Made by a program: the position numbers and the translations under genes. Positions 1 to 57,386 of a stretch of 57,386 nt of DNA are shown one piece after another (within the stretch, counting starts at the first letter, position 1; every line of letters starts with the position of its first letter). Source of the stretch: Acidobacteriota bacterium (lineage in GTDB: Bacteria > Acidobacteriota > Vicinamibacteria > Vicinamibacterales > Fen-181); NCBI GenBank assembly GCA_025363775.1, contig JANYLG010000005.1:1-57386 (forward strand), written 5' to 3'. The notes under the pieces are model-generated. The model made no database searches and was not told the DNA's origin. It saw only the letters and a list, made by a program, of their open reading frames with translations.

Positions 1-96
1 CACGGGGCCGTCCAGCGGGGCGTCGAGCGGCGAACCGCAGGCCAGGCACAGCGGGGCGAAGAGAACGGAGAGGAGGCTATTGGAGAAATGAAGAAT
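1..96 (-). CDS. ComF-family protein, N-terminal fragment (runs off the window edge; start uncertain)
   Basis: Minus frame reads ...NSLLSVLFAPLCLACGSPLDAPLDGPV, resembling the 'LF-P-CxxC' zinc-ribbon N-terminus of ComF/GntX. Start is either ATT at 96 after GGAGG or ATG at 153. Confidence 0.55.
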   Translation of the reverse strand, partial: MLHFSNSLLSVLFAPLCLACGSPLDAPLDGPV

Positions 97-480
97 GGGG
101 CTCCTCCGGCAGCGTGACGCGCTCGGAGCTGCCCCACAGCCGCTCGAGCGCATAGAACTCACGCCGTTCGCTGCTGAAGACGTGGACCACGAAATCGAAG
201 TAGTCGAGCAGCACCCAGTCGCCGCGCTCGAATCCCTCGACGTGCGCCGGCTTCACCCGCTCCTTCCGGAGCGACTCCTCGACGGCGTCGGCAATCGCCT
301 GGACCTGCCGCGCGTTCCGCCCAGAGCAGATCACGAAGAAATCGGTGAACGCGTCGAGCGACCGCAGGTCCAGGACCTGGAGGTCGATCGCCTTCTTGTC
401 CCGGGCCGCCTGCACCGTGCGTTCGATGGCGGCCGGGAGTCGGTGCTTCTTCGAGGAACTCGTCCGATTCTCGGGTGTGC

Positions 481-484
<4 letters not shown>
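77..484 (-). CDS. rsfS: Ribosome silencing factor RsfS (Iojap)
   Basis: Motifs DKKAIDL..LDL, DFFVICSG, QVQAIAD, WVLLDY..VVHVF, R.FY.LERLW. ATG at 484 overlaps the nadD stop (ATGA). Confidence 0.95.
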
Positions 485-2216
<1,732 letters not shown>

Positions 2217-2474
2217 CTATTCGACCGGCAGGACGCTGATTTTTCGGCCGTGCGCGCCGTGATCCTCGAAGCGCACGCTCCCGGTGATCTTCGCAAAGAG
2301 CGAATGGTCCTTGGCGAGGCCCACGTTGAGGCCGGCGTCGAACCGCCGCCCATGCTGCCGCACGAGGATCGATCCGCCCGTGACGATGTTGCCGTCAAAG
2401 CGTTTCACGCCCAGCCGCTGGGAATTGCTGTCGCGGCCGTTGCGCGAACTGCCTTGTCCTTTCTTGTGTGCCAT
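2217..2474 (-). CDS. rpmA: 50S ribosomal protein L27
   Basis: [24 protein letters not shown] signature. Confidence 0.99.
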
Positions 2475-2533
2475 GAGAACTCACCCAATTCATGCCGCCC
2501 AGATCGCCTTCCAGCCCGCGTCGTCCGCGACGG

Positions 2534-2848
2534 CTAGAGAACGATCTCCTTGACCGTGACGCGCGTATAGGTGCTGCGATGCCCCATGGTCCGCCGCATC
2601 CCCTTGCGCCGCTTCTTCTTGAAGACCCGGATCTTGGGGCCCCGCGCCACGCCGTCCACGACGGCCACGACCCGAGCGCCCGCCAGGAACGGCGCGCCAG
2701 CCATCAGCTCGCCGCCGTCCTTTTCGATCATCAGCACCTGGTCGAAGTTGACCTCTGCGCCCTTCTCGTTGCCGAGATTATCGACAACGAGCGTCTCGCC
2801 CGGGATCATCTTCACCTGGTGGCCGCCGCACTGGACAATCGCGTACAC
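2534..2848 (-). CDS. rplU: 50S ribosomal protein L21
   Basis: (M)YAIVQCGGHQ...KIRVFKKKRRKG.RR..GHR. GTG start at 2848 with AGGAGA SD; canonical rplU-rpmA-obgE order. Confidence 0.97.
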   Translation of the reverse strand: MYAIVQCGGHQVKMIPGETLVVDNLGNEKGAEVNFDQVLMIEKDGGELMAGAPFLAGARVVAVVDGVARGPKIRVFKKKRRKGMRRTMGHRSTYTRVTVKEIVL

Positions 2849-3002
2849 GCCTGTATCTCCTGTCGCTGCTGCCTCGCCGCACCTATAAGCACGGGCGGAG
2901 GCGGGCATGCAAACCCCTGCCGGGCATTCCCGGCCAGCGGGAAACCCTTAGCCTACCATCAAACGGCAGAATTTGGAAGACCGGTGCGACCATATGGTCG
3001 CC

Positions 3003-3031
3003 GTAGGGGCTGGTTTGAAACCCGCCCCTAC
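3003..3031. repeat. GTAG-family REP-like palindrome
   Basis: GTAGGGGCTGGTTTGAAACCCGCCCCTAC inverted repeat; it overlaps the stop codon of the minus-strand lipoprotein gene. Confidence 0.75.
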
Positions 3032-3813
3032 TTGAGCAGCACGCGCGTCCCCCGGATCTTCTGGCTGCTGAGCGTGCCGAGGAAGCCCGGGATCAGGCGG
3101 TCCATCAGCTCGAAGTAGGACGAGAGCGCCGGCGTGTCCTGGTTGGGGTTGTAGAGCACTTCCTCTCGGAACACCTCCGAGTGCAGCGTGGCGCCGGTGC
3201 GTCCGTCGATGAACACGAACTTCGGCCTGAGGATGTACCCCTTCCGCTCCATGTACGTGCGGACCGGGTCAACGCTTCGCCGCCCGTACTGATCGATGAC
3301 CTCTCGTTCGCGCTGGACGAATCCCGCGCTGGCGTGAGGCGTGAACAGGACCGTGCCGGTGACGATCAGCGGGTTCTGGAATTCCTCGCCCAGCTTCTTC
3401 CAGTAGTTCGTGTTGGCGAAGACGAAGTCGTACGCGTCGAGGTCCTTCTCGTCCTTGATGAGGGTGGGCAGGGGCAACACGGGGTTCGGCTGCGCGGTCG
3501 ACGCGGTGCCGTCTGCGTCCGGTCGCGGCTGTTGGGCGGCGATCTCGGTCAGCGAGATGACGTCCGCTTCGATCACCTTCATGCTCGACTTGGTTCGCAG
3601 TTGGCTGCGAAGCAGGCGCACCGTCTCGAGGTTGGCGTCCACATCTTCCGCGCCGCCGGCGATGAACCCAGCCACCAGCACGCGCTGGAACGGCGACGTG
3701 TCGAGCTTTGGCTGGATCGGCGTCTCGAGAGGGATCTCGACCACGCTCGTGCAGGTGGCGAGGGCCAGCGCGGCCACGAGGCTAGCGAGTGTGACGGCGG
3801 CTCGCGCGGTCAT
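3028..3813 (-). CDS. Hypothetical lipoprotein
   Basis: ATG at 3813; hydrophobic signal with lipobox-like ALATC; host-like codon usage; overlaps the upstream TPR gene. Confidence 0.75.
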   Translation of the reverse strand: MTARAAVTLASLVAALALATCTSVVEIPLETPIQPKLDTSPFQRVLVAGFIAGGAEDVDANLETVRLLRSQLRTKSSMKVIEADVISLTEIAAQQPRPDADGTASTAQPNPVLPLPTLIKDEKDLDAYDFVFANTNYWKKLGEEFQNPLIVTGTVLFTPHASAGFVQREREVIDQYGRRSVDPVRTYMERKGYILRPKFVFIDGRTGATLHSEVFREEVLYNPNQDTPALSSYFELMDRLIPGFLGTLSSQKIRGTRVLLK

Positions 3814-4138
3814 TGATTTCCTTGAAGAACTCGTAGTTCTGGCGGATGGACACATTCTTCGGGTCGAGTTCGAGGGCCTTGTCGTACGCCTTGCGCGCCT
3901 TCTCGACCATCCCTTCGTGCTCGTATGCAACGGCCAGGTTGTTGTACGCCGCAGCGTACTTCGGGTCGAGATCTGCGGCCTTTTCCCAGCGATACAGCGC
4001 CTCTTTCCAGAGGCCCTTGTTGGCGACGTCGATGCCGAACTGAACCTGGGCCTGTGCGTCCCGATGAGGGCCGCCGGCCAGCGCCAGCCTCGCGCCCAGC
4101 GCGAGCACCAGAACAGCGAAGGCGATGGTCTTGCGCAT
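3782..4138 (-). CDS. Secreted tetratricopeptide-repeat protein
   Basis: Signal peptide, then TPR pattern (AYNNLAVAYE..G..EKA..AY.KALELDP). Confidence 0.9.
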   Translation of the reverse strand: MRKTIAFAVLVLALGARLALAGGPHRDAQAQVQFGIDVANKGLWKEALYRWEKAADLDPKYAAAYNNLAVAYEHEGMVEKARKAYDKALELDPKNVSIRQNYEFFKEINDRASRRHTR

Positions 4139-4159
4139 CTATGCTCCCGGATTCTCTCA

Positions 4160-4188
4160 ACTATAAGCTTTCGCCAGTGGCGGTGCAA
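4160..4188 (-). promoter_or_regulatory. sigma70-type promoter for the TPR/lipoprotein genes
   Basis: TTGCAC-17 nt-TATAGT on the minus strand, about 20 nt upstream of the ATG. Confidence 0.55.
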
Positions 4189-4261
4189 TCTTCCGACGCC
4201 GGGACCACGAGCCGGCCGACCACCACGGTCTTTCTTCCCGGACGTCGAAGACTCCATCTGG

Positions 4262-4277
4262 AAGGGTCCGACCCCTT
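4262..4277. repeat. Short imperfect palindrome (GGGTCCGACCCC type)
   Basis: AAGGGTCCGACCCCTT in the divergent intergenic region. Confidence 0.35.
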
Positions 4278-4314
4278 ATTTTTCTATGAGGACGAGAATT
4301 CCTCTTGCTTCCAC

Positions 4315-4343
4315 TTGCGCGGGCGGCGCCCGACGCCTATATT
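4315..4343 (+). promoter_or_regulatory. sigma70-type promoter for dprA-topA-trmFO-xerC
   Basis: TTGCGC-17 nt-TATATT, followed by a GC-rich leader containing hairpins. Confidence 0.45.
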
Positions 4344-4525
4344 TCAGGTTGAGGTCGGGTGCCGGCCGCCTGTTCCGGGCGGCCGACCTGGCTTTGCCCT
4401 GCGCCAGGCCCGCCGCCACACTTTCTCTTTGCTGTCCCCGGCGTCCACGTCACATCGCAAAGCGGTCCGCCGCCTGACTACGTCGCCTGGCTACGCCGCC
4501 TGGCTACAAAGTGTGGAGCTGTCAT

Positions 4526-5593
4526 ATGTTGCCCATTCTCGACCTCGTCGCGCTGTCTTCCTGCCATATGGCTTTGCGGGTGAAGGCCCTCGACATCTTG
4601 CGCGCGCAACCAGGCCTCCTCTCGCTCGAGGCCGTGCTCGAGGCGGTTCCCGACGCCAGACTGCCACCCGGCCTCGCCTCCCGGCTGCGGATTCACGCCG
4701 CGAAGGCGCTCGCGGCCGCGCGCCGCGGCGGGATTGAGCCGATTGCCTGGGGCGATACGCGCTATCCTCTGTTGCTGGCTCAGATTCCCGACGCGCCGCT
4801 GGTCCTCTGGACAAAGGGTGACCACGAAGTCCTCTCCCACCCTACCGTCGCGATCGTCGGATCCCGGGCGGCCACGCCCTACGGTCTCGAGGCCGCCTCA
4901 CGCCTGGCCGGCGACCTCACCGCCGCCGGGGCCCTTGTGATCAGCGGGTTGGCGCGCGGCGTGGATTCCGCCGCACATCGCGCCGCCCTCGCGGCCGGGG
5001 GAGAGACGGTCGCCGTCCTGGGGTCTGGTGTGGACGTCATCTATCCGCCGGAGCACCAGATGTTGGCGGTCGAGATCGCGAGCCGCGGGGCGCTCGTCAG
5101 CGAACTGCCGCCGGGGACGCCACCTTGCGCCTTCCATTTTCCGGCCCGAAACCGTATCATCAGCGGCCTCTCGCTGGCGGTGGTGGTCGTGGAGGCGGCA
5201 GAGCGGAGCGGGTCGCTCATCACCGCGGGCTGCGCCCTCGACCAGGGAAGGGCGGTCATGGCCGTGCCCGGCAGCGTGCTGTCCGGCCGGCACAAGGGCT
5301 CCCACGCCCTGATCCGTGACGGCGCGGCCGTCGTGGAGTCGGCCGAGGATGTTCTCGCCGAACTGCGCACCAGCTCGCTGCGGCCCGCGGCTCCTGTGGC
5401 CGGAGATGCCCCGCTGTCAGACCCGATCGTCGCTCGGATGTCCGCCGGCGAGACCTACGACGTGGAAGGGCTTGGACGCGCCACGGGCCTTTCGCCCGCC
5501 CAGTTGTTGCCCCGGCTGCTCGAACTGGAGCTGCGCGGGGCCGTCCGCCGACTGGACGGGGGGAGATTCGTTCGAGCCGGTCGAACGTGCTAA
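4526..5593 (+). CDS. dprA: DNA-processing protein DprA
   Basis: VAIVGSR, SGLARGVD.AAH, FPARNRIISGLS, VVEA..SGSL.TA and a C-terminal winged helix. ATG 4526 follows GGAG. Confidence 0.95.
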   Translation: MLPILDLVALSSCHMALRVKALDILRAQPGLLSLEAVLEAVPDARLPPGLASRLRIHAAKALAAARRGGIEPIAWGDTRYPLLLAQIPDAPLVLWTKGDHEVLSHPTVAIVGSRAATPYGLEAASRLAGDLTAAGALVISGLARGVDSAAHRAALAAGGETVAVLGSGVDVIYPPEHQMLAVEIASRGALVSELPPGTPPCAFHFPARNRIISGLSLAVVVVEAAERSGSLITAGCALDQGRAVMAVPGSVLSGRHKGSHALIRDGAAVVESAEDVLAELRTSSLRPAAPVAGDAPLSDPIVARMSAGETYDVEGLGRATGLSPAQLLPRLLELELRGAVRRLDGGRFVRAGRTC

Positions 5594-5614
5594 CGTAAGG
5601 CCCCAGATACACTG

Positions 5615-8356
5615 ATGCCTAAATCACTTGTCATCGTTGAATCGCCTGCCAAGGTGAAAACGCTCTCTCGCTTCCTCGGCCCCAACTACCGGGTGGAGGC
5701 GAGCTTCGGTCATATCCGGGATCTTCCCGAGAGCGCCGACGAGGTGCCTGCTGAGATTCGCGACAAGTCCTGGGGCAACCTGGGAGTTGATACGGACGGC
5801 GACTTCAAGCCCTACTACGTCATCCCGGCGTCCAAGCGGCGCCATGTCACCACGTTGCGGGCGGCCATGAAGGACGCCTCCGAGGTGCTCCTGGCGACAG
5901 ACCCCGACCGCGAAGGCGAATCGATCAGCCAGCATCTCAAGGAAGTTCTGAAGCCCAAGGTTCCCGTCCGGCGGGTCACGTTTCACGAAATCACCCGCGA
6001 GGCGGTCGAAGCAGCGGTGGCCGGTGCGCACGACCTCGACGAGAACCTCGTCAGGGCCCAGGAAAGCCGTCGAATTCTCGACCGGCTCTACGGGTACACC
6101 CTGTCCCCTGTGCTCTGGAAGAAAGTGCGGACCGGCTTGAGCGCCGGGCGTGTACAGAGCGTGGCCGTCCGGCTCATCGTCGAGCGCGAGGAGGCCCGGC
6201 GGGCGTTCCGCAGCAGCACCTACTGGGATATCGAGGCCCGCCTCTCGGCAGAAAACCGGGAGTTCGGGGCGGTGCTCTCGCGCGTCGGCGACCAACGGGT
6301 GGCGACGGGCAGGGATTTCGACTCGACGACAGGGGCGCTGGCGACCAGGAGCGTTCGACATCTTGACGAGCGCACGGCGCGGCAGTTGGCGCAGGTGCTG
6401 GAGCAGCACCTTCCGTGGAAGGTGACGGCCGTGGACGAACGGCCGGGGACCGAGCGCCCGGCGCCTCCCTTCACCACGTCCACGCTCACGCAGGAGGCGA
6501 GCCGGAAGCTGGGTTTCTCCACGAGCCGGACGATGCGGATCGCCCAGCGGCTCAAGGACGGCGTCGAGCTGTCCGACGGGACGATCGAGGGCATCATCAC
6601 GTATCACAGGACGGATTCGACGACGCTCAGCGACAAGGCGCTGCGCGAGTCGGGCCTTGCCATCCGCGAGATGTTCGGCGACGAATACTACCAGGGGCCG
6701 CGGCGGTACCAGACGCAGGTCCGAAATGCCCAGGAAGCGCACGAAGCCATCCGGCCCACCGAGTTCACTTTGACGCCCCAGCGGCTGGCGGGGGGCCTCA
6801 ACGCTGACGAACTGCGACTCTACGACCTCATCTGGAAGCGGACGATGGCGTCGCAGATGCCGGACGCGCGCGTCCTGAAAACCACCGTCGAGTTCACCGC
6901 CTCCGGGCCTGCGGGCGAGACGTGCGTGCTGACGGCTTCCGGCAAGGCTATAGAGTTCGCGGGCTACCGTCGGGCCTACGTCGAGGGCAGCGACGACCCG
7001 GACAGCGAGCTGGAAGCGCAGGACACGATCCTGCCGGCCTTCAAGCCAGGCGACCTCGTCGCGGCACCCGGGCAGGCGGCCGCCGGCGTGGACAGGCCGA
7101 AGGCCGTCCTTGCGCGCGTCGATCCAAAGAAGCACGAAACGACGCCGCCGGCGCGGTTCACGGAAGCATCGCTGATCAAGAAGCTCGAAGAAGAGGGAAT
7201 TGGCAGGCCCTCCACCTACGAGCCGACGATCGAGACGATTCTGCGGCGCGGCTACGTGTTCCGGCAGGGCAAGGCGCTCGTGCCGAGCTTCACGGCCTTC
7301 GCGGTCACACGCCTGCTGCGCGACCACTTTGCGGACTTCGTGGACATCGGGTTCACCGCGGAGATGGAGAAGGACCTCGACGAGATCTCGAACGGCGAGC
7401 GTTCCTGGCTCGATTTCATCCGCGAGTTCTTCCGCGGCGATGGCAAGCAGCGCCGGGGTCTCGAGGCAATGGCCCGGGATGGCGAGCAGCGGATCGACTA
7501 CCCGGTGGTGGCCATCGGGGTGGATCCGGAGAGTGGCCAGGAGATCCGGGTACGCATCGGGAAGTTCGGCCCGTTCCTCCAGGTCGGCGACGGGGGCGCG
7601 GGCAACACGGCGTCGCTGCCCGACGACCTCCCGCCGGCGGATCTCACCGTGGAGAAGGCCATGTCACTGGTTCGGGCGAAGGCTGCCGGGCCGCGGGATC
7701 TTGGCATCGACCCGGCCACCGATCAGCACGTGTACCTCGCGACCGGTCGCTTCGGCCCCTACGTGCAGCTTGGCGAGACACCGGAGAAACCGGCGAAACC
7801 GGCGAAGGGCACGAAGGCCGAGAAGCCCAAGCGGGCGTCGTTGCCGCGCGGTGTCACGGAAGCGGAGATCGATATGGCGCTGGCGCTGCGCCTGCTCAGC
7901 CTGCCGCGCCGGCTCGGCAACCACCCCGAGGACGGCCAGGATATCGTGGCCAGCGCGGGCCGCTTCGGACCGTACGTGAAGCACGGGGACGAGTTCCGGT
8001 CGCTCGACCCTGACGATGATGTCTACACGGTGAGTCTGGAGCGCGCCTTGGCCCTGTTCGCGGCGCCAAAGCAAACCAGGCGGCGCCAGTCGGCTACCCG
8101 AACGGTGCTGCGCGAGCTTGGCGTCCGCGAGGACACGGGTGTCGCGGTCACGTTGCTCGAGGGGCGATACGGGCCGTACGTGTCCGACGGGACGACCAAC
8201 GCGTCGCTGGCGAAGGGCGCCGACCCGGCGAACATCGGCATGCGCGAGGCCATCGACCTGCTCGAGGCTCGGGCGGCGGCGGGGCCGAAGAAAAAGGGGA
8301 CGCGCCGCGCCGCGACCGGTGGCCGAAAGCGCAAGCAGCCGGTCGGGGTGTCGTAA
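5615..8356 (+). CDS. topA: DNA topoisomerase I (C-terminal Topo_C repeats, no zinc ribbons)
   Basis: LVIVESPAK, ATDPDREGE, SAGRVQS, ITYHRTD (catalytic Tyr), GIGRPSTY; four G[RK][FY]GP[YF] repeats and a basic tail. Confidence 0.98.
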   Translation: MPKSLVIVESPAKVKTLSRFLGPNYRVEASFGHIRDLPESADEVPAEIRDKSWGNLGVDTDGDFKPYYVIPASKRRHVTTLRAAMKDASEVLLATDPDREGESISQHLKEVLKPKVPVRRVTFHEITREAVEAAVAGAHDLDENLVRAQESRRILDRLYGYTLSPVLWKKVRTGLSAGRVQSVAVRLIVEREEARRAFRSSTYWDIEARLSAENREFGAVLSRVGDQRVATGRDFDSTTGALATRSVRHLDERTARQLAQVLEQHLPWKVTAVDERPGTERPAPPFTTSTLTQEASRKLGFSTSRTMRIAQRLKDGVELSDGTIEGIITYHRTDSTTLSDKALRESGLAIREMFGDEYYQGPRRYQTQVRNAQEAHEAIRPTEFTLTPQRLAGGLNADELRLYDLIWKRTMASQMPDARVLKTTVEFTASGPAGETCVLTASGKAIEFAGYRRAYVEGSDDPDSELEAQDTILPAFKPGDLVAAPGQAAAGVDRPKAVLARVDPKKHETTPPARFTEASLIKKLEEEGIGRPSTYEPTIETILRRGYVFRQGKALVPSFTAFAVTRLLRDHFADFVDIGFTAEMEKDLDEISNGERSWLDFIREFFRGDGKQRRGLEAMARDGEQRIDYPVVAIGVDPESGQEIRVRIGKFGPFLQVGDGGAGNTASLPDDLPPADLTVEKAMSLVRAKAAGPRDLGIDPATDQHVYLATGRFGPYVQLGETPEKPAKPAKGTKAEKPKRASLPRGVTEAEIDMALALRLLSLPRRLGNHPEDGQDIVASAGRFGPYVKHGDEFRSLDPDDDVYTVSLERALALFAAPKQTRRRQSATRTVLRELGVREDTGVAVTLLEGRYGPYVSDGTTNASLAKGADPANIGMREAIDLLEARAAAGPKKKGTRRAATGGRKRKQPVGVS

Positions 8357-8366
8357 GCGCAGCGCC

Positions 8367-9746
8367 ATGATCCACATCCTGGGCGGCGGCCTGGCCGGGT
8401 CAGAGGCCGCGTGGCAGGCGGCCTCGCGCGGCCAGCGGGTGGTGGTCCACGAGATGAGGCCGGTGCGTTCGACCGAGGTCCACCGTACCGACTGCCTCGC
8501 GGAACTGGTGTGCAGCAATTCCTTCCGAAGCGACAAGCTCGATAACGCCGTCGGCCTCCTGAAGGAGGAGATGCGGCGCCTTGGTTCGCTCATCATGCGC
8601 GTGGCCGACGAGGTGCGCGTGCCGGCAGGCGCCGCGCTCGCCGTGGACCGGGAGCGGTTCGCCGAAGGGGTCACGCGGGAAATCGTGTCGCACCCTGGCA
8701 TCACCGTTGTGCGGGAGGAACTGACCGACGTGCCGGACCCCGCCGTCGCCGGAGGCCCGGTCATCATCGCGACCGGTCCGCTCACCTCGCCATCCCTGTC
8801 CGAGCGGATCGCCGCGCTCGTGGGCCACAGCCAGTTGTACTTCTACGACGCGGTGAGCCCGATCGTCCTCGCCGACTCGATCGACAGGTCGCGCGTCTTC
8901 CGGGCGTCACGATGGTCGAGGAGCTTGCGCGGCCCCGCGGCCCCCGAGCCCCCGGCGCCAGCGTGTGCCGTGGATGAGGGGGAGGGGGACTACCTCAACT
9001 GCCCATTCACGGCGCAGGAGTACGAGACGTTCTACCAGGCCCTCACCACGGCAGAGCGTGCGACTGTGCACGACGTCGAGAAGGAGAAGTTCTTCGAGGG
9101 GTGCCTGCCGATCGAGGTCATGGCGCACCGCGGCGTTGACACGCTGCGTTTCGGGCCGATGAAGCCCGTCGGGTTGATCGAGCCGCGCACCGGGCGCCAG
9201 GCGTACGCGATCGTACAGTTGCGCCAGGACAACATGGCCGCCGACCATTTCAGCCTGGTGGGATTCCAGACGCAGCTGAAGTGGGGAGAGCAGGCGCGTG
9301 TGTTCAGGCTGATTCCGGGGCTCGAGCACGCCGAGTTCGTCCGCTTCGGCCTGGTGCATCGCAACACGTACATCAATGGGCCGGCCGTGCTGGCCGAGAC
9401 GTGGCAGGTCCGATCGCGCCCGGACCTGTTCTTCGCGGGACAGATCTCGGGCGTCGAGGGCTACGTGGAGTCCGCGGCTTCGGGCCTGCTGGCGGGGATC
9501 AACGCCGCTGCCGTCGCGGACGGCCGCGCCCCGTCGGCGCCGCCGCGCACCACGGCCATGGGCGCGCTGGCCTACTACGCGTCGCATGCCGACGCCAGAC
9601 ACTACCAGCCGAGCAACATCACGTTCGGGATCATGGCGCCGCTCGAACAGATGGACCGTCGCCTGCGCCGAGACCGGAAGGCAAGAAACGAGGCGATCTC
9701 GGCGAGGGCGCTGGCCGACCTGGGACTATGGATTGGAATCGAGTAG
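8367..9746 (+). CDS. trmFO: Folate-dependent tRNA (uracil-5-)-methyltransferase TrmFO
   Basis: GGGLAGSEAAWQ, ELVCSNS, FYDAVSPIV, FGPMKPVGL, GQISGVEGYVESAASG. Confidence 0.97.
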   Translation: MIHILGGGLAGSEAAWQAASRGQRVVVHEMRPVRSTEVHRTDCLAELVCSNSFRSDKLDNAVGLLKEEMRRLGSLIMRVADEVRVPAGAALAVDRERFAEGVTREIVSHPGITVVREELTDVPDPAVAGGPVIIATGPLTSPSLSERIAALVGHSQLYFYDAVSPIVLADSIDRSRVFRASRWSRSLRGPAAPEPPAPACAVDEGEGDYLNCPFTAQEYETFYQALTTAERATVHDVEKEKFFEGCLPIEVMAHRGVDTLRFGPMKPVGLIEPRTGRQAYAIVQLRQDNMAADHFSLVGFQTQLKWGEQARVFRLIPGLEHAEFVRFGLVHRNTYINGPAVLAETWQVRSRPDLFFAGQISGVEGYVESAASGLLAGINAAAVADGRAPSAPPRTTAMGALAYYASHADARHYQPSNITFGIMAPLEQMDRRLRRDRKARNEAISARALADLGLWIGIE

Positions 9747-9770
9747 GGGCGATCGGCCGGTCGCCCCGAC
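9743..9770 (+). repeat. GTAG-family REP-like palindrome
   Basis: GTAGGGGCGATCGGCCGGTCGCCCCGAC; its TAG is the trmFO stop codon. Confidence 0.7.
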
Positions 9771-9786
9771 GGACCACTGCTGAATC

Positions 9787-10776
9787 GTGAAAATCCTCCT
9801 CCGCGCCTTCCTCGCGTTTCTGCGGTTGAACCGCAACGCCTCGGCGCACACTGTCCGGGCATACGAAGGAGACCTGTCGCAGTTCATCACCTATCTGGCG
9901 GGGCAGTATCAGCGGCCGCGGCCGCTGATACTGCCATCCGACATCACCCGGCCGACGATCAGGGGGTTCCTGGCGGATCTGTTCCGGCGAGGCGAGTCGC
10001 GGGCGAGCGCCGCGCGCAAGCTGGCGGCCGTGCGTGCATTCCTCCGGTACTTGAGGCGAGAGGGGTTGATCGAGTCGGATCCGGGGCTGCTCGTGGCCAC
10101 GCCGAAACGTGAGCAGAAGATCCCGCTCCACCTCGAGGTGGACGAGATGACGCGGCTGCTCGAGACGCCTGATACGTCGGGACCGCTCGGGCGCCGCGAC
10201 CGCGCGATCCTCGAGGTGCTCTACGCGTCGGGACTGCGCCTCGGCGAGCTGGTCGGCCTCGACCTCGAGGACATGAACCTCGGAAGCCGGATGGTGCGGG
10301 TGATGGGGAAGGGACGCAAGGAGCGCCTTGTGCCCTTCAACCAGAGCGCGACCGCAGCCGTGCGCGCCTGGTTGCCCGACAGAGAGACGTTGTGGAGGCA
10401 GGCCACACCCGACAGCGGACAGCCGACAGCCGTCAGCAGACAGCGGACAGCTGCGAGCCGCCGCGCCGGCCCCAATGACGAACCCCTCTTCCTGAACTAT
10501 CGCGGCACGCGCCTGTCAGGCCGACACGTCCACCGCCTCGTGCGACATTACGTGGCGGCCTGCAGCCTGCGCTTCGGCATCAGCCCGCACGCCATCCGCC
10601 ACTCGTTTGCGACGCACCTGCTCGAAGCGGGCGCCGACCTGCGCGCGATCCAGGAACTGCTGGGACACGTGCGGCTGAGTACCACGCAGCGCTACACCCA
10701 CCTCGACGCCACCCACTTGATGGACGTGTATCGCCGTGCGCATCCGCGCGCCGGCCTCGTCGCCGGGAAGACGTAG
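9787..10776 (+). CDS. xerC: Tyrosine recombinase XerC
   Basis: Catalytic R (SGLR), K (GKG.KER), HxxR (HAIRH), H (LGH) and Y (TQRYTH); located after trmFO. Confidence 0.9.
   Translation: MKILLRAFLAFLRLNRNASAHTVRAYEGDLSQFITYLAGQYQRPRPLILPSDITRPTIRGFLADLFRRGESRASAARKLAAVRAFLRYLRREGLIESDPGLLVATPKREQKIPLHLEVDEMTRLLETPDTSGPLGRRDRAILEVLYASGLRLGELVGLDLEDMNLGSRMVRVMGKGRKERLVPFNQSATAAVRAWLPDRETLWRQATPDSGQPTAVSRQRTAASRRAGPNDEPLFLNYRGTRLSGRHVHRLVRHYVAACSLRFGISPHAIRHSFATHLLEAGADLRAIQELLGHVRLSTTQRYTHLDATHLMDVYRRAHPRAGLVAGKT
10411..10452 (+). repeat. Six-copy heptamer tandem repeat (GACAGCN) inside xerC
   Basis: GACAGCG GACAGCC GACAGCC GTCAGCA GACAGCG GACAGCT; 42 bp, frame-preserving. Confidence 0.8.
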
Positions 10777-10827
10777 TGAGAAACGTGCCTCACGTGTCAC
10801 GACCCTGGCTGTGGACCGTGTCTTGCG

Positions 10828-12225
10828 TCAGACCTGCTCGGCCACCTCTCGTCGTCCCTTGGGGAATTCGATCTTCAGCATCTTGATCTTGTAATTGATC
10901 ACGCGCGGGCTGATGGACAGCAGTTCCGCCGCATCCTTCTGCACCCAGTTCGACATCTTCAGCGCCTCGACGAGCGCGCGCCGCTCGATCTCTTCGAGGG
11001 GGATCCCGGCTGGGGGAATCCGCACGATCGACGGACCGTCCGAGTCCACCCCGGGCGTAATCGTCTCGCCCAGGCGCAGGTCGTCGAGGGTGATCAGGCT
11101 GCCCTCGGTGAGGAGGACCGCCCGCTCGATCGAGTTCTCGAGCTCCCTGATGTTGCCGGGCCAGTTGTACCGCAGCAGCAGCTTCAGCGCGTCCGGCCGG
11201 ATGCCGTCCATCTTTCGCTTCAGCTCGGCCGAGAACCTCCGGACGAAGAACTCCGCGAGCGCAGGGATGTCGTCCTTCCGGTCTCGCAGCGGTGGCATGT
11301 CGATCGACACGACGTCGAGGCGGTAGTACAGGTCTTCGCGGAACTGGCCACTGGAGACCATCGTCGCGAGGTTCTTGTTGGTCGCCGCGATCAGACGAAC
11401 GTCTACCTTCAACGTGCGGGTGCCGCCGAGGCGTTCGAACTCGTGTTCCTGGAGCACGCGCAGGATCTTCGCCTGCGTGTTCGCGCTCATGTCGCCCACT
11501 TCGTCGAGGAACAGGCTGCCGCCGTCGGCCTGCTCGAAGCGGCCGATCCGTTGCTTGTCGGCGCCGGTGAACGCGCCTCTCTCGTGGCCGAACAGCTCCG
11601 ACTCGAGGAGGTTCTCCTGGAGCGCCGCGCAGTTGACGCGGACGAAATTGCGGGACGCGCGCAGCGAGTTGTGATGGATGGCGCCGGCGACCAACTCCTT
11701 GCCCGTCCCCGTCTCGCCGCGAATCAGCACGGTCGTGTTGCTCCTGGTCACCTTGCGGACGACGGCCAGCACCTTGGCCAGCGCCCCGCTGCTGCCGATG
11801 ATGCGGTCGAATTCGTAGATGTCGTTCTGGGTGTGGCGGAGGTAGTCGAGTTCGTGGCGCATCCGCCGCAGCTCGAGCGCCTTCTCGATCTTGATCTCCA
11901 TCTCCTCGATCTCGAACGGCTTCTGCACGAAGTCGAACGCGCCGCTCTTCATCGCCTCGACGGCCGTCGTGACCGATCCGAAGGCCGTCATCAGGATGAC
12001 GGCGGTTAACGGGTGGAGCGCCTTTGCCGTGCGCAGCACCTCGAGGCCGTCGCTGCCGCCCATCTTCAGATCGCTCAGCACGACGTCGAAGAAACCGTCG
12101 TGCAGCCGGGCGATCGCGGCATTGCCGTTCGGCGCCTCTTCCGTGTCGTGGCCCGCCTCGGTCAGTGCCCGCGCCAGCCCGCGGCGCAGCGCGTCGTGGT
12201 CGTCAGCAATCAGTATTCGCCCCAT
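10828..12225 (-). CDS. Sigma54-dependent (NtrC/AtoC-type) response regulator
   Basis: Receiver domain, Walker A GETGTGKE, GAFTGA, FREDLYYRL, WPGNIREL and a Fis-type HTH. Confidence 0.95.
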   Translation of the reverse strand: MGRILIADDHDALRRGLARALTEAGHDTEEAPNGNAAIARLHDGFFDVVLSDLKMGGSDGLEVLRTAKALHPLTAVILMTAFGSVTTAVEAMKSGAFDFVQKPFEIEEMEIKIEKALELRRMRHELDYLRHTQNDIYEFDRIIGSSGALAKVLAVVRKVTRSNTTVLIRGETGTGKELVAGAIHHNSLRASRNFVRVNCAALQENLLESELFGHERGAFTGADKQRIGRFEQADGGSLFLDEVGDMSANTQAKILRVLQEHEFERLGGTRTLKVDVRLIAATNKNLATMVSSGQFREDLYYRLDVVSIDMPPLRDRKDDIPALAEFFVRRFSAELKRKMDGIRPDALKLLLRYNWPGNIRELENSIERAVLLTEGSLITLDDLRLGETITPGVDSDGPSIVRIPPAGIPLEEIERRALVEALKMSNWVQKDAAELLSISPRVINYKIKMLKIEFPKGRREVAEQV

Positions 12226-12239
12226 ATCTGTCCGTCTCT

Positions 12240-12271
12240 ACTGCAGCCAGTCCTCACTGCAGCCAGTCCTC
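12240..12271. repeat. 16-bp tandem duplication at the kinase 3' end
   Basis: ACTGCAGCCAGTCCTC x2. Confidence 0.85.
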
Positions 12272-13468
12272 GCCCACGTTCATCGGCAGGGTGACGCGGA
12301 ATCGCGTGCCCTCGCCGGGCGCGGTCGTCAAGTCGATGTGACCGTCGTGCGCGTCAACGATTTTCCGCACGATCGCCAGGCCGAGCCCTGACCCCTGCGG
12401 CTTGGTGGTGAAGAACGGGTTGAAGAGGCGCTCGGCGACCTCCGGCGTCACTCCAGGCCCGTCGTCCACCACGTCCACGACGAGCGTGGCGGCCGGGTCT
12501 CGTCCCCCGGGCATCGCCGCCGGTTCCTGGTACTCGACGCCCTGCGCCGCGGTGATCGCGATCGTGCCTTTTCCGTCCAGCGCCTCGAGCCCGTTGATCA
12601 CCAGGTTGGCGAACAACTGGCACAGCTGGTAGTGATCGGCCTGGAACAGCCGCAGCTGCTCCTGGATGTTCATCGTGATGTTGACGCCGCCACGGTTCAC
12701 CTTCCGCTCGGCCATCGTCACCGCGTCGTGCAGCACCTGCGCGATCGACGTTGGCTCCACCTGCAGCCGGATCGGCCGTACGAACTCGAGCACCTCGAGG
12801 ACGATCGCGTTGGCGATCTTCGCCTCGCTGATGATGTCGTTCAGCAGCGACTGCGCATCGGGCACGTCCGGGATCCGGCGGCGGAGCAGCCCGGCCATCA
12901 CTTCGATGCCGGCCAGCGGGTTCTTCACCTCGTGCGCGATGGCTGCGGCCATCTCGCCGAGCGCAGCCAGCCGGTCGCGCAGGCGCTCGCGTTCCTCCAT
13001 CTGCTCGACGAGTGTCAGGTCTTTGAAGAAAACGGCGGCGCCTTCAGGCTGCCCCTCGTCGTCGAGGATGCGCGAGAGCGTGTAGCCGATCACCTTGCCC
13101 GACGGCTTCAGCCGCAACTCGGCGCGGTTCGGCAGGTGGGACAGATCGAAGGCGGTCGACAGGATTCGGACGATGTCCGGCTGGCTCGACAGCACATCGG
13201 ACAGTTCGCGCCCGAGGTCGTCTGGACGCGGGGCGATGTCGAGGATGCGGTAGGCCACCTCGTTCATCACGGCCAGGCGTCCGTCGCGCGTGACGGCAAG
13301 CACGCCATTCCGCATGCCGAGCACGAGCTGCCGGAAGAATCGATCGCTGACCGAGGTGAACGGGTGGCTCGCCTCGCCTGCGGCATCGGCAGCAGGCGGG
13401 TTGACGGCGGACCTCCGGGAGCCGCCGGACGAGGCGGCGGCAAAACGCCTATCGGGACGGTCCGTCAT
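12254..13468 (-). CDS. Cytoplasmic PAS-domain sensor histidine kinase
   Basis: PAS region, H-box AHEVKNPL, N box, DDGPG, FFTTK..GSGLGL; no TM segment. Start is 13468 or 13561. Confidence 0.93.
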   Translation of the reverse strand: MTDRPDRRFAAASSGGSRRSAVNPPAADAAGEASHPFTSVSDRFFRQLVLGMRNGVLAVTRDGRLAVMNEVAYRILDIAPRPDDLGRELSDVLSSQPDIVRILSTAFDLSHLPNRAELRLKPSGKVIGYTLSRILDDEGQPEGAAVFFKDLTLVEQMEERERLRDRLAALGEMAAAIAHEVKNPLAGIEVMAGLLRRRIPDVPDAQSLLNDIISEAKIANAIVLEVLEFVRPIRLQVEPTSIAQVLHDAVTMAERKVNRGGVNITMNIQEQLRLFQADHYQLCQLFANLVINGLEALDGKGTIAITAAQGVEYQEPAAMPGGRDPAATLVVDVVDDGPGVTPEVAERLFNPFFTTKPQGSGLGLAIVRKIVDAHDGHIDLTTAPGEGTRFRVTLPMNVGEDWLQ

Positions 13469-13576
13469 GATGTCGCCAAGTTCCTTTTGACCGGGTGGCG
13501 GGGCCACCGATTTCAATAGTGTAACTGTCGATCGGCTGGCTGCCAAGCTGTTTTGGCTCATGAGAAGATGAGCCGA

Positions 13577-13592
13577 GGCAAAGGACGTGCCC
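13577..13592 (-). promoter_or_regulatory. sigma54 (-24/-12) promoter of the kinase-regulator operon
   Basis: GGGCACGTCCTTTGCC: GG-N10-GC with GGCACG and TTGC consensus. Confidence 0.7.
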
Positions 13593-13688
13593 GCGATCGC
13601 CAGTGCGGACAGGCGTGGAAAACACTGGAAAACAGGGGCTTGTCAGCTTTCGTTGTGGGGAGGGAGTGACGATTCTGTAAGTGGACAA

Positions 13689-15884
13689 TCAAGTCCCGGA
13701 GGGAGAATCGGGCGACTGGGCTGGCGCCGCCTGTTTCTCCGACGTCTGCAGTTCTTCCCATTGGTGCATGAGGTCACCGACCTGCCACATCAGCCTCTGG
13801 TGGCGGTCGATGACTGGCTGCACGGCTGCGCGGTCCTCGTAGAAACCGGGGCTCGCCATCGTCGTCTCCAGTTCCTTGATTGACGACTCGCACCGGGCAA
13901 TACGGTCTTCGAGGTCGACGACCTTCGCTCGGAACGCCTTGGCGGCCCGATCGCGGCGACGCGCCTCGATCTGGGCCTGGCGCCTGGCCTCGCGGTCGCC
14001 CCCCTCCGTCTTCCCGCCGTGCGCGAGCGACACGTGTCCCAACGCCGTTCCGCCTTGGACCGGCGAAGCGGGCGCCCCCGCCTTTCCGCCTCCAACCGAA
14101 GCCGCTCCCGCCGCCTTTCCGCCTGGCAGTGACGAGGCCCCCGCCTTTCCGCTGCCCCGTCCCGCCGAAGCCGGGCCTCCGCTGCCTTTGCGGGCCTCTC
14201 CTGCCAAAGCCGGGCCTCCGCTGCCCTTGCGGGCCTGTCCTGCCGAAGCCGGGCCTCTCGTTTCATGGGTCGGCGAAGGCGGATGGTCCTTCCTGTACAG
14301 GAACTCCTCGTAGCGGCCCGGGTAGCTGTGGGCTTCGCCGCTGCCGACCTCCACGATCCGGTTCGCCAGTTTCTCGACGAAGTAGCGGTCGTGGGAGACG
14401 AAGATCAGCGTGCCGCCGTAGTCCTCGAGCGCGTCGAGGAGCACGTCCTTCGAATCGAGGTCCAGGTGATTGGTCGGTTCGTCGAGCAGCAGCGTGTTCG
14501 ACGGCCGAAGCAGCATCCGCGCCACGGCCAGCCTGGTTCGCTCTCCGCCTGAGAGCACCCGGACGCGTTTGTAGACGTCGTCGCCGGAGAACAGGAAGCC
14601 GCCAAGAATGTTCCGGATGGCCGGGACCATCTGGTTCGGCGAGCCCGCCTGGAGCGTGTCGTAGACGGTCAGGTCCGGGTTGAGTCGGGCCGCTTCGTCC
14701 TGCGCGAAATATTGCATGACCACCTGGTGGCCCTCGTGGCGCTCGCCCGAATCGGGCGACTCGGCGCCGGCCAGCACGCGCATCAGCGTGGACTTGCCGG
14801 TCCCGTTCGGGCCGACGATCGCGATCCGATCTCCCCGTTCGATGTGAAGGCCGGCGTGGCGGAAGACGACGTTCTCGCCATACGCCTTGCGCACCTGCTT
14901 CAACTCGAGGACCATCCGGCCGCTCTTGACCGAGGTCGGGAACGCAAAGTGGACGCGCCTGCGTTCGGGCGGGACCTCGATCGGCACGATCTTGTCGAGC
15001 ATCTTGATCCGGCTCTGCACCTGCGCGGCTTTCGTCGCCTGGTACCGGAACCGGTCGATGAACATCTTGATCCGCGCCCTTTCCTCGTCCTGCTGGCGCT
15101 TCGCCTCGCGGGCGCGCTCGAGCTTGGCCTGGCTCTCCTCGAGGTAATGGCTGTAGTTGCCCGGGTAGTCGTTCAGTGTGCGGAGGTACACCTCGGCGAT
15201 GCGCGTGACGACGGTATCGAGGAAGTAGCGGTCGTGCGAGACAAGGATGACCGCGTGCGGGTAGTCGTGGAGGTACGACTCGAGCCAGTTGCGCGCGTCG
15301 AGATCGAGGTGGTTCGTCGGCTCGTCGAGCAGGAGCAGGTTGGGCCGGGCGAGCAGCAGCTTGGCGAGCGCGATGCGCATCTGCCAGCCGCCAGAGAAGG
15401 TCTCGGAGGGCCGCTCGAGATCCGGCTGGCTGAAGCCGAGGCCGTGCAGGACCGTGGCAATCTTCAGGTCGATGCTGTAGCCGTCGTGGACGTGGAAGCT
15501 GTCCTGGAGGTCGCTGTAGCGGGCCAGCATCTGCTCGTGCTCGCCCTCCGGCACGTCCGGGTGGCCGAGCCGGTCTTCGAGTTCGTGCATCTCGGCCTTG
15601 ACGGCCATCAGCGGTTCGAAGGCGAGCAGGGCCTCTTGGTAGACCGTGCGGCCGGTGTGCAACAGGCCGTCCTGCGGCAGGTACCCGACCGTCAGGTCGG
15701 ACGGCTTGAAGACGCTGCCCGCGTCGCTCTCCTCGAGGCCGGCCAAGATCTTCAGCAGCGTCGTCTTTCCGGACCCGTTCGGTCCGCACAGGCCGACACG
15801 TTCGCCGTCGGAGATCTGCCAGGTGACGTTGTCGAGGAGCACCCGGTCGCCGAAGGACTTCGTGAGGGAGGAAATCTGGATCAT
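13689..15884 (-). CDS. ABC-F family ribosome-associated ATPase with C-terminal coiled coil
   Basis: Two NBDs (GPNGSGKT, FSGGW, LLLDEPTNHLD; GPNGTGKS, LSGGE), no TM, Uup-like tail. Confidence 0.95.
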   Translation of the reverse strand: MIQISSLTKSFGDRVLLDNVTWQISDGERVGLCGPNGSGKTTLLKILAGLEESDAGSVFKPSDLTVGYLPQDGLLHTGRTVYQEALLAFEPLMAVKAEMHELEDRLGHPDVPEGEHEQMLARYSDLQDSFHVHDGYSIDLKIATVLHGLGFSQPDLERPSETFSGGWQMRIALAKLLLARPNLLLLDEPTNHLDLDARNWLESYLHDYPHAVILVSHDRYFLDTVVTRIAEVYLRTLNDYPGNYSHYLEESQAKLERAREAKRQQDEERARIKMFIDRFRYQATKAAQVQSRIKMLDKIVPIEVPPERRRVHFAFPTSVKSGRMVLELKQVRKAYGENVVFRHAGLHIERGDRIAIVGPNGTGKSTLMRVLAGAESPDSGERHEGHQVVMQYFAQDEAARLNPDLTVYDTLQAGSPNQMVPAIRNILGGFLFSGDDVYKRVRVLSGGERTRLAVARMLLRPSNTLLLDEPTNHLDLDSKDVLLDALEDYGGTLIFVSHDRYFVEKLANRIVEVGSGEAHSYPGRYEEFLYRKDHPPSPTHETRGPASAGQARKGSGGPALAGEARKGSGGPASAGRGSGKAGASSLPGGKAAGAASVGGGKAGAPASPVQGGTALGHVSLAHGGKTEGGDREARRQAQIEARRRDRAAKAFRAKVVDLEDRIARCESSIKELETTMASPGFYEDRAAVQPVIDRHQRLMWQVGDLMHQWEELQTSEKQAAPAQSPDSPSGT
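14164..14256. repeat. 39-bp tandem repeat (about 2.4 copies) in the ABC-F linker
   Basis: Near-identical units GCCGAAGCCGGGCCTCCGCTGCC...GCGGGCCT.TCCT encoding GPASAG.ARKGSG. Confidence 0.8.
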
Positions 15885-16237
15885 CCGGCAGGTCGCGATC
15901 AGCGGTCGGCCGTTCCGGCCGACGCCACACGTGTGCGACGGGAAAGTACGAAGTCGCCCACGGAGCAAATCATGTTAGCACATGGCCGCGACTTCCTCGG
16001 GGGTCTCGCCTTGCGAATGCTTATAATGAATGGAGCGACGCCTCCTACGCAGACCAGAACCGCGGCACCGCCGTCTTATCTCCTGGAAGCAGGCCCACCG
16101 CCTGCTTGGCGGTGTCCACCTGGACGTCCGGCACGTCACCCGCATCACATGTGGCGGCTGACAGCGGTGCTGGCGGATTCTGGCACGTGCACGGCGTCGG
16201 GGAGGATCTCCTGCAGGACGTGGCCGTTCCCGTCGGC

Positions 16238-16873
16238 ATGACCGACGAGGAACTCGTGGCGCGGTCAGTCGGTGGCGACACCGAGAGCTTCAACCAGCTC
16301 ATCAAGAGGTGGGAGAAGCCGATCTTCGCCCTGGCGTACCGCACGATCGGTCGCGAGGATGATGCCCGTGACGTCGTTCAGGAGACGTTTCTCCGGGCCT
16401 TCCGGGGACTGGGCGGGTTCAAAGGCCAGGCGAAGTTCTCGTCCTGGTTGTACAGGATTGCCCTGAACCTTTGCCGCGACTGGATGCGTCGCCAGCGTCG
16501 CACACCGGTGGTTTCGGCGCCCGACGGCGTGGACCTGATCGAGCTGGCAGGCGAAGGCAAAGGCGTCGAACGGATCGATGACGTGATCGTGCGCCAGGAT
16601 CTCACGCGAGCCGTGGCTCGTGCCATGCGGGTCCTGCCCGAAGAGCAGCGCACGGCCATCGTATTGAAAGAGTATCACGGGCTGACATTCCAGGAAATCT
16701 CGGAGTTGCTGGGCTGCCCGCTCAGCACCGTCAAGACCCGGCTCTACCAGGGGCTGACGGTCCTGAGGAAAGAACTCGAGCGAAGTGGAATTCGACCGGC
16801 AGTCCCGGGCGGGGCAAGCGCGCGCCGGCCGCGACAGAGCGCTCTGCATCAGGCGGCAACAAGGACGGTATGA
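16238..16873 (+). CDS. ECF sigma-70 factor (SigW/RpoE-like)
   Basis: DEELV, region 2 (DARDVVQETF..FSSWLYRIA.N), region 4 (EISELLGCPLSTVKTRL). The start may be slightly upstream. Confidence 0.93.
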   Translation: MTDEELVARSVGGDTESFNQLIKRWEKPIFALAYRTIGREDDARDVVQETFLRAFRGLGGFKGQAKFSSWLYRIALNLCRDWMRRQRRTPVVSAPDGVDLIELAGEGKGVERIDDVIVRQDLTRAVARAMRVLPEEQRTAIVLKEYHGLTFQEISELLGCPLSTVKTRLYQGLTVLRKELERSGIRPAVPGGASARRPRQSALHQAATRTV

Positions 16874-17736
16874 GCTTCAGCTGCACGGACAAGGACACGC
16901 TCATCTCTTACGTCTACGGCGAGTGTGACGCCGTGACGCATGGCCTCGTGGAAGCCCACGTCAGAACATGCGCGGCGTGTTCGGACGAGATCGGCGGCTT
17001 TGGAATGGTCCGCGAGACGTTGTCCGAATGGACGCCGCCCGAACAGGTGGGCGTGTTCAAGCTGGTACGGGAAGAGGCGTTGGAGCCAGCACCTGCAAAG
17101 GTATTGCGCCCGGCCCGATGGTGGCAGGCTTCGCTCCCGGTGCTGGCGAAGGTCGCCGCGGCGATTCTGTTGTTCGCCGGCGGTGCGGCGCTCGCCAACC
17201 TGGAAGTGCGTTACGACAAGGACGGGTTTGCCGTGCGGACCGGCTGGCAGACATCCGCGCCGGCGGGCGCCTCTCTGGCGGTGACGCAGGCACCGGCCGG
17301 GCCGCAGGCGGAGACACCGGCTGGCGTGGCCAGGCCCGCCCCGTCGGATCGCCGCCCGGAAGGCGAGACGCCATGGCGGGCGGAATTCGCGTCACTCGAA
17401 CGCCAGTTGCGTGACGAGTTCCGCCATCAGCTTGCGGCCGCACGACCGACGGTGCCGGGTGGCGGGCCGGTGCAGGTGGCCGCCGGCTTCGACGAGAATC
17501 GATTCCTGTTGCGCGTCCGCACGCTGCTCGACGAGCGGGTCGGTGAGAGTGAGCGACGCCAGCAGGTGGAGATGGCCTACCGGATCAGCCAATTGGCGGG
17601 CGATTTCCAGACGCAGCGCAAGGCGGACCTCCTGCGCGTGCAGCAGACTTTCGGTCAGCTCGATGGTCCACCGCGGTCGCTCGATCAGCAACGCCAGATG
17701 ACAAGGTACCTCTTCCCCGTCTCCCTCAGGAAGTAG
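16870..17736 (+). CDS. Zinc-binding (zf-HC2) transmembrane anti-sigma factor
   Basis: HVRTCAAC (HxxxCxxC), one TM helix, ATGA overlap with the sigma gene. Confidence 0.85.
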   Translation: MSFSCTDKDTLISYVYGECDAVTHGLVEAHVRTCAACSDEIGGFGMVRETLSEWTPPEQVGVFKLVREEALEPAPAKVLRPARWWQASLPVLAKVAAAILLFAGGAALANLEVRYDKDGFAVRTGWQTSAPAGASLAVTQAPAGPQAETPAGVARPAPSDRRPEGETPWRAEFASLERQLRDEFRHQLAAARPTVPGGGPVQVAAGFDENRFLLRVRTLLDERVGESERRQQVEMAYRISQLAGDFQTQRKADLLRVQQTFGQLDGPPRSLDQQRQMTRYLFPVSLRK

Positions 17737-17806
17737 GGGCGGCGCGGGGCCTGGGAACCTCTGCGGCCCGATCGGTTTCTCACGCGGCAGGAGTACAATG
17801 AGGCTC

Positions 17807-18310
17807 ATGCTTCGCTATCGTCGCCTCCTCGTGTCGGGACTCGTCATCGTCGCCGCCCTGGCCACCCCGGCGTGCAGTTCACGGCCAATCGACCTCTCGA
17901 AGGTTCTCCAGGTGACCGACGTCAGCACCGGTTTCTTCGACGCCGGCATCGTGGAAGGCCACAAGAACAAGATCGTCCCGACGATCTCTGTCCGGCTCAA
18001 GAACATCGACAGCCAGGCGCTCACCAGCGTGCAGATGATCGCGAAGTTCAACCGGGTCGGTGAGGCAGAAGAATGGGGCGCGGCGCCCTTCATTCGCGCG
18101 ATTGGCCCCGAAGGCCTGGCGCCCGGGCAGACGGGCAATCCGGTGGTCATGCGCTGCGATCGCGGCTACACGGGCGAGCAACCCAGGGCGCAACTCTTCT
18201 CGCACAGCAAGTTCGTCGATGTCCGTGTGGAGCTGTTCGGAAAGTACCAGGCGCAGAACTGGGTGAAGATGGGCGAGTACCAGATCGCCCGGCAGTTGCT
18301 CACACGGTAG
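17807..18310 (+). CDS. Hypothetical lipoprotein
   Basis: Signal peptide with lipobox-like TPAC; host-like codon usage. ATG at 17807 (or 17798). Confidence 0.75.
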   Translation: MLRYRRLLVSGLVIVAALATPACSSRPIDLSKVLQVTDVSTGFFDAGIVEGHKNKIVPTISVRLKNIDSQALTSVQMIAKFNRVGEAEEWGAAPFIRAIGPEGLAPGQTGNPVVMRCDRGYTGEQPRAQLFSHSKFVDVRVELFGKYQAQNWVKMGEYQIARQLLTR

Positions 18311-18448
18311 AGGGACCGTTCTTCTCCACGATGGACCCCCTCGCTCGCTTGGTCCATGCCCGCCTCTCTCGTGCCGGCACGACCTCGCCGACGTTCCCCG
18401 GCTGCAGCTCCCGGAACCTGCGCGGCGCTGACACTTGTCTGCTGCGGC

Positions 18449-19192
18449 CTACGGTTTCTCTTCTGCGCCTTTCACCATCGGTACGAACCGCACCGGGACG
18501 ACTCCCGTCGTCTGCGTGCGCCCGTCCTCGTCCTTCTCAATCAGGCACAGTTCCTGGGCCTCGAGCGGCCCGACCGGAATGACCAGTCGTCCGCCAGGAG
18601 CGAGCTGATCGATCAGTGGCTGCGGGACGCGCTCCGGCGCGGCCGTCACCAGCACCACGTCGAACGGCGCTTCCAAGATCCAGCCCACGTATCCGTCCCC
18701 ACGGGCGAGCGTCACGTTGGCATATCCAAGCCGGGACAGTCGCTCAGCCGCCTGCCGGTGCAGGTCGTCGTTGATCTCCAGGCTGAAAACGTGGCGGGCA
18801 ACGCGTGACAGCACCGCGGCCTGGTAGCCGCAGCCGGTCCCGACCTCGAGCACGCGGTCCGTCGGTCGAGGACGTGCCAGTTCTGTCATCAGGGCGACGA
18901 TGTAGGGTTGGGAGATGGTCTGGCCGTGGCCGATGTGCAGCGGATGATCGGCGTAGGCGCTGGACCTGAGCGCGTCGGGCACGAACAGGTGCCTCGGCAC
19001 ATCCCGCATCGCCGCAATCACGGACGCGTCGCGCACGCCACGGGACACGATGTGATCCGTGACCATCCGCTCGCGGTCTGCCGCCTGCGACGCCTCGTCG
19101 GCATCATCGCGCCCGCTATTCGCGTGGACACGGCCGACCGCGAGGGCCGATGCGAGCAGCCAGATCCAGGGGGCGGCTGTCAGGAGCGGCAT
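18449..19192 (-). CDS. pcm: Protein-L-isoaspartate O-methyltransferase
   Basis: VPRHLFVP, GQTISQPY, VLEVGTGCGY, APFD, QLAPGGRLVIPVG, VRFVPM. Confidence 0.93.
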   Translation of the reverse strand: MPLLTAAPWIWLLASALAVGRVHANSGRDDADEASQAADRERMVTDHIVSRGVRDASVIAAMRDVPRHLFVPDALRSSAYADHPLHIGHGQTISQPYIVALMTELARPRPTDRVLEVGTGCGYQAAVLSRVARHVFSLEINDDLHRQAAERLSRLGYANVTLARGDGYVGWILEAPFDVVLVTAAPERVPQPLIDQLAPGGRLVIPVGPLEAQELCLIEKDEDGRTQTTGVVPVRFVPMVKGAEEKP

Positions 19193-19349
19193 GGGTTGAT
19201 TATCGCGCAAACGCCGGGAACCGCCACATCCGCCGGGGGCCGAGGGGTGAACCGGGGGATCTGAGGAGGGACCTGGGGGGGGATCTGAGGGCCGAATCCG
19301 TGAGAAAGGCGTAAGACCGTACGTCGGGTTACAGCCTATAATCGCTGCC

Positions 19350-20726
19350 GTGTGCGACGATTCGTCTTCCCGCTTCCTCGAGCGTCGTCTAGGCCCATTG
19401 GACGCCGCCGCCATCGTCATCTCGAACGTGATCGGGGTCGGAATCTTCATTACCCCCCGCATCATCGCAGTCGCGATTCCACATCCGATCGGGTTCCTCG
19501 CTGTCTGGCTGGCGGGCGGCCTGCTGGCCTTCGCCGGAGCAATGGCCTACGCAGAACTGGGGACGCTGCGGCCTCGATCGGGTGGCGAGTACGTCTACTT
19601 GCGGGAAGGCTATGGCCCGCTCGCGGCGTTCCTCACGGGCTGGACGTCGTTTGTTGCCGGGTTTGCGGGCGCGATTGCCGCGGGTGCACTGGGCGTATCC
19701 GATTACCTGGGCCGGTTTCTCCCGGTTGCGAGCGACTCGACGCCGCTGCTGACCGTGCCGCTGCCTTGGCTGCCCCTCGTGTTCTCGCCGAGGACGCTCG
19801 TCGCGCTGACGGTCATTACCGGCCTCGCCCTCATCCACATGCGCGGCCTGGGACCAGGGCGGCTGGTGCAAAACACCTTGGCGGGCATCAAGGTGGGCGC
19901 GCTGGCCCTGTTCGTCGCGCTCGGGCTCGGCCTTGGCCGTGGGAGTCTTGCGCACCTGACCACGGAGGTGCCGTCTGCCACCTACAACTGGCCGCTCGCG
20001 TTCATCATCGTGATGTTCGCCTACAGTGGGTGGAACGCCGCATCCTACGTCGCCGAAGAGATCCGCGATCCGGGGCGCAACGTGCCGCGAGCCCTCGCGC
20101 TCGGGACCGGCGTCGTCGTTCTGCTCTACCTGGGCCTCAACTTCCTCTACCTCTACGCGGTGCCGATCGGGGAAATCGGTTCGGACACCTCGTCGGAACT
20201 CGCGATGGTGGCGGCCGAGCGGCTGCTCGGCCCCGTCGCCTCTACGTTGCTGGGCGGGCTCGCGGTGATTGTGTTGTCGGGAAGCTTGAGCGCCATGACC
20301 GTGGCCGGGCCGCGCGTGTACTTCGCGATGGCGCGCGACGGGGAGTTCTTCCCGGCCTTCGCCCGCATCCACCCGCGCTTCCACACGCCCTGGGTGTCGA
20401 TCGCCGCGCAGGCGGTGTGGAGCTCGCTGCTCGTGTTGACCAACACGAAGGACCAGCTCGCGGAGTACACGGGGTTCGCGGTGTTGCTGTTCTCCGCCGT
20501 GGCGGTCAGCACCGTGTTCGTGCTGCGGCGCCGCTATCCCGACGAGCCACGCCCGTTCAAGGCGCTCGGCTACCCGGTCGCGCCGGCGATCTTCGTGCTG
20601 GCGTCGCTCGCGATCATGGTGGCGGCGATCGCAGGCCGGCCAGGGCCATCATTGGTCGGCGCCATCATCATCGCGTCAGGCGTTCCGCTCTACTGGTTAC
20701 TGCGCTATCGGCTGAAGAAGCCGTAG
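19350..20726 (+). CDS. APC-family amino acid permease
   Basis: About 12 TM segments; IGVGIF, GGEYVYL, FAYSGWN, RPFK..GYP. Confidence 0.93.
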   Translation: MCDDSSSRFLERRLGPLDAAAIVISNVIGVGIFITPRIIAVAIPHPIGFLAVWLAGGLLAFAGAMAYAELGTLRPRSGGEYVYLREGYGPLAAFLTGWTSFVAGFAGAIAAGALGVSDYLGRFLPVASDSTPLLTVPLPWLPLVFSPRTLVALTVITGLALIHMRGLGPGRLVQNTLAGIKVGALALFVALGLGLGRGSLAHLTTEVPSATYNWPLAFIIVMFAYSGWNAASYVAEEIRDPGRNVPRALALGTGVVVLLYLGLNFLYLYAVPIGEIGSDTSSELAMVAAERLLGPVASTLLGGLAVIVLSGSLSAMTVAGPRVYFAMARDGEFFPAFARIHPRFHTPWVSIAAQAVWSSLLVLTNTKDQLAEYTGFAVLLFSAVAVSTVFVLRRRYPDEPRPFKALGYPVAPAIFVLASLAIMVAAIAGRPGPSLVGAIIIASGVPLYWLLRYRLKKP

Positions 20727-20776
20727 GGATCGGCGGCGCCACATCCGTCGCCGTATTTGTGCATCGAAGGACTTGG

Positions 20777-20804
20777 ACACGGCCGACCCGTGCATCGCCC
20801 CTAC
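20777..20804 (-). repeat. Degenerate GTAG-family REP-like element
   Basis: Minus strand GTAGGGGCGATGCACGGGTCGGCC; its TAG is the stop of the 20801..21202 gene. Confidence 0.5.
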
Positions 20805-21202
20805 CGGTTCTGGTTTCTGGTTGCCAGCAGCGCCCACAATGTGACCACCGCGAGCGTCCCGTCGGTGACGGCGAAGGCGAGGAACGCCGGGGGCGAGTGG
20901 CGGACGACGTGATCGAGCGCGAACACCAGGCTTCCAAGCCCTTTCAAGCACGGACCCATCACCCACAAGTAGCCGCGGTAGAGGTCGGGCCGCCGGAATG
21001 GGAGCACGTACCCGACGCCGACGGCCAGCAGAAAGAGACCATTCAGATCCGCGTGGATAGGCGGAACGGGTGCCGGCACCGAGAAGAGGGCCTGGAGGAG
21101 GTCGCGCCCGAAGATCATTCCGACGCCGAGCGCGATGTCATAGGCCCCCGACACGGCAGCCACGAGCGTGAGCAGCCGCAGATCAGAATGCTGATCGGGC
21201 AT
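20801..21202 (-). CDS. Hypothetical four-TM membrane protein
   Basis: Four hydrophobic segments and host-like codon usage. Confidence 0.7.
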   Translation of the reverse strand: MPDQHSDLRLLTLVAAVSGAYDIALGVGMIFGRDLLQALFSVPAPVPPIHADLNGLFLLAVGVGYVLPFRRPDLYRGYLWVMGPCLKGLGSLVFALDHVVRHSPPAFLAFAVTDGTLAVVTLWALLATRNQNR

Positions 21203-21395
21203 CGCGTTGGAATCGTCTCCTGATGCCCCAGAGCAACAGGAGCAGGACGGTGATGAGCAGGAACTCCGGCAGGAACTCGTGTGTCAGGAGCCCAACGTCC
21301 TCGCGGACCGAGGCCACCCACGCATACGCTACATCCACGCCAGCCTCCGACCCTGACGAAAATGGCGGACCAGCGCCGATGCGCCAGCCCGCCAC
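21183..21395 (-). CDS. Possible small single-pass membrane protein
   Basis: Hydrophobic FLLITVLLLLLWG followed by RRR; start uncertain. Confidence 0.3.
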   Translation of the reverse strand: MAGWRIGAGPPFSSGSEAGVDVAYAWVASVREDVGLLTHEFLPEFLLITVLLLLLWGIRRRFQRDARSAF

Positions 21396-21464
21396 TGACC
21401 TCGGTGTCCCTTTGTCCCTTTACCCCGGCCGAGCCTCGTTGCTTCCGGCTCGACCGGTCTATGC

Positions 21465-22421
21465 CTACCGTTTCGGTACCGGCTGCAGTTCGCCGCGGTA
21501 GGTGACCGTGTCGCGTGACTCGATCCGGACGTCGAACGAAATCGACATGAAGCCGGGCGCCCGAATCTCGACGCGGTGCGCCCCGATCTCGAGTTCCATC
21601 CGCTGGAAAGTGCCGTTGAAGTCGTTCACCGTCCCCATGTAGTAGCCGTCCACGTAAACTTCGGCGTCCTTCGGTTCGACCTTCAGCTTGAGCGAGCCTC
21701 GGCCCACCCGGTCCTCGCCATAGTAGCGGTAGCCGCTGTCGCCGCCGTAACCGCCGTAACCGCCGTAGCCGTATCCGCTGTCGCCGCCGTACCCGCCGTA
21801 CCCGCCGTACCCGTACCCGCCGTCGCCGCCGTAGCCGTACCCGAACGGCCACGAGCCGTAGCCCCCCCAGAACGGGTCGTAGTAAAGGTAGCCGAGGCCG
21901 AACGCTCCGTAGCCGTAGAGGAAGTACGGGTTATACGGATAATAGTTATTGAACCCCCCGCCGGAGCCCGGACGATGGTCGGGCAGGGTGTTCGGCCGCA
22001 GGACCGCCTCGCCGGAAGCTGGTCGTCCCGGGTTCGGGCGCGCGCCACGCGGTACAGCGCGATCACCGGGGCTCCCGTACAATTCGCGGATGTAGGTGCT
22101 GCCACCGTTTCCTCCGCTGTTGCCACCCGATCTGGGGCGCCCGACGGCTCCGCCGGACGATGAACCAGACGAGGATCCAGTCGACGGGGGAGGCGAGTAG
22201 GTTGATCCCGAACCGCCGCTCGAGGGACCCCGTGGCACCGCCACGGATCCGCCGCTGCTGCCCCCCGCGCCCCCTCCACCGGCCCTGACCCCGCTTCCGC
22301 CTCCCGCCGCGGCACCACCTCCCGCCGCTGCCGGACGCTCGCGACCCTGGGCAGCCACCGGACCAGCGGCGAGCGCCAGCGCGACGGCCGCGCCGGCCAG
22401 CATGTACACGAGCGGTTTCAT
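21465..22421 (-). CDS. Secreted Gly/Tyr-rich PEGA-domain protein
   Basis: Signal peptide, G/S-rich linker, GYGG repeats, C-terminal PEGA (GSLKLKVEP.DAEVYVDG...GAHRVEIRAPGF). GGAG SD before ATG 22421. Confidence 0.85.
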   Translation of the reverse strand: MKPLVYMLAGAAVALALAAGPVAAQGRERPAAAGGGAAAGGGSGVRAGGGGAGGSSGGSVAVPRGPSSGGSGSTYSPPPSTGSSSGSSSGGAVGRPRSGGNSGGNGGSTYIRELYGSPGDRAVPRGARPNPGRPASGEAVLRPNTLPDHRPGSGGGFNNYYPYNPYFLYGYGAFGLGYLYYDPFWGGYGSWPFGYGYGGDGGYGYGGYGGYGGDSGYGYGGYGGYGGDSGYRYYGEDRVGRGSLKLKVEPKDAEVYVDGYYMGTVNDFNGTFQRMELEIGAHRVEIRAPGFMSISFDVRIESRDTVTYRGELQPVPKR

Positions 22422-22476
22422 AAGGACTCCTTGGTTGCGCCGGGCGGATAGAGAACCCAGCACCTACCCATCACAA

Positions 22477-22493
22477 AGCAACAGGCCTGCCAA
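22477..22493 (-). promoter_or_regulatory. sigma54 (-24/-12) promoter of the PEGA gene
   Basis: TTGGCAGGCCTGTTGCT: TGGCA...TTGCT with exact GG-N10-GC spacing. Confidence 0.75.
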
Positions 22494-22592
22494 TCGCCAA
22501 AGCCCGTCTTCCCACCAAATTACTCCTATTTCGATTATGACGCCACCCCTCCCCGGAGGGCTGTCACCCCAACAGCACACCACGCCGTTTCC

Positions 22593-22622
22593 TTGACACC
22601 TTTTTCGACCATCCGATAGACT
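22593..22622 (+). promoter_or_regulatory. sigma70-type promoter upstream of hslV
   Basis: TTGACA-18 nt-TAGACT. Confidence 0.55.
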
Positions 22623-22742
22623 GCGGAATGCCGACCGACCAGCGATGCTCCGCCTCGAACCGCCGAGAGCGGAGAGGCGGACAAACGGATCTTCGTTGTA
22701 GGTACCGGCTTCCCGTTCATCTACGCCAGAGCCAAGCCTGCC

Positions 22743-23270
22743 ATGTTTCACAGCACCACAATCCTTGCGGTTCGTCACCAGGACCGGGCGGTTCTCGCCG
22801 GCGACGGCCAAGTGACACTCGGTGATATCGTCGTCAAACAGGGGGCGCGGAAGATCAGGCGCCTCTACAACGACAAGATCCTCGCCGGTTTTGCCGGTTC
22901 GGCGGCCGACTCCTTTGCCCTGTTCTCCCGGTTCGAAGCCAAGCTCGAGCAGTACCGTGGCAATATCGAGCGTTCCGCGGTCGAGCTGGCGAAAGATTGG
23001 CGAACGGACCGGATCCTCCGGCGTCTCGAAGCGATGTTGATTGTCATGGATCTCAAGTCCACGTTCCTGCTCTCGGGCAACGGTGACCTGATTGAGCCGG
23101 ACGACGGCATCGTCGGGATCGGGTCGGGGGGAGGGTACGCCGTGGCGGCAGCGAGGGCGCTCGCCCGGCACACGACACTCGACGCCCGCACCATCGCTGA
23201 AAGCGCGATGGGCGTGGCGGCCGGGATTTGCATCTATACCAACAACAACCTGACGATAGAAGAGTTGTAG
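22743..23270 (+). CDS. hslV: ATP-dependent protease peptidase subunit HslV
   Basis: TTILAVR (catalytic Thr), [28 protein letters not shown]. Confidence 0.97.
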
Positions 23271-23276
23271 CGCGCA

Positions 23277-24653
23277 ATGCCCATCTACCTGCCCGAAACG
23301 CCGTCCGCGCTCACCGAGTCCATGACGCCGCGCTAGATCGTCGCGGCGCTCGACAAGTACGTGGTGGGGCAGCACAAGGCCAAGCGGGCCGTCGCGATCG
23401 CCCTCCGCAATCGCATGCGCCGGCAGAAATTGACGCCCGAGATGGCCCAGGAAGTCGCGCCGAAGAACATCCTGATGATCGGCCCGACCGGCGTCGGCAA
23501 GACCGAGATCGCGCGGCGCCTGGCGCGGCTTGCGCAGTCGCCGTTCCTCAAGGTTGAGGCGTCGAAGTTCACCGAGGTCGGCTACGTCGGGCGCGACGTC
23601 GAGTCGATGGTGCGGGACCTCGTCGAGATCGCGGTGGACATGGTGCGCGAAGAGCGGATGGACGAGGTGCAGTCCAAGGCCGAGCACAACGCCGAGGAAC
23701 GGCTGCTCGATCTGCTGCTGCCGCCCTCGCCGGCGACCGCCGAGGAAGACCCCGTGGCCGCGCGCGAACAGGCGACGTCGACGCGCGAGAGAATCCGCGA
23801 GCAACTGCGCGACGGCCGGCTCGACGAGCGGAGCGTCGAAATCGACGTGCGCGAGCGGTCGTTCCCGTCGTTCGAGATTATCGCCGGGTCCTCGGTCGAG
23901 GAGGTGGACATCAACATCAAGGACATGCTGCCTGGCCTCTTCCAGGGGCGCACGAAGAAGCGCCGCGTCAAGGTGGCCGAGGCGATGGACCACCTCCTCC
24001 AGGAAGAGCAGCAGAAGCTGGTGGACATGGAAAGCGTGGCGCGTGTGGCCGTGGAGCGCGTCGAGGACGGCGGCATCATCTTCGTGGACGAGATCGACAA
24101 GATCGCGGGACGCGAAGGCGGCCAAGGGCCCGACGTCAGCCGCGAGGGGGTGCAGCGCGACATCCTGCCGATCATCGAGGGCACGACCGTCAACACGAAG
24201 TACGGGATGGTCCAGACGGACCACATCCTGTTCATCGCCGCCGGGGCCTTCCACGTGTCGAAACCCTCCGACCTGATTCCCGAGTTGCAGGGCCGCTTCC
24301 CGATCCGCGTGGAGCTCGATCCGCTCGGCAAGGACGACTTCGTCCGCATCCTGACCGAGCCACAGAACGCGCTGATCAAGCAGTACACCGCGCTGCTCGA
24401 GACCGAAGGGATCGCGCTGGAGTTCCGGCCGGACGCGGTCGAGCGAATCGCCGATTTTGCCACGCTCGTCAACGAGCGGGCCGAGAACATCGGCGCGCGG
24501 CGGCTCCACACCGTGATGGAGAAGCTGCTGGACGAGATCTCGTTTGAGGCGCCCGACCTCGTCGAGAAATCGATTACTATTGATGCCGCCTACGTCGACC
24601 GGATGCTGGCCGACATCGTGAAGAACGAAGACCTGACACGCTACATCCTGTGA
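23277..24653 (+). CDS. hslU: ATP-dependent protease ATPase subunit HslU, interrupted by an in-frame TAG at codon 20 (nonsense allele, readthrough or sequence error)
   Basis: [31 protein letters not shown]...; [42 protein letters not shown]-terminal DLTRYIL. TAG at 23334-23336. Confidence 0.9.
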
Positions 24654-26035
24654 CTCGTTCGATCACCGGCCGACGGCGACCTGTCTCCCTCGCCTTGCGC
24701 CTGGCGTTCATCGTGTTCGTCGCCGCCGCGTTCCTGCCCGCGTGCGGGAAGAAGGGGCCGCCGCTGCCGCCGCTGGTCAAGGTGCCCGCTCGCCCCGACC
24801 CCTTCGTCGCACGCCGTCTCGGCTCGACGGTGTATCTCCAGTTCAAGATTCCCGTCGTCAACGCCGACGGCACGGCGCCCGCGGATGTCGAGCGGCTCGA
24901 CGTGTACGGGTTCACGGGATCGCCGGCGGGCAACGAAGATATCTTCAAGGACGGGACGCTTGTCGCGTCGATCCCGGTGCGGAAGCCGCCGGAGGAGGAT
25001 GCGGCAGCGGCTGCGCCAGCCAGGCGGGGGAAGAAGCCCGCCGGGAGGCCGGAAGCGAGGCCCGCCGCGCCGCCCCGCCCGCCGTCCTCGATGGAGAACG
25101 GGTTCGACCAGGGCGACACGATTGTCGTGACCGAGCCGCTCGGCCCCGCCCAGTACCTCGAAGTCGTGCCGAAGACGAAGAAGCCGGCGCCCGTTGTCGA
25201 GGAACCGGTGACGCCGCTCCCGCGCCCACTCGGCCCTCCGCCGCAGGTGGCCCTGCCCTCGCGGCTCTACGTCGCGGTGGGCATCAACCACAAGGGCCAG
25301 AAGGGCGCCATCTCCGGGCGTCAGAGCGTGGTGCTGGCCGTGCCCGCGTCGGCGCCGTCGGCGCCGACGATGACCTACAGCGAAACGGCCATTGTCATCA
25401 CGTGGACACCGCCCGCCGACGCGCAGCACGCGATCCAGGAGCCGGCGACCGAGGGGGTGCTGAAGGCCACGCCGATCGGCATGCGGTCGGTGTCGGGTGC
25501 CTACAACGTCTACGAAGTCCCGCCGCCTGCGCCGTTGCCCGGTGCCGTGAAGGTGCTGGTGCCGCCGGCAGCGGGCGGACTGATGCCGACGCCGGTCAAC
25601 GACAAACCGATCCCGGCGCCGCCATTCGTGGACAAGCGGATCGAGTTCGGCCAGACGCGCTGCTACGCCGTGCGCGCGGTCAGCGTCGTCGGTATGCTGT
25701 CGATCGAGGGCGAGGCGTCGCCGGCGCAGTGCGTGACGCCGGCAGACACCTTCGCCCCCGCGGCGCCGATTTCGCTCAAGGCCGTTGGGAGCGAGGGGGC
25801 CATCAGCCTGATCTGGGAGGCGAACAAGGAAGCCGACCTCGCCGGCTACATCGTCATGCGGGCGACGCTGCCCGGCGGCGAGTGGAAGAGGGTGACGGCG
25901 GACCCGATCAAAGAAACGACGTTCAACGACACCACCGTGAGCCGGGGCGTGCGCTACGCCTACGTCGTCGTGGCCGTGGACAAGTCCAGGAACCTGAGCG
26001 TGAAATCGAACCAGGTGGAGGAGTCGGCGCGGTAG
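24650..26035 (+). CDS. Pro-rich lipoprotein with fibronectin type III domains
   Basis: Lipobox PAC followed by [10 protein letters not shown]-terminal FN3 pattern (LIWEAN.E.DLAGY.V.R...Y.YVVVAVD..N.S). Confidence 0.8.
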
Positions 26036-26090
26036 GGATCGGGGATCAGGGGTCGGGAGTCGGGGAGCAGGGATTGAGGATCGGGGATCG
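26035..26090 (+). repeat. Eight-copy heptamer tandem repeat (GGGATCR consensus)
   Basis: GGGATCG GGGATCA GGGGTCG GGAGTCG GGGAGCA GGGATTG AGGATCG GGGATCG, directly after the stop codon. Confidence 0.85.
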
Positions 26091-26106
26091 GCTCAGAGGG
26101 GCAATC

Positions 26107-26889
26107 ATGGACCGCATTTATCGGATCGAATACCACGGGTCGAAACGGTACGCAGCCGAGCACAACGGCCGGCTCTTCCTTCTCGACGGCGAGCTGTTCG
26201 GCGAGTACGGGTTCGGCGAGGAGATCGCCCAGGGCGAGTTCCCAAAGGACCTGCCCGCCGGGTCGCGGCTGCTCGCGCCGATCCAGCCGTCGAAGATCGT
26301 GGCGATCGGCCTGAACTACAAGGACCACGCGGCCGAGCAGAAGAAGCCGCTGCCGGCCGAGCCGATGATCTTCATCAAGCCGTCCACCGCGGTGATCGGA
26401 CCAGGCGATCCCATCAAGCTGCCTGCCGGAATCGGGCGCATCGATTTCGAGAGCGAGGTGGCGGTCGTGATCGGAAAGCGTGCGTACAAGGTGGCGCGCG
26501 AGCGCGCGCTCGAGTACGTGCTGGGGTACACCTGCGCGAACGACGTGACGGCCAGGGGCCTCCAGAACCGCGGTTACCAGTACTCGCACGTGAAGGGGTA
26601 CGACACGTTTGCGCCGCTCGGGCCGTCGATTGCCATCGGGCTCGACCCGACGTCGATTGCCGTCCAGGGGTGGCGAAACGGAGAGGTGAAGCAGAACTCG
26701 TCAACCGAGCAGTTGATCTTCAGCGTGGCGGACCTGATCGCCTACGTCTCCGGGATCATGACGCTGCTGCCGGGCGACATCATCTCGACCGGCACCCCGT
26801 CCGGCATCGGCCCGCTGGCGCACGGCGATGTGTTCACGGTGAAGGTGGCGGGCGTTGGCGAACTGACGAACCCGGTGGAGAACCTGTAG
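26107..26889 (+). CDS. Fumarylacetoacetate hydrolase family protein
   Basis: [53 protein letters not shown]. Confidence 0.93.
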
Positions 26890-26904
26890 GGCAGGCCTTC
26901 AGGC
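26886..26904 (+). repeat. Partial GTAG-family REP-like element
   Basis: GTAGGGCAGGCCTTCAGGC beginning at the FAH gene TAG stop. Confidence 0.4.
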
Positions 26905-26920
26905 ATTTGGGTTCGACTTC

Positions 26921-28462
26921 ATGGACACACGCGAACAGCTCACGCAACTGGAGAAGGCGGCGGAACTGGGCGGCGGCGAAGCGCGCCTTCGGCGCCAGCA
27001 CGAAGCGGGCAAGCTCACCGCGCGGGAACGGATGGACCTGCTCTTCGACGCCGGGACCTTCGAGGAGCTCGACAAGCTGGTGGTGCACCGGTGCCGCGAC
27101 TTCGGGATGGAAGACCAGGTCATCCCGGGCGACGGCGTGGTCACCGGATTCGGTCGCGTCGAGGGCCGCATGGTCTATGCCTTCGCGCAGGACTTCACGG
27201 TGTTCGGCGGGTCGCTCTCCGAGACCAACGCCGCCAAGATCGTGAAGATCATGGATCTGGCCGTGCGCCAGGGCGCGCCGGTCGTCGGGCTCAACGACTC
27301 GGGCGGTGCGCGCATCCAGGAAGGCGTGATGTCGCTGGCCGGCTACGCCGACATCTTCCTCCGCAACACGCTGGCCTCGGGCGTCGTCCCGCAGATCTCC
27401 GCGATCATGGGTCCGTGCGCGGGTGGCGCCGTCTATTCACCCGCGATCACCGACTTCATCGTGATGGTCGAGGGCACGAGCTACATGTTCGTGACTGGGC
27501 CTGACGTCGTGAGGACCGTCACGCACGAGGAGGTCTCCAAGGACGACCTCGGCGGAGCGATGACGCACAACGCGAAGAGCGGCGTGGCGCACTTCGCGGT
27601 CGCCGACGATCGCGAGTGCCTGCTGCTGATCCGCGAGCTCCTGGGGTTCCTCCCGGGCAACAACGTGGACGACCCGCCGCGCCGCGAGACGAGCGACCCG
27701 TTCGATCGCGAGGACGAAGCGCTCGACCACCTCGTGCCCGAAGCGCCGAACCAGCCCTACGACATCCTCGACCTGATCCACGGCGTCGTGGACGACGGGC
27801 ACTTTCTCGAGGTGCAGCACTACTACGCCCGGAACCTGGTGATCGGGTTCGCGCGGCTCGGTGGCCGCTCGGTGGGGATCGTCGCCAACCAGCCGGCGCA
27901 CCTGGCCGGCGTGCTCGACATCGACGCCTCGGTCAAGGGCGCCAGGTTCGTGCGCTTCTGCGACGCGTTCAACATTCCGATCGTCACCTTCGAGGACGTG
28001 CCGGGGTTCCTGCCGGGGACGCAGCAGGAGTTTGCCGGGATCATCCGCCACGGCGCGAAGCTGCTGTTCGCGTTCGCCGAGGCGACGGTGCCGAAGGTGA
28101 CCGTGATCACGCGCAAGGCGTACGGCGGGGCGTACTGCGTGATGTCGAGCAAGCACATCCGCACCGACATCAACTTCGCGTGGCCGACCGCTGAAATCGC
28201 GGTGATGGGGCCGGAGGGGGCGGTCAACATTCTCTACAAGCGCGAGCTGGAACGGGCCGAGGACCCGGCGGCGCTGCGGGCGGCGAAAGTCGCGGAGTTC
28301 CGAGCCAAGCTGGCCAACCCGTTCGTCGCCGCAAGCCGCGGCTTCCTCGACGAGGTGATCATGCCGCGGACAACGCGGCGGCGGCTGATTACCGCCCTCG
28401 CCTCGCTCGAGTCGAAGTGCGATCGGAATCCGCCGAAGAAGCACGGGAACATCCCGCTGTAG
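26921..28462 (+). CDS. pccB: Acyl-CoA (propionyl/methylmalonyl-CoA) carboxyltransferase beta subunit
   Basis: [47 protein letters not shown]-terminal KKHGNIPL. Confidence 0.93.
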
Positions 28463-28472
28463 GACAGCGTTC

Positions 28473-28573
28473 GGCTCACGGCGAAAGGCCACGGGCGAAG
28501 GGCTGAAGGCCAGAGGCTCACGCCACGAGCGGGCCGGACGCCGCCTCGAGTCGACAGCCGCAAGCCGCGAGCC
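28473..28573. repeat. Heptamer arrays: 7x GGCNNNN followed by 3x oppositely oriented NNNAGCC
   Basis: GGCTCAC GGCGAAA GGCCACG GGCGAAG GGCTGAA GGCCAGA GGCTCAC (28473-28521); GACAGCC GCAAGCC GCGAGCC (28553-28573). Confidence 0.6.
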
Positions 28574-28622
28574 GGTATAGACTCGAGCGTTCGGTGCAGC
28601 CCATACCACGGAGGATCACCCG

Positions 28623-30590
28623 TTGGATATCAAGTCGCCCGACTTCTACGCGGAAATTGGCCTCATCTCCGGTCTCGAAGTCCATCAGCAGCTGTTCACC
28701 GACCGCAAGATGTTCTGCCGCTGCCCTGCGCGCCGGTACACCAGTACGCACGACGGCGAGGTGCTGCGGCACATGCGCCCGACGCTTTCGGAGCTTGGCG
28801 AGTACGACGGCACGGCGCTGATGGAGTTCAAGACCAGGAAGAACATCATCTATCTCCTCCACAAGGAGAACGTCTGCACATATGAGATGGACGACACGCC
28901 CCCGTTCCTCGTAAACCAGGACGCGGTGGACGTCGCCATCGAGCAGTGCCTGATGCTCGGCTGCGACATCGTGGACGAGGTGCACATCGCGCGGAAGCAG
29001 TACCTCGACGGGTCGATCCCAACCGGCTTTCAGCGCACCGCCATCGTGGGCGTCAACGGGCGCCTGCCGTTCCGGGGCCGCGAGCTGACGATCCTCCAGG
29101 TGAGCGTCGAGGAAGATTCGTGCCGCGAGGTGTCGGATGAGGGCCACCTGATCATCTGGCGCACCGACCGGCTCGGGATACCGCTCATCGAGACGGTGAC
29201 GGGGCCGGACCTGCGAACGCCCGATGAAGTGGCGGACGCGATCCTGTTGATCGGCCGCGTGTGCCGGAGCACCGGCCACGTGCGCGTGGGGTCGGGCGCG
29301 AGCCGCCAGGACGTCAACGTCTCGGTGCGCGGCGGCCGGCGCGTGGAGATCAAGGGCGTGCCGAAGGCGGGCTGGGCGCCCGGACTCGTGCATGGCGAGG
29401 CGACCCGCCAGGTGAACCTGCTGAGGCTGCGCGACGAACTGATCCATCGCGGATGCACCACGGCCGACTCGATCGGCGTGGAGAGCGCGGATGTCACCTC
29501 GCTGTTCGCGTCTTCGGAAGCCTCGTTCCTGACGGTTGGGGGCTGGGAGAAGTACGCGCGCGACGAGCAGCGCCGAGCCGGCTTCGAGATCGGGAACGGC
29601 AAGTTCACGGTGCGTGCGATTCGCATGAAGGGGCTTGGCCACACGCTCGCATGGCCGACGCAGCCCGATTGCATCTTCGCGCACGAGCTGGCCGGCCGCA
29701 TCCGCGTGATTGCCGGCCTCGACCAGCGGCCGATCCTCCTCCACAGCGAGAAGTGGCCCGACTACCACCGTTCGCTCCAGGAACTCCGCAAGGTGCGCGC
29801 GCGCCTCCAGTGCAATCCGGAGGACGGCATCGTGCTGGTGTGGGGTCCCGACGAAGACACGGTGACCGCCGCCGACGAGGTGCGGCTGCGGTACATCGAC
29901 GCCATCAACGGCATCCCGAACGAGACCCGGCAGCCATTCGAGGACGGCAGCACCGATTTCGAGCGGATCCTGCCGGGGCCGGATCGTATGTACCCGGACA
30001 CCGACAGCCCGCCCTCACGGGTGACCCGCGATCGCGTCGAGCGGCTGCACGCGGCGCTCTCGCCGCGCCCGTGGGAACGCGAGGCCCGCTACAGCGCCGC
30101 GGGTGTTCCCACCTCGACCACGCATTTCCTGATCCGGCGGGGCGCGGCCCGGCTGGTCGATCTCGTGACCGACGTCTGCCGCGCCCCGGTCAAGCAGGCC
30201 TGCGTGCTGTTTGGTGAGCGGGTGAAAGGGCTGCGCCGCGACGGGGTGCCGGTGGACACGGTGTCCGATGATCGCTGGTGCGAACTGTTCATGGTGGCCG
30301 GACGGTGTCTGCGGCTGTGGGAGGCGTGGGACCTGATCGTGCGCGCCCTCGCGGCCGCGCCCAACCGGAGCGTGGCGGCCATCGTGGTGGACCTCGGGCT
30401 CGGCGCCACGCCGGACGGATGGCGCCAGAGCGTGGGAGCCGCCGTCACCGAGGCCTCCGGCAGGCTCTTCGCGCCGGGCAACGACCGGCTCTCCCGATTC
30501 TCGATGGGGCTTGCGATGCGCGAGCTTCGTGGCAAGGTTCCGGCGCTCGAGGTTGCAGACGCCGTCAAGACGGAGATCGCATCGCGATGA
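28623..30590 (+). CDS. gatE: Glu-tRNA(Gln) amidotransferase subunit E (archaeal-type)
   Basis: GLEVHQQL..KMFC, RPTLSELGEYD, DGS..GFQRT, EEDS.R, DRLGIPLIE, RQDVNVS..GGRRVEIKGV, GAD-like insertion, PG..RMYP.TD, tail MG.AM.ELRGK. TTG start after GGAGG. Confidence 0.9.
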   Translation: MDIKSPDFYAEIGLISGLEVHQQLFTDRKMFCRCPARRYTSTHDGEVLRHMRPTLSELGEYDGTALMEFKTRKNIIYLLHKENVCTYEMDDTPPFLVNQDAVDVAIEQCLMLGCDIVDEVHIARKQYLDGSIPTGFQRTAIVGVNGRLPFRGRELTILQVSVEEDSCREVSDEGHLIIWRTDRLGIPLIETVTGPDLRTPDEVADAILLIGRVCRSTGHVRVGSGASRQDVNVSVRGGRRVEIKGVPKAGWAPGLVHGEATRQVNLLRLRDELIHRGCTTADSIGVESADVTSLFASSEASFLTVGGWEKYARDEQRRAGFEIGNGKFTVRAIRMKGLGHTLAWPTQPDCIFAHELAGRIRVIAGLDQRPILLHSEKWPDYHRSLQELRKVRARLQCNPEDGIVLVWGPDEDTVTAADEVRLRYIDAINGIPNETRQPFEDGSTDFERILPGPDRMYPDTDSPPSRVTRDRVERLHAALSPRPWEREARYSAAGVPTSTTHFLIRRGAARLVDLVTDVCRAPVKQACVLFGERVKGLRRDGVPVDTVSDDRWCELFMVAGRCLRLWEAWDLIVRALAAAPNRSVAAIVVDLGLGATPDGWRQSVGAAVTEASGRLFAPGNDRLSRFSMGLAMRELRGKVPALEVADAVKTEIASR

Positions 30591-31981
30591 CCACGCCAGC
30601 AGACGCGCTCAAGGGATACAAGGGCCATGCGCGCGCCGCGCTCGAGCGCTGGGGCGTGCGCGTGTGGAGCGACGTGCAGCTGGAGAACGACGCCGGCAGC
30701 CAGTTCGAGGGCGTCATCCTCCCGCGGAGCGAGACCCAGGACGACCTCCACGTCGTCATCAAGCTGAAGAACGGCTACAACGTTGGCCTGCACGTGGACC
30801 GCGTCCGGTCGGTGAAGGAGGTCGGCTACAAGGAAGCCATCTACAAGATCCCGGAGAAGGAGTTCCCGCGTCGGCCCAACCTGCCGGCCGTCACATTGCT
30901 CGGCACGGGCGGGACGATTGCCTCGCGCCTCGACTACCGCACGGGCGCCGTCATCCCGGCCTTCACGCCGGGCGAACTCTACGGCGCGGTTCCCGAACTC
31001 GCCGATATCTGCAACCTGACGACGAAGAAGCTGTTCGGCGTGTTCTCGGAGAACATGGCGAAGGAGCAGTACATCGAGCTGGCGAAGGCCATCGGCGAGG
31101 AGATCGAGAACGGCGCCGATGGCATCGTGATTGGCCATGGCACCGACACGATGGGGCATACGGCCGCGATCCTGTCGTTCATGGTGCAGGACACGCCGGT
31201 GCCGATCGTGCTGGTCGGCTCGCAGCGGTCGAGCGACCGCCCGTCGAGCGACGCCGCGCTCAACCTGATTCACTCGGTACGGGCCGCCGCCTACTGCGAC
31301 ATTGCCGAGGTGCAGATCTGCATGTTCGGCCCGACATCGGACCGCTACGGCCTGCTGCACCGCGGTACGCGCTGCCGCAAGATGCACAGTTCCTACCGCA
31401 GCACGTTTCGCACGGTGGGCGACATCCCGTTGGGCACGGTCGGCCGCGACAGCTTCACCTACCTCCACTCGGACTACCGGAAGCGCGACAAGACGCGGAA
31501 GGTCAAGATCGACGCGGTGTACAACGATCGGACGACCATCCTCTACTACTACCCGGGGATGTCGCCGGACCTCGTGGACGCGCTGGTGGAGAAAGGCTAC
31601 CGCGGCATCGTCATCGCGGGCACCGGCCTGGGCCACGTCAACAAGCCGCTCTACCCGGCGCTCGAGAAGGCCATCCAGAAAGGCGTGCACGTCGTGATGA
31701 CCGTGCAGACGCTCTGGGGCTACGCGCAGATGTACGTGTACGACACGGGCCGCGACCTGCTCGAGATCGGCGTCGTGCCGCTCGACAACATGCTGCCTGA
31801 AACCGCGCTGATGAAGCTGTCGTGGGTGCTCGCCCACACCGATGATCACGGCGTGGTGCTGCGGATGATGCGGGCGGTGGTGTCTCACGAGATCACCGAC
31901 CGCGAGCCGCACAACGGGTACCTGATCATGCAGGGCGGACTCCCGGAGATCGACGAGTTCATCCTGTCGCACTGGAAATGA
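30587..31981 (+). CDS. gatD: Glu-tRNA(Gln) amidotransferase subunit D (asparaginase-like glutaminase)
   Basis: GatD-specific N-domain (EGVILPR...IKLKNGYNVG), TGGTIASRLDYRTGAV, HGTDTM, GSQRSSDRPSSDA, HRGT..RKMHSS. ATGA overlap with gatE. Confidence 0.92.
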   Translation: MTTPADALKGYKGHARAALERWGVRVWSDVQLENDAGSQFEGVILPRSETQDDLHVVIKLKNGYNVGLHVDRVRSVKEVGYKEAIYKIPEKEFPRRPNLPAVTLLGTGGTIASRLDYRTGAVIPAFTPGELYGAVPELADICNLTTKKLFGVFSENMAKEQYIELAKAIGEEIENGADGIVIGHGTDTMGHTAAILSFMVQDTPVPIVLVGSQRSSDRPSSDAALNLIHSVRAAAYCDIAEVQICMFGPTSDRYGLLHRGTRCRKMHSSYRSTFRTVGDIPLGTVGRDSFTYLHSDYRKRDKTRKVKIDAVYNDRTTILYYYPGMSPDLVDALVEKGYRGIVIAGTGLGHVNKPLYPALEKAIQKGVHVVMTVQTLWGYAQMYVYDTGRDLLEIGVVPLDNMLPETALMKLSWVLAHTDDHGVVLRMMRAVVSHEITDREPHNGYLIMQGGLPEIDEFILSHWK

Positions 31982-31990
31982 ACTCCGGCA

Positions 31991-32039
31991 GGATTCAGGA
32001 GTCAGGAGTCGGGAGTCAGGATTCGGGATTCAGGGGTCA
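31991..32039 (+). repeat. Seven-copy heptamer tandem repeat (GGAKTCR)
   Basis: GGATTCA GGAGTCA GGAGTCG GGAGTCA GGATTCG GGATTCA GGGGTCA, just after the gatD stop. Confidence 0.85.
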
Positions 32040-32051
32040 GCAGAGGCCGGA

Positions 32052-34307
32052 ATGGACTGCAATCTCCACCCTACATTTCTCCTTCTGCCCGCAGGCAGGC
32101 GCGGTTCGACGGCCTGCTGGCTGGCGTTTGGGTTCGTGCTCGTGTTTGTCGCCGTCGCGACGGCGGCGCGGCCCGTGGTCCCGGCTGACCTCTTCGGCTT
32201 GAAGGACATCGGCGAACTGCAGGTGTCCCCCGACGGCCGCACGGTGGCGCTGACCGTGATCACTACCAACCTGGCGGCCAACCGCGTGCTGTCGCAGTTG
32301 ATGACGATTGACAGCGGCGGTGGGACTCCCGCGCCGGTTCCGGGCGTCCCGGACAATCCCTCCAGCCTCCGCTGGGCTCCGACAGGCGCGCGCCTGGCCT
32401 TGATCGCCGCGGACAGCGGGGGCAGCGCCATCTGGGTGTGGGACGTCGCGAGCGGCCGCGTGGCGCGAGTCTGCAACTACAGCCGTGGCAACGGTTTTCA
32501 GTCAAAGGTGGGCAATGCGCTTGCTTGGTCTCCCGACGGGGCCCGACTGGCCTTCGTGGGCACGGCCGACCCCTCACCGCCGCCGCAGGATCCACTGGTC
32601 ATCTCCCGCCTGCAGTACAAGACACGGACCGCATTCTCGGACAACCGTCCATCGCACATTTTCGTCGTCCCGGTGGCAGGCGGCGCGCCGCGCCCTGTCA
32701 CGTCCGGGCCGTTCGACGAGCACTCGATCGCCTGGGGGGGGGACGGCCGCGAGATCGTCTTTCTCTCGAACCGAGAATCCGACCCGGACGCCAGGCTCAA
32801 CTACGACGTCTTCGCCGTGAACGTTGAGGCGGGCAGCATCCGGCGCCTGACCGAGACGCCCGGCGTCGAGTTCGAACCGCAGGTGTCTCCGGACGGTCGC
32901 TGGATCGCGTTCATGGCAACCACGCGGCCCATCACCACGATCGACAGCATCGCCGAGGATGCGCACGTCTGGGTGATGCCGGCCGGGGGCGGCAGCGCCC
33001 GGGAGCTGAACGGCGCGCTCGACCGTCGCAGCAGCACGATGCTGTGGACGCCGGACAGCCGCCGGATTGTCTACCTCGCGGCCGACCACGGAAAGACGCT
33101 CGTGATGGAGGTCACGTCGGACGGACGCGAATCGCGCACCCTGGTGGATCGCCCGGTGCACGTGTCGCTCCTCACGATGGCGCGCGACGGTTCGCTCGTG
33201 CTGGCGCTGTCGGACGCCGCCACGCCCTACGAGGTGTTTCGTCTTCGAGGACCGGGCGGCGACCTGCAGCCCCTCACGCAGTTGAACAGGGACGTCACGG
33301 CCGGCTGGACGCTGGTGGCACCCGAGACGGTGACGTTTCGGAGTGTCGATGGCACAACGATCGAAGGCTGGTTTTACCCGGCATCGGTCCCGGGCCGACG
33401 CGTCCCGATGCTGCTGACGATCCACGGCGGTCCGCACGGCGCCTTCGGGTACGCCTTCAACGGCGGCGCGCAGGTGAACGCATCGCGCGGCTACGCGACG
33501 CTCGCCCTCAACCCGCGTGGAAGCACGGGGTACGGACAGGCCTTCACGGACGGCTGCGTCGGCAACTGGGGCGGCGGCGACTACAGCGATCTCATGGCGG
33601 GCGTCGACTACATGCTGAAGACTCACCCGGACATCGATCCCGATCGGCTCGGCGTGACGGGCGGCAGCTACGGCGGGTTCATGACCAACTGGATCATCAC
33701 GCAGACCCACCGCTTCAAGGCTGCCGTGGCGGTGGCGAGCCTCTCGAACCTCACGAGCTTCTATGCGACCTCGTTGTACCAGGACCTGGTGCACGCGGAG
33801 TTCAACGGGTTCCCATGGTCCGGGGACAACTTTGCGCGGCTCTGGCAGTGGTCTCCGCTTGCACACGTGGCCGGCGTCACGACGCCCACGCTGTTCATAC
33901 ACGGTGAACAGGACAACGACGTGCACATCACGCAGGCCGAGGAGATGTACACCGCACTGCGCCGCCAGGGCGTGGACGCGGTGTTGGCGCGCTATCCGCG
34001 AGAGGGCCACGGCTTCCGCGAGCCGCAGCACTCGCTCGACCGCATGATCCGCACCCTCGACTGGTTCGACAAATACCTAGCGAGGGCCTCTTCGCAGGCG
34101 CGGAGGGGAGACCATGTTCACCGACCTCGGCCATCTGGCCGTCATGTTCCTGAAGGAGGCGCCGGACGGCAAGGCCATGGCGGCAGCTTTTTGCCCGGAC
34201 GCTCGGAGGAGTGCGACGCAGCTCCCGGGATCGATCGGCCCGCCGCCCACCACTGCCGCCCTCGACGGCACGAGGAAGCCCAAGGCGGGTGGGGTGGCAA
34301 GTGCTAG
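32052..34307 (+). CDS. S9 family peptidase (acylaminoacyl/dipeptidyl peptidase) with beta-propeller
   Basis: Signal-like N-terminus, SPDG (PD40) repeats, IHGGP, nucleophile GGSYGG, catalytic D (GEQDNDV) and H (EGHG). Atypical tail after WFDKYL. Confidence 0.92.
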   Translation: MDCNLHPTFLLLPAGRRGSTACWLAFGFVLVFVAVATAARPVVPADLFGLKDIGELQVSPDGRTVALTVITTNLAANRVLSQLMTIDSGGGTPAPVPGVPDNPSSLRWAPTGARLALIAADSGGSAIWVWDVASGRVARVCNYSRGNGFQSKVGNALAWSPDGARLAFVGTADPSPPPQDPLVISRLQYKTRTAFSDNRPSHIFVVPVAGGAPRPVTSGPFDEHSIAWGGDGREIVFLSNRESDPDARLNYDVFAVNVEAGSIRRLTETPGVEFEPQVSPDGRWIAFMATTRPITTIDSIAEDAHVWVMPAGGGSARELNGALDRRSSTMLWTPDSRRIVYLAADHGKTLVMEVTSDGRESRTLVDRPVHVSLLTMARDGSLVLALSDAATPYEVFRLRGPGGDLQPLTQLNRDVTAGWTLVAPETVTFRSVDGTTIEGWFYPASVPGRRVPMLLTIHGGPHGAFGYAFNGGAQVNASRGYATLALNPRGSTGYGQAFTDGCVGNWGGGDYSDLMAGVDYMLKTHPDIDPDRLGVTGGSYGGFMTNWIITQTHRFKAAVAVASLSNLTSFYATSLYQDLVHAEFNGFPWSGDNFARLWQWSPLAHVAGVTTPTLFIHGEQDNDVHITQAEEMYTALRRQGVDAVLARYPREGHGFREPQHSLDRMIRTLDWFDKYLARASSQARRGDHVHRPRPSGRHVPEGGAGRQGHGGSFLPGRSEECDAAPGIDRPAAHHCRPRRHEEAQGGWGGKC

Positions 34308-34349
34308 AATGCTCGAGGATCAGCCGTATCCACGCCAGTCCAGACACGC

Positions 34350-35870
<1,521 letters not shown>

Positions 35871-35920
35871 AACCTCTGGCCGGTTTTCCGTCACGCTCAG
35901 ATTGAGAGCCCGGGGTCGCC

Positions 35921-36442
35921 ATGAACTTCGAGATTGAGGTCAACGGTCAGCCGCACGCGGTCAAGGTCGAGCGCGTGGGCTCCCGCTATCGGATCGAATC
36001 GGAGGGGCGCGTGGACGTCGTGGACGTCGCTCGGGTGGATCGCACTACAATCTCGATGATCCTGGTTGGTGAACGCCAGAGCAGCCACGAGGCGACGCTG
36101 CTCGATCGGCGCGAGCCCGGCGAAGTCGAGGTCCATCTTCGCGCCGGCGTCGTGCATACCCGCGTCGCCGGCGCGCCAGGTCAACGCCGCTGGATCGCCA
36201 GCGGTGCGGTGTTCGGCGGGGCGGGCGGGCCGCAGCGCGTCACGGCTCCGATGCCGGGCAAGATCGTCAAGGTGCTGGTGAAGCCAGGCGACACGGTCGC
36301 GGCGCGGCAGGGTCTCGTCGTCATCGAGGCGATGAAGATGGAGAACGAGTTGCGGGCCGCGCGCGCGGGCCAGGTGAAAGACGTCCACGTGGCCGAAGGC
36401 GACGTGGTCGAGGCCGGGCGACTCCTGACGGTGATCGAGTGA
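35921..36442 (+). CDS. Biotin carboxyl carrier protein
   Basis: APMPG and EAMKMEN biotinylation motif. Confidence 0.95.
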   Translation: MNFEIEVNGQPHAVKVERVGSRYRIESEGRVDVVDVARVDRTTISMILVGERQSSHEATLLDRREPGEVEVHLRAGVVHTRVAGAPGQRRWIASGAVFGGAGGPQRVTAPMPGKIVKVLVKPGDTVAARQGLVVIEAMKMENELRAARAGQVKDVHVAEGDVVEAGRLLTVIE

Positions 36443-39400
36443 TCCTTTCCTCCCTCCGCCGGCGCTGGCCCGAGGCGGTCCTCCTCGTGGTGCTTGCCCT
36501 TGTCGCGTTCTACACGGGGCTGGCATGGCGGACCCTCGCAGTCGTGCTGATGGGCGGCGTGGCGATCTTCGCCGTTCGCCGGCGTGTCCGCGACCTCGCC
36601 GTGGGTGCGCTGCTCACCGTCGCCCTGCTCGTCGTCACCATCGCCATCACGTTCACCATCGACCTCGGCCAGGTGTTCGGCGGATCGGTCAAGCAGCTCG
36701 CCGAACGCTACGGGACCAAGTCCCTCGAGCGGCCGCTGCATATCGGGCGGCTTGGCATCCAGATCGCCCGCGGCCGCTTCATCGTCGAGGACCTGCGAAT
36801 CGACGGGCTCGCGCCCAAGGACACGCCGTTCTTTACGGCCAAGACGATCCTCGTGGACCTTCCCTGGTGGCAGGTCTTCAACTCGCGGGAGCTGTTCATC
36901 CGGTCGCTCGAGATGAGCGACTGGACGATCCAGCTCGAGAAGTTCGCGGACGGCGACAACCTGCCGAAGCTGAAGCTCCAGTCGAATGAGCCGCAGGGGC
37001 CGAAGCGCTTCACCACGACGCTCTACTACATGCACGCCTACCGCGGGCAGTTCACGTATATCGACCACGGCACGTGGACGACCGTGGCGCGAAACCTCGA
37101 CGTCTACCTGCGCCACAATACCGGCGAGTACCTGGGCACCGCGAGCATCTCGGACGGCATGGTGAAGATCAAGGACTACCTGCCGATGCGGTCCGACATG
37201 CGCGTGACGTTCAAGGTGGACGGCAGGCTCATCCGGCTGCCGGAGATCGTCCTTGACAGCGACGGAGCGCACTCGCTGGTCACCGGCCAAATTGACATGG
37301 CTAACTGGCCGGAGATGATTTACAACGTCGATTCCCGGGTGAACCTCTGGCGCATGCGCGAGATCTTCTTCGCGAACGAGTCGTGGCGCAGCCGCGGCGA
37401 GGCGCGCTTCACGGGGACGTTCCACCTGTTCGAGGGCGGCCACCAGCTGAAGGGCGAGTTTGCCAGCGCCCTCGCGCACGTCAACGTGTTCAGCTTTCCC
37501 GACCTGCGGGGCTCGCTCGTCTGGGAGCCGCACCGCTTCGAGGTGACGAACGCGACGGCACGGTTCTACTCCGGCCGCGCGAAGTTCCGGTACCTGATGG
37601 CGCCGCTCTCCGACCCGCGCCCGGCGGTTGCCCGCTGGGAGGTGAGCTACCAGGACGTCGACCTGCTGCAGCTCTCGGACGCCCTCCAGATGCGCGGCGT
37701 TCGGCCGCTTGGTCGGGCCAGCGGCCAGAACCTGCTCGAGTGGCCGCTCGGCGCCTTCTCGGAGCATCGCGGGCACGGGGAGGTGAGGGTGGCGCCCCCG
37801 GCCGGCCGCACGCTGCTCGCGCGCGCGCCGCAGCCCCAGGAGTCGGCGATCCACGACGAGGCGCTAGAGTACGGCCCCGAGCGCGACGTGAGTCGCTTTC
37901 CGAAGCCGACGGCGATCGGCGGCCAGTTCTCCTACCGGTTCGACCCGAAGTGGCTCATTGTCAACCCGGGTTACATGGCGACTGAGCGCACGTACGTCGA
38001 GTTCGAGGGCCGGACGGCATTCGGGGAGCAATCGCAGTTTCCGTTCTACGCCCGCAGCGCCGACTGGCAGGAGAGCGACCGCCTGCTGGCCGGCATCATC
38101 ACCGCGTTCGGATCCCCCACCGGCATCATCAGCGTCGGTGGGTTCGGCGAGTTCCAGGGGACGATGACCAAGTCGTTCAAGAACCCGCTGGTCCAGGGCC
38201 GCTTCGTCGGCGACCGCCTCCGCGCCTGGGACGTCGTGTGGGGCCGCGCGACCGGGCAGCTCTCGATCGAGAATGGGTACGTGGACGTCACGAAGGCCGT
38301 GGCGACCACCGAGGGGTCGTCGGTCGAGGCCGAGGGACGGTTCTCGCTCGGGTACCCGCGGAAGGATGGCGGGGAGGAAATCAACGCGCGGTTCGTGCTG
38401 AAGGATCGCCCGATGCGCGATCTGCGGCACGCGTTCCGGCTCGACGACTGGCCGCTCGAGGGGAAGGTCTCCGGCGAATTCAGGCTCTACGACAAGTACA
38501 CGCGGCCGTTCGGCTACGGCCGCATCGCGATCACCGATGCCGTGGCCTGGGGCGAGCCGTTCGAGAGCGCGACCGCGCCGATCCGGTTCGAGGGGCACGG
38601 CGTCAGGCTGGACGCCATGGAGATCCGCAAGAGCGGCGGGACGGTGACCGGCGCGGCGTATGTCGGCTGGGAAGGACGCTACTCGTTCAACGCGCACGGC
38701 GACCGGATTGCGCTCGACACCGTCGCCTCCGTGAAATACGGCAAGGCGGAGTGGTCTGGGCTGATGCACTTCTCCGCGACGGGCGCTTCGACCTTCCAGA
38801 GCCCTCGGTACGAGGTGCAGATGGGCGCCGACGACGTGTTCCTCGGCGAGGAAGGCATCGGCGCCGTCGCCATCCGGCTGGACGTCAAGGATCGCCTGCT
38901 CACGATCGACCAGTTCGAGGCCGCGGGGCTTGGCGTGTCGGGCTCGGGGCAGATCGAGATGTCGCCGAACCTGGATGCCGAGTTGAGCTTTCGATTCAAC
39001 AGGACACTGCTCGATCCATACGTGCGGCTCTTCGAGCCCAGGCTCTCTCCGTTCGCGCGCGCGGTCGCGAGCGGCAGCATCCGCGTCGTCGGCCAGCTGG
39101 CAAACTGGGATCGGCTGTTCGCGAGCGCGACGGTCGACGCCCTGGAGGTGAGTCTGTTCGACTACCAGATCCAGAACGACGGCCCGATCCGCCTCGCGTT
39201 CGAGAACAACGTCCTGACCGCCCAGCAACTGAAGCTGGCGGGCAAGGACACGAGGCTCGACGTGTCGGGCGGCGTGGGGCTGAAGGGCAACCGGATCGCG
39301 GTGAAGGTCTCGGGCGATGCCAACCTCGGCATCCTGCAGGCGTTCTTCCGCGACGTGCGCAGTTCGGGCCGCGCCGCGCTGCGGGGCGAGATCAACGGGT

Positions 39401-40632
39401 CGCTGAGCAAGCCGGAGTTCTCGGGCTCGGCGGAGATCGTGGACGGCCGAATCCGGCACTTTAGCCTGCCGCAGTCGCTGCAGGCGATCAACGGCCGCGT
39501 CGCTTTCGCGTCCGACGGCATCCGGCTCGAGGAGATGACGGCGCAGATCGCAGGCGGGAAGGTGCGGTTCGGCGGGCGCGTGGAGATGAATGGCTTCACG
39601 GTCGGACAGCTGAGCCTGTCGGCCACCGGCGAGAACATGGAGTTCCGCTACCCGGAGGGCTTCCGCTCGACGATCGATGCGCAGCTGGATCTGCTGGGCA
39701 CGATGGCCGCGCCGACGCTCCGGGGCGTCGTGACGGTGAAGAACGCGCTGTACGGCAAGCGCGTCGACGTCATGCCCGGACTCATCGAGCTGGTCAGCGG
39801 ATCGCGACCGGCTGGCGCCGCCCCGTCGTCGGTCGCGTCGACCATTCCGCTCCGGTTCGATATTCGTATCCAGGCCCCGTCGTCGCTCCGTATCGAGAGC
39901 AACATGGCGCACATTCTGTTGAGCGCCGACCTGGTGCTCCGCGGCAGTTACGAGCACCCGGTGCTGTTCGGGCGCGCCGAGATCGAGCGGGGCGAGGCGA
40001 TTGTGGAAGGCAAGCGCTACCTGGTCCGGCACGGCAGCCTCGATTTCACCAACCCGACGAAGATCGAGCCGTTCGTGGACATCGAGGCCGAAACGCTCAT
40101 CCGCGTCCCCGGTCAGACGTACGTGGTCAACGTGCAGCTCGCCGGCACGGTGGATCGGATGGAGCCGCAGCTGACGTCCGACCCGCCGCTCTCGCGCGTC
40201 GAGCTTCTCTCGCTCCTCTTCGGGGGGGACACGGCGCGCGCCGAGGCCCATGACGCGGAGTTGCGGACGTTGCAGCGCGAAGAGAGCCAGCGCAACCTGG
40301 CGACGTCGCGGCTGCAGCAGGCGGCTGTCGGCGTCGTGGCCGCCCCGTTCACCAGGGCGGTGGAACAGGCCTTCGGCCTGGACACGTTCCAGATCACGCC
40401 GAGCGTCGGGTACGATCCGTACCAGCGGCTCAACCCGACCGCCCGTCTGACGGTCGGCAAGCGGATTTCGAACAAGGTATACCTCACATTCTCGCGGAGC
40501 CTGAACACGCCAGGCGGGGGGGACCAGGTCATCCTGCTCGAGTATGACCAGAGCGATCGGCTGTCCTGGATTTTCTCGCGGAACGAGGACGGCACCTACG
40601 CGCTGGACGTGCGCGTGAGGCACGTATTCTGA
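36439..40632 (+). CDS. tamB: TamB/AsmA-like (DUF490) translocation-assembly or lipid-bridge protein
   Basis: N-terminal TM helices, long beta-rich body, C-terminal DUF490 pattern (SDPPLS...L.VGKRIS.K.YLT). Confidence 0.85.
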   Translation: MILSSLRRRWPEAVLLVVLALVAFYTGLAWRTLAVVLMGGVAIFAVRRRVRDLAVGALLTVALLVVTIAITFTIDLGQVFGGSVKQLAERYGTKSLERPLHIGRLGIQIARGRFIVEDLRIDGLAPKDTPFFTAKTILVDLPWWQVFNSRELFIRSLEMSDWTIQLEKFADGDNLPKLKLQSNEPQGPKRFTTTLYYMHAYRGQFTYIDHGTWTTVARNLDVYLRHNTGEYLGTASISDGMVKIKDYLPMRSDMRVTFKVDGRLIRLPEIVLDSDGAHSLVTGQIDMANWPEMIYNVDSRVNLWRMREIFFANESWRSRGEARFTGTFHLFEGGHQLKGEFASALAHVNVFSFPDLRGSLVWEPHRFEVTNATARFYSGRAKFRYLMAPLSDPRPAVARWEVSYQDVDLLQLSDALQMRGVRPLGRASGQNLLEWPLGAFSEHRGHGEVRVAPPAGRTLLARAPQPQESAIHDEALEYGPERDVSRFPKPTAIGGQFSYRFDPKWLIVNPGYMATERTYVEFEGRTAFGEQSQFPFYARSADWQESDRLLAGIITAFGSPTGIISVGGFGEFQGTMTKSFKNPLVQGRFVGDRLRAWDVVWGRATGQLSIENGYVDVTKAVATTEGSSVEAEGRFSLGYPRKDGGEEINARFVLKDRPMRDLRHAFRLDDWPLEGKVSGEFRLYDKYTRPFGYGRIAITDAVAWGEPFESATAPIRFEGHGVRLDAMEIRKSGGTVTGAAYVGWEGRYSFNAHGDRIALDTVASVKYGKAEWSGLMHFSATGASTFQSPRYEVQMGADDVFLGEEGIGAVAIRLDVKDRLLTIDQFEAAGLGVSGSGQIEMSPNLDAELSFRFNRTLLDPYVRLFEPRLSPFARAVASGSIRVVGQLANWDRLFASATVDALEVSLFDYQIQNDGPIRLAFENNVLTAQQLKLAGKDTRLDVSGGVGLKGNRIAVKVSGDANLGILQAFFRDVRSSGRAALRGEINGSLSKPEFSGSAEIVDGRIRHFSLPQSLQAINGRVAFASDGIRLEEMTAQIAGGKVRFGGRVEMNGFTVGQLSLSATGENMEFRYPEGFRSTIDAQLDLLGTMAAPTLRGVVTVKNALYGKRVDVMPGLIELVSGSRPAGAAPSSVASTIPLRFDIRIQAPSSLRIESNMAHILLSADLVLRGSYEHPVLFGRAEIERGEAIVEGKRYLVRHGSLDFTNPTKIEPFVDIEAETLIRVPGQTYVVNVQLAGTVDRMEPQLTSDPPLSRVELLSLLFGGDTARAEAHDAELRTLQREESQRNLATSRLQQAAVGVVAAPFTRAVEQAFGLDTFQITPSVGYDPYQRLNPTARLTVGKRISNKVYLTFSRSLNTPGGGDQVILLEYDQSDRLSWIFSRNEDGTYALDVRVRHVF

Positions 40633-43577
40633 TGCGCATGCGGGTTCCGTTCCTCGTCGCCCTGCTGGCCCTCCTCGCGGCCGTCGCGTCTTGGGCGCAG
40701 TCGCCGCCGCCTGCGTTTTCGGTGGACCAGTTCCTCGGGAAGTCGATCGCCGACGTGCGCCTGAGCATCGACGGGCGCGAGAGCCGCGACAAGGAGATCC
40801 TGCGCGTGCTCGAAACCGTGACCGGGGCGCCGCTCACGGCCGCGGCGGTGCGCGAGAGCATCATCCACCTGATGGCGCTCGCCCGGTTCGACGACGTCAA
40901 GGTGAGCGCGGAGATTGCGCCGGGCGGCGTCGTCCTCACGTACGACCTGGCGTCCGTTCACTCGGTGAAGTCGATCGAGTTTCGCGGCGACCTCGGTCTG
41001 CCGCTTCGTCAACTGCGCTCGGCGGTGGTCGATCGCTACTCCGCGTCGCCTCCGATCTCCCGGGCCGAGGAAATTGCGGCGATGCTCGAGCTTCTGTGCC
41101 GCGATCACGGGTTCCTGAAGGCGACGGTGCGGCCGGCCAACGAGGTTGCGCCCGATCCCGACCGCACGAGGCTGGTCTTTGACGTGACGGCCGGCCCGCC
41201 CGCACGGATTGGCACGGCGGAGGTTGAGGGGGCGCCCGGCGGCAACACAGGGGACGTGCTGTCACGCCTTGGCCTCCAGGCCGGCGCTCGATTCGACGGG
41301 CTGGCGCTCGAGGCGGCTGTCGTCAGGTACACCGAGGGGCTGCGCGCGAAGGGGTATCTCCAGGCGAAGGTCGAACCGGGCATCAGGTACTCGCCGGACC
41401 GTGAACAGGTGGACGTGACGGTTCGCATGACGCGCGGACCCCAGGTGAGCATCGCCTTCCGCGGCGATCCGCTGGCCGACAACCGCCGAAACCAGATTTC
41501 CGCGCTGCTGCGTGAGGGGGCTCTCGACGAAGACGTGCTGGAGAACCAGGAGCGCAGCATCGAGCAGGATCTCAGGGCACGCGGCTACCGCGACGCCTCC
41601 GCCCCCTTCACGCGGGAGCCACGCGGTGACAACTTCCTGCTCATTGTCTTCACGGTCACCAGGGGGCCGCAGTATCGCGTGGCCGCGGTGGAGCTGACGG
41701 GCAACCAGCAGGTGCCGCGCGCCCAGCTCCAGCTCGTCCTTCGAGTGGCACAGGGGCAGTGGTTCGTCAAGGCGCTCCTCGATGCCGATGCGTTGGCGAT
41801 CCAGGAGTTGTACCGACGCCAGGGCTTCAGAAGCGCCGAGGTGAAAGCGAGCACCGCGCCGCTGGGGAGCGACCCGACGCAGCTCGTGACGAGGTGTGCG
41901 ATCACCGAAGGCCCTCGGACGCTGATCAGCGGGATCGAATTCGAGCGCGTCTCGGCGCTGTCACGCATCGTCCTGGACCAGGCGATTAGATCCAAGGTCA
42001 ACGGGCCGTACTACCAGACCCAGATCGAGGCGGATCGCGAGGCCGTCCTCTTCCAGTACCAGACGCGCGGCTACCAGCAGGCTACGGTCACGGTGCCGCC
42101 CGGGATGAGCCAGGACGGGGCGCGCTTCAACCTGCGGTTTGTCGTAGCGGAAGGGCCGCAGAGCCTGATTGACCGCATCCTGATTGTCGGCAACATCCGG
42201 ACGAGGGCAGCCACGATCGATCGCGCGCTCGGACTCCAGCCCCGGACCCCGCTCTCGTTCCTGGCCCTTGCCGACGCGCAGCGCCGCCTGAGCGCGCTCG
42301 GCCTGTTCCGCAGGGTCCAGGTCGTGCCCCTGGAGCGGAACAGCGACGACCGGCGTGATGTGCTGGTCGTCGTGCAGGAAGCGCCAGCCAACTCGATCGG
42401 GTATGGCGGCGGCCTCGAGGGCGCGCTGCGGCTGCGGATGAATGCGCAGACCGGCCTGCCTGAGGAGCGCTTCGACCTGGCACCGCGCGGCTTCTTCGAA
42501 ATCGGCCGCCGGAACCTCTGGGGTAAGAACCGCTCGGTTGACCTGTTCGTACGGGGCGCCATCCGGTCGAGCGACCAGTTCAACCCCAATTCCCTGCCGA
42601 CGACCTCAACGGCCCCTCTGTTGGAGGATCCCAGGTCCGGGTTTCGCGAATACCGGGTGCTCGGCACGTACCGCGAACCGCGGTTCATGGACCTGCCGGT
42701 CGACGTCATCGTGACGGGTGCGATCGACCAGGCGATCCGCTCAACCTTCGACTTCAATCGCCGCCAGGTCTACGTCGAGGCGAGCCACCGGATCAGCTCG
42801 TCGCTCAGCGTGGCCGGACGGTATTCCGTCGGGCGCACCCGGCTGTTCAACGAGCGCATCGACCCTAAAAGCCAGCTTGATGTGGACAAAGTGTTCTCGA
42901 GAGTGAGACTGTCTGCGTTCTCCGCGTCCGCGGTCCGCAGCACGCGCGACGACGCGTTCGAGCCGACCAAGGGCACCCTCGCGGCGTTCGACGGGACGCT
43001 GGCGCCCCGCGCGATCGGGTCCGAGGTCGGCTTCGTCAAGGGCTACTGGCAGGGTTTCGTCTACAGGCAACTCTCCGCGCTCCGGGGCGCCGTCCTGGCG
43101 GGCGGCGCAAGGCTCGGCCTGGCATTCGGCTTTCCGCAGCTCGTGGTGAACTCGAGCGGTCAGACCGTGGTTCTGGAACAGGACCTGCCGGCCAGCGAAC
43201 GCTTCTTTGCCGGCGGCGACACGTCCGTGCGAGGGTTCGCGCTCGACCGGCTCGGGGCGAAGAGCACGCTGGACCAGAACGGCGTGTCGAACGGCGGCAA
43301 CGGCCTGGTGATTTTCAACGCCGAGTTGCGCGTTCCGCTCTGGCATCAGAAGTCGCTGGGCGGGGCGGTCTTCATCGATACGGGCAATGTGTTCGCGAAG
43401 GTCGGCGACATCAGCCTGGGGGAATTGCGAAGCGGCGTGGGATTCGGCATACGGTGGAAGTCGCCGGTGGGACCGCTTCGGGTGGACCTGGCGTGGAAAC
43501 TGAATCCCAGAACGTTCGCGAACGGCACGCGCGAGAGCCCGTTCGCCTGGTACGTGACGATCGGGCAGGCGTTCTAG
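40632..43577 (+). CDS. Omp85 (BamA/TamA) outer membrane protein with multiple POTRA domains
   Basis: Signal peptide, POTRA repeats, ERFFAGG..SVRGF, GPLRVD, C-terminal IGQAF. Confidence 0.9.
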   Translation: MRMRVPFLVALLALLAAVASWAQSPPPAFSVDQFLGKSIADVRLSIDGRESRDKEILRVLETVTGAPLTAAAVRESIIHLMALARFDDVKVSAEIAPGGVVLTYDLASVHSVKSIEFRGDLGLPLRQLRSAVVDRYSASPPISRAEEIAAMLELLCRDHGFLKATVRPANEVAPDPDRTRLVFDVTAGPPARIGTAEVEGAPGGNTGDVLSRLGLQAGARFDGLALEAAVVRYTEGLRAKGYLQAKVEPGIRYSPDREQVDVTVRMTRGPQVSIAFRGDPLADNRRNQISALLREGALDEDVLENQERSIEQDLRARGYRDASAPFTREPRGDNFLLIVFTVTRGPQYRVAAVELTGNQQVPRAQLQLVLRVAQGQWFVKALLDADALAIQELYRRQGFRSAEVKASTAPLGSDPTQLVTRCAITEGPRTLISGIEFERVSALSRIVLDQAIRSKVNGPYYQTQIEADREAVLFQYQTRGYQQATVTVPPGMSQDGARFNLRFVVAEGPQSLIDRILIVGNIRTRAATIDRALGLQPRTPLSFLALADAQRRLSALGLFRRVQVVPLERNSDDRRDVLVVVQEAPANSIGYGGGLEGALRLRMNAQTGLPEERFDLAPRGFFEIGRRNLWGKNRSVDLFVRGAIRSSDQFNPNSLPTTSTAPLLEDPRSGFREYRVLGTYREPRFMDLPVDVIVTGAIDQAIRSTFDFNRRQVYVEASHRISSSLSVAGRYSVGRTRLFNERIDPKSQLDVDKVFSRVRLSAFSASAVRSTRDDAFEPTKGTLAAFDGTLAPRAIGSEVGFVKGYWQGFVYRQLSALRGAVLAGGARLGLAFGFPQLVVNSSGQTVVLEQDLPASERFFAGGDTSVRGFALDRLGAKSTLDQNGVSNGGNGLVIFNAELRVPLWHQKSLGGAVFIDTGNVFAKVGDISLGELRSGVGFGIRWKSPVGPLRVDLAWKLNPRTFANGTRESPFAWYVTIGQAF

Positions 43578-43658
43578 CGAAGCTCCGCCTCGAGCCGCCG
43601 AGGGTTTCCCCTCGGCATCGGGAATTTAGAAGACGAAATGAGAAAGACAGAAGGCAGG

Positions 43659-44294
43659 ATGCGGAAGACGTCACCGGTACTGCTCGCCGTCGTCGCCGTG
43701 GGTCTCGGGCACCTCGCCGGCGCGGAGGTGATCGACCGCGTGCTGGCCGTCGTCGGCTCGCAGGTCGTGACGCTGTCCGACGTCCGGGCCGCGCAGACGT
43801 TCGCCCTTGTGCCGGCGGCGACGCCAGCCAAGACGACGAACGACGTGCTGGCCTACCTGGTGAACCGCCAGTTGATGCTCAGCGAGGTCGATCGCTACTC
43901 GGCCCCGGCCCCGGCTTCGGCCCTTCTGGACCGGCGGATGGCGCAGATTCGATCGACGTTCCCGGGGGCCGCGCAGTACGAGCAGGCGCTCGCCGGGACG
44001 GCGATGACCGAGGGACGGCTGCGGAACGTGATCGCCGACAACGTGAGGATCGAGACCTACGTGGACCAGCGGTTCGGCGCGGCGGCCCAGCCGACTTCCG
44101 AGGAAGTGCAGCGCTATTACCTGGAGCACCCGGCAGTCTTCACGCGGGATGGCCGCCTGGCGCCGTTCGACGACGTGCAGGTCCAGGCGCAGGAACGCCT
44201 GGCCGCCGAGCGGCGGCGCGCGCTGATCACCGACTGGCTGGACCGGCTCCGACGGCGGGCGTCTGTGACGACACTGTTGACGCCGGGGCGCTAG
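43659..44294 (+). CDS. SurA N-terminal-like periplasmic chaperone
   Basis: Signal peptide then EVIDRVLAVVG..VVTLSDV; C-terminal W...LRRRA.V; no PPIase domain. Start is 43659 or 43638. Confidence 0.75.
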   Translation: MRKTSPVLLAVVAVGLGHLAGAEVIDRVLAVVGSQVVTLSDVRAAQTFALVPAATPAKTTNDVLAYLVNRQLMLSEVDRYSAPAPASALLDRRMAQIRSTFPGAAQYEQALAGTAMTEGRLRNVIADNVRIETYVDQRFGAAAQPTSEEVQRYYLEHPAVFTRDGRLAPFDDVQVQAQERLAAERRRALITDWLDRLRRRASVTTLLTPGR

Positions 44295-44315
44295 TATTTC
44301 GGCGGCCCGAACCGT

Positions 44316-45821
44316 CTATCGCGGGACGGCGAAGATCCTGACTTCCGGCCCAGGGTGTTCCGGCGATGGCTGCACGGCGAAAACCAGCGTCAGTCGCTTG
44401 AAGAGGTCCTGGTAGGCCAGGTACTGGGGTTGGAACTGATTCGGGGCTGCAAAGAACCGCTCGTAGACGGCTGACGTCGCCACGACGTAGTCGACATTCC
44501 CGCCAAGATAGAAGTCGAGTCCCTTGTCCGTCACCGACCGCACGTACTCCACCTGGTAGCGCCCTGCCGGAAATTGCAGCGCGGCGGCCTCGTGGATCAC
44601 GCGGGCCCCAGGCTTCACGTTCTGCGTGATCCAGTCGAACGCCAGCGCGTAGGTCCACCGACGAGCGATCCCGCGATCGAACGAGACCGATGTGATCGCG
44701 GGTTGTACCAACGTGGCGGCGGTCAGCGCCACGATCGCGGCCGTCCTGACCGCGCGCGGCACCGCAAAACGCCGGAACCAGCCCACGCCCGACACGACCG
44801 CCACGGCCACCAGCAGGCAGACGAACGGGATCGCCGGCATCAGGTAACGCCCGAAGATCCGGGTCCGGTCGATGATCATCAACCAGAAGATCGGGAGGAA
44901 CACGAGGACCATCGCAAATCTCGCGCGCTCGGGCCCGCGGACGACGCGAACGGCGAAGAGCATCAGCCCGGTACCCGCGAGCAGGAGGCTTGGCCACCCC
45001 ATGGCGTTACTTAGGTGCTTCAGATAGATCTGCCAGCCTGGTTCAGCCGAAGTGGCGCGTTTCGGAACGGCGGCCGCGAGGCCGCCGAAACCGTCGAGAA
45101 ATGCGGGGAGATCAAGGACGGTGTAAGGCGCAACGACGAGGAACGCCGCGAAGAACGCGGCGAGCGTCACCAGGACGTGGCGGAACCGGGCCTGCAGCGG
45201 CACCGTCAGCATGATGGCAGCCACCAGCGGCACCAGGATCGACACCCAGGCTGTGTACTTGGTGCCGGCCGCCAGCCCTGCCGCGGCGCCCGCCCACGCA
45301 AACGCCGGCGTCGATCCCTGCTCGTGCGCCCGCAGCGACAGGACGAGCGCCAGAGTCACGAAAAACGTCATCGGCACGTCGGTCAGCACGTAGTGCGATT
45401 CACGGACGTGGATCGGCACGACGGCGAACACGGCCGCCGCGAGCAGCGCCTGACGCATGCCCCAGCGGGTTCCCGCGAGGTAGACGAGGTACACGGTGGC
45501 CGTGCCGAACGCGGCCGTGAGCGCGCGTCCCCAGAGATAGAAGTCGTAGTCGCTGACCTGCGCGAGCGACGACCACGCGCCCGCCGACGCCCCGGCCAGG
45601 AACCGGACGACGATGACCGCCGCCTGCAGGTACAGGTAGAGACCCGGGTAGTCGAAAAAGTGCGGATTGAAGTCACCGGTCTTCACCATCGTGAGCGACC
45701 GGATCATGATCTGCGGTTCGTCGACTCCCAGCGACGAAGGCAGGCCGCCTCCGAGCCCCCAGAAACGCAGCACGGCCGCGACGGCCATGATGAGGCCGAT
45801 CACGAGCACAGATGTCCGCAT
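44316..45821 (-). CDS. GT-C membrane glycosyltransferase (GT39/PMT/ArnT-like)
   Basis: LRFWGL..G....DE, NPHFFDYP, SHYVLTDVP, GTKY, RYLMP; many TM helices. Confidence 0.85.
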   Translation of the reverse strand: MRTSVLVIGLIMAVAAVLRFWGLGGGLPSSLGVDEPQIMIRSLTMVKTGDFNPHFFDYPGLYLYLQAAVIVVRFLAGASAGAWSSLAQVSDYDFYLWGRALTAAFGTATVYLVYLAGTRWGMRQALLAAAVFAVVPIHVRESHYVLTDVPMTFFVTLALVLSLRAHEQGSTPAFAWAGAAAGLAAGTKYTAWVSILVPLVAAIMLTVPLQARFRHVLVTLAAFFAAFLVVAPYTVLDLPAFLDGFGGLAAAVPKRATSAEPGWQIYLKHLSNAMGWPSLLLAGTGLMLFAVRVVRGPERARFAMVLVFLPIFWLMIIDRTRIFGRYLMPAIPFVCLLVAVAVVSGVGWFRRFAVPRAVRTAAIVALTAATLVQPAITSVSFDRGIARRWTYALAFDWITQNVKPGARVIHEAAALQFPAGRYQVEYVRSVTDKGLDFYLGGNVDYVVATSAVYERFFAAPNQFQPQYLAYQDLFKRLTLVFAVQPSPEHPGPEVRIFAVPR

Positions 45822-45912
45822 ATCGCTGGCTGTGTGCCGCTCGCGCTCTATCACCGCGTTCCTCGCGTCGATCGGCGGGCCTGACGCCCCGCCCAATTCC
45901 CAGCGCCTCATT

Positions 45913-47163
45913 CTAGCCCAGCAGTCGCTGGTACAGCGCCATTGTTCTCTCAGCCACCGCGTCCCACGAGAACTCGCGTTCCACGAGTGCGCGGCCGGCA
46001 TCACCGAGCGCCGCGAGGCGACCACGCCGGGCCATCGCGTCGAGCAGGGCATCGGCGAGTGCGTCAGGATCTCCAGGCGGAACCAGCCAGCCGGTCTCTC
46101 CGGGGCGGACCTTGTCCGGCAACCCTCCCGCCGTCGTCGCCACGACGGCGCGGCGGTGGGCCATCGCCTCGAGCGTGACCAGCGAGCTGCCCTCGTAGAG
46201 CGTCGGGTGAACGAAGAGGTCAGCCGCCTCGTACCACGCGTGGAGGTCTGCTGAACTCGTCCGACCCATCAGCCGGACGCGGTCGGTGAGCCCGAGGGCC
46301 GCAAGCTGGCGCTGGATCGTCGCCCGGAATGGGCCGTCGCCAATCAGCACCCAGTACCACGAGCGGCCACGAAGCGCGGCAAGCGCCTGCGCGAGCACGT
46401 GGAAGCCCTTGTTCTGCTCGAGGCGGCCCACGCTGACCAGGAGGCACTCAGCGTCCGCCGGGACGAACCGGCGCATGTGATGGCCATCGGCCGGCCGGGC
46501 GAGCGATTCGCACGTGTCGAGGTCAATCGCGTTGGGAATCGTCGCCATGCGATCGGTCCCGACGTTCAGGTAGCGCTGCACGGACGGCTCGATCGACCGG
46601 TCGGTGGCAATCACGCACTCCGCCCTGTTCGCGCACGCTCGAACCGCCCAGCGAAGCGGGGCGTATCCGAGGCTCTTGAGGTGCCCGCCCGCGAACCGGC
46701 TCCCGGTGCCTCCGAATTCCTCGAGGCCCTGCGGGTTCAACACCAGCGGGGCCCGCGCACGAAGAGCCGGCCGGGCCAGCGCATAGCCCAGCACGCTGGC
46801 GCCGAGGCCATGGACAATGTCCACGTCGCCCGACTCGACCAGGCGGCCGGCCAGGCGCCCGGCGCGCATGCCGAACAGCGGATAGGCGGTGCTGCGATCG
46901 AGAACGGTGGTGCCGCGTCGGCCCGCGAACGGGAAGGTCGTGTACGGGACGAACCGGACCGTCAGCGGCGCACCGCTGCCGATGGTGGCGGCCGCGTCCT
47001 CCGGGGTGATGGCGGTGCCAGGGGTTCGCGTGATCAGGTTGACCCCGATCCCGCGTTTCGCCAGGTGACGCGCGAGATCCGCCACGTGACGCTCGAGTCC
47101 GCCGTATCCGTGCAACGGGTAGACGGCGCGCGACACGATCGCGACGCGCAGCTGTTCACGCAT
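45913..47163 (-). CDS. Glycosyltransferase family 4
   Basis: GGLERHV, GRL..NKG, EGSSLVTLEAMA (ExxxxxxxE motif). Confidence 0.92.
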   Translation of the reverse strand: MREQLRVAIVSRAVYPLHGYGGLERHVADLARHLAKRGIGVNLITRTPGTAITPEDAAATIGSGAPLTVRFVPYTTFPFAGRRGTTVLDRSTAYPLFGMRAGRLAGRLVESGDVDIVHGLGASVLGYALARPALRARAPLVLNPQGLEEFGGTGSRFAGGHLKSLGYAPLRWAVRACANRAECVIATDRSIEPSVQRYLNVGTDRMATIPNAIDLDTCESLARPADGHHMRRFVPADAECLLVSVGRLEQNKGFHVLAQALAALRGRSWYWVLIGDGPFRATIQRQLAALGLTDRVRLMGRTSSADLHAWYEAADLFVHPTLYEGSSLVTLEAMAHRRAVVATTAGGLPDKVRPGETGWLVPPGDPDALADALLDAMARRGRLAALGDAGRALVEREFSWDAVAERTMALYQRLLG

Positions 47164-48409
47164 GGCCGGATGTCACTTCGAGATACACGCCCTCGATACG
47201 CTCCACCACGCGGTCCGCAGAGAAGTTGGCCTCGACGTGCTCCCGTGCCGCCGCGCCGAGCCGAGCGGATAGCGCTGGATCGCCGACCAGCCGCGCCACA
47301 TCGTCCGCCAGCGCTTCGGCGCTCGACGACAGCAGCCCGGTACGACCGGGGATGACGATGTCGCGGGTGCCGCCCGTGTCCATCGCGGCAATCGGAATCC
47401 CGAGCGCGCTGGCCTCGAGGAGGACGCGACTGAGCGATTCTGGGCCCTGTGACGGAAAGACCAGCAGCGACGCCGCGCCCAGCCAGCCGAGCGCTTCTTC
47501 CCTTGGCAGCCACCCGGTGAGCCTGATCTCCCGCGACGACTCGCGTGCCCAGCGTTCGACCAGCGGGCGATCGGGGCCGTCCCCGATGACGACGAGCGGC
47601 CACCGAAGGTCCGCGCGATCGACCGCGATCGGCAGCTTGTGCGTGCCCTTGTTGGGCGCAAGCTTGCCCATGTAGAGGGCGAACGGATTCCGAGCGGACG
47701 GTCGATGAGTTCGGGCGGCTGCGCGGATCGATTCGATGTCCACGGGATTCGGAATGGTGACGGTCCGCCCGGGCAGAAGGCCGACGGCACGCGCCGAGAG
47801 ATCCCGCGCGATCGTCGAGCTCACGGCAATCACGCGGCTGGCCCGGGAGAGCGCCTGCTGCTTGCGTGCCAGGTTCGCCCGCATGTAGGGCAGGAGCGGC
47901 ACCGCCAGAGGCCACGCGGCGCCGGCCCTCGGCCGGATGCAGCGCAGCATGCCGGACGTCGAGCAGGCAGGGCACAAGGCGTCCGCGCCCGGATCGTGAA
48001 TGAGATCCGACCAGTAGCAGACCGGCCAGTTGTCGCGCACGGTGGCGACCGAGGGAATGCCGGCCGCAGCCGCGGCGTTGACGGCCGCCGGGATCGTCAT
48101 GACGTGCTGGCCGTGGACGACCTGCGCGCCGGACTCCGCGATCACGCTGCGAAGGACATCGGCCAGCCGCGCCGTGAGCCGCTCGTTCTTCAGGTAGTTT
48201 CGCGCAAACGGGATCGGGGGTGCGAAGACGCCAATCTCGCGCACGACCAAGCCGTCGTACTCGCGCTGCCCGTCGGGCCGCCCCGGCCGGGGCTGGACGA
48301 TCGTCAGTTGGTGCCCGCGCGCCCGAAGCCCGCGCGCCAGTTCATAGGTGCTCCAGCCGCTGCCCCCGCAGCCGGGTGGAAACGAATCGGTGACGATGAG
48401 CACCTTCAT
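47156..48409 (-). CDS. Glycosyltransferase family 4 with Cys-rich insert
   Basis: MKVLIVTDSFPP, WPVC...CPAC...C, ESLSRVLLEA. Confidence 0.9.
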   Translation of the reverse strand: MKVLIVTDSFPPGCGGSGWSTYELARGLRARGHQLTIVQPRPGRPDGQREYDGLVVREIGVFAPPIPFARNYLKNERLTARLADVLRSVIAESGAQVVHGQHVMTIPAAVNAAAAAGIPSVATVRDNWPVCYWSDLIHDPGADALCPACSTSGMLRCIRPRAGAAWPLAVPLLPYMRANLARKQQALSRASRVIAVSSTIARDLSARAVGLLPGRTVTIPNPVDIESIRAAARTHRPSARNPFALYMGKLAPNKGTHKLPIAVDRADLRWPLVVIGDGPDRPLVERWARESSREIRLTGWLPREEALGWLGAASLLVFPSQGPESLSRVLLEASALGIPIAAMDTGGTRDIVIPGRTGLLSSSAEALADDVARLVGDPALSARLGAAAREHVEANFSADRVVERIEGVYLEVTSGHA

Positions 48410-49611
48410 GATGTCGTGCCCCGCGCGCGGCCGCGCCTCGTCAGCGCCTGCTCGATGGCCCCCTGCAGACGGGCACAGTGTCCCGCCCAGCTGAACTCGT
48501 TGACCGCGCGGGCCCGCGCGGCCGCGCCGAGTCGCCTGCGCGTCTCGACATCCTGCAACCGTTCGACCGCCAGGGCGAGCGCGAGGGGCTCGCGCGGGTC
48601 GTACAACAGGCCTTCGCGCCCATCGCCGACGAGGCGGCGGATGCCGTCGATGGCGGGAGCCACCACGGCGAGGCCCGAGGCCATGTACTCGAAGACCTTG
48701 AGCGGCGACCAGTAGAACGCGAGCGACAGCGGGGGATGCGCCGCCGCGTCGAACGGCGCCGCGCCGATGTCGGCGGCGGCCAGCAGCGCCGGCATCCCGT
48801 CGTGCGCGACGGGCCCGGTGAATGTCACGCCGCCCAGTCCCTCGGCCGCTTTCCTGACGCGCGGCAGTTCCGGGCCGTCCCCCGCCAGGACGGCGGTCAC
48901 GCTCGTGATCCCTTGTGTCCGCAGGTGCCGGATTGCCTCGACCAGGTGAATGGCGCCATGCCACGCCCGAAACGCGCCGGCGAAGACCACGACGAGTTCT
49001 CCGGGGTGGCGCGAGAACGGCACCGGCCCGTCAGCGCCCGGCCGGAATCGCTCCGTGTCGGCACCCCACTCGAGTTCGACGACCCGGTCGGCCTGGAGCC
49101 AGGCGGGCAGGATGGCTCGGCTCGGCGACACGATCAGGTCGGCCGTGCGGCACTGCCAGTCGCGCCACCGCCGCATCGGTTCCACGAGGAGCGCGAGGTC
49201 CAGCCGGTGCTTGGGCGAGCCCGGGTAGTCGATGACTGGCGCATTCACCTCGAGGACCGCGAGCGCTCCCGAGCGAGCCGCAGTCCGCATCCCTTCGCCG
49301 CCGAAATTGAAGTACCGCTCCATCACGACGTCGGGGCGAAGCGTGCGGGCGATGGCTGCCACCCGCCCGGCCCTCGCCAGCCGCAGGTGCGGGCTGCCAA
49401 GCGGGGGAGACAGCTCGTGCCAGTGGACCGCGCCCAGGGGGAAGCCTTCTGCGCCGCGCCGCACGAGCACGTGCACCTCGTGCCCCAGGGCGGCCAACCC
49501 CTCGGCAACCGCCTGCACGTGCACCGATCCGCCTCTGGTCCCGGGCACGGTCTGATCGATGGCGCAGTAGAGAATCCTCATCGGGGCTTGGTGAGATCCG
49601 TGGTTGTTCAT
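48406..49611 (-). CDS. Glycosyltransferase family 4
   Basis: GGSVHV, EVNAP, WHG, SPLKVFEYMASG. Start is 49611 or 49581. Confidence 0.9.
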   Translation of the reverse strand: MNNHGSHQAPMRILYCAIDQTVPGTRGGSVHVQAVAEGLAALGHEVHVLVRRGAEGFPLGAVHWHELSPPLGSPHLRLARAGRVAAIARTLRPDVVMERYFNFGGEGMRTAARSGALAVLEVNAPVIDYPGSPKHRLDLALLVEPMRRWRDWQCRTADLIVSPSRAILPAWLQADRVVELEWGADTERFRPGADGPVPFSRHPGELVVVFAGAFRAWHGAIHLVEAIRHLRTQGITSVTAVLAGDGPELPRVRKAAEGLGGVTFTGPVAHDGMPALLAAADIGAAPFDAAAHPPLSLAFYWSPLKVFEYMASGLAVVAPAIDGIRRLVGDGREGLLYDPREPLALALAVERLQDVETRRRLGAAARARAVNEFSWAGHCARLQGAIEQALTRRGRARGTTS

Positions 49612-50699
49612 TCCGGGCGCTTCTCCAGCAGCGCGAAGAACGGCCCCGACTTCACCCGCCCGAAGAGCACCACGTCGAGCTTCATCAGCATCGTCAGTGC
49701 CCGGAGGCCCTGCAGCACCGGGCCGCCGTGCGCGATGCGGTCTTTCGCCTCGCTCCGCGCCGCCCGCGCATACTCGGCCCGCGACCCAGCCGCGTTCACG
49801 CCGGCGTCGCCCTTCGGCGGACCGCCCGTGTTCGCCAGGCGCGCCGCTCGCCTGGCGGCCCTTCGCGCGAGCCACTGCTCGGCCGAGCGCACCATGATGT
49901 TCTCGACGACGCCGCCAACGAGCGGCGTGTAGTAGCGGATGCGCGCAATGCGGAAGCCCGCTTCGCCGACTGTCCGCTCGAGGTCCGGGAGGTCCACGAG
50001 CGGATTGAGATGGTCCGACTTCCGCAGGTGTTCCTGCGTGAGATCGACCGCGCCAACCCGGTGCATGAGGCCCGCGATCCAGTTGATGAACCGGAGCCCG
50101 AGCGCAAGGCGCGAGTTCTTCCGCACATGACTGTAGACGAACAGCTGCCCGCCCGGCTGGAGCACGCGTGACGCCTCGCGCAGCACGCCCGCCAGGCCTT
50201 CGCGGGACAGGTGCTCGAACACGTCGAGCGCGTATCCCTTCGTGAACACGCCATCGGCGAACGGCAGTTTCCGGAGATCGCCGAGCGCGAGATCGGCGCC
50301 GGCCAGGGCTTCGTGCGCGAAAAACGGGCTGACATCCACGCCAACCTGGTAGGCACCGCGGTCCTGGTTCCAGACGAGCGAGCGGCCGCTGCCGCAGCCG
50401 AGATCGATGACCAGATCTGCCGCCCCAAGGCGGAGGAACTCGCGCAGCATGTCGTTGCGAACGCCCGAGGCGAGCAGCGGCGGAGACACCCGCTCGTGCC
50501 GGGCATCGGCGTGCAGCGACTCGTCCAGGTAGCGCGTCTGCTCGTCGAAGACCGCCTTCGGCCGAAGGTCGAGGTAGCCGGCCGTCCCGTCGAAGGACCG
50601 GCCGCAGGCCCCGCAGGTCGCCGCGGTTAGACGGTTCGCGCTCAGAACCCCGCCGCAATCCGGGCAGCGCGCGATTGTCAGGAGTCGTTCGGAGATCAC
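49608..50699 (-). CDS. Class I SAM-dependent methyltransferase with N-terminal Trm112-like zinc ribbon
   Basis: CPDC..CGAC, IDLGCGSGR, LPFADG.F, LDVFEHL, RVLQPGG. GTGA overlap with the upstream gene. Confidence 0.88.
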   Translation of the reverse strand: MISERLLTIARCPDCGGVLSANRLTAATCGACGRSFDGTAGYLDLRPKAVFDEQTRYLDESLHADARHERVSPPLLASGVRNDMLREFLRLGAADLVIDLGCGSGRSLVWNQDRGAYQVGVDVSPFFAHEALAGADLALGDLRKLPFADGVFTKGYALDVFEHLSREGLAGVLREASRVLQPGGQLFVYSHVRKNSRLALGLRFINWIAGLMHRVGAVDLTQEHLRKSDHLNPLVDLPDLERTVGEAGFRIARIRYYTPLVGGVVENIMVRSAEQWLARRAARRAARLANTGGPPKGDAGVNAAGSRAEYARAARSEAKDRIAHGGPVLQGLRALTMLMKLDVVLFGRVKSGPFFALLEKRPE

Positions 50700-51925
50700 A
50701 ACGCGGTCATCCTCGTTTCCGGTCTTGTCGCGGGCCGCCGTGCCATCGACTCGGCGAAGAGCGCGTCGAGCCGCTCCGCCCGCCGGTCCCATGAGTACTC
50801 CCGCGCCGTCTCGAACGCTCGCCTCGCGATCGCATCGGCCAGTGCCAGGTCCTCGACGGCGACCCGAATGGCCGCGGCCAGCGCCGCGGGGTTGCCCGCC
50901 TCGAACAGCAGCGCGTTGTCGCGGTTGCGTAGCACTTCGCGAAACGCGGGCAGGTCCGAGGCCACGATGGGCCTCCCCATCGCCAGGTACTCGAACAACT
51001 TCAGCGGCGAGGCGTAGCGCGCCGACACCGTGGTCTCCGGGTTGGGCAGGACCAGCACGTCGGCACCCTCGAGCCTCGCGGGCACCTCGTGCGGGGGGAC
51101 CATCCCGGTGAACGTCACGCGCGGGCCGAGGCCGAGCCGAGTCGCATGGTCCTGCAACCTCGCCAGATCGCGCTCCTTCGGGTGACCGCCGACAATCACC
51201 GCCCGCACCCCGGGCATGGTGGCCAGCGCGTCGAGCAGCAGGTCCACGCCTTTCCACGGGTACAGGTGTCCCGAGTAGCCAATGACCGCTGGCGCTGCGC
51301 GCCGTCGCGGCGCCCACTCCCGGGCCAGGCCCACACGGGCGCCGTCCGGCACCACGGCCAGCGCGGGCCGCGTGCCAAACCGTTCCACGAGTTCGCCAGC
51401 CAGTCCGCAGGTGATCGTCGCGTACCCTTCGGCCCCGTGCCAGACAAACTGCTCGCGCCGCCACAGGCGCCGCTGCTTCAGCGACGACGACGCGGCCGCC
51501 TCCGTCAGCATCGTCGGCCTCGCCGCACTCACGGCGGGAGCGAACCCGTGCGACTCGTACACGAGCGCGGCCGAGGTCGGCCTCCGCGCCCGGAGGTACA
51601 GGCTGGCAAAGCCGAGATCGCGCGTCAGGACGAGATCGTCCCGGCTCGTCGCTCGCGCGCGTAGCAGCGCCCGCACGAGGTATCCCACGCGACGCACGGC
51701 CGGCGATCCCGCCACGGCCACTCGCTCGATCGACAGCCGGGGGTCGGCCGGCAGCCCGTAGTAGTCGAACGGATCGCGGGGCGGCGTCGTCGTGTCCGGC
51801 CTCACGATCAGCCTGACGTCGTGCCCTCGCCGCGCCAGCGCCGCGCAGGTTTCGATCGTCTGGATGCCGTTGGCGCGCTCCAGCGGGAACCGAACGTCGG
51901 CAAAGCAGAGGATGCGCGGCTTCAT
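50696..51925 (-). CDS. Glycosyltransferase family 4
   Basis: RANGIQT...C.ALA, YESH, WKGVD, SPLKLFEYLAMG. Confidence 0.9.
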   Translation of the reverse strand: MKPRILCFADVRFPLERANGIQTIETCAALARRGHDVRLIVRPDTTTPPRDPFDYYGLPADPRLSIERVAVAGSPAVRRVGYLVRALLRARATSRDDLVLTRDLGFASLYLRARRPTSAALVYESHGFAPAVSAARPTMLTEAAASSSLKQRRLWRREQFVWHGAEGYATITCGLAGELVERFGTRPALAVVPDGARVGLAREWAPRRRAAPAVIGYSGHLYPWKGVDLLLDALATMPGVRAVIVGGHPKERDLARLQDHATRLGLGPRVTFTGMVPPHEVPARLEGADVLVLPNPETTVSARYASPLKLFEYLAMGRPIVASDLPAFREVLRNRDNALLFEAGNPAALAAAIRVAVEDLALADAIARRAFETAREYSWDRRAERLDALFAESMARRPATRPETRMTAL

Positions 51926-53379
51926 TGCCCGCGTCCGCCCGGGGGCGCGTAGAAACTGGCTCGATCGAACACGTACCGCCAGGCCAGCTCGGGGACGCGC
52001 AACGGCACCTCGATGAAGGCCATCCGGGCATTCCGGCACAGTTCGAGTTGCTGCCGGTTCATCAAACCAGTGCCAAACTGTATCATCAGCGAGAGGTTCC
52101 ACCAGGCACACAGTACGACGGCCGCGGTAAGGCCGAGCCGTGCGGGTCGCGACGAGGCCGCGCGCGCCAGCGCCGCAAGCCCCGTCAGCAGTACCACCGT
52201 TGTGCCAACGAACCGTCGGTGGCCGAAAGCCCCGGCCGCGCTCCATGAAGCCACGCTGCCCGACACGTAGACCTGCAACGCGAACATCGCCAGGAACGCG
52301 AGCGCGAGTCGTTGCCGATCGCCCGACTGCCGCCGGAACACGACGACCAACCCGGCCAGCCCCAGCAGTGCGAGCGGCGTCCAGAAGAACAAGCCGTGCT
52401 CGGGAGAGAGGATCACCTGGAGCGCATGCGGCGCCCACCAGGACATCTTCCGGGAGACCATCTGCGACGGCCCGACGCGGCCGTTCAGCGCCAGGTAGGC
52501 AAAGGCCTGCGGCAGATAGGCGACGACGAACGCTGCCACGCCAAGGACCGCGTTGACGAGCAGGGATGCCGTCGGCCGCCGGGACGGGCCGGGCGGGCGG
52601 GACGCCTCCGATGCGCGGGCCGCGGGCCCTGCCGCGAGAGTCCAGAGGAAGTCGAGGCCTGGGCCGACGGCGAACAACGCATCTTGCTCGCGCACCATGG
52701 CCATCAAGGCCGCCAGCGCGCCCAGGGTGACGCAGCCGCGGGCGGACCAGTTCTCCCGCACCAGCAACCAGGCCAGCACGAACGCCGCGACCGCGAACGC
52801 AGAACAGGCGTGCGAAAATGGAGGCGACACGTACATGTAGAAGAGCAACGGCGTGCCCAGCCACATGGCCAGCACGACCGCCGCCTCTTCGCCCCGCGTC
52901 CGCCCCGCCTCGCCCAGCACGCGACGAGCCACGGCCGCCGACAGGATCAGCGCCAGAAAGCCGTAGATTGCCGATCCGTAGCACACGGCGGCCAGGTAGG
53001 GAGACGAGAACCCGTCCGCCTGCACCGGTCGCCCGGCCGCCCGCAGCGCCCGTGCAGTCAGGTCGCCGGCCGCGTAGAACGGCGACCAGAGAATGGCGCA
53101 ACCAATCGTTCCCCAGTTCTCCCGGAGCCCGGTGGGTGTCTGCCGCTCCAGGAACGTTTCGTGGAACCCCGAGGCCCGCGACAGGCCGCGCTCGTAAAAA
53201 TAGCGATACTCGTTGTCGAACGAGACGTCGTGGTCGAACCAGAGCGATCGGAGATACGAGAAGTACTCGGCCTCGTCCGACGCGTAGATGCGCGTCGTGA
53301 CGGCGGGCAGCGACACGAGGAACAGCAGGACGAGGGCGAGCCACGTTCGGCGATCGGTGCGGAGGAACTGGAATGGCAA
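51922..53379 (-). CDS. GT-C-fold polytopic membrane glycosyltransferase-like protein
   Basis: ASDE..YFSYLRS..FD.D after the first TM, SHACSAF, HGLFFWTP, W..G.FG.R.F; many TM helices. Confidence 0.7.
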   Translation of the reverse strand: MPFQFLRTDRRTWLALVLLFLVSLPAVTTRIYASDEAEYFSYLRSLWFDHDVSFDNEYRYFYERGLSRASGFHETFLERQTPTGLRENWGTIGCAILWSPFYAAGDLTARALRAAGRPVQADGFSSPYLAAVCYGSAIYGFLALILSAAVARRVLGEAGRTRGEEAAVVLAMWLGTPLLFYMYVSPPFSHACSAFAVAAFVLAWLLVRENWSARGCVTLGALAALMAMVREQDALFAVGPGLDFLWTLAAGPAARASEASRPPGPSRRPTASLLVNAVLGVAAFVVAYLPQAFAYLALNGRVGPSQMVSRKMSWWAPHALQVILSPEHGLFFWTPLALLGLAGLVVVFRRQSGDRQRLALAFLAMFALQVYVSGSVASWSAAGAFGHRRFVGTTVVLLTGLAALARAASSRPARLGLTAAVVLCAWWNLSLMIQFGTGLMNRQQLELCRNARMAFIEVPLRVPELAWRYVFDRASFYAPPGGRGQ

Positions 53380-53427
53380 GTCTGTTCCCGGGAGACGCCG
53401 GACGTCCGCTCCATCGCGGGGCGGCGG

Positions 53428-54126
53428 TCACGCGCCGTAGAAAGTGTAGCGGAAAATCTCCGCCGCGTTGAAGCCCGAATGACTCACGACGGTTGCCGCG
53501 ACGCTGCGCCGCCTGAGATAGACGAACCCCCAGAACGTGCCGAGCACCGCGGTGGTGACTGCGACATCACGTCCCTGAATCATGTGGCCGAGCCCAAAGG
53601 CCACGCTGGAGATGGCCAGGCCGATCCAGCCGCCGCCCAGGTGCTGATCGAAACGGTGCAGGATGAACGCCCTCTGCACCTCTTCGCGAAGGCCTCCGCC
53701 GACGACCGCCACAACACCGAACATCAGCGCGTCCGTGGGGGTCCGGATGAGTTCTTCGAAGGGGTTCTTCGGGAGATTCCTCAGCCACGGCAGGAAGTGC
53801 CCGATCGTGAGCATCACCACGACAACGACCAGGAACACGATGGGCACGTGGAGCACGCCTCGAAGTGCTTCCGCGACGACCGGGCGCGTGCCGAGCATGA
53901 CATCCGAAAAGCGCTCGTCGTGGACGTGCAGGAACCACGTGATCAGGCCGATCAACACCGCCGCGTCGATGAGCGACACCGCGAAGACGTAGCGTGCCGA
54001 CAGTTGACCGTGTGGGTCGAACGGCGCGATCCCGACCGCCGAAAGAAGGCCCGCAATGGCCAGTTGGGTCGGAAAACCCGAGCAGGTCAGGATTTCGATC
54101 AGTGCGATCAGGCGGCGTCGAGCCAC
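53428..54126 (-). CDS. CPBP (type II CAAX/Abi) intramembrane glutamic protease
   Basis: EExxR (REEVQR), FGLGH and HSGFN motifs; multiple TM helices. Confidence 0.9.
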   Translation of the reverse strand: MARRRLIALIEILTCSGFPTQLAIAGLLSAVGIAPFDPHGQLSARYVFAVSLIDAAVLIGLITWFLHVHDERFSDVMLGTRPVVAEALRGVLHVPIVFLVVVVVMLTIGHFLPWLRNLPKNPFEELIRTPTDALMFGVVAVVGGGLREEVQRAFILHRFDQHLGGGWIGLAISSVAFGLGHMIQGRDVAVTTAVLGTFWGFVYLRRRSVAATVVSHSGFNAAEIFRYTFYGA

Positions 54127-54548
54127 GCCCCGACTGTATCACGGCGGCCAGCCGGCCCGTCGCAGCTGCCTGCCTCCTGCCTCAGGACTTAGTGCTGAGC
54201 GAGTACAAGCGGCCACATGCGGCGAAATCCGATCGTGGCCGCAATGGCGAGTCGAAGTACTGAGGTCGGCCAGGCGCTGATGTGGACCTGGTGTCTCCCC
54301 GGTCGGCATGAGGATCAGTTTTCGCATAAGGTCATTCATCGACGACATCGAAGCAGAGTGTTCGGCGCAGCCAAGTGGCCGGAAAGAGGGCAGATTTCAT
54401 GCGATTGCGCCCAATTAGCGGCTTCGACGGCGATAGGGCCCATGGTCCGGGCGCCGGCAGACTGTCCCGCTGGACCGTGTAAGAATTACCTAGTACACTC
54501 GTGTTCGCGTCTTCCCGAAGACGAGCCGAACATTCGCGAGGGACTTTT

Positions 54549-55976
54549 GTGCTCCTTGCCTCTCACACGAATGACTCGCTCGACGTCACCGACGTCACCG
54601 ACGTCACCGACGCGCCGACTGTTGTCGAGCGCGTGCTCATCGTCGAGGACGATCCGGCGACCCGGATGGGGCTCACCGAGCTCGTCCGAACCTGGGGCTT
54701 CCTGGCCGACAGCGCCGAGGACGGCGAAGAGGCGCTTCGGAAGGTCACCGCCTTTCGTCCCGCGATTGTCGTCACGGACCTCGTGATGCCGCGCATGGAC
54801 GGCCACGCGTTGCTCAGGGCGTTGCACGAGCACGACGTGGACATCAGCGTCGTCATCCTCACGGCGCAAGGGTCGGTGGAATCGGCCGTCGAGGCGATCA
54901 AGGATGGTGCGTACGACTACCTGACCAAGCCCGTGGACCCGCAGCGGCTCCAGATCCTCCTGCAGAAGGTCGTGGAGCGGCAGGAGACGATGCGCGAGGT
55001 GAAGGCGCTGAGGCGCCAGCTGCGCGACAAGGGATCGTTCGGGCGGATGATCGGCAGCAGTCCCGGGATGCGGAAGGTGTACCGGATCATCGAGCAGGCG
55101 GCGCCGACATCCGCGTCCGTCCTGATCATTGGCGAGTCGGGCACCGGGAAGGAGCTGGTGGCCCAGACGATTCACCAGCTCAGTCCCCGGTCGGCCGCGC
55201 CCTTTGTGGCGATCAACTGCGCCGCGATCCCGGAGACGCTGCTCGAGAGCGAGATTTTCGGCCACGAGAAGGGTGCGTTCACCGGGGCCTCCGAACGGCG
55301 CCAGGGTTGCTTCGAGCTGGCGGATCGCGGGACGCTGTTCCTCGACGAGATTGCCGAGATGACGCCCGCGACCCAGGTGAAGCTGCTGCGCGTGCTGCAG
55401 GAGCAGACGTTTCGCAGGCTGGGCGGACGGCAGGAGCAGAAAGTGGACGTGCGTGTCATCGCGGCCACCAACCAGGACCCGACCGAAGCGGTGAAGAATG
55501 GGAAACTGCGCGAGGATCTCTACTACCGCCTGAACGTGTTCGCGATGACGCTCCCGACGCTCCGTGAGCGGAAGGAAGACCTGTCGCTGTTGATCCAGTC
55601 GTTCCTCGGCGAGTTCAACGCGCGCAACGGCAAGTCGATCGTCGCCCTCAACCACGAGGCGATGCGGATCCTCGAGTCTCACAACTGGCCGGGCAACGTG
55701 CGTGAGCTGCGAAACGTCATCGAGCGGGCGACGATTCTCGCCGACGGCCAGTTCATCGAGCCGCGTCACCTGCCGAACGTCCTGGTGCAGGTCGGAGAAA
55801 CGGCACAGCGGGCCCTGTCGCTCTCGCCGGGCACCACGGTCGAAGAAGCCGAGCGGCGGCTGATCCAGATGACGCTGGAGCATACGAGGGACAACAAGAC
55901 GCGCGCAGCAGATATCCTGGGCATCAGCCTGAAGACGCTGCACAACAAGTTGAACAAGCTGAAGTTGCGGAAGTAG
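54549..55976 (+). CDS. Sigma54-dependent (NtrC/AtoC-type) response regulator
   Basis: Receiver domain, GESGTGKE, GAFTGA, LREDLYYRL, WPGNVREL, HTH. GTG 54549 after GAGGGA (ORF is open from 54501). Confidence 0.94.
   Translation: MLLASHTNDSLDVTDVTDVTDAPTVVERVLIVEDDPATRMGLTELVRTWGFLADSAEDGEEALRKVTAFRPAIVVTDLVMPRMDGHALLRALHEHDVDISVVILTAQGSVESAVEAIKDGAYDYLTKPVDPQRLQILLQKVVERQETMREVKALRRQLRDKGSFGRMIGSSPGMRKVYRIIEQAAPTSASVLIIGESGTGKELVAQTIHQLSPRSAAPFVAINCAAIPETLLESEIFGHEKGAFTGASERRQGCFELADRGTLFLDEIAEMTPATQVKLLRVLQEQTFRRLGGRQEQKVDVRVIAATNQDPTEAVKNGKLREDLYYRLNVFAMTLPTLRERKEDLSLLIQSFLGEFNARNGKSIVALNHEAMRILESHNWPGNVRELRNVIERATILADGQFIEPRHLPNVLVQVGETAQRALSLSPGTTVEEAERRLIQMTLEHTRDNKTRAADILGISLKTLHNKLNKLKLRK
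54582..54612 (+). repeat. 9-bp tandem repeat GACGTCACC x3
   Basis: Encodes DVTDVTDVTD in the regulator N-terminal extension. Confidence 0.85.
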
Positions 55977-55983
55977 GGGCGAC

Positions 55984-57386
55984 GTGCACCTTGGCATCAA
56001 GGCCAAGCAGGTCGGCGGCGTGTCTCTCATCGTTGGCCTCGCCGTCGTGATGCTGAGCCTTCTTCACGTCACGTTCGTCGCGCGCGTGCTCCTCGAGGAG
56101 AGCCGTGCGCGCGGCGAGTTGCTGGCGAACACCATCTTCCAGCGCGCGAAGGACGTCGTGCCGGGACAGGCCGAGCCCTACGCGGCGCTCAGGGCCGACG
56201 GCGGGCTGCGGGCGATCCTCGAGTCGAGCGCGTTTGCCCGCAACGTCACCTACGCGGCCATCTGCAACGTGGATGGCGTGGCGGTGGCCGCGTGGGAGCC
56301 GATCCGAGAGGGGAATCGCCTGGCGCCCGCGGGCGAGCTCGACTCGCTGATCGCGATGCGCGGCCTTCAGCAGCTCCTCAGCATCTACTCGTCGGGCGGC
56401 GAGACGCTGGAAGTCCGACAGCCGCTGCTGCTGGGCGGCGCGAAGTTTGGGACGGTTCGGATCGGTGTCTCCACGCTGCTCGTCCGCGAGGAGTTCTCCA
56501 GGGAGTTGTGGCTGGTCGGCGCGACGGGCCTGGTCGCGCTGTTGATTGCCATCGTCGTGTCCGCGTCGTTCGCGCAGCTGATCCTCCGGCCCATCCACGT
56601 GATCCGCGGCGGGCTGACGCGCCTCGGCCGCGGCGAGTTCGGCGTGCGGCTGGACCTGCCGCAGCAGGATGAATTCGGGGAGCTGGGGAGCTTCTTCAAC
56701 GCCGCCAGCGCGAAGCTCTCCGCCGACCGCTCGCAGCTGGCCGACCAGAAGGCGAACCTGCAATCGGCGGTCGAGCACATGGAGGACGAAGTGGCGATCT
56801 TCAACCCGGCTGGCGAGCTGCTGTTCGCCAATCCGGCGATGCTCGACACGCTGCCGCCGGAGCCGCTCGGCCGGCCGGTGGACGACCTGCTGACCGACGG
56901 GCATCCCTACCGCGACCTGGTGCATGCGACGATCCGCGAGAAACAGTCGCGCGGGCCCGTGTCGTCCGCGATTCCGCGCGCGACGCCGGGCGGCGGCTCG
57001 GGTCCCGCGGAGGGCGTAGAACGCCTCGTCATGGCACACGCGATCAAAGACCGCGACCAGCAAATGCTGGGCGTGATGCTGGTCGCGCGCGACGTCCAGG
57101 CGCTCGGGCGCGTGCAGTCGATGCTGAACTACTCGCACAAGCTGGTGGCGCTCGGGCGGCTGTCCGCGGGCGTCGCGCACGAGGTGAAGAACCCGCTCAA
57201 TGCGATGACCATCCACCTCGAGCTGCTCAAGCAGAAGCTCCTGAGCGCGAGCGGCGCGGGGCGCCGTCGGCCCGTGGCCGACGATGGGGCCGTGGGCCTT
57301 GCAACCGCAGGCGCCCCGAGGGTGGCGGGGTCGCTGCCAGCCCCGGTCGAGCCTGAGGCGCCGCGCCCGGACCTCGGGCCGGCGCT
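55984..57386 (+). CDS. Membrane sensor histidine kinase (TM-periplasmic-TM-HAMP-PAS-HisKA), truncated by the window end
   Basis: Open frame from GTG 55984 (MHLGIKAKQV...), HAMP (RPI..I..G...DEFGELG..FN), H-box AHEVKNPL at about 57175. Absent from the ORF track because there is no stop in the window. Confidence 0.9.
   Translation, partial: MHLGIKAKQVGGVSLIVGLAVVMLSLLHVTFVARVLLEESRARGELLANTIFQRAKDVVPGQAEPYAALRADGGLRAILESSAFARNVTYAAICNVDGVAVAAWEPIREGNRLAPAGELDSLIAMRGLQQLLSIYSSGGETLEVRQPLLLGGAKFGTVRIGVSTLLVREEFSRELWLVGATGLVALLIAIVVSASFAQLILRPIHVIRGGLTRLGRGEFGVRLDLPQQDEFGELGSFFNAASAKLSADRSQLADQKANLQSAVEHMEDEVAIFNPAGELLFANPAMLDTLPPEPLGRPVDDLLTDGHPYRDLVHATIREKQSRGPVSSAIPRATPGGGSGPAEGVERLVMAHAIKDRDQQMLGVMLVARDVQALGRVQSMLNYSHKLVALGRLSAGVAHEVKNPLNAMTIHLELLKQKLLSASGAGRRRPVADDGAVGLATAGAPRVAGSLPAPVEPEAPRPDLGPA

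Follow-up and report, generated by a model that had tools for sequence, protein, structure and literature searches.

The gatDE locus

Two genes lie in tandem on the forward strand of the 57,386-nucleotide stretch of DNA analysed here (the window). The first, gatE (28623..30590, +), starts with TTG, keeps its frame open over 28623-30590 and encodes 655 aa; by TIGR00134, NF003107, PDB matches and trees it is a GatE of bacterial type, the predicted tRNA-dependent kinase/amidation subunit. The second, gatD (30587..31981, +), encodes 464 aa and, by TIGR02153, NF003217 and PF18195, is a GatD, the predicted glutaminase subunit, in which a GatD_N domain is followed by a type I asparaginase fold. A ribosome-binding site, GGAGG (28610..28614, +), is placed 8 nt 5′ of the TTG start, and the two genes overlap at 30587-30590 in the ATGA that the original prediction had read as their coupling. 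A scan for promoters and terminators at the locus found none.

Upstream lies an acyl-CoA carboxyltransferase gene (pccB/mmdA-like; 26921..28462, +), which stands outside the system since the same flank is found in carriers and non-carriers of gatDE. Downstream comes a gene for a peptidase of the S9 prolyl-oligopeptidase family (32052..34307, +), a variable cargo not seen here in any other locus compared, and then a biotin carboxylase gene (accC-like; 34350..35870, +), which is by synteny the conserved right-hand edge of the variable gatDE spot. The gene order pccB-gatE-gatD-accC-bccp-tamB is common to four relatives (G003, G005, G007 and G009), and in G003, G005 and G009 the block is preceded by hslU with its two following genes. 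The neighbours had been described as unmistakably bacterial, and this holds: the window contains rpmA (2217-2474), an ORF at 2534-2908 that we take to be rplU, and genes for ObgE, BamA/Omp85, a sigma54-type regulator, HslV and HslU, while its TamB match is weak.

The host is Vicinamibacterales-like. It is to be noted that its genome is a MAG in 226 contigs, 83% complete, which is the one point in favour of a chimeric assembly, contamination by archaeal DNA or a relic in decay. The probability of such a reading is practically negligible. Contigs of run X4, which shares its study with the possible source runs, cross both outer junctions (28187-28834 and 30925-32687), and contigs of two runs from other studies cover 28429-29620 (X12) and 28563-30702 (X5). 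The host-like, GC-rich codon usage that had been claimed is also found, with GC3 of 0.886 in gatE and 0.925 in gatD against 0.84-0.92 in five neighbours. With these bridged junctions, this codon composition and the synteny in the relatives, chimera and contamination are ruled out, and dN/dS of 0.13-0.28 for gatE and 0.05-0.11 for gatD speaks against decay. The copy is intact, actively maintained and under purifying selection. A single RNA run contained only 5% of the words; its contigs, short and confined to part of gatD, provide no evidence of transcription.

Identity of GatE and GatD

Both genes had been called full length, and their products score above curated cut-offs in HMM searches: GatE reaches 457.2 on NF003107 (cut-off 456) and 378 on TIGR00134 (cut-off 319.6), and only 104-119 on the two best GatB models (cut-offs 315-338), while GatD reaches 496.5 on TIGR02153 (cut-off 324) and also passes the cut-off of NF003217. 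The best PDB matches are the archaeal enzymes of Pyrococcus abyssi and Methanothermobacter thermautotrophicus, 1ZQ1_C and 2D6F_C for GatE (E 1e-86) and 1ZQ1_A and 2D6F_A for GatD (E 3e-118). GatD also exceeds the cut-off of the type I L-asparaginase model TIGR00519 (364.5 vs 260.5) and keeps the Thr-based motifs of that family. Unlike a plain asparaginase, however, it carries GatD_N (PF18195) before both asparaginase domains, is coupled to gatE, has a 130-bit advantage on GatD models and matches asparaginases of the PDB at E 4e-35 or worse. A separate, true gatB is found on another host contig (C186). A pair of GatB and ordinary asparaginase is ruled out by model scores, tree and PDB matches, and the genes are confirmed, on sequence grounds, as a real GatE and a real GatD.

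The motifs LEVHQQL, EED and IPLIE noticed before are present in GatE. Its predicted cradle stretch (28683..29192, +) aligns with the M. thermautotrophicus protein such that H21 (28683), E163 (29109) and E190 (29190) correspond to His15, Glu157 and Glu184, described as the Mg ligands there (PMC2330236); these are conserved in 97-100% of the canonical and of the bacterial-type group. In GatD, the motifs GTGGTI, SQRSSDRP and RKMHS are invariant in 73/73 bacterial sequences. The alignments show the predicted asparaginase-fold active site of GatD and the predicted kinase/amidation site of GatE to be kept. The GAD-like insertion that had been pointed out (residues ~276-428; 29448..29906, +) can be aligned with the P. 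abyssi 1ZQ1 insertion, though a Pfam search matched neither GAD nor GatB_Yqey in GatE. The helical and YqeY-like tail domains (30018..30587, +), which would bind the tRNA elbow, are retained and evolve faster. The enzyme resembles archaeal GatDE (2D6F, 1ZQ1) in subunit number and domain order (GatD_N and asparaginase fold in one subunit; cradle, insertion, helical and tail domains in the other), in passing the curated cut-offs and in keeping the Mg ligands and asparaginase motifs. It is different from GatCAB, whose glutaminase is the amidase-family GatA instead of an asparaginase-fold GatD and whose GatB has a 3-10 turn and no insertion.

Origin and spread

GatDE has been regarded as an archaeal signature protein, restricted to archaea, in reviews of 2008-2022 (PMC2330236, PMC2811023, PMC9499178). 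Here, the host locus is an ordinary member of a large bacterial clade. In a tree of GatE and GatB, 72 GatE sequences, with host and archaeal GatE together, are set apart from nine GatB sequences, all bacterial, with SH-aLRT 100. Bacterial-type GatE from many bacterial phyla forms a separate clade (support 100/99), whose sister is Heimdallarchaeota GatE, and Asgard-type sequences are the nearest archaeal relatives in both trees; host GatE is 35% identical to Heimdallarchaeota TET29438.1. The best 79 GTDB loci are all bacterial and spread over many phyla, gatD is present in 16/22 genomes of the host family, and on plasmids a single GatE was found, from a haloarchaeon. Probably, as far as the trees go, bacterial-type GatDE derives from a single transfer out of an Asgard-type archaeon, followed by dispersal among bacteria; the old, ameliorated acquisition that had been proposed is supported. 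This clade contradicts the archaea-only rule, which underlies models for the settling of Gln and Asn codons.

How widely such copies are annotated had been left open in the original prediction. Automatic annotation gives GatE/GatD, and NCBI already names several proteins of the best 79 loci GatE; a description of the bacterial clade was not found in the literature searched. A scan of 121/244 neighbouring ORFs detected no universally conserved third gene beside gatDE, and no fused longer GatE appeared at E 1e-50, which is weak evidence.

Loss of archaeal tRNA-reading features

The catalytic core is kept in the clade, and what has been dropped, judging from group comparison, is the set of features by which archaeal GatE reads its tRNA. 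The altered region (29277..29363, +) comprises the first-base-pair loop, whose position at residues 219-230 is an estimate, and P247. P247 takes the place of M. thermautotrophicus Gln240, a residue with a presumed role in tRNA reading; Gln stands here in 65/67 canonical sequences, in 7/7 Asgard-like ones and in 0/73 of the bacterial type. The loop motif [TS][IV]RQD occurs in 63/67 canonical vs 5/73 bacterial-type sequences, and the insertion motif HxDE in 64/67 vs 3/73. The role of the loop in archaeal GatE has been described (PMC2811023), and the conserved archaeal form is not kept in the host. Asgard-type GatE (TET29438.1; Thorarchaeota MFW9855810.1; Odinarchaeota MFW9990517.1) shares RKQYLDGS-type and D-x-T-P-P-F motifs with the bacterial clade but keeps the Gln240-equivalent residue, together with HxDE in 6/7, and therefore still looks like a canonical Glu-tRNA(Gln) enzyme. 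A changed substrate, one of the two outcomes originally foreseen, is probable. The swap of residues tied to archaeal tRNA-Gln offers a natural experiment in tRNA choice by amidotransferases. In the tail, the motif GXXAXGX, implicated in rejection of Asp-tRNA(Asn) (PMC2811023), is absent from the host; a count of the shorter GxxA motif (14/73 vs 26/67) is a poor discriminator.

Does the enzyme still act on tRNA at all? Selection is concentrated on GatD (0.05-0.11) and the GatD-facing cradle (dN/dS 0.05-0.10 in five genome pairs, 0.17 in the closest pair), while the tail reaches 0.44-0.54; the GatB tail lies at 0.15-0.31 (five pairs). Likewise, the N-terminal cradle is better conserved in the bacterial clade than in canonical GatE (0.65 vs 0.51) and the tail worse (mean identity 0.18 vs 0.27). 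This pattern would suit a tRNA-independent, ATP-dependent two-subunit amide synthetase whose substrate would be free Asp (Asp+Gln to Asn), free Glu (Glu+Asn to Gln) or a carboxyl group of a small molecule or peptide. Such a synthetase is unlikely, since the basic cradle residues are invariant and the helical and tail domains persist in all 76 full-length locus proteins (628-681 aa), a set pre-filtered to 600-720 aa that would miss truncated forms. The conserved N-terminal motifs are also found in Asgard-type GatE (RKQYLDGS type in 6/7), so that they are inherited rather than new. Furthermore, we know of no tRNA-free chemistry in the GatB/GatE family, and archaeal GatD is reported to be silent without Glu-tRNA (PMC2330236).

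Routes to Gln-tRNA and asparagine in the host and other carriers

Unlike an archaeon with GatDE, the host encodes GlnRS. It also has GatA, GatB, AsnRS, AsnA and an AsnB-family gene. Its three PF00749 matches are GlnRS and two bacterial GluRS, with no archaeal-type GluRS among them. The expectation that tRNA-Gln would have the bacterial first pair is borne out: host tRNA-Gln(UUG) is U1-A72, as is tRNA-Asn(GUU), and a CUG isoacceptor was not found in the 83% complete genome. No A1-U72 was seen among 18 well-formed carrier tRNA-Gln genes, host included (first pattern matches from 30/66 genomes, with the poor ARAGORN folds of L054 and L063 dropped). GlnRS is found in 42/50 distant carriers. Of the eight without it, five keep GatB; the other three lack GatB too and could speak for the third bacterial route to Gln-tRNA(Gln) that had been proposed, in the sense of an essential one replacing GlnRS and GatCAB. 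Two of these (G065, G092), however, also lack gltX, and the third (G099) lacks aspS and asnS, so that all three genomes look incomplete. As the host itself owns both standard routes, carrier tRNA-Gln lacks the archaeal pair, archaeal-type GluRS is missing from the host, and the operon is cleanly lost in close relatives (G004, G012 and G014) and hence dispensable within the genus, not as in archaea, the essential third route is largely refuted and is to be regarded as very improbable.

The copy is thus not needed for Gln-tRNA and probably has another job, most likely in making asparagine. GatB was not found in 26/50 carriers, which are MAGs mostly without known completeness, and misses of aspS, glnS and asnS range from 4/50 to 8/50; GatDE is then the sole Gat-type enzyme in many carriers. 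AsnRS without any match to GatB, AsnA or AsnB is seen in 8/50, and in five of these eight a lax Pfam search gave no Asn_synthase, one GatB/GatE-family gene each, and extra class IIb genes that are EpmA-like or LysRS only. Genera with AsnRS and GlnRS and without GatCAB and AsnA/B number 9 of 547 in Table 2 of PMC4206432.

In the host family, AsnA is found in 3/16 gatD carriers vs 5/6 non-carriers (Fisher p=0.011), and the closest relative (G001) has an asnA with an out-of-frame deletion inside the gene, which fits a supply of asparagine with or without tRNA. After correction for kinship, however, the pattern is weak, with a median p of 0.25 over 3 independent pairs. In this family the gatDE spot is not taken by asnA, no asnA occurs in any of the 79 loci, and the order's other families lack both GatDE and AsnA (0/14) yet have AsnRS (10/10). 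Absence of AsnB-family genes is not enriched in GatB-less carriers (9/26 vs 11/24 GatB-bearing). Glutamine synthetase loss in carriers was ruled out, since all five carriers and all five non-carriers tested have GS-family genes. Partnership of GatDE with a second GluRS was also ruled out; two gltX genes track GatB (7/24 GatB-bearing vs 0/26 GatB-less carriers) and occur in 11/14 non-carriers of the order.

A proposed retuned amidotransferase for asparagine

We tentatively favour, at a probability of roughly 38%, that GatDE is a retuned amidotransferase supplying asparagine on tRNA with U1-A72. By analogy with archaeal GatDE, GatD would split ammonia off Gln or Asn and send it through a tunnel to GatE, which would phosphorylate and then amidate the acidic amino acid on the tRNA. 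With the features matching A1-U72 and GluRS lost, ordinary bacterial U1-A72 tRNA may be accepted and the enzyme may act like GatCAB, so that in cells with GlnRS and AsnRS its main use would be to convert Asp-tRNA(Asn) into Asn-tRNA(Asn). Its role would be accessory nitrogen metabolism, kept in most family members; those that have lost it often have AsnA. GatCAB making asparagine in Bdellovibrio, Thermus and Deinococcus is the proposed likeness, an amidotransferase beside both direct synthetases and U1-A72 tRNA, and Bdellovibrio, with AsnRS and GlnRS, is given as a precedent in PMC4206432.

For this reading speak the coverage of Gln-tRNA by GlnRS, the U1-A72 pairs of host tRNA-Asn and tRNA-Gln, and the missing GXXAXGX. 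Against it, AsnA, the AsnB-family gene and GatA/GatB make GatDE redundant in the host, and some MAG carriers may simply be Asn auxotrophs. The supply of Asp-tRNA(Asn) is putative, unlike in those GatCAB bacteria: archaeal-type non-discriminating AspRS (ND-AspRS) scored above cut-off in 0/66 genomes, host AspRS has Leu where a His presumably marks many non-discriminating enzymes, and this His is rarer in typed GatB-less carriers (4/17) than in GatB-bearing ones (8/16). Mostly Leu-type AspRS and no more than one GluRS in GatB-less carriers mean no obvious source of mischarged tRNA, which is rather in favour of the tRNA-independent synthetase. If asparagine supply is true, many uncultured bacteria that are currently taken for auxotrophs would have a pathway hole filled.

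The insertion of GatE is predicted to suit GluRS rather than AspRS and to block binding to ND-AspRS (PMC2943598), which turns attention to Glu-tRNA(Gln). The ancestral amidation might be kept on the bacterial U1-A72 form, either as a back-up of GlnRS when free glutamine is short, with Asn serving as amide donor, or as a corrector of mischarged Glu-tRNA(Gln). This is possible though doubtful. All catalytic residues are kept and there are two bacterial GluRS genes in the host, but paired gltX genes go with GatB as described, and the complete-looking GlnRS-less carriers keep GatB (5/5). According to PMC4206432, no bacterium is known with both Gln-tRNA routes in use. Two unrelated lineages (L026/L050 and L064) have a tRNA-Gln(CUG) gene no more than ~120 nt from where gatE starts, and in L065 a tRNA-Gln-like gene with a CUA anticodon is equally near. 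However, certain genomes of the genus contain 3′ halves of tRNA-Gln(CUG) in many copies, suggesting an integration site, so that this adjacency may be positional.

Searched by tblastn with host GluRS, GlnRS, AspRS and AsnRS, the 79 loci gave no match. The recurring neighbours are metabolic, as a tRNA-independent synthetase would lead one to expect. Glutamine synthetase adjoins gatDE on the same strand in 5/79 loci (3 upstream, 2 downstream), which fits asparagine supply on tRNA and the glutamine theme of Glu-tRNA(Gln) amidation equally well. A narrower view, distinctly unlikely, is that an Asgard-type GatDE turned into a tRNA-free asparagine (or glutamine) synthetase, co-transcribed with glutamine synthetase and interchangeable with AsnA, in which the GatD glutaminase would be coupled to the GatE kinase fold acting on a free amino acid; the missing Asn pathway would then be supplied in many uncultured bacteria by this means. 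An ammonium transporter, an aspartokinase and, between gatD and gatE, a dicarboxylate/amino-acid symporter are found in one locus each of the 79.

The gatDE operon and its distribution

On the forward strand of the window, gatE (28623-30590; 655 aa, with a TTG start and GGAGG 8 nt upstream) runs through an ATGA overlap into gatD (30587-31981; 464 aa), and both frames match the full-length, coupled pair of the original prediction. In profile searches GatE exceeds the cut-offs of two curated models (378 against 319.6 for TIGR00134 and 457.2 against 456 for NF003107) and stays below those of all six GatB models, while GatD, which carries the GatD_N domain, scores 496.5 against 324 for TIGR02153 and also passes NF003217. 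The closest PDB structures of both subunits are those of archaeal GatDE, 1ZQ1 and 2D6F. The predicted host-like, GC-rich codon usage is borne out by a GC3 in line with that of neighbouring genes, and contigs of three other sequencing runs (X4, which is from the same study as possible source runs, X5 and X12) span the pccB-gatE, gatE-gatD and gatD-peptidase junctions. Both subunits are intact and under selection, with dN/dS against six relatives of 0.13-0.28 for gatE and 0.05-0.11 for gatD. The host pair genuinely belongs to the GatDE protein family. This is a surprise against textbooks: GatDE is still called archaea-only in a 2022 paper (PMC9499178), and our full-text literature search, which covered mainly open papers, found no description of bacterial GatDE.

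A scan of GTDB gave at least 596 confirmed stretches, and the best 79 loci among them, which were analysed, are all bacterial; they include Acidobacteriota, Myxococcota, Planctomycetota, Bacteroidota, Ignavibacteria, Chlorobiota, WOR-3, Zixibacteria, Eisenbacteria, Aminicenantes and others. The ESM Atlas includes GatE clusters that are 77-79% bacterial. NCBI labels of close homologues read Vicinamibacterales or Acidobacteria, which makes Vicinamibacterales the likely order of the host; several of these proteins are already named GatE, and the host locus is an unexceptional representative of a clade that is common and automatically annotated. GatE passed the cut-off in 14 of 61 genomes, every one in the host's family, in which two further members have split GatE matches and 16 of 22 genomes a gatD match; in the order's other families, GatE reached the cut-off in none of 39 genomes. 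In the host and four relatives (G003, G005, G007 and G009), pccB and accC flank the operon, and its absence from three others (G004, G012 and G014) is genuine because the same flanks are present there without it.

The acyl-CoA carboxylase genes at 26921-36442 of the window (pccB-like, accC-like and biotin-carrier) are interrupted by a variable-cargo spot, which holds gatDE here and other genes in relatives, e.g., a PIN-domain toxin-antitoxin-like pair. As for distant carriers, a dicarboxylate/amino-acid symporter lies between divergent gatD and gatE in locus L077 (4467-9791), the order is gatD-gatE in L048, and four genes separate the two in L094. A frameshifted, unannotated gatE is found on a 987-kb Natrinema 'plasmid' record (L101, CP031304.1:704610-709456).

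Origin of bacterial GatE and its altered residues

The GatE alignment comprised 187 full-length rows: the window and loci supplied 76, and 150 cluster representatives gave the other 111 once fragments were removed. In a quick IQ-TREE run on cradle columns only, the host GatE groups with GatE, apart from the nine bacterial GatB included (SH-aLRT 100), and the bacterial-type clade (99) has as its sister (93) a representative that shares its cluster with a Heimdallarchaeota GatE. A careful tree of 44 rows, from which GatB was left out, recovers the bacterial-type clade at 100/99, its sister relationship to the Heimdallarchaeota-linked protein at 98/96, and a broader group adding Thor- and Odinarchaeota proteins at 100/99. 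Under a provisional rooting, the simplest reading of these trees would be that bacteria acquired the gene once, from an Asgard-type archaeon, and that it then spread among them; the archaeal rows were picked for closeness to the query, and some deep members of the bacterial-type clade could be archaeal. N-terminal GatE motifs strongly conserved in 72/73 bacterial-type and 6/7 Asgard-type proteins, and in 0/67 canonical ones, are inherited from the Asgard type.

The catalytic residues are kept. Host and canonical GatE share the basic cradle residues and H21, E163 and E190, which correspond to His15, Glu157 and Glu184, named as Mg ligands in PMC2330236. GatD motifs are invariant in all 73 bacterial copies, except for one Thr of HGTDT (69/73). 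The archaeal identity features are lost. Gln at position 240 of M. thermautotrophicus GatE, which presumably takes part in reading A1-U72, is found in 65/67 canonical and 7/7 Asgard-like proteins and in none of the 73 bacterial-type ones. The short loop ends in [TS][IV]RQD in 63/67 canonical but 5/73 bacterial-type proteins, and HxDE in the insertion falls from 64/67 to 3/73. According to PMC2811023, this loop lies next to base pair 1-72, and the tail motif GXXAXGX is connected with rejection of Asp-tRNA(Asn); the tail motif is absent from the host GatE, although its count discriminates poorly between the groups.

Is GatDE needed for Gln-tRNA?

At 83% completeness, the host genome encodes GlnRS, two bacterial GluRS, AspRS, AsnRS, GatA, GatB, AsnA, an AsnB-family gene and two glutamine synthetase (GS)-family genes, and its tRNA-Gln(UUG) and tRNA-Asn both have U1-A72, as had been expected of the former. 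Fifty of the best 79 loci, chosen for longer contigs and taxon spread, were traced to carrier genomes, of which 42 gave a match for GlnRS, 42 for AsnRS, 46 for AspRS, 24 for GatB, three for AsnA and 30 for the AsnB family. No complete-looking genome among these 50 lacks GlnRS and GatB at once, and all 18 well-formed tRNA-Gln genes from carriers have U1-A72. Therefore, Gln-tRNA supply does not depend on GatDE, and there is no canonical archaeal pathway here; host GatDE stands outside it, and the third bacterial route to Gln-tRNA(Gln) of the original prediction is not a needed one. A back-up role of the enzyme in amidation of Glu-tRNA(Gln) is the second most probable reading, close behind asparagine: in two unrelated lineages a tRNA-Gln(CUG) gene is the immediate neighbour of gatE (L026 and L050:7792-7863, minus strand; L064:7839-7913, plus strand), but genomes with two GluRS follow GatB (7/24 GatB-bearing against 0/26 GatB-less carriers).

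Asparagine as a possible product

What, then, might bacterial-type GatDE make? Our guess for its main product is asparagine, at a probability of somewhat under 40%, which places it ahead of the Glu-tRNA(Gln) back-up and of tRNA-independent amidation; the support after testing is suggestive, short of decisive. GatDE would work as a heterotetramer with ammonia channelling and ATP-dependent activation, and the bacterial type would accept U1-A72 tRNA. In favour of asparagine, eight of the 50 carriers have AsnRS without GatB, AsnA or AsnB, and five of them gave the same result at lax thresholds; for comparison, the survey in PMC4206432 counts 9/547 genera with AsnRS and GlnRS and without GatCAB or AsnA/B. 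In the host family, 3/16 carriers have AsnA, as against 5/6 of the non-carriers (Fisher p=0.011), although allowing for kinship on a gatB tree that covers 21 genomes, without G020, leaves only three independent pairs, with a median p of 0.25. GS genes directly adjoin gatDE in five of the best 79 loci, against about 0.1 expected by rough estimate; each shares its strand with the gatE or gatD that it adjoins (L036:6553-7890, L050:11355-12926, L056:2512-4047, L074:3548-5065 and L089:1-1389), and four of the five are about 34-37% identical to a GS-like gene on host contig C187, itself unlinked to gatDE.

Against asparagine made on tRNA, no archaeal-type non-discriminating AspRS exceeded the cut-off in the 66 genomes searched. 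A His position of AspRS, which we take as a marker of non-discriminating enzymes, has His in 4/17 GatB-less and 8/16 GatB-bearing carriers among the 33 of 50 typed. AsnB absence is not enriched among GatB-less carriers, and the host has full redundancy for asparagine supply. In addition, PMC2943598 predicts a clash between the GatE insertion and AspRS. Could amidation be independent of tRNA altogether? We hold this less probable still, although a clear source of mischarged tRNA is wanting, some neighbour genes are metabolic, and the GatE tail is relaxed, evolving faster than the GatB tail (dN/dS 0.44-0.54 against 0.15-0.31 in five genome pairs, the closest pair being unusable for too few changes).

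Other observations on host and carrier genomes

In the closest relative of the host, asnA (G001:C77:3400-5000) has an internal out-of-frame deletion, either decay or an assembly error, while host asnA is intact. The two bacterial GluRS genes of the host (contigs C41 and C112) coexist with GlnRS and GatCAB, and such pairs are common across the order. The 3' part of tRNA-Gln(CUG) recurs in four to eight copies within tens of kb in three relatives (G002:C11, G003:C3 and G005:C1), which suggests that genomic islands have inserted in tandem at this tRNA within the genus. A well-formed tRNA-Gln-like gene with U1-A72 and a CUA anticodon precedes gatE by about 60 nt in L065 (4188-4263, plus strand). 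It closely resembles the tRNA-Gln(CUG) that the Holophagaceae locus L064 has in this place, and could represent either natural amber suppression or a mistake of assembly. The host genome also has a selenocysteine tRNA gene (C78:14277-14372).
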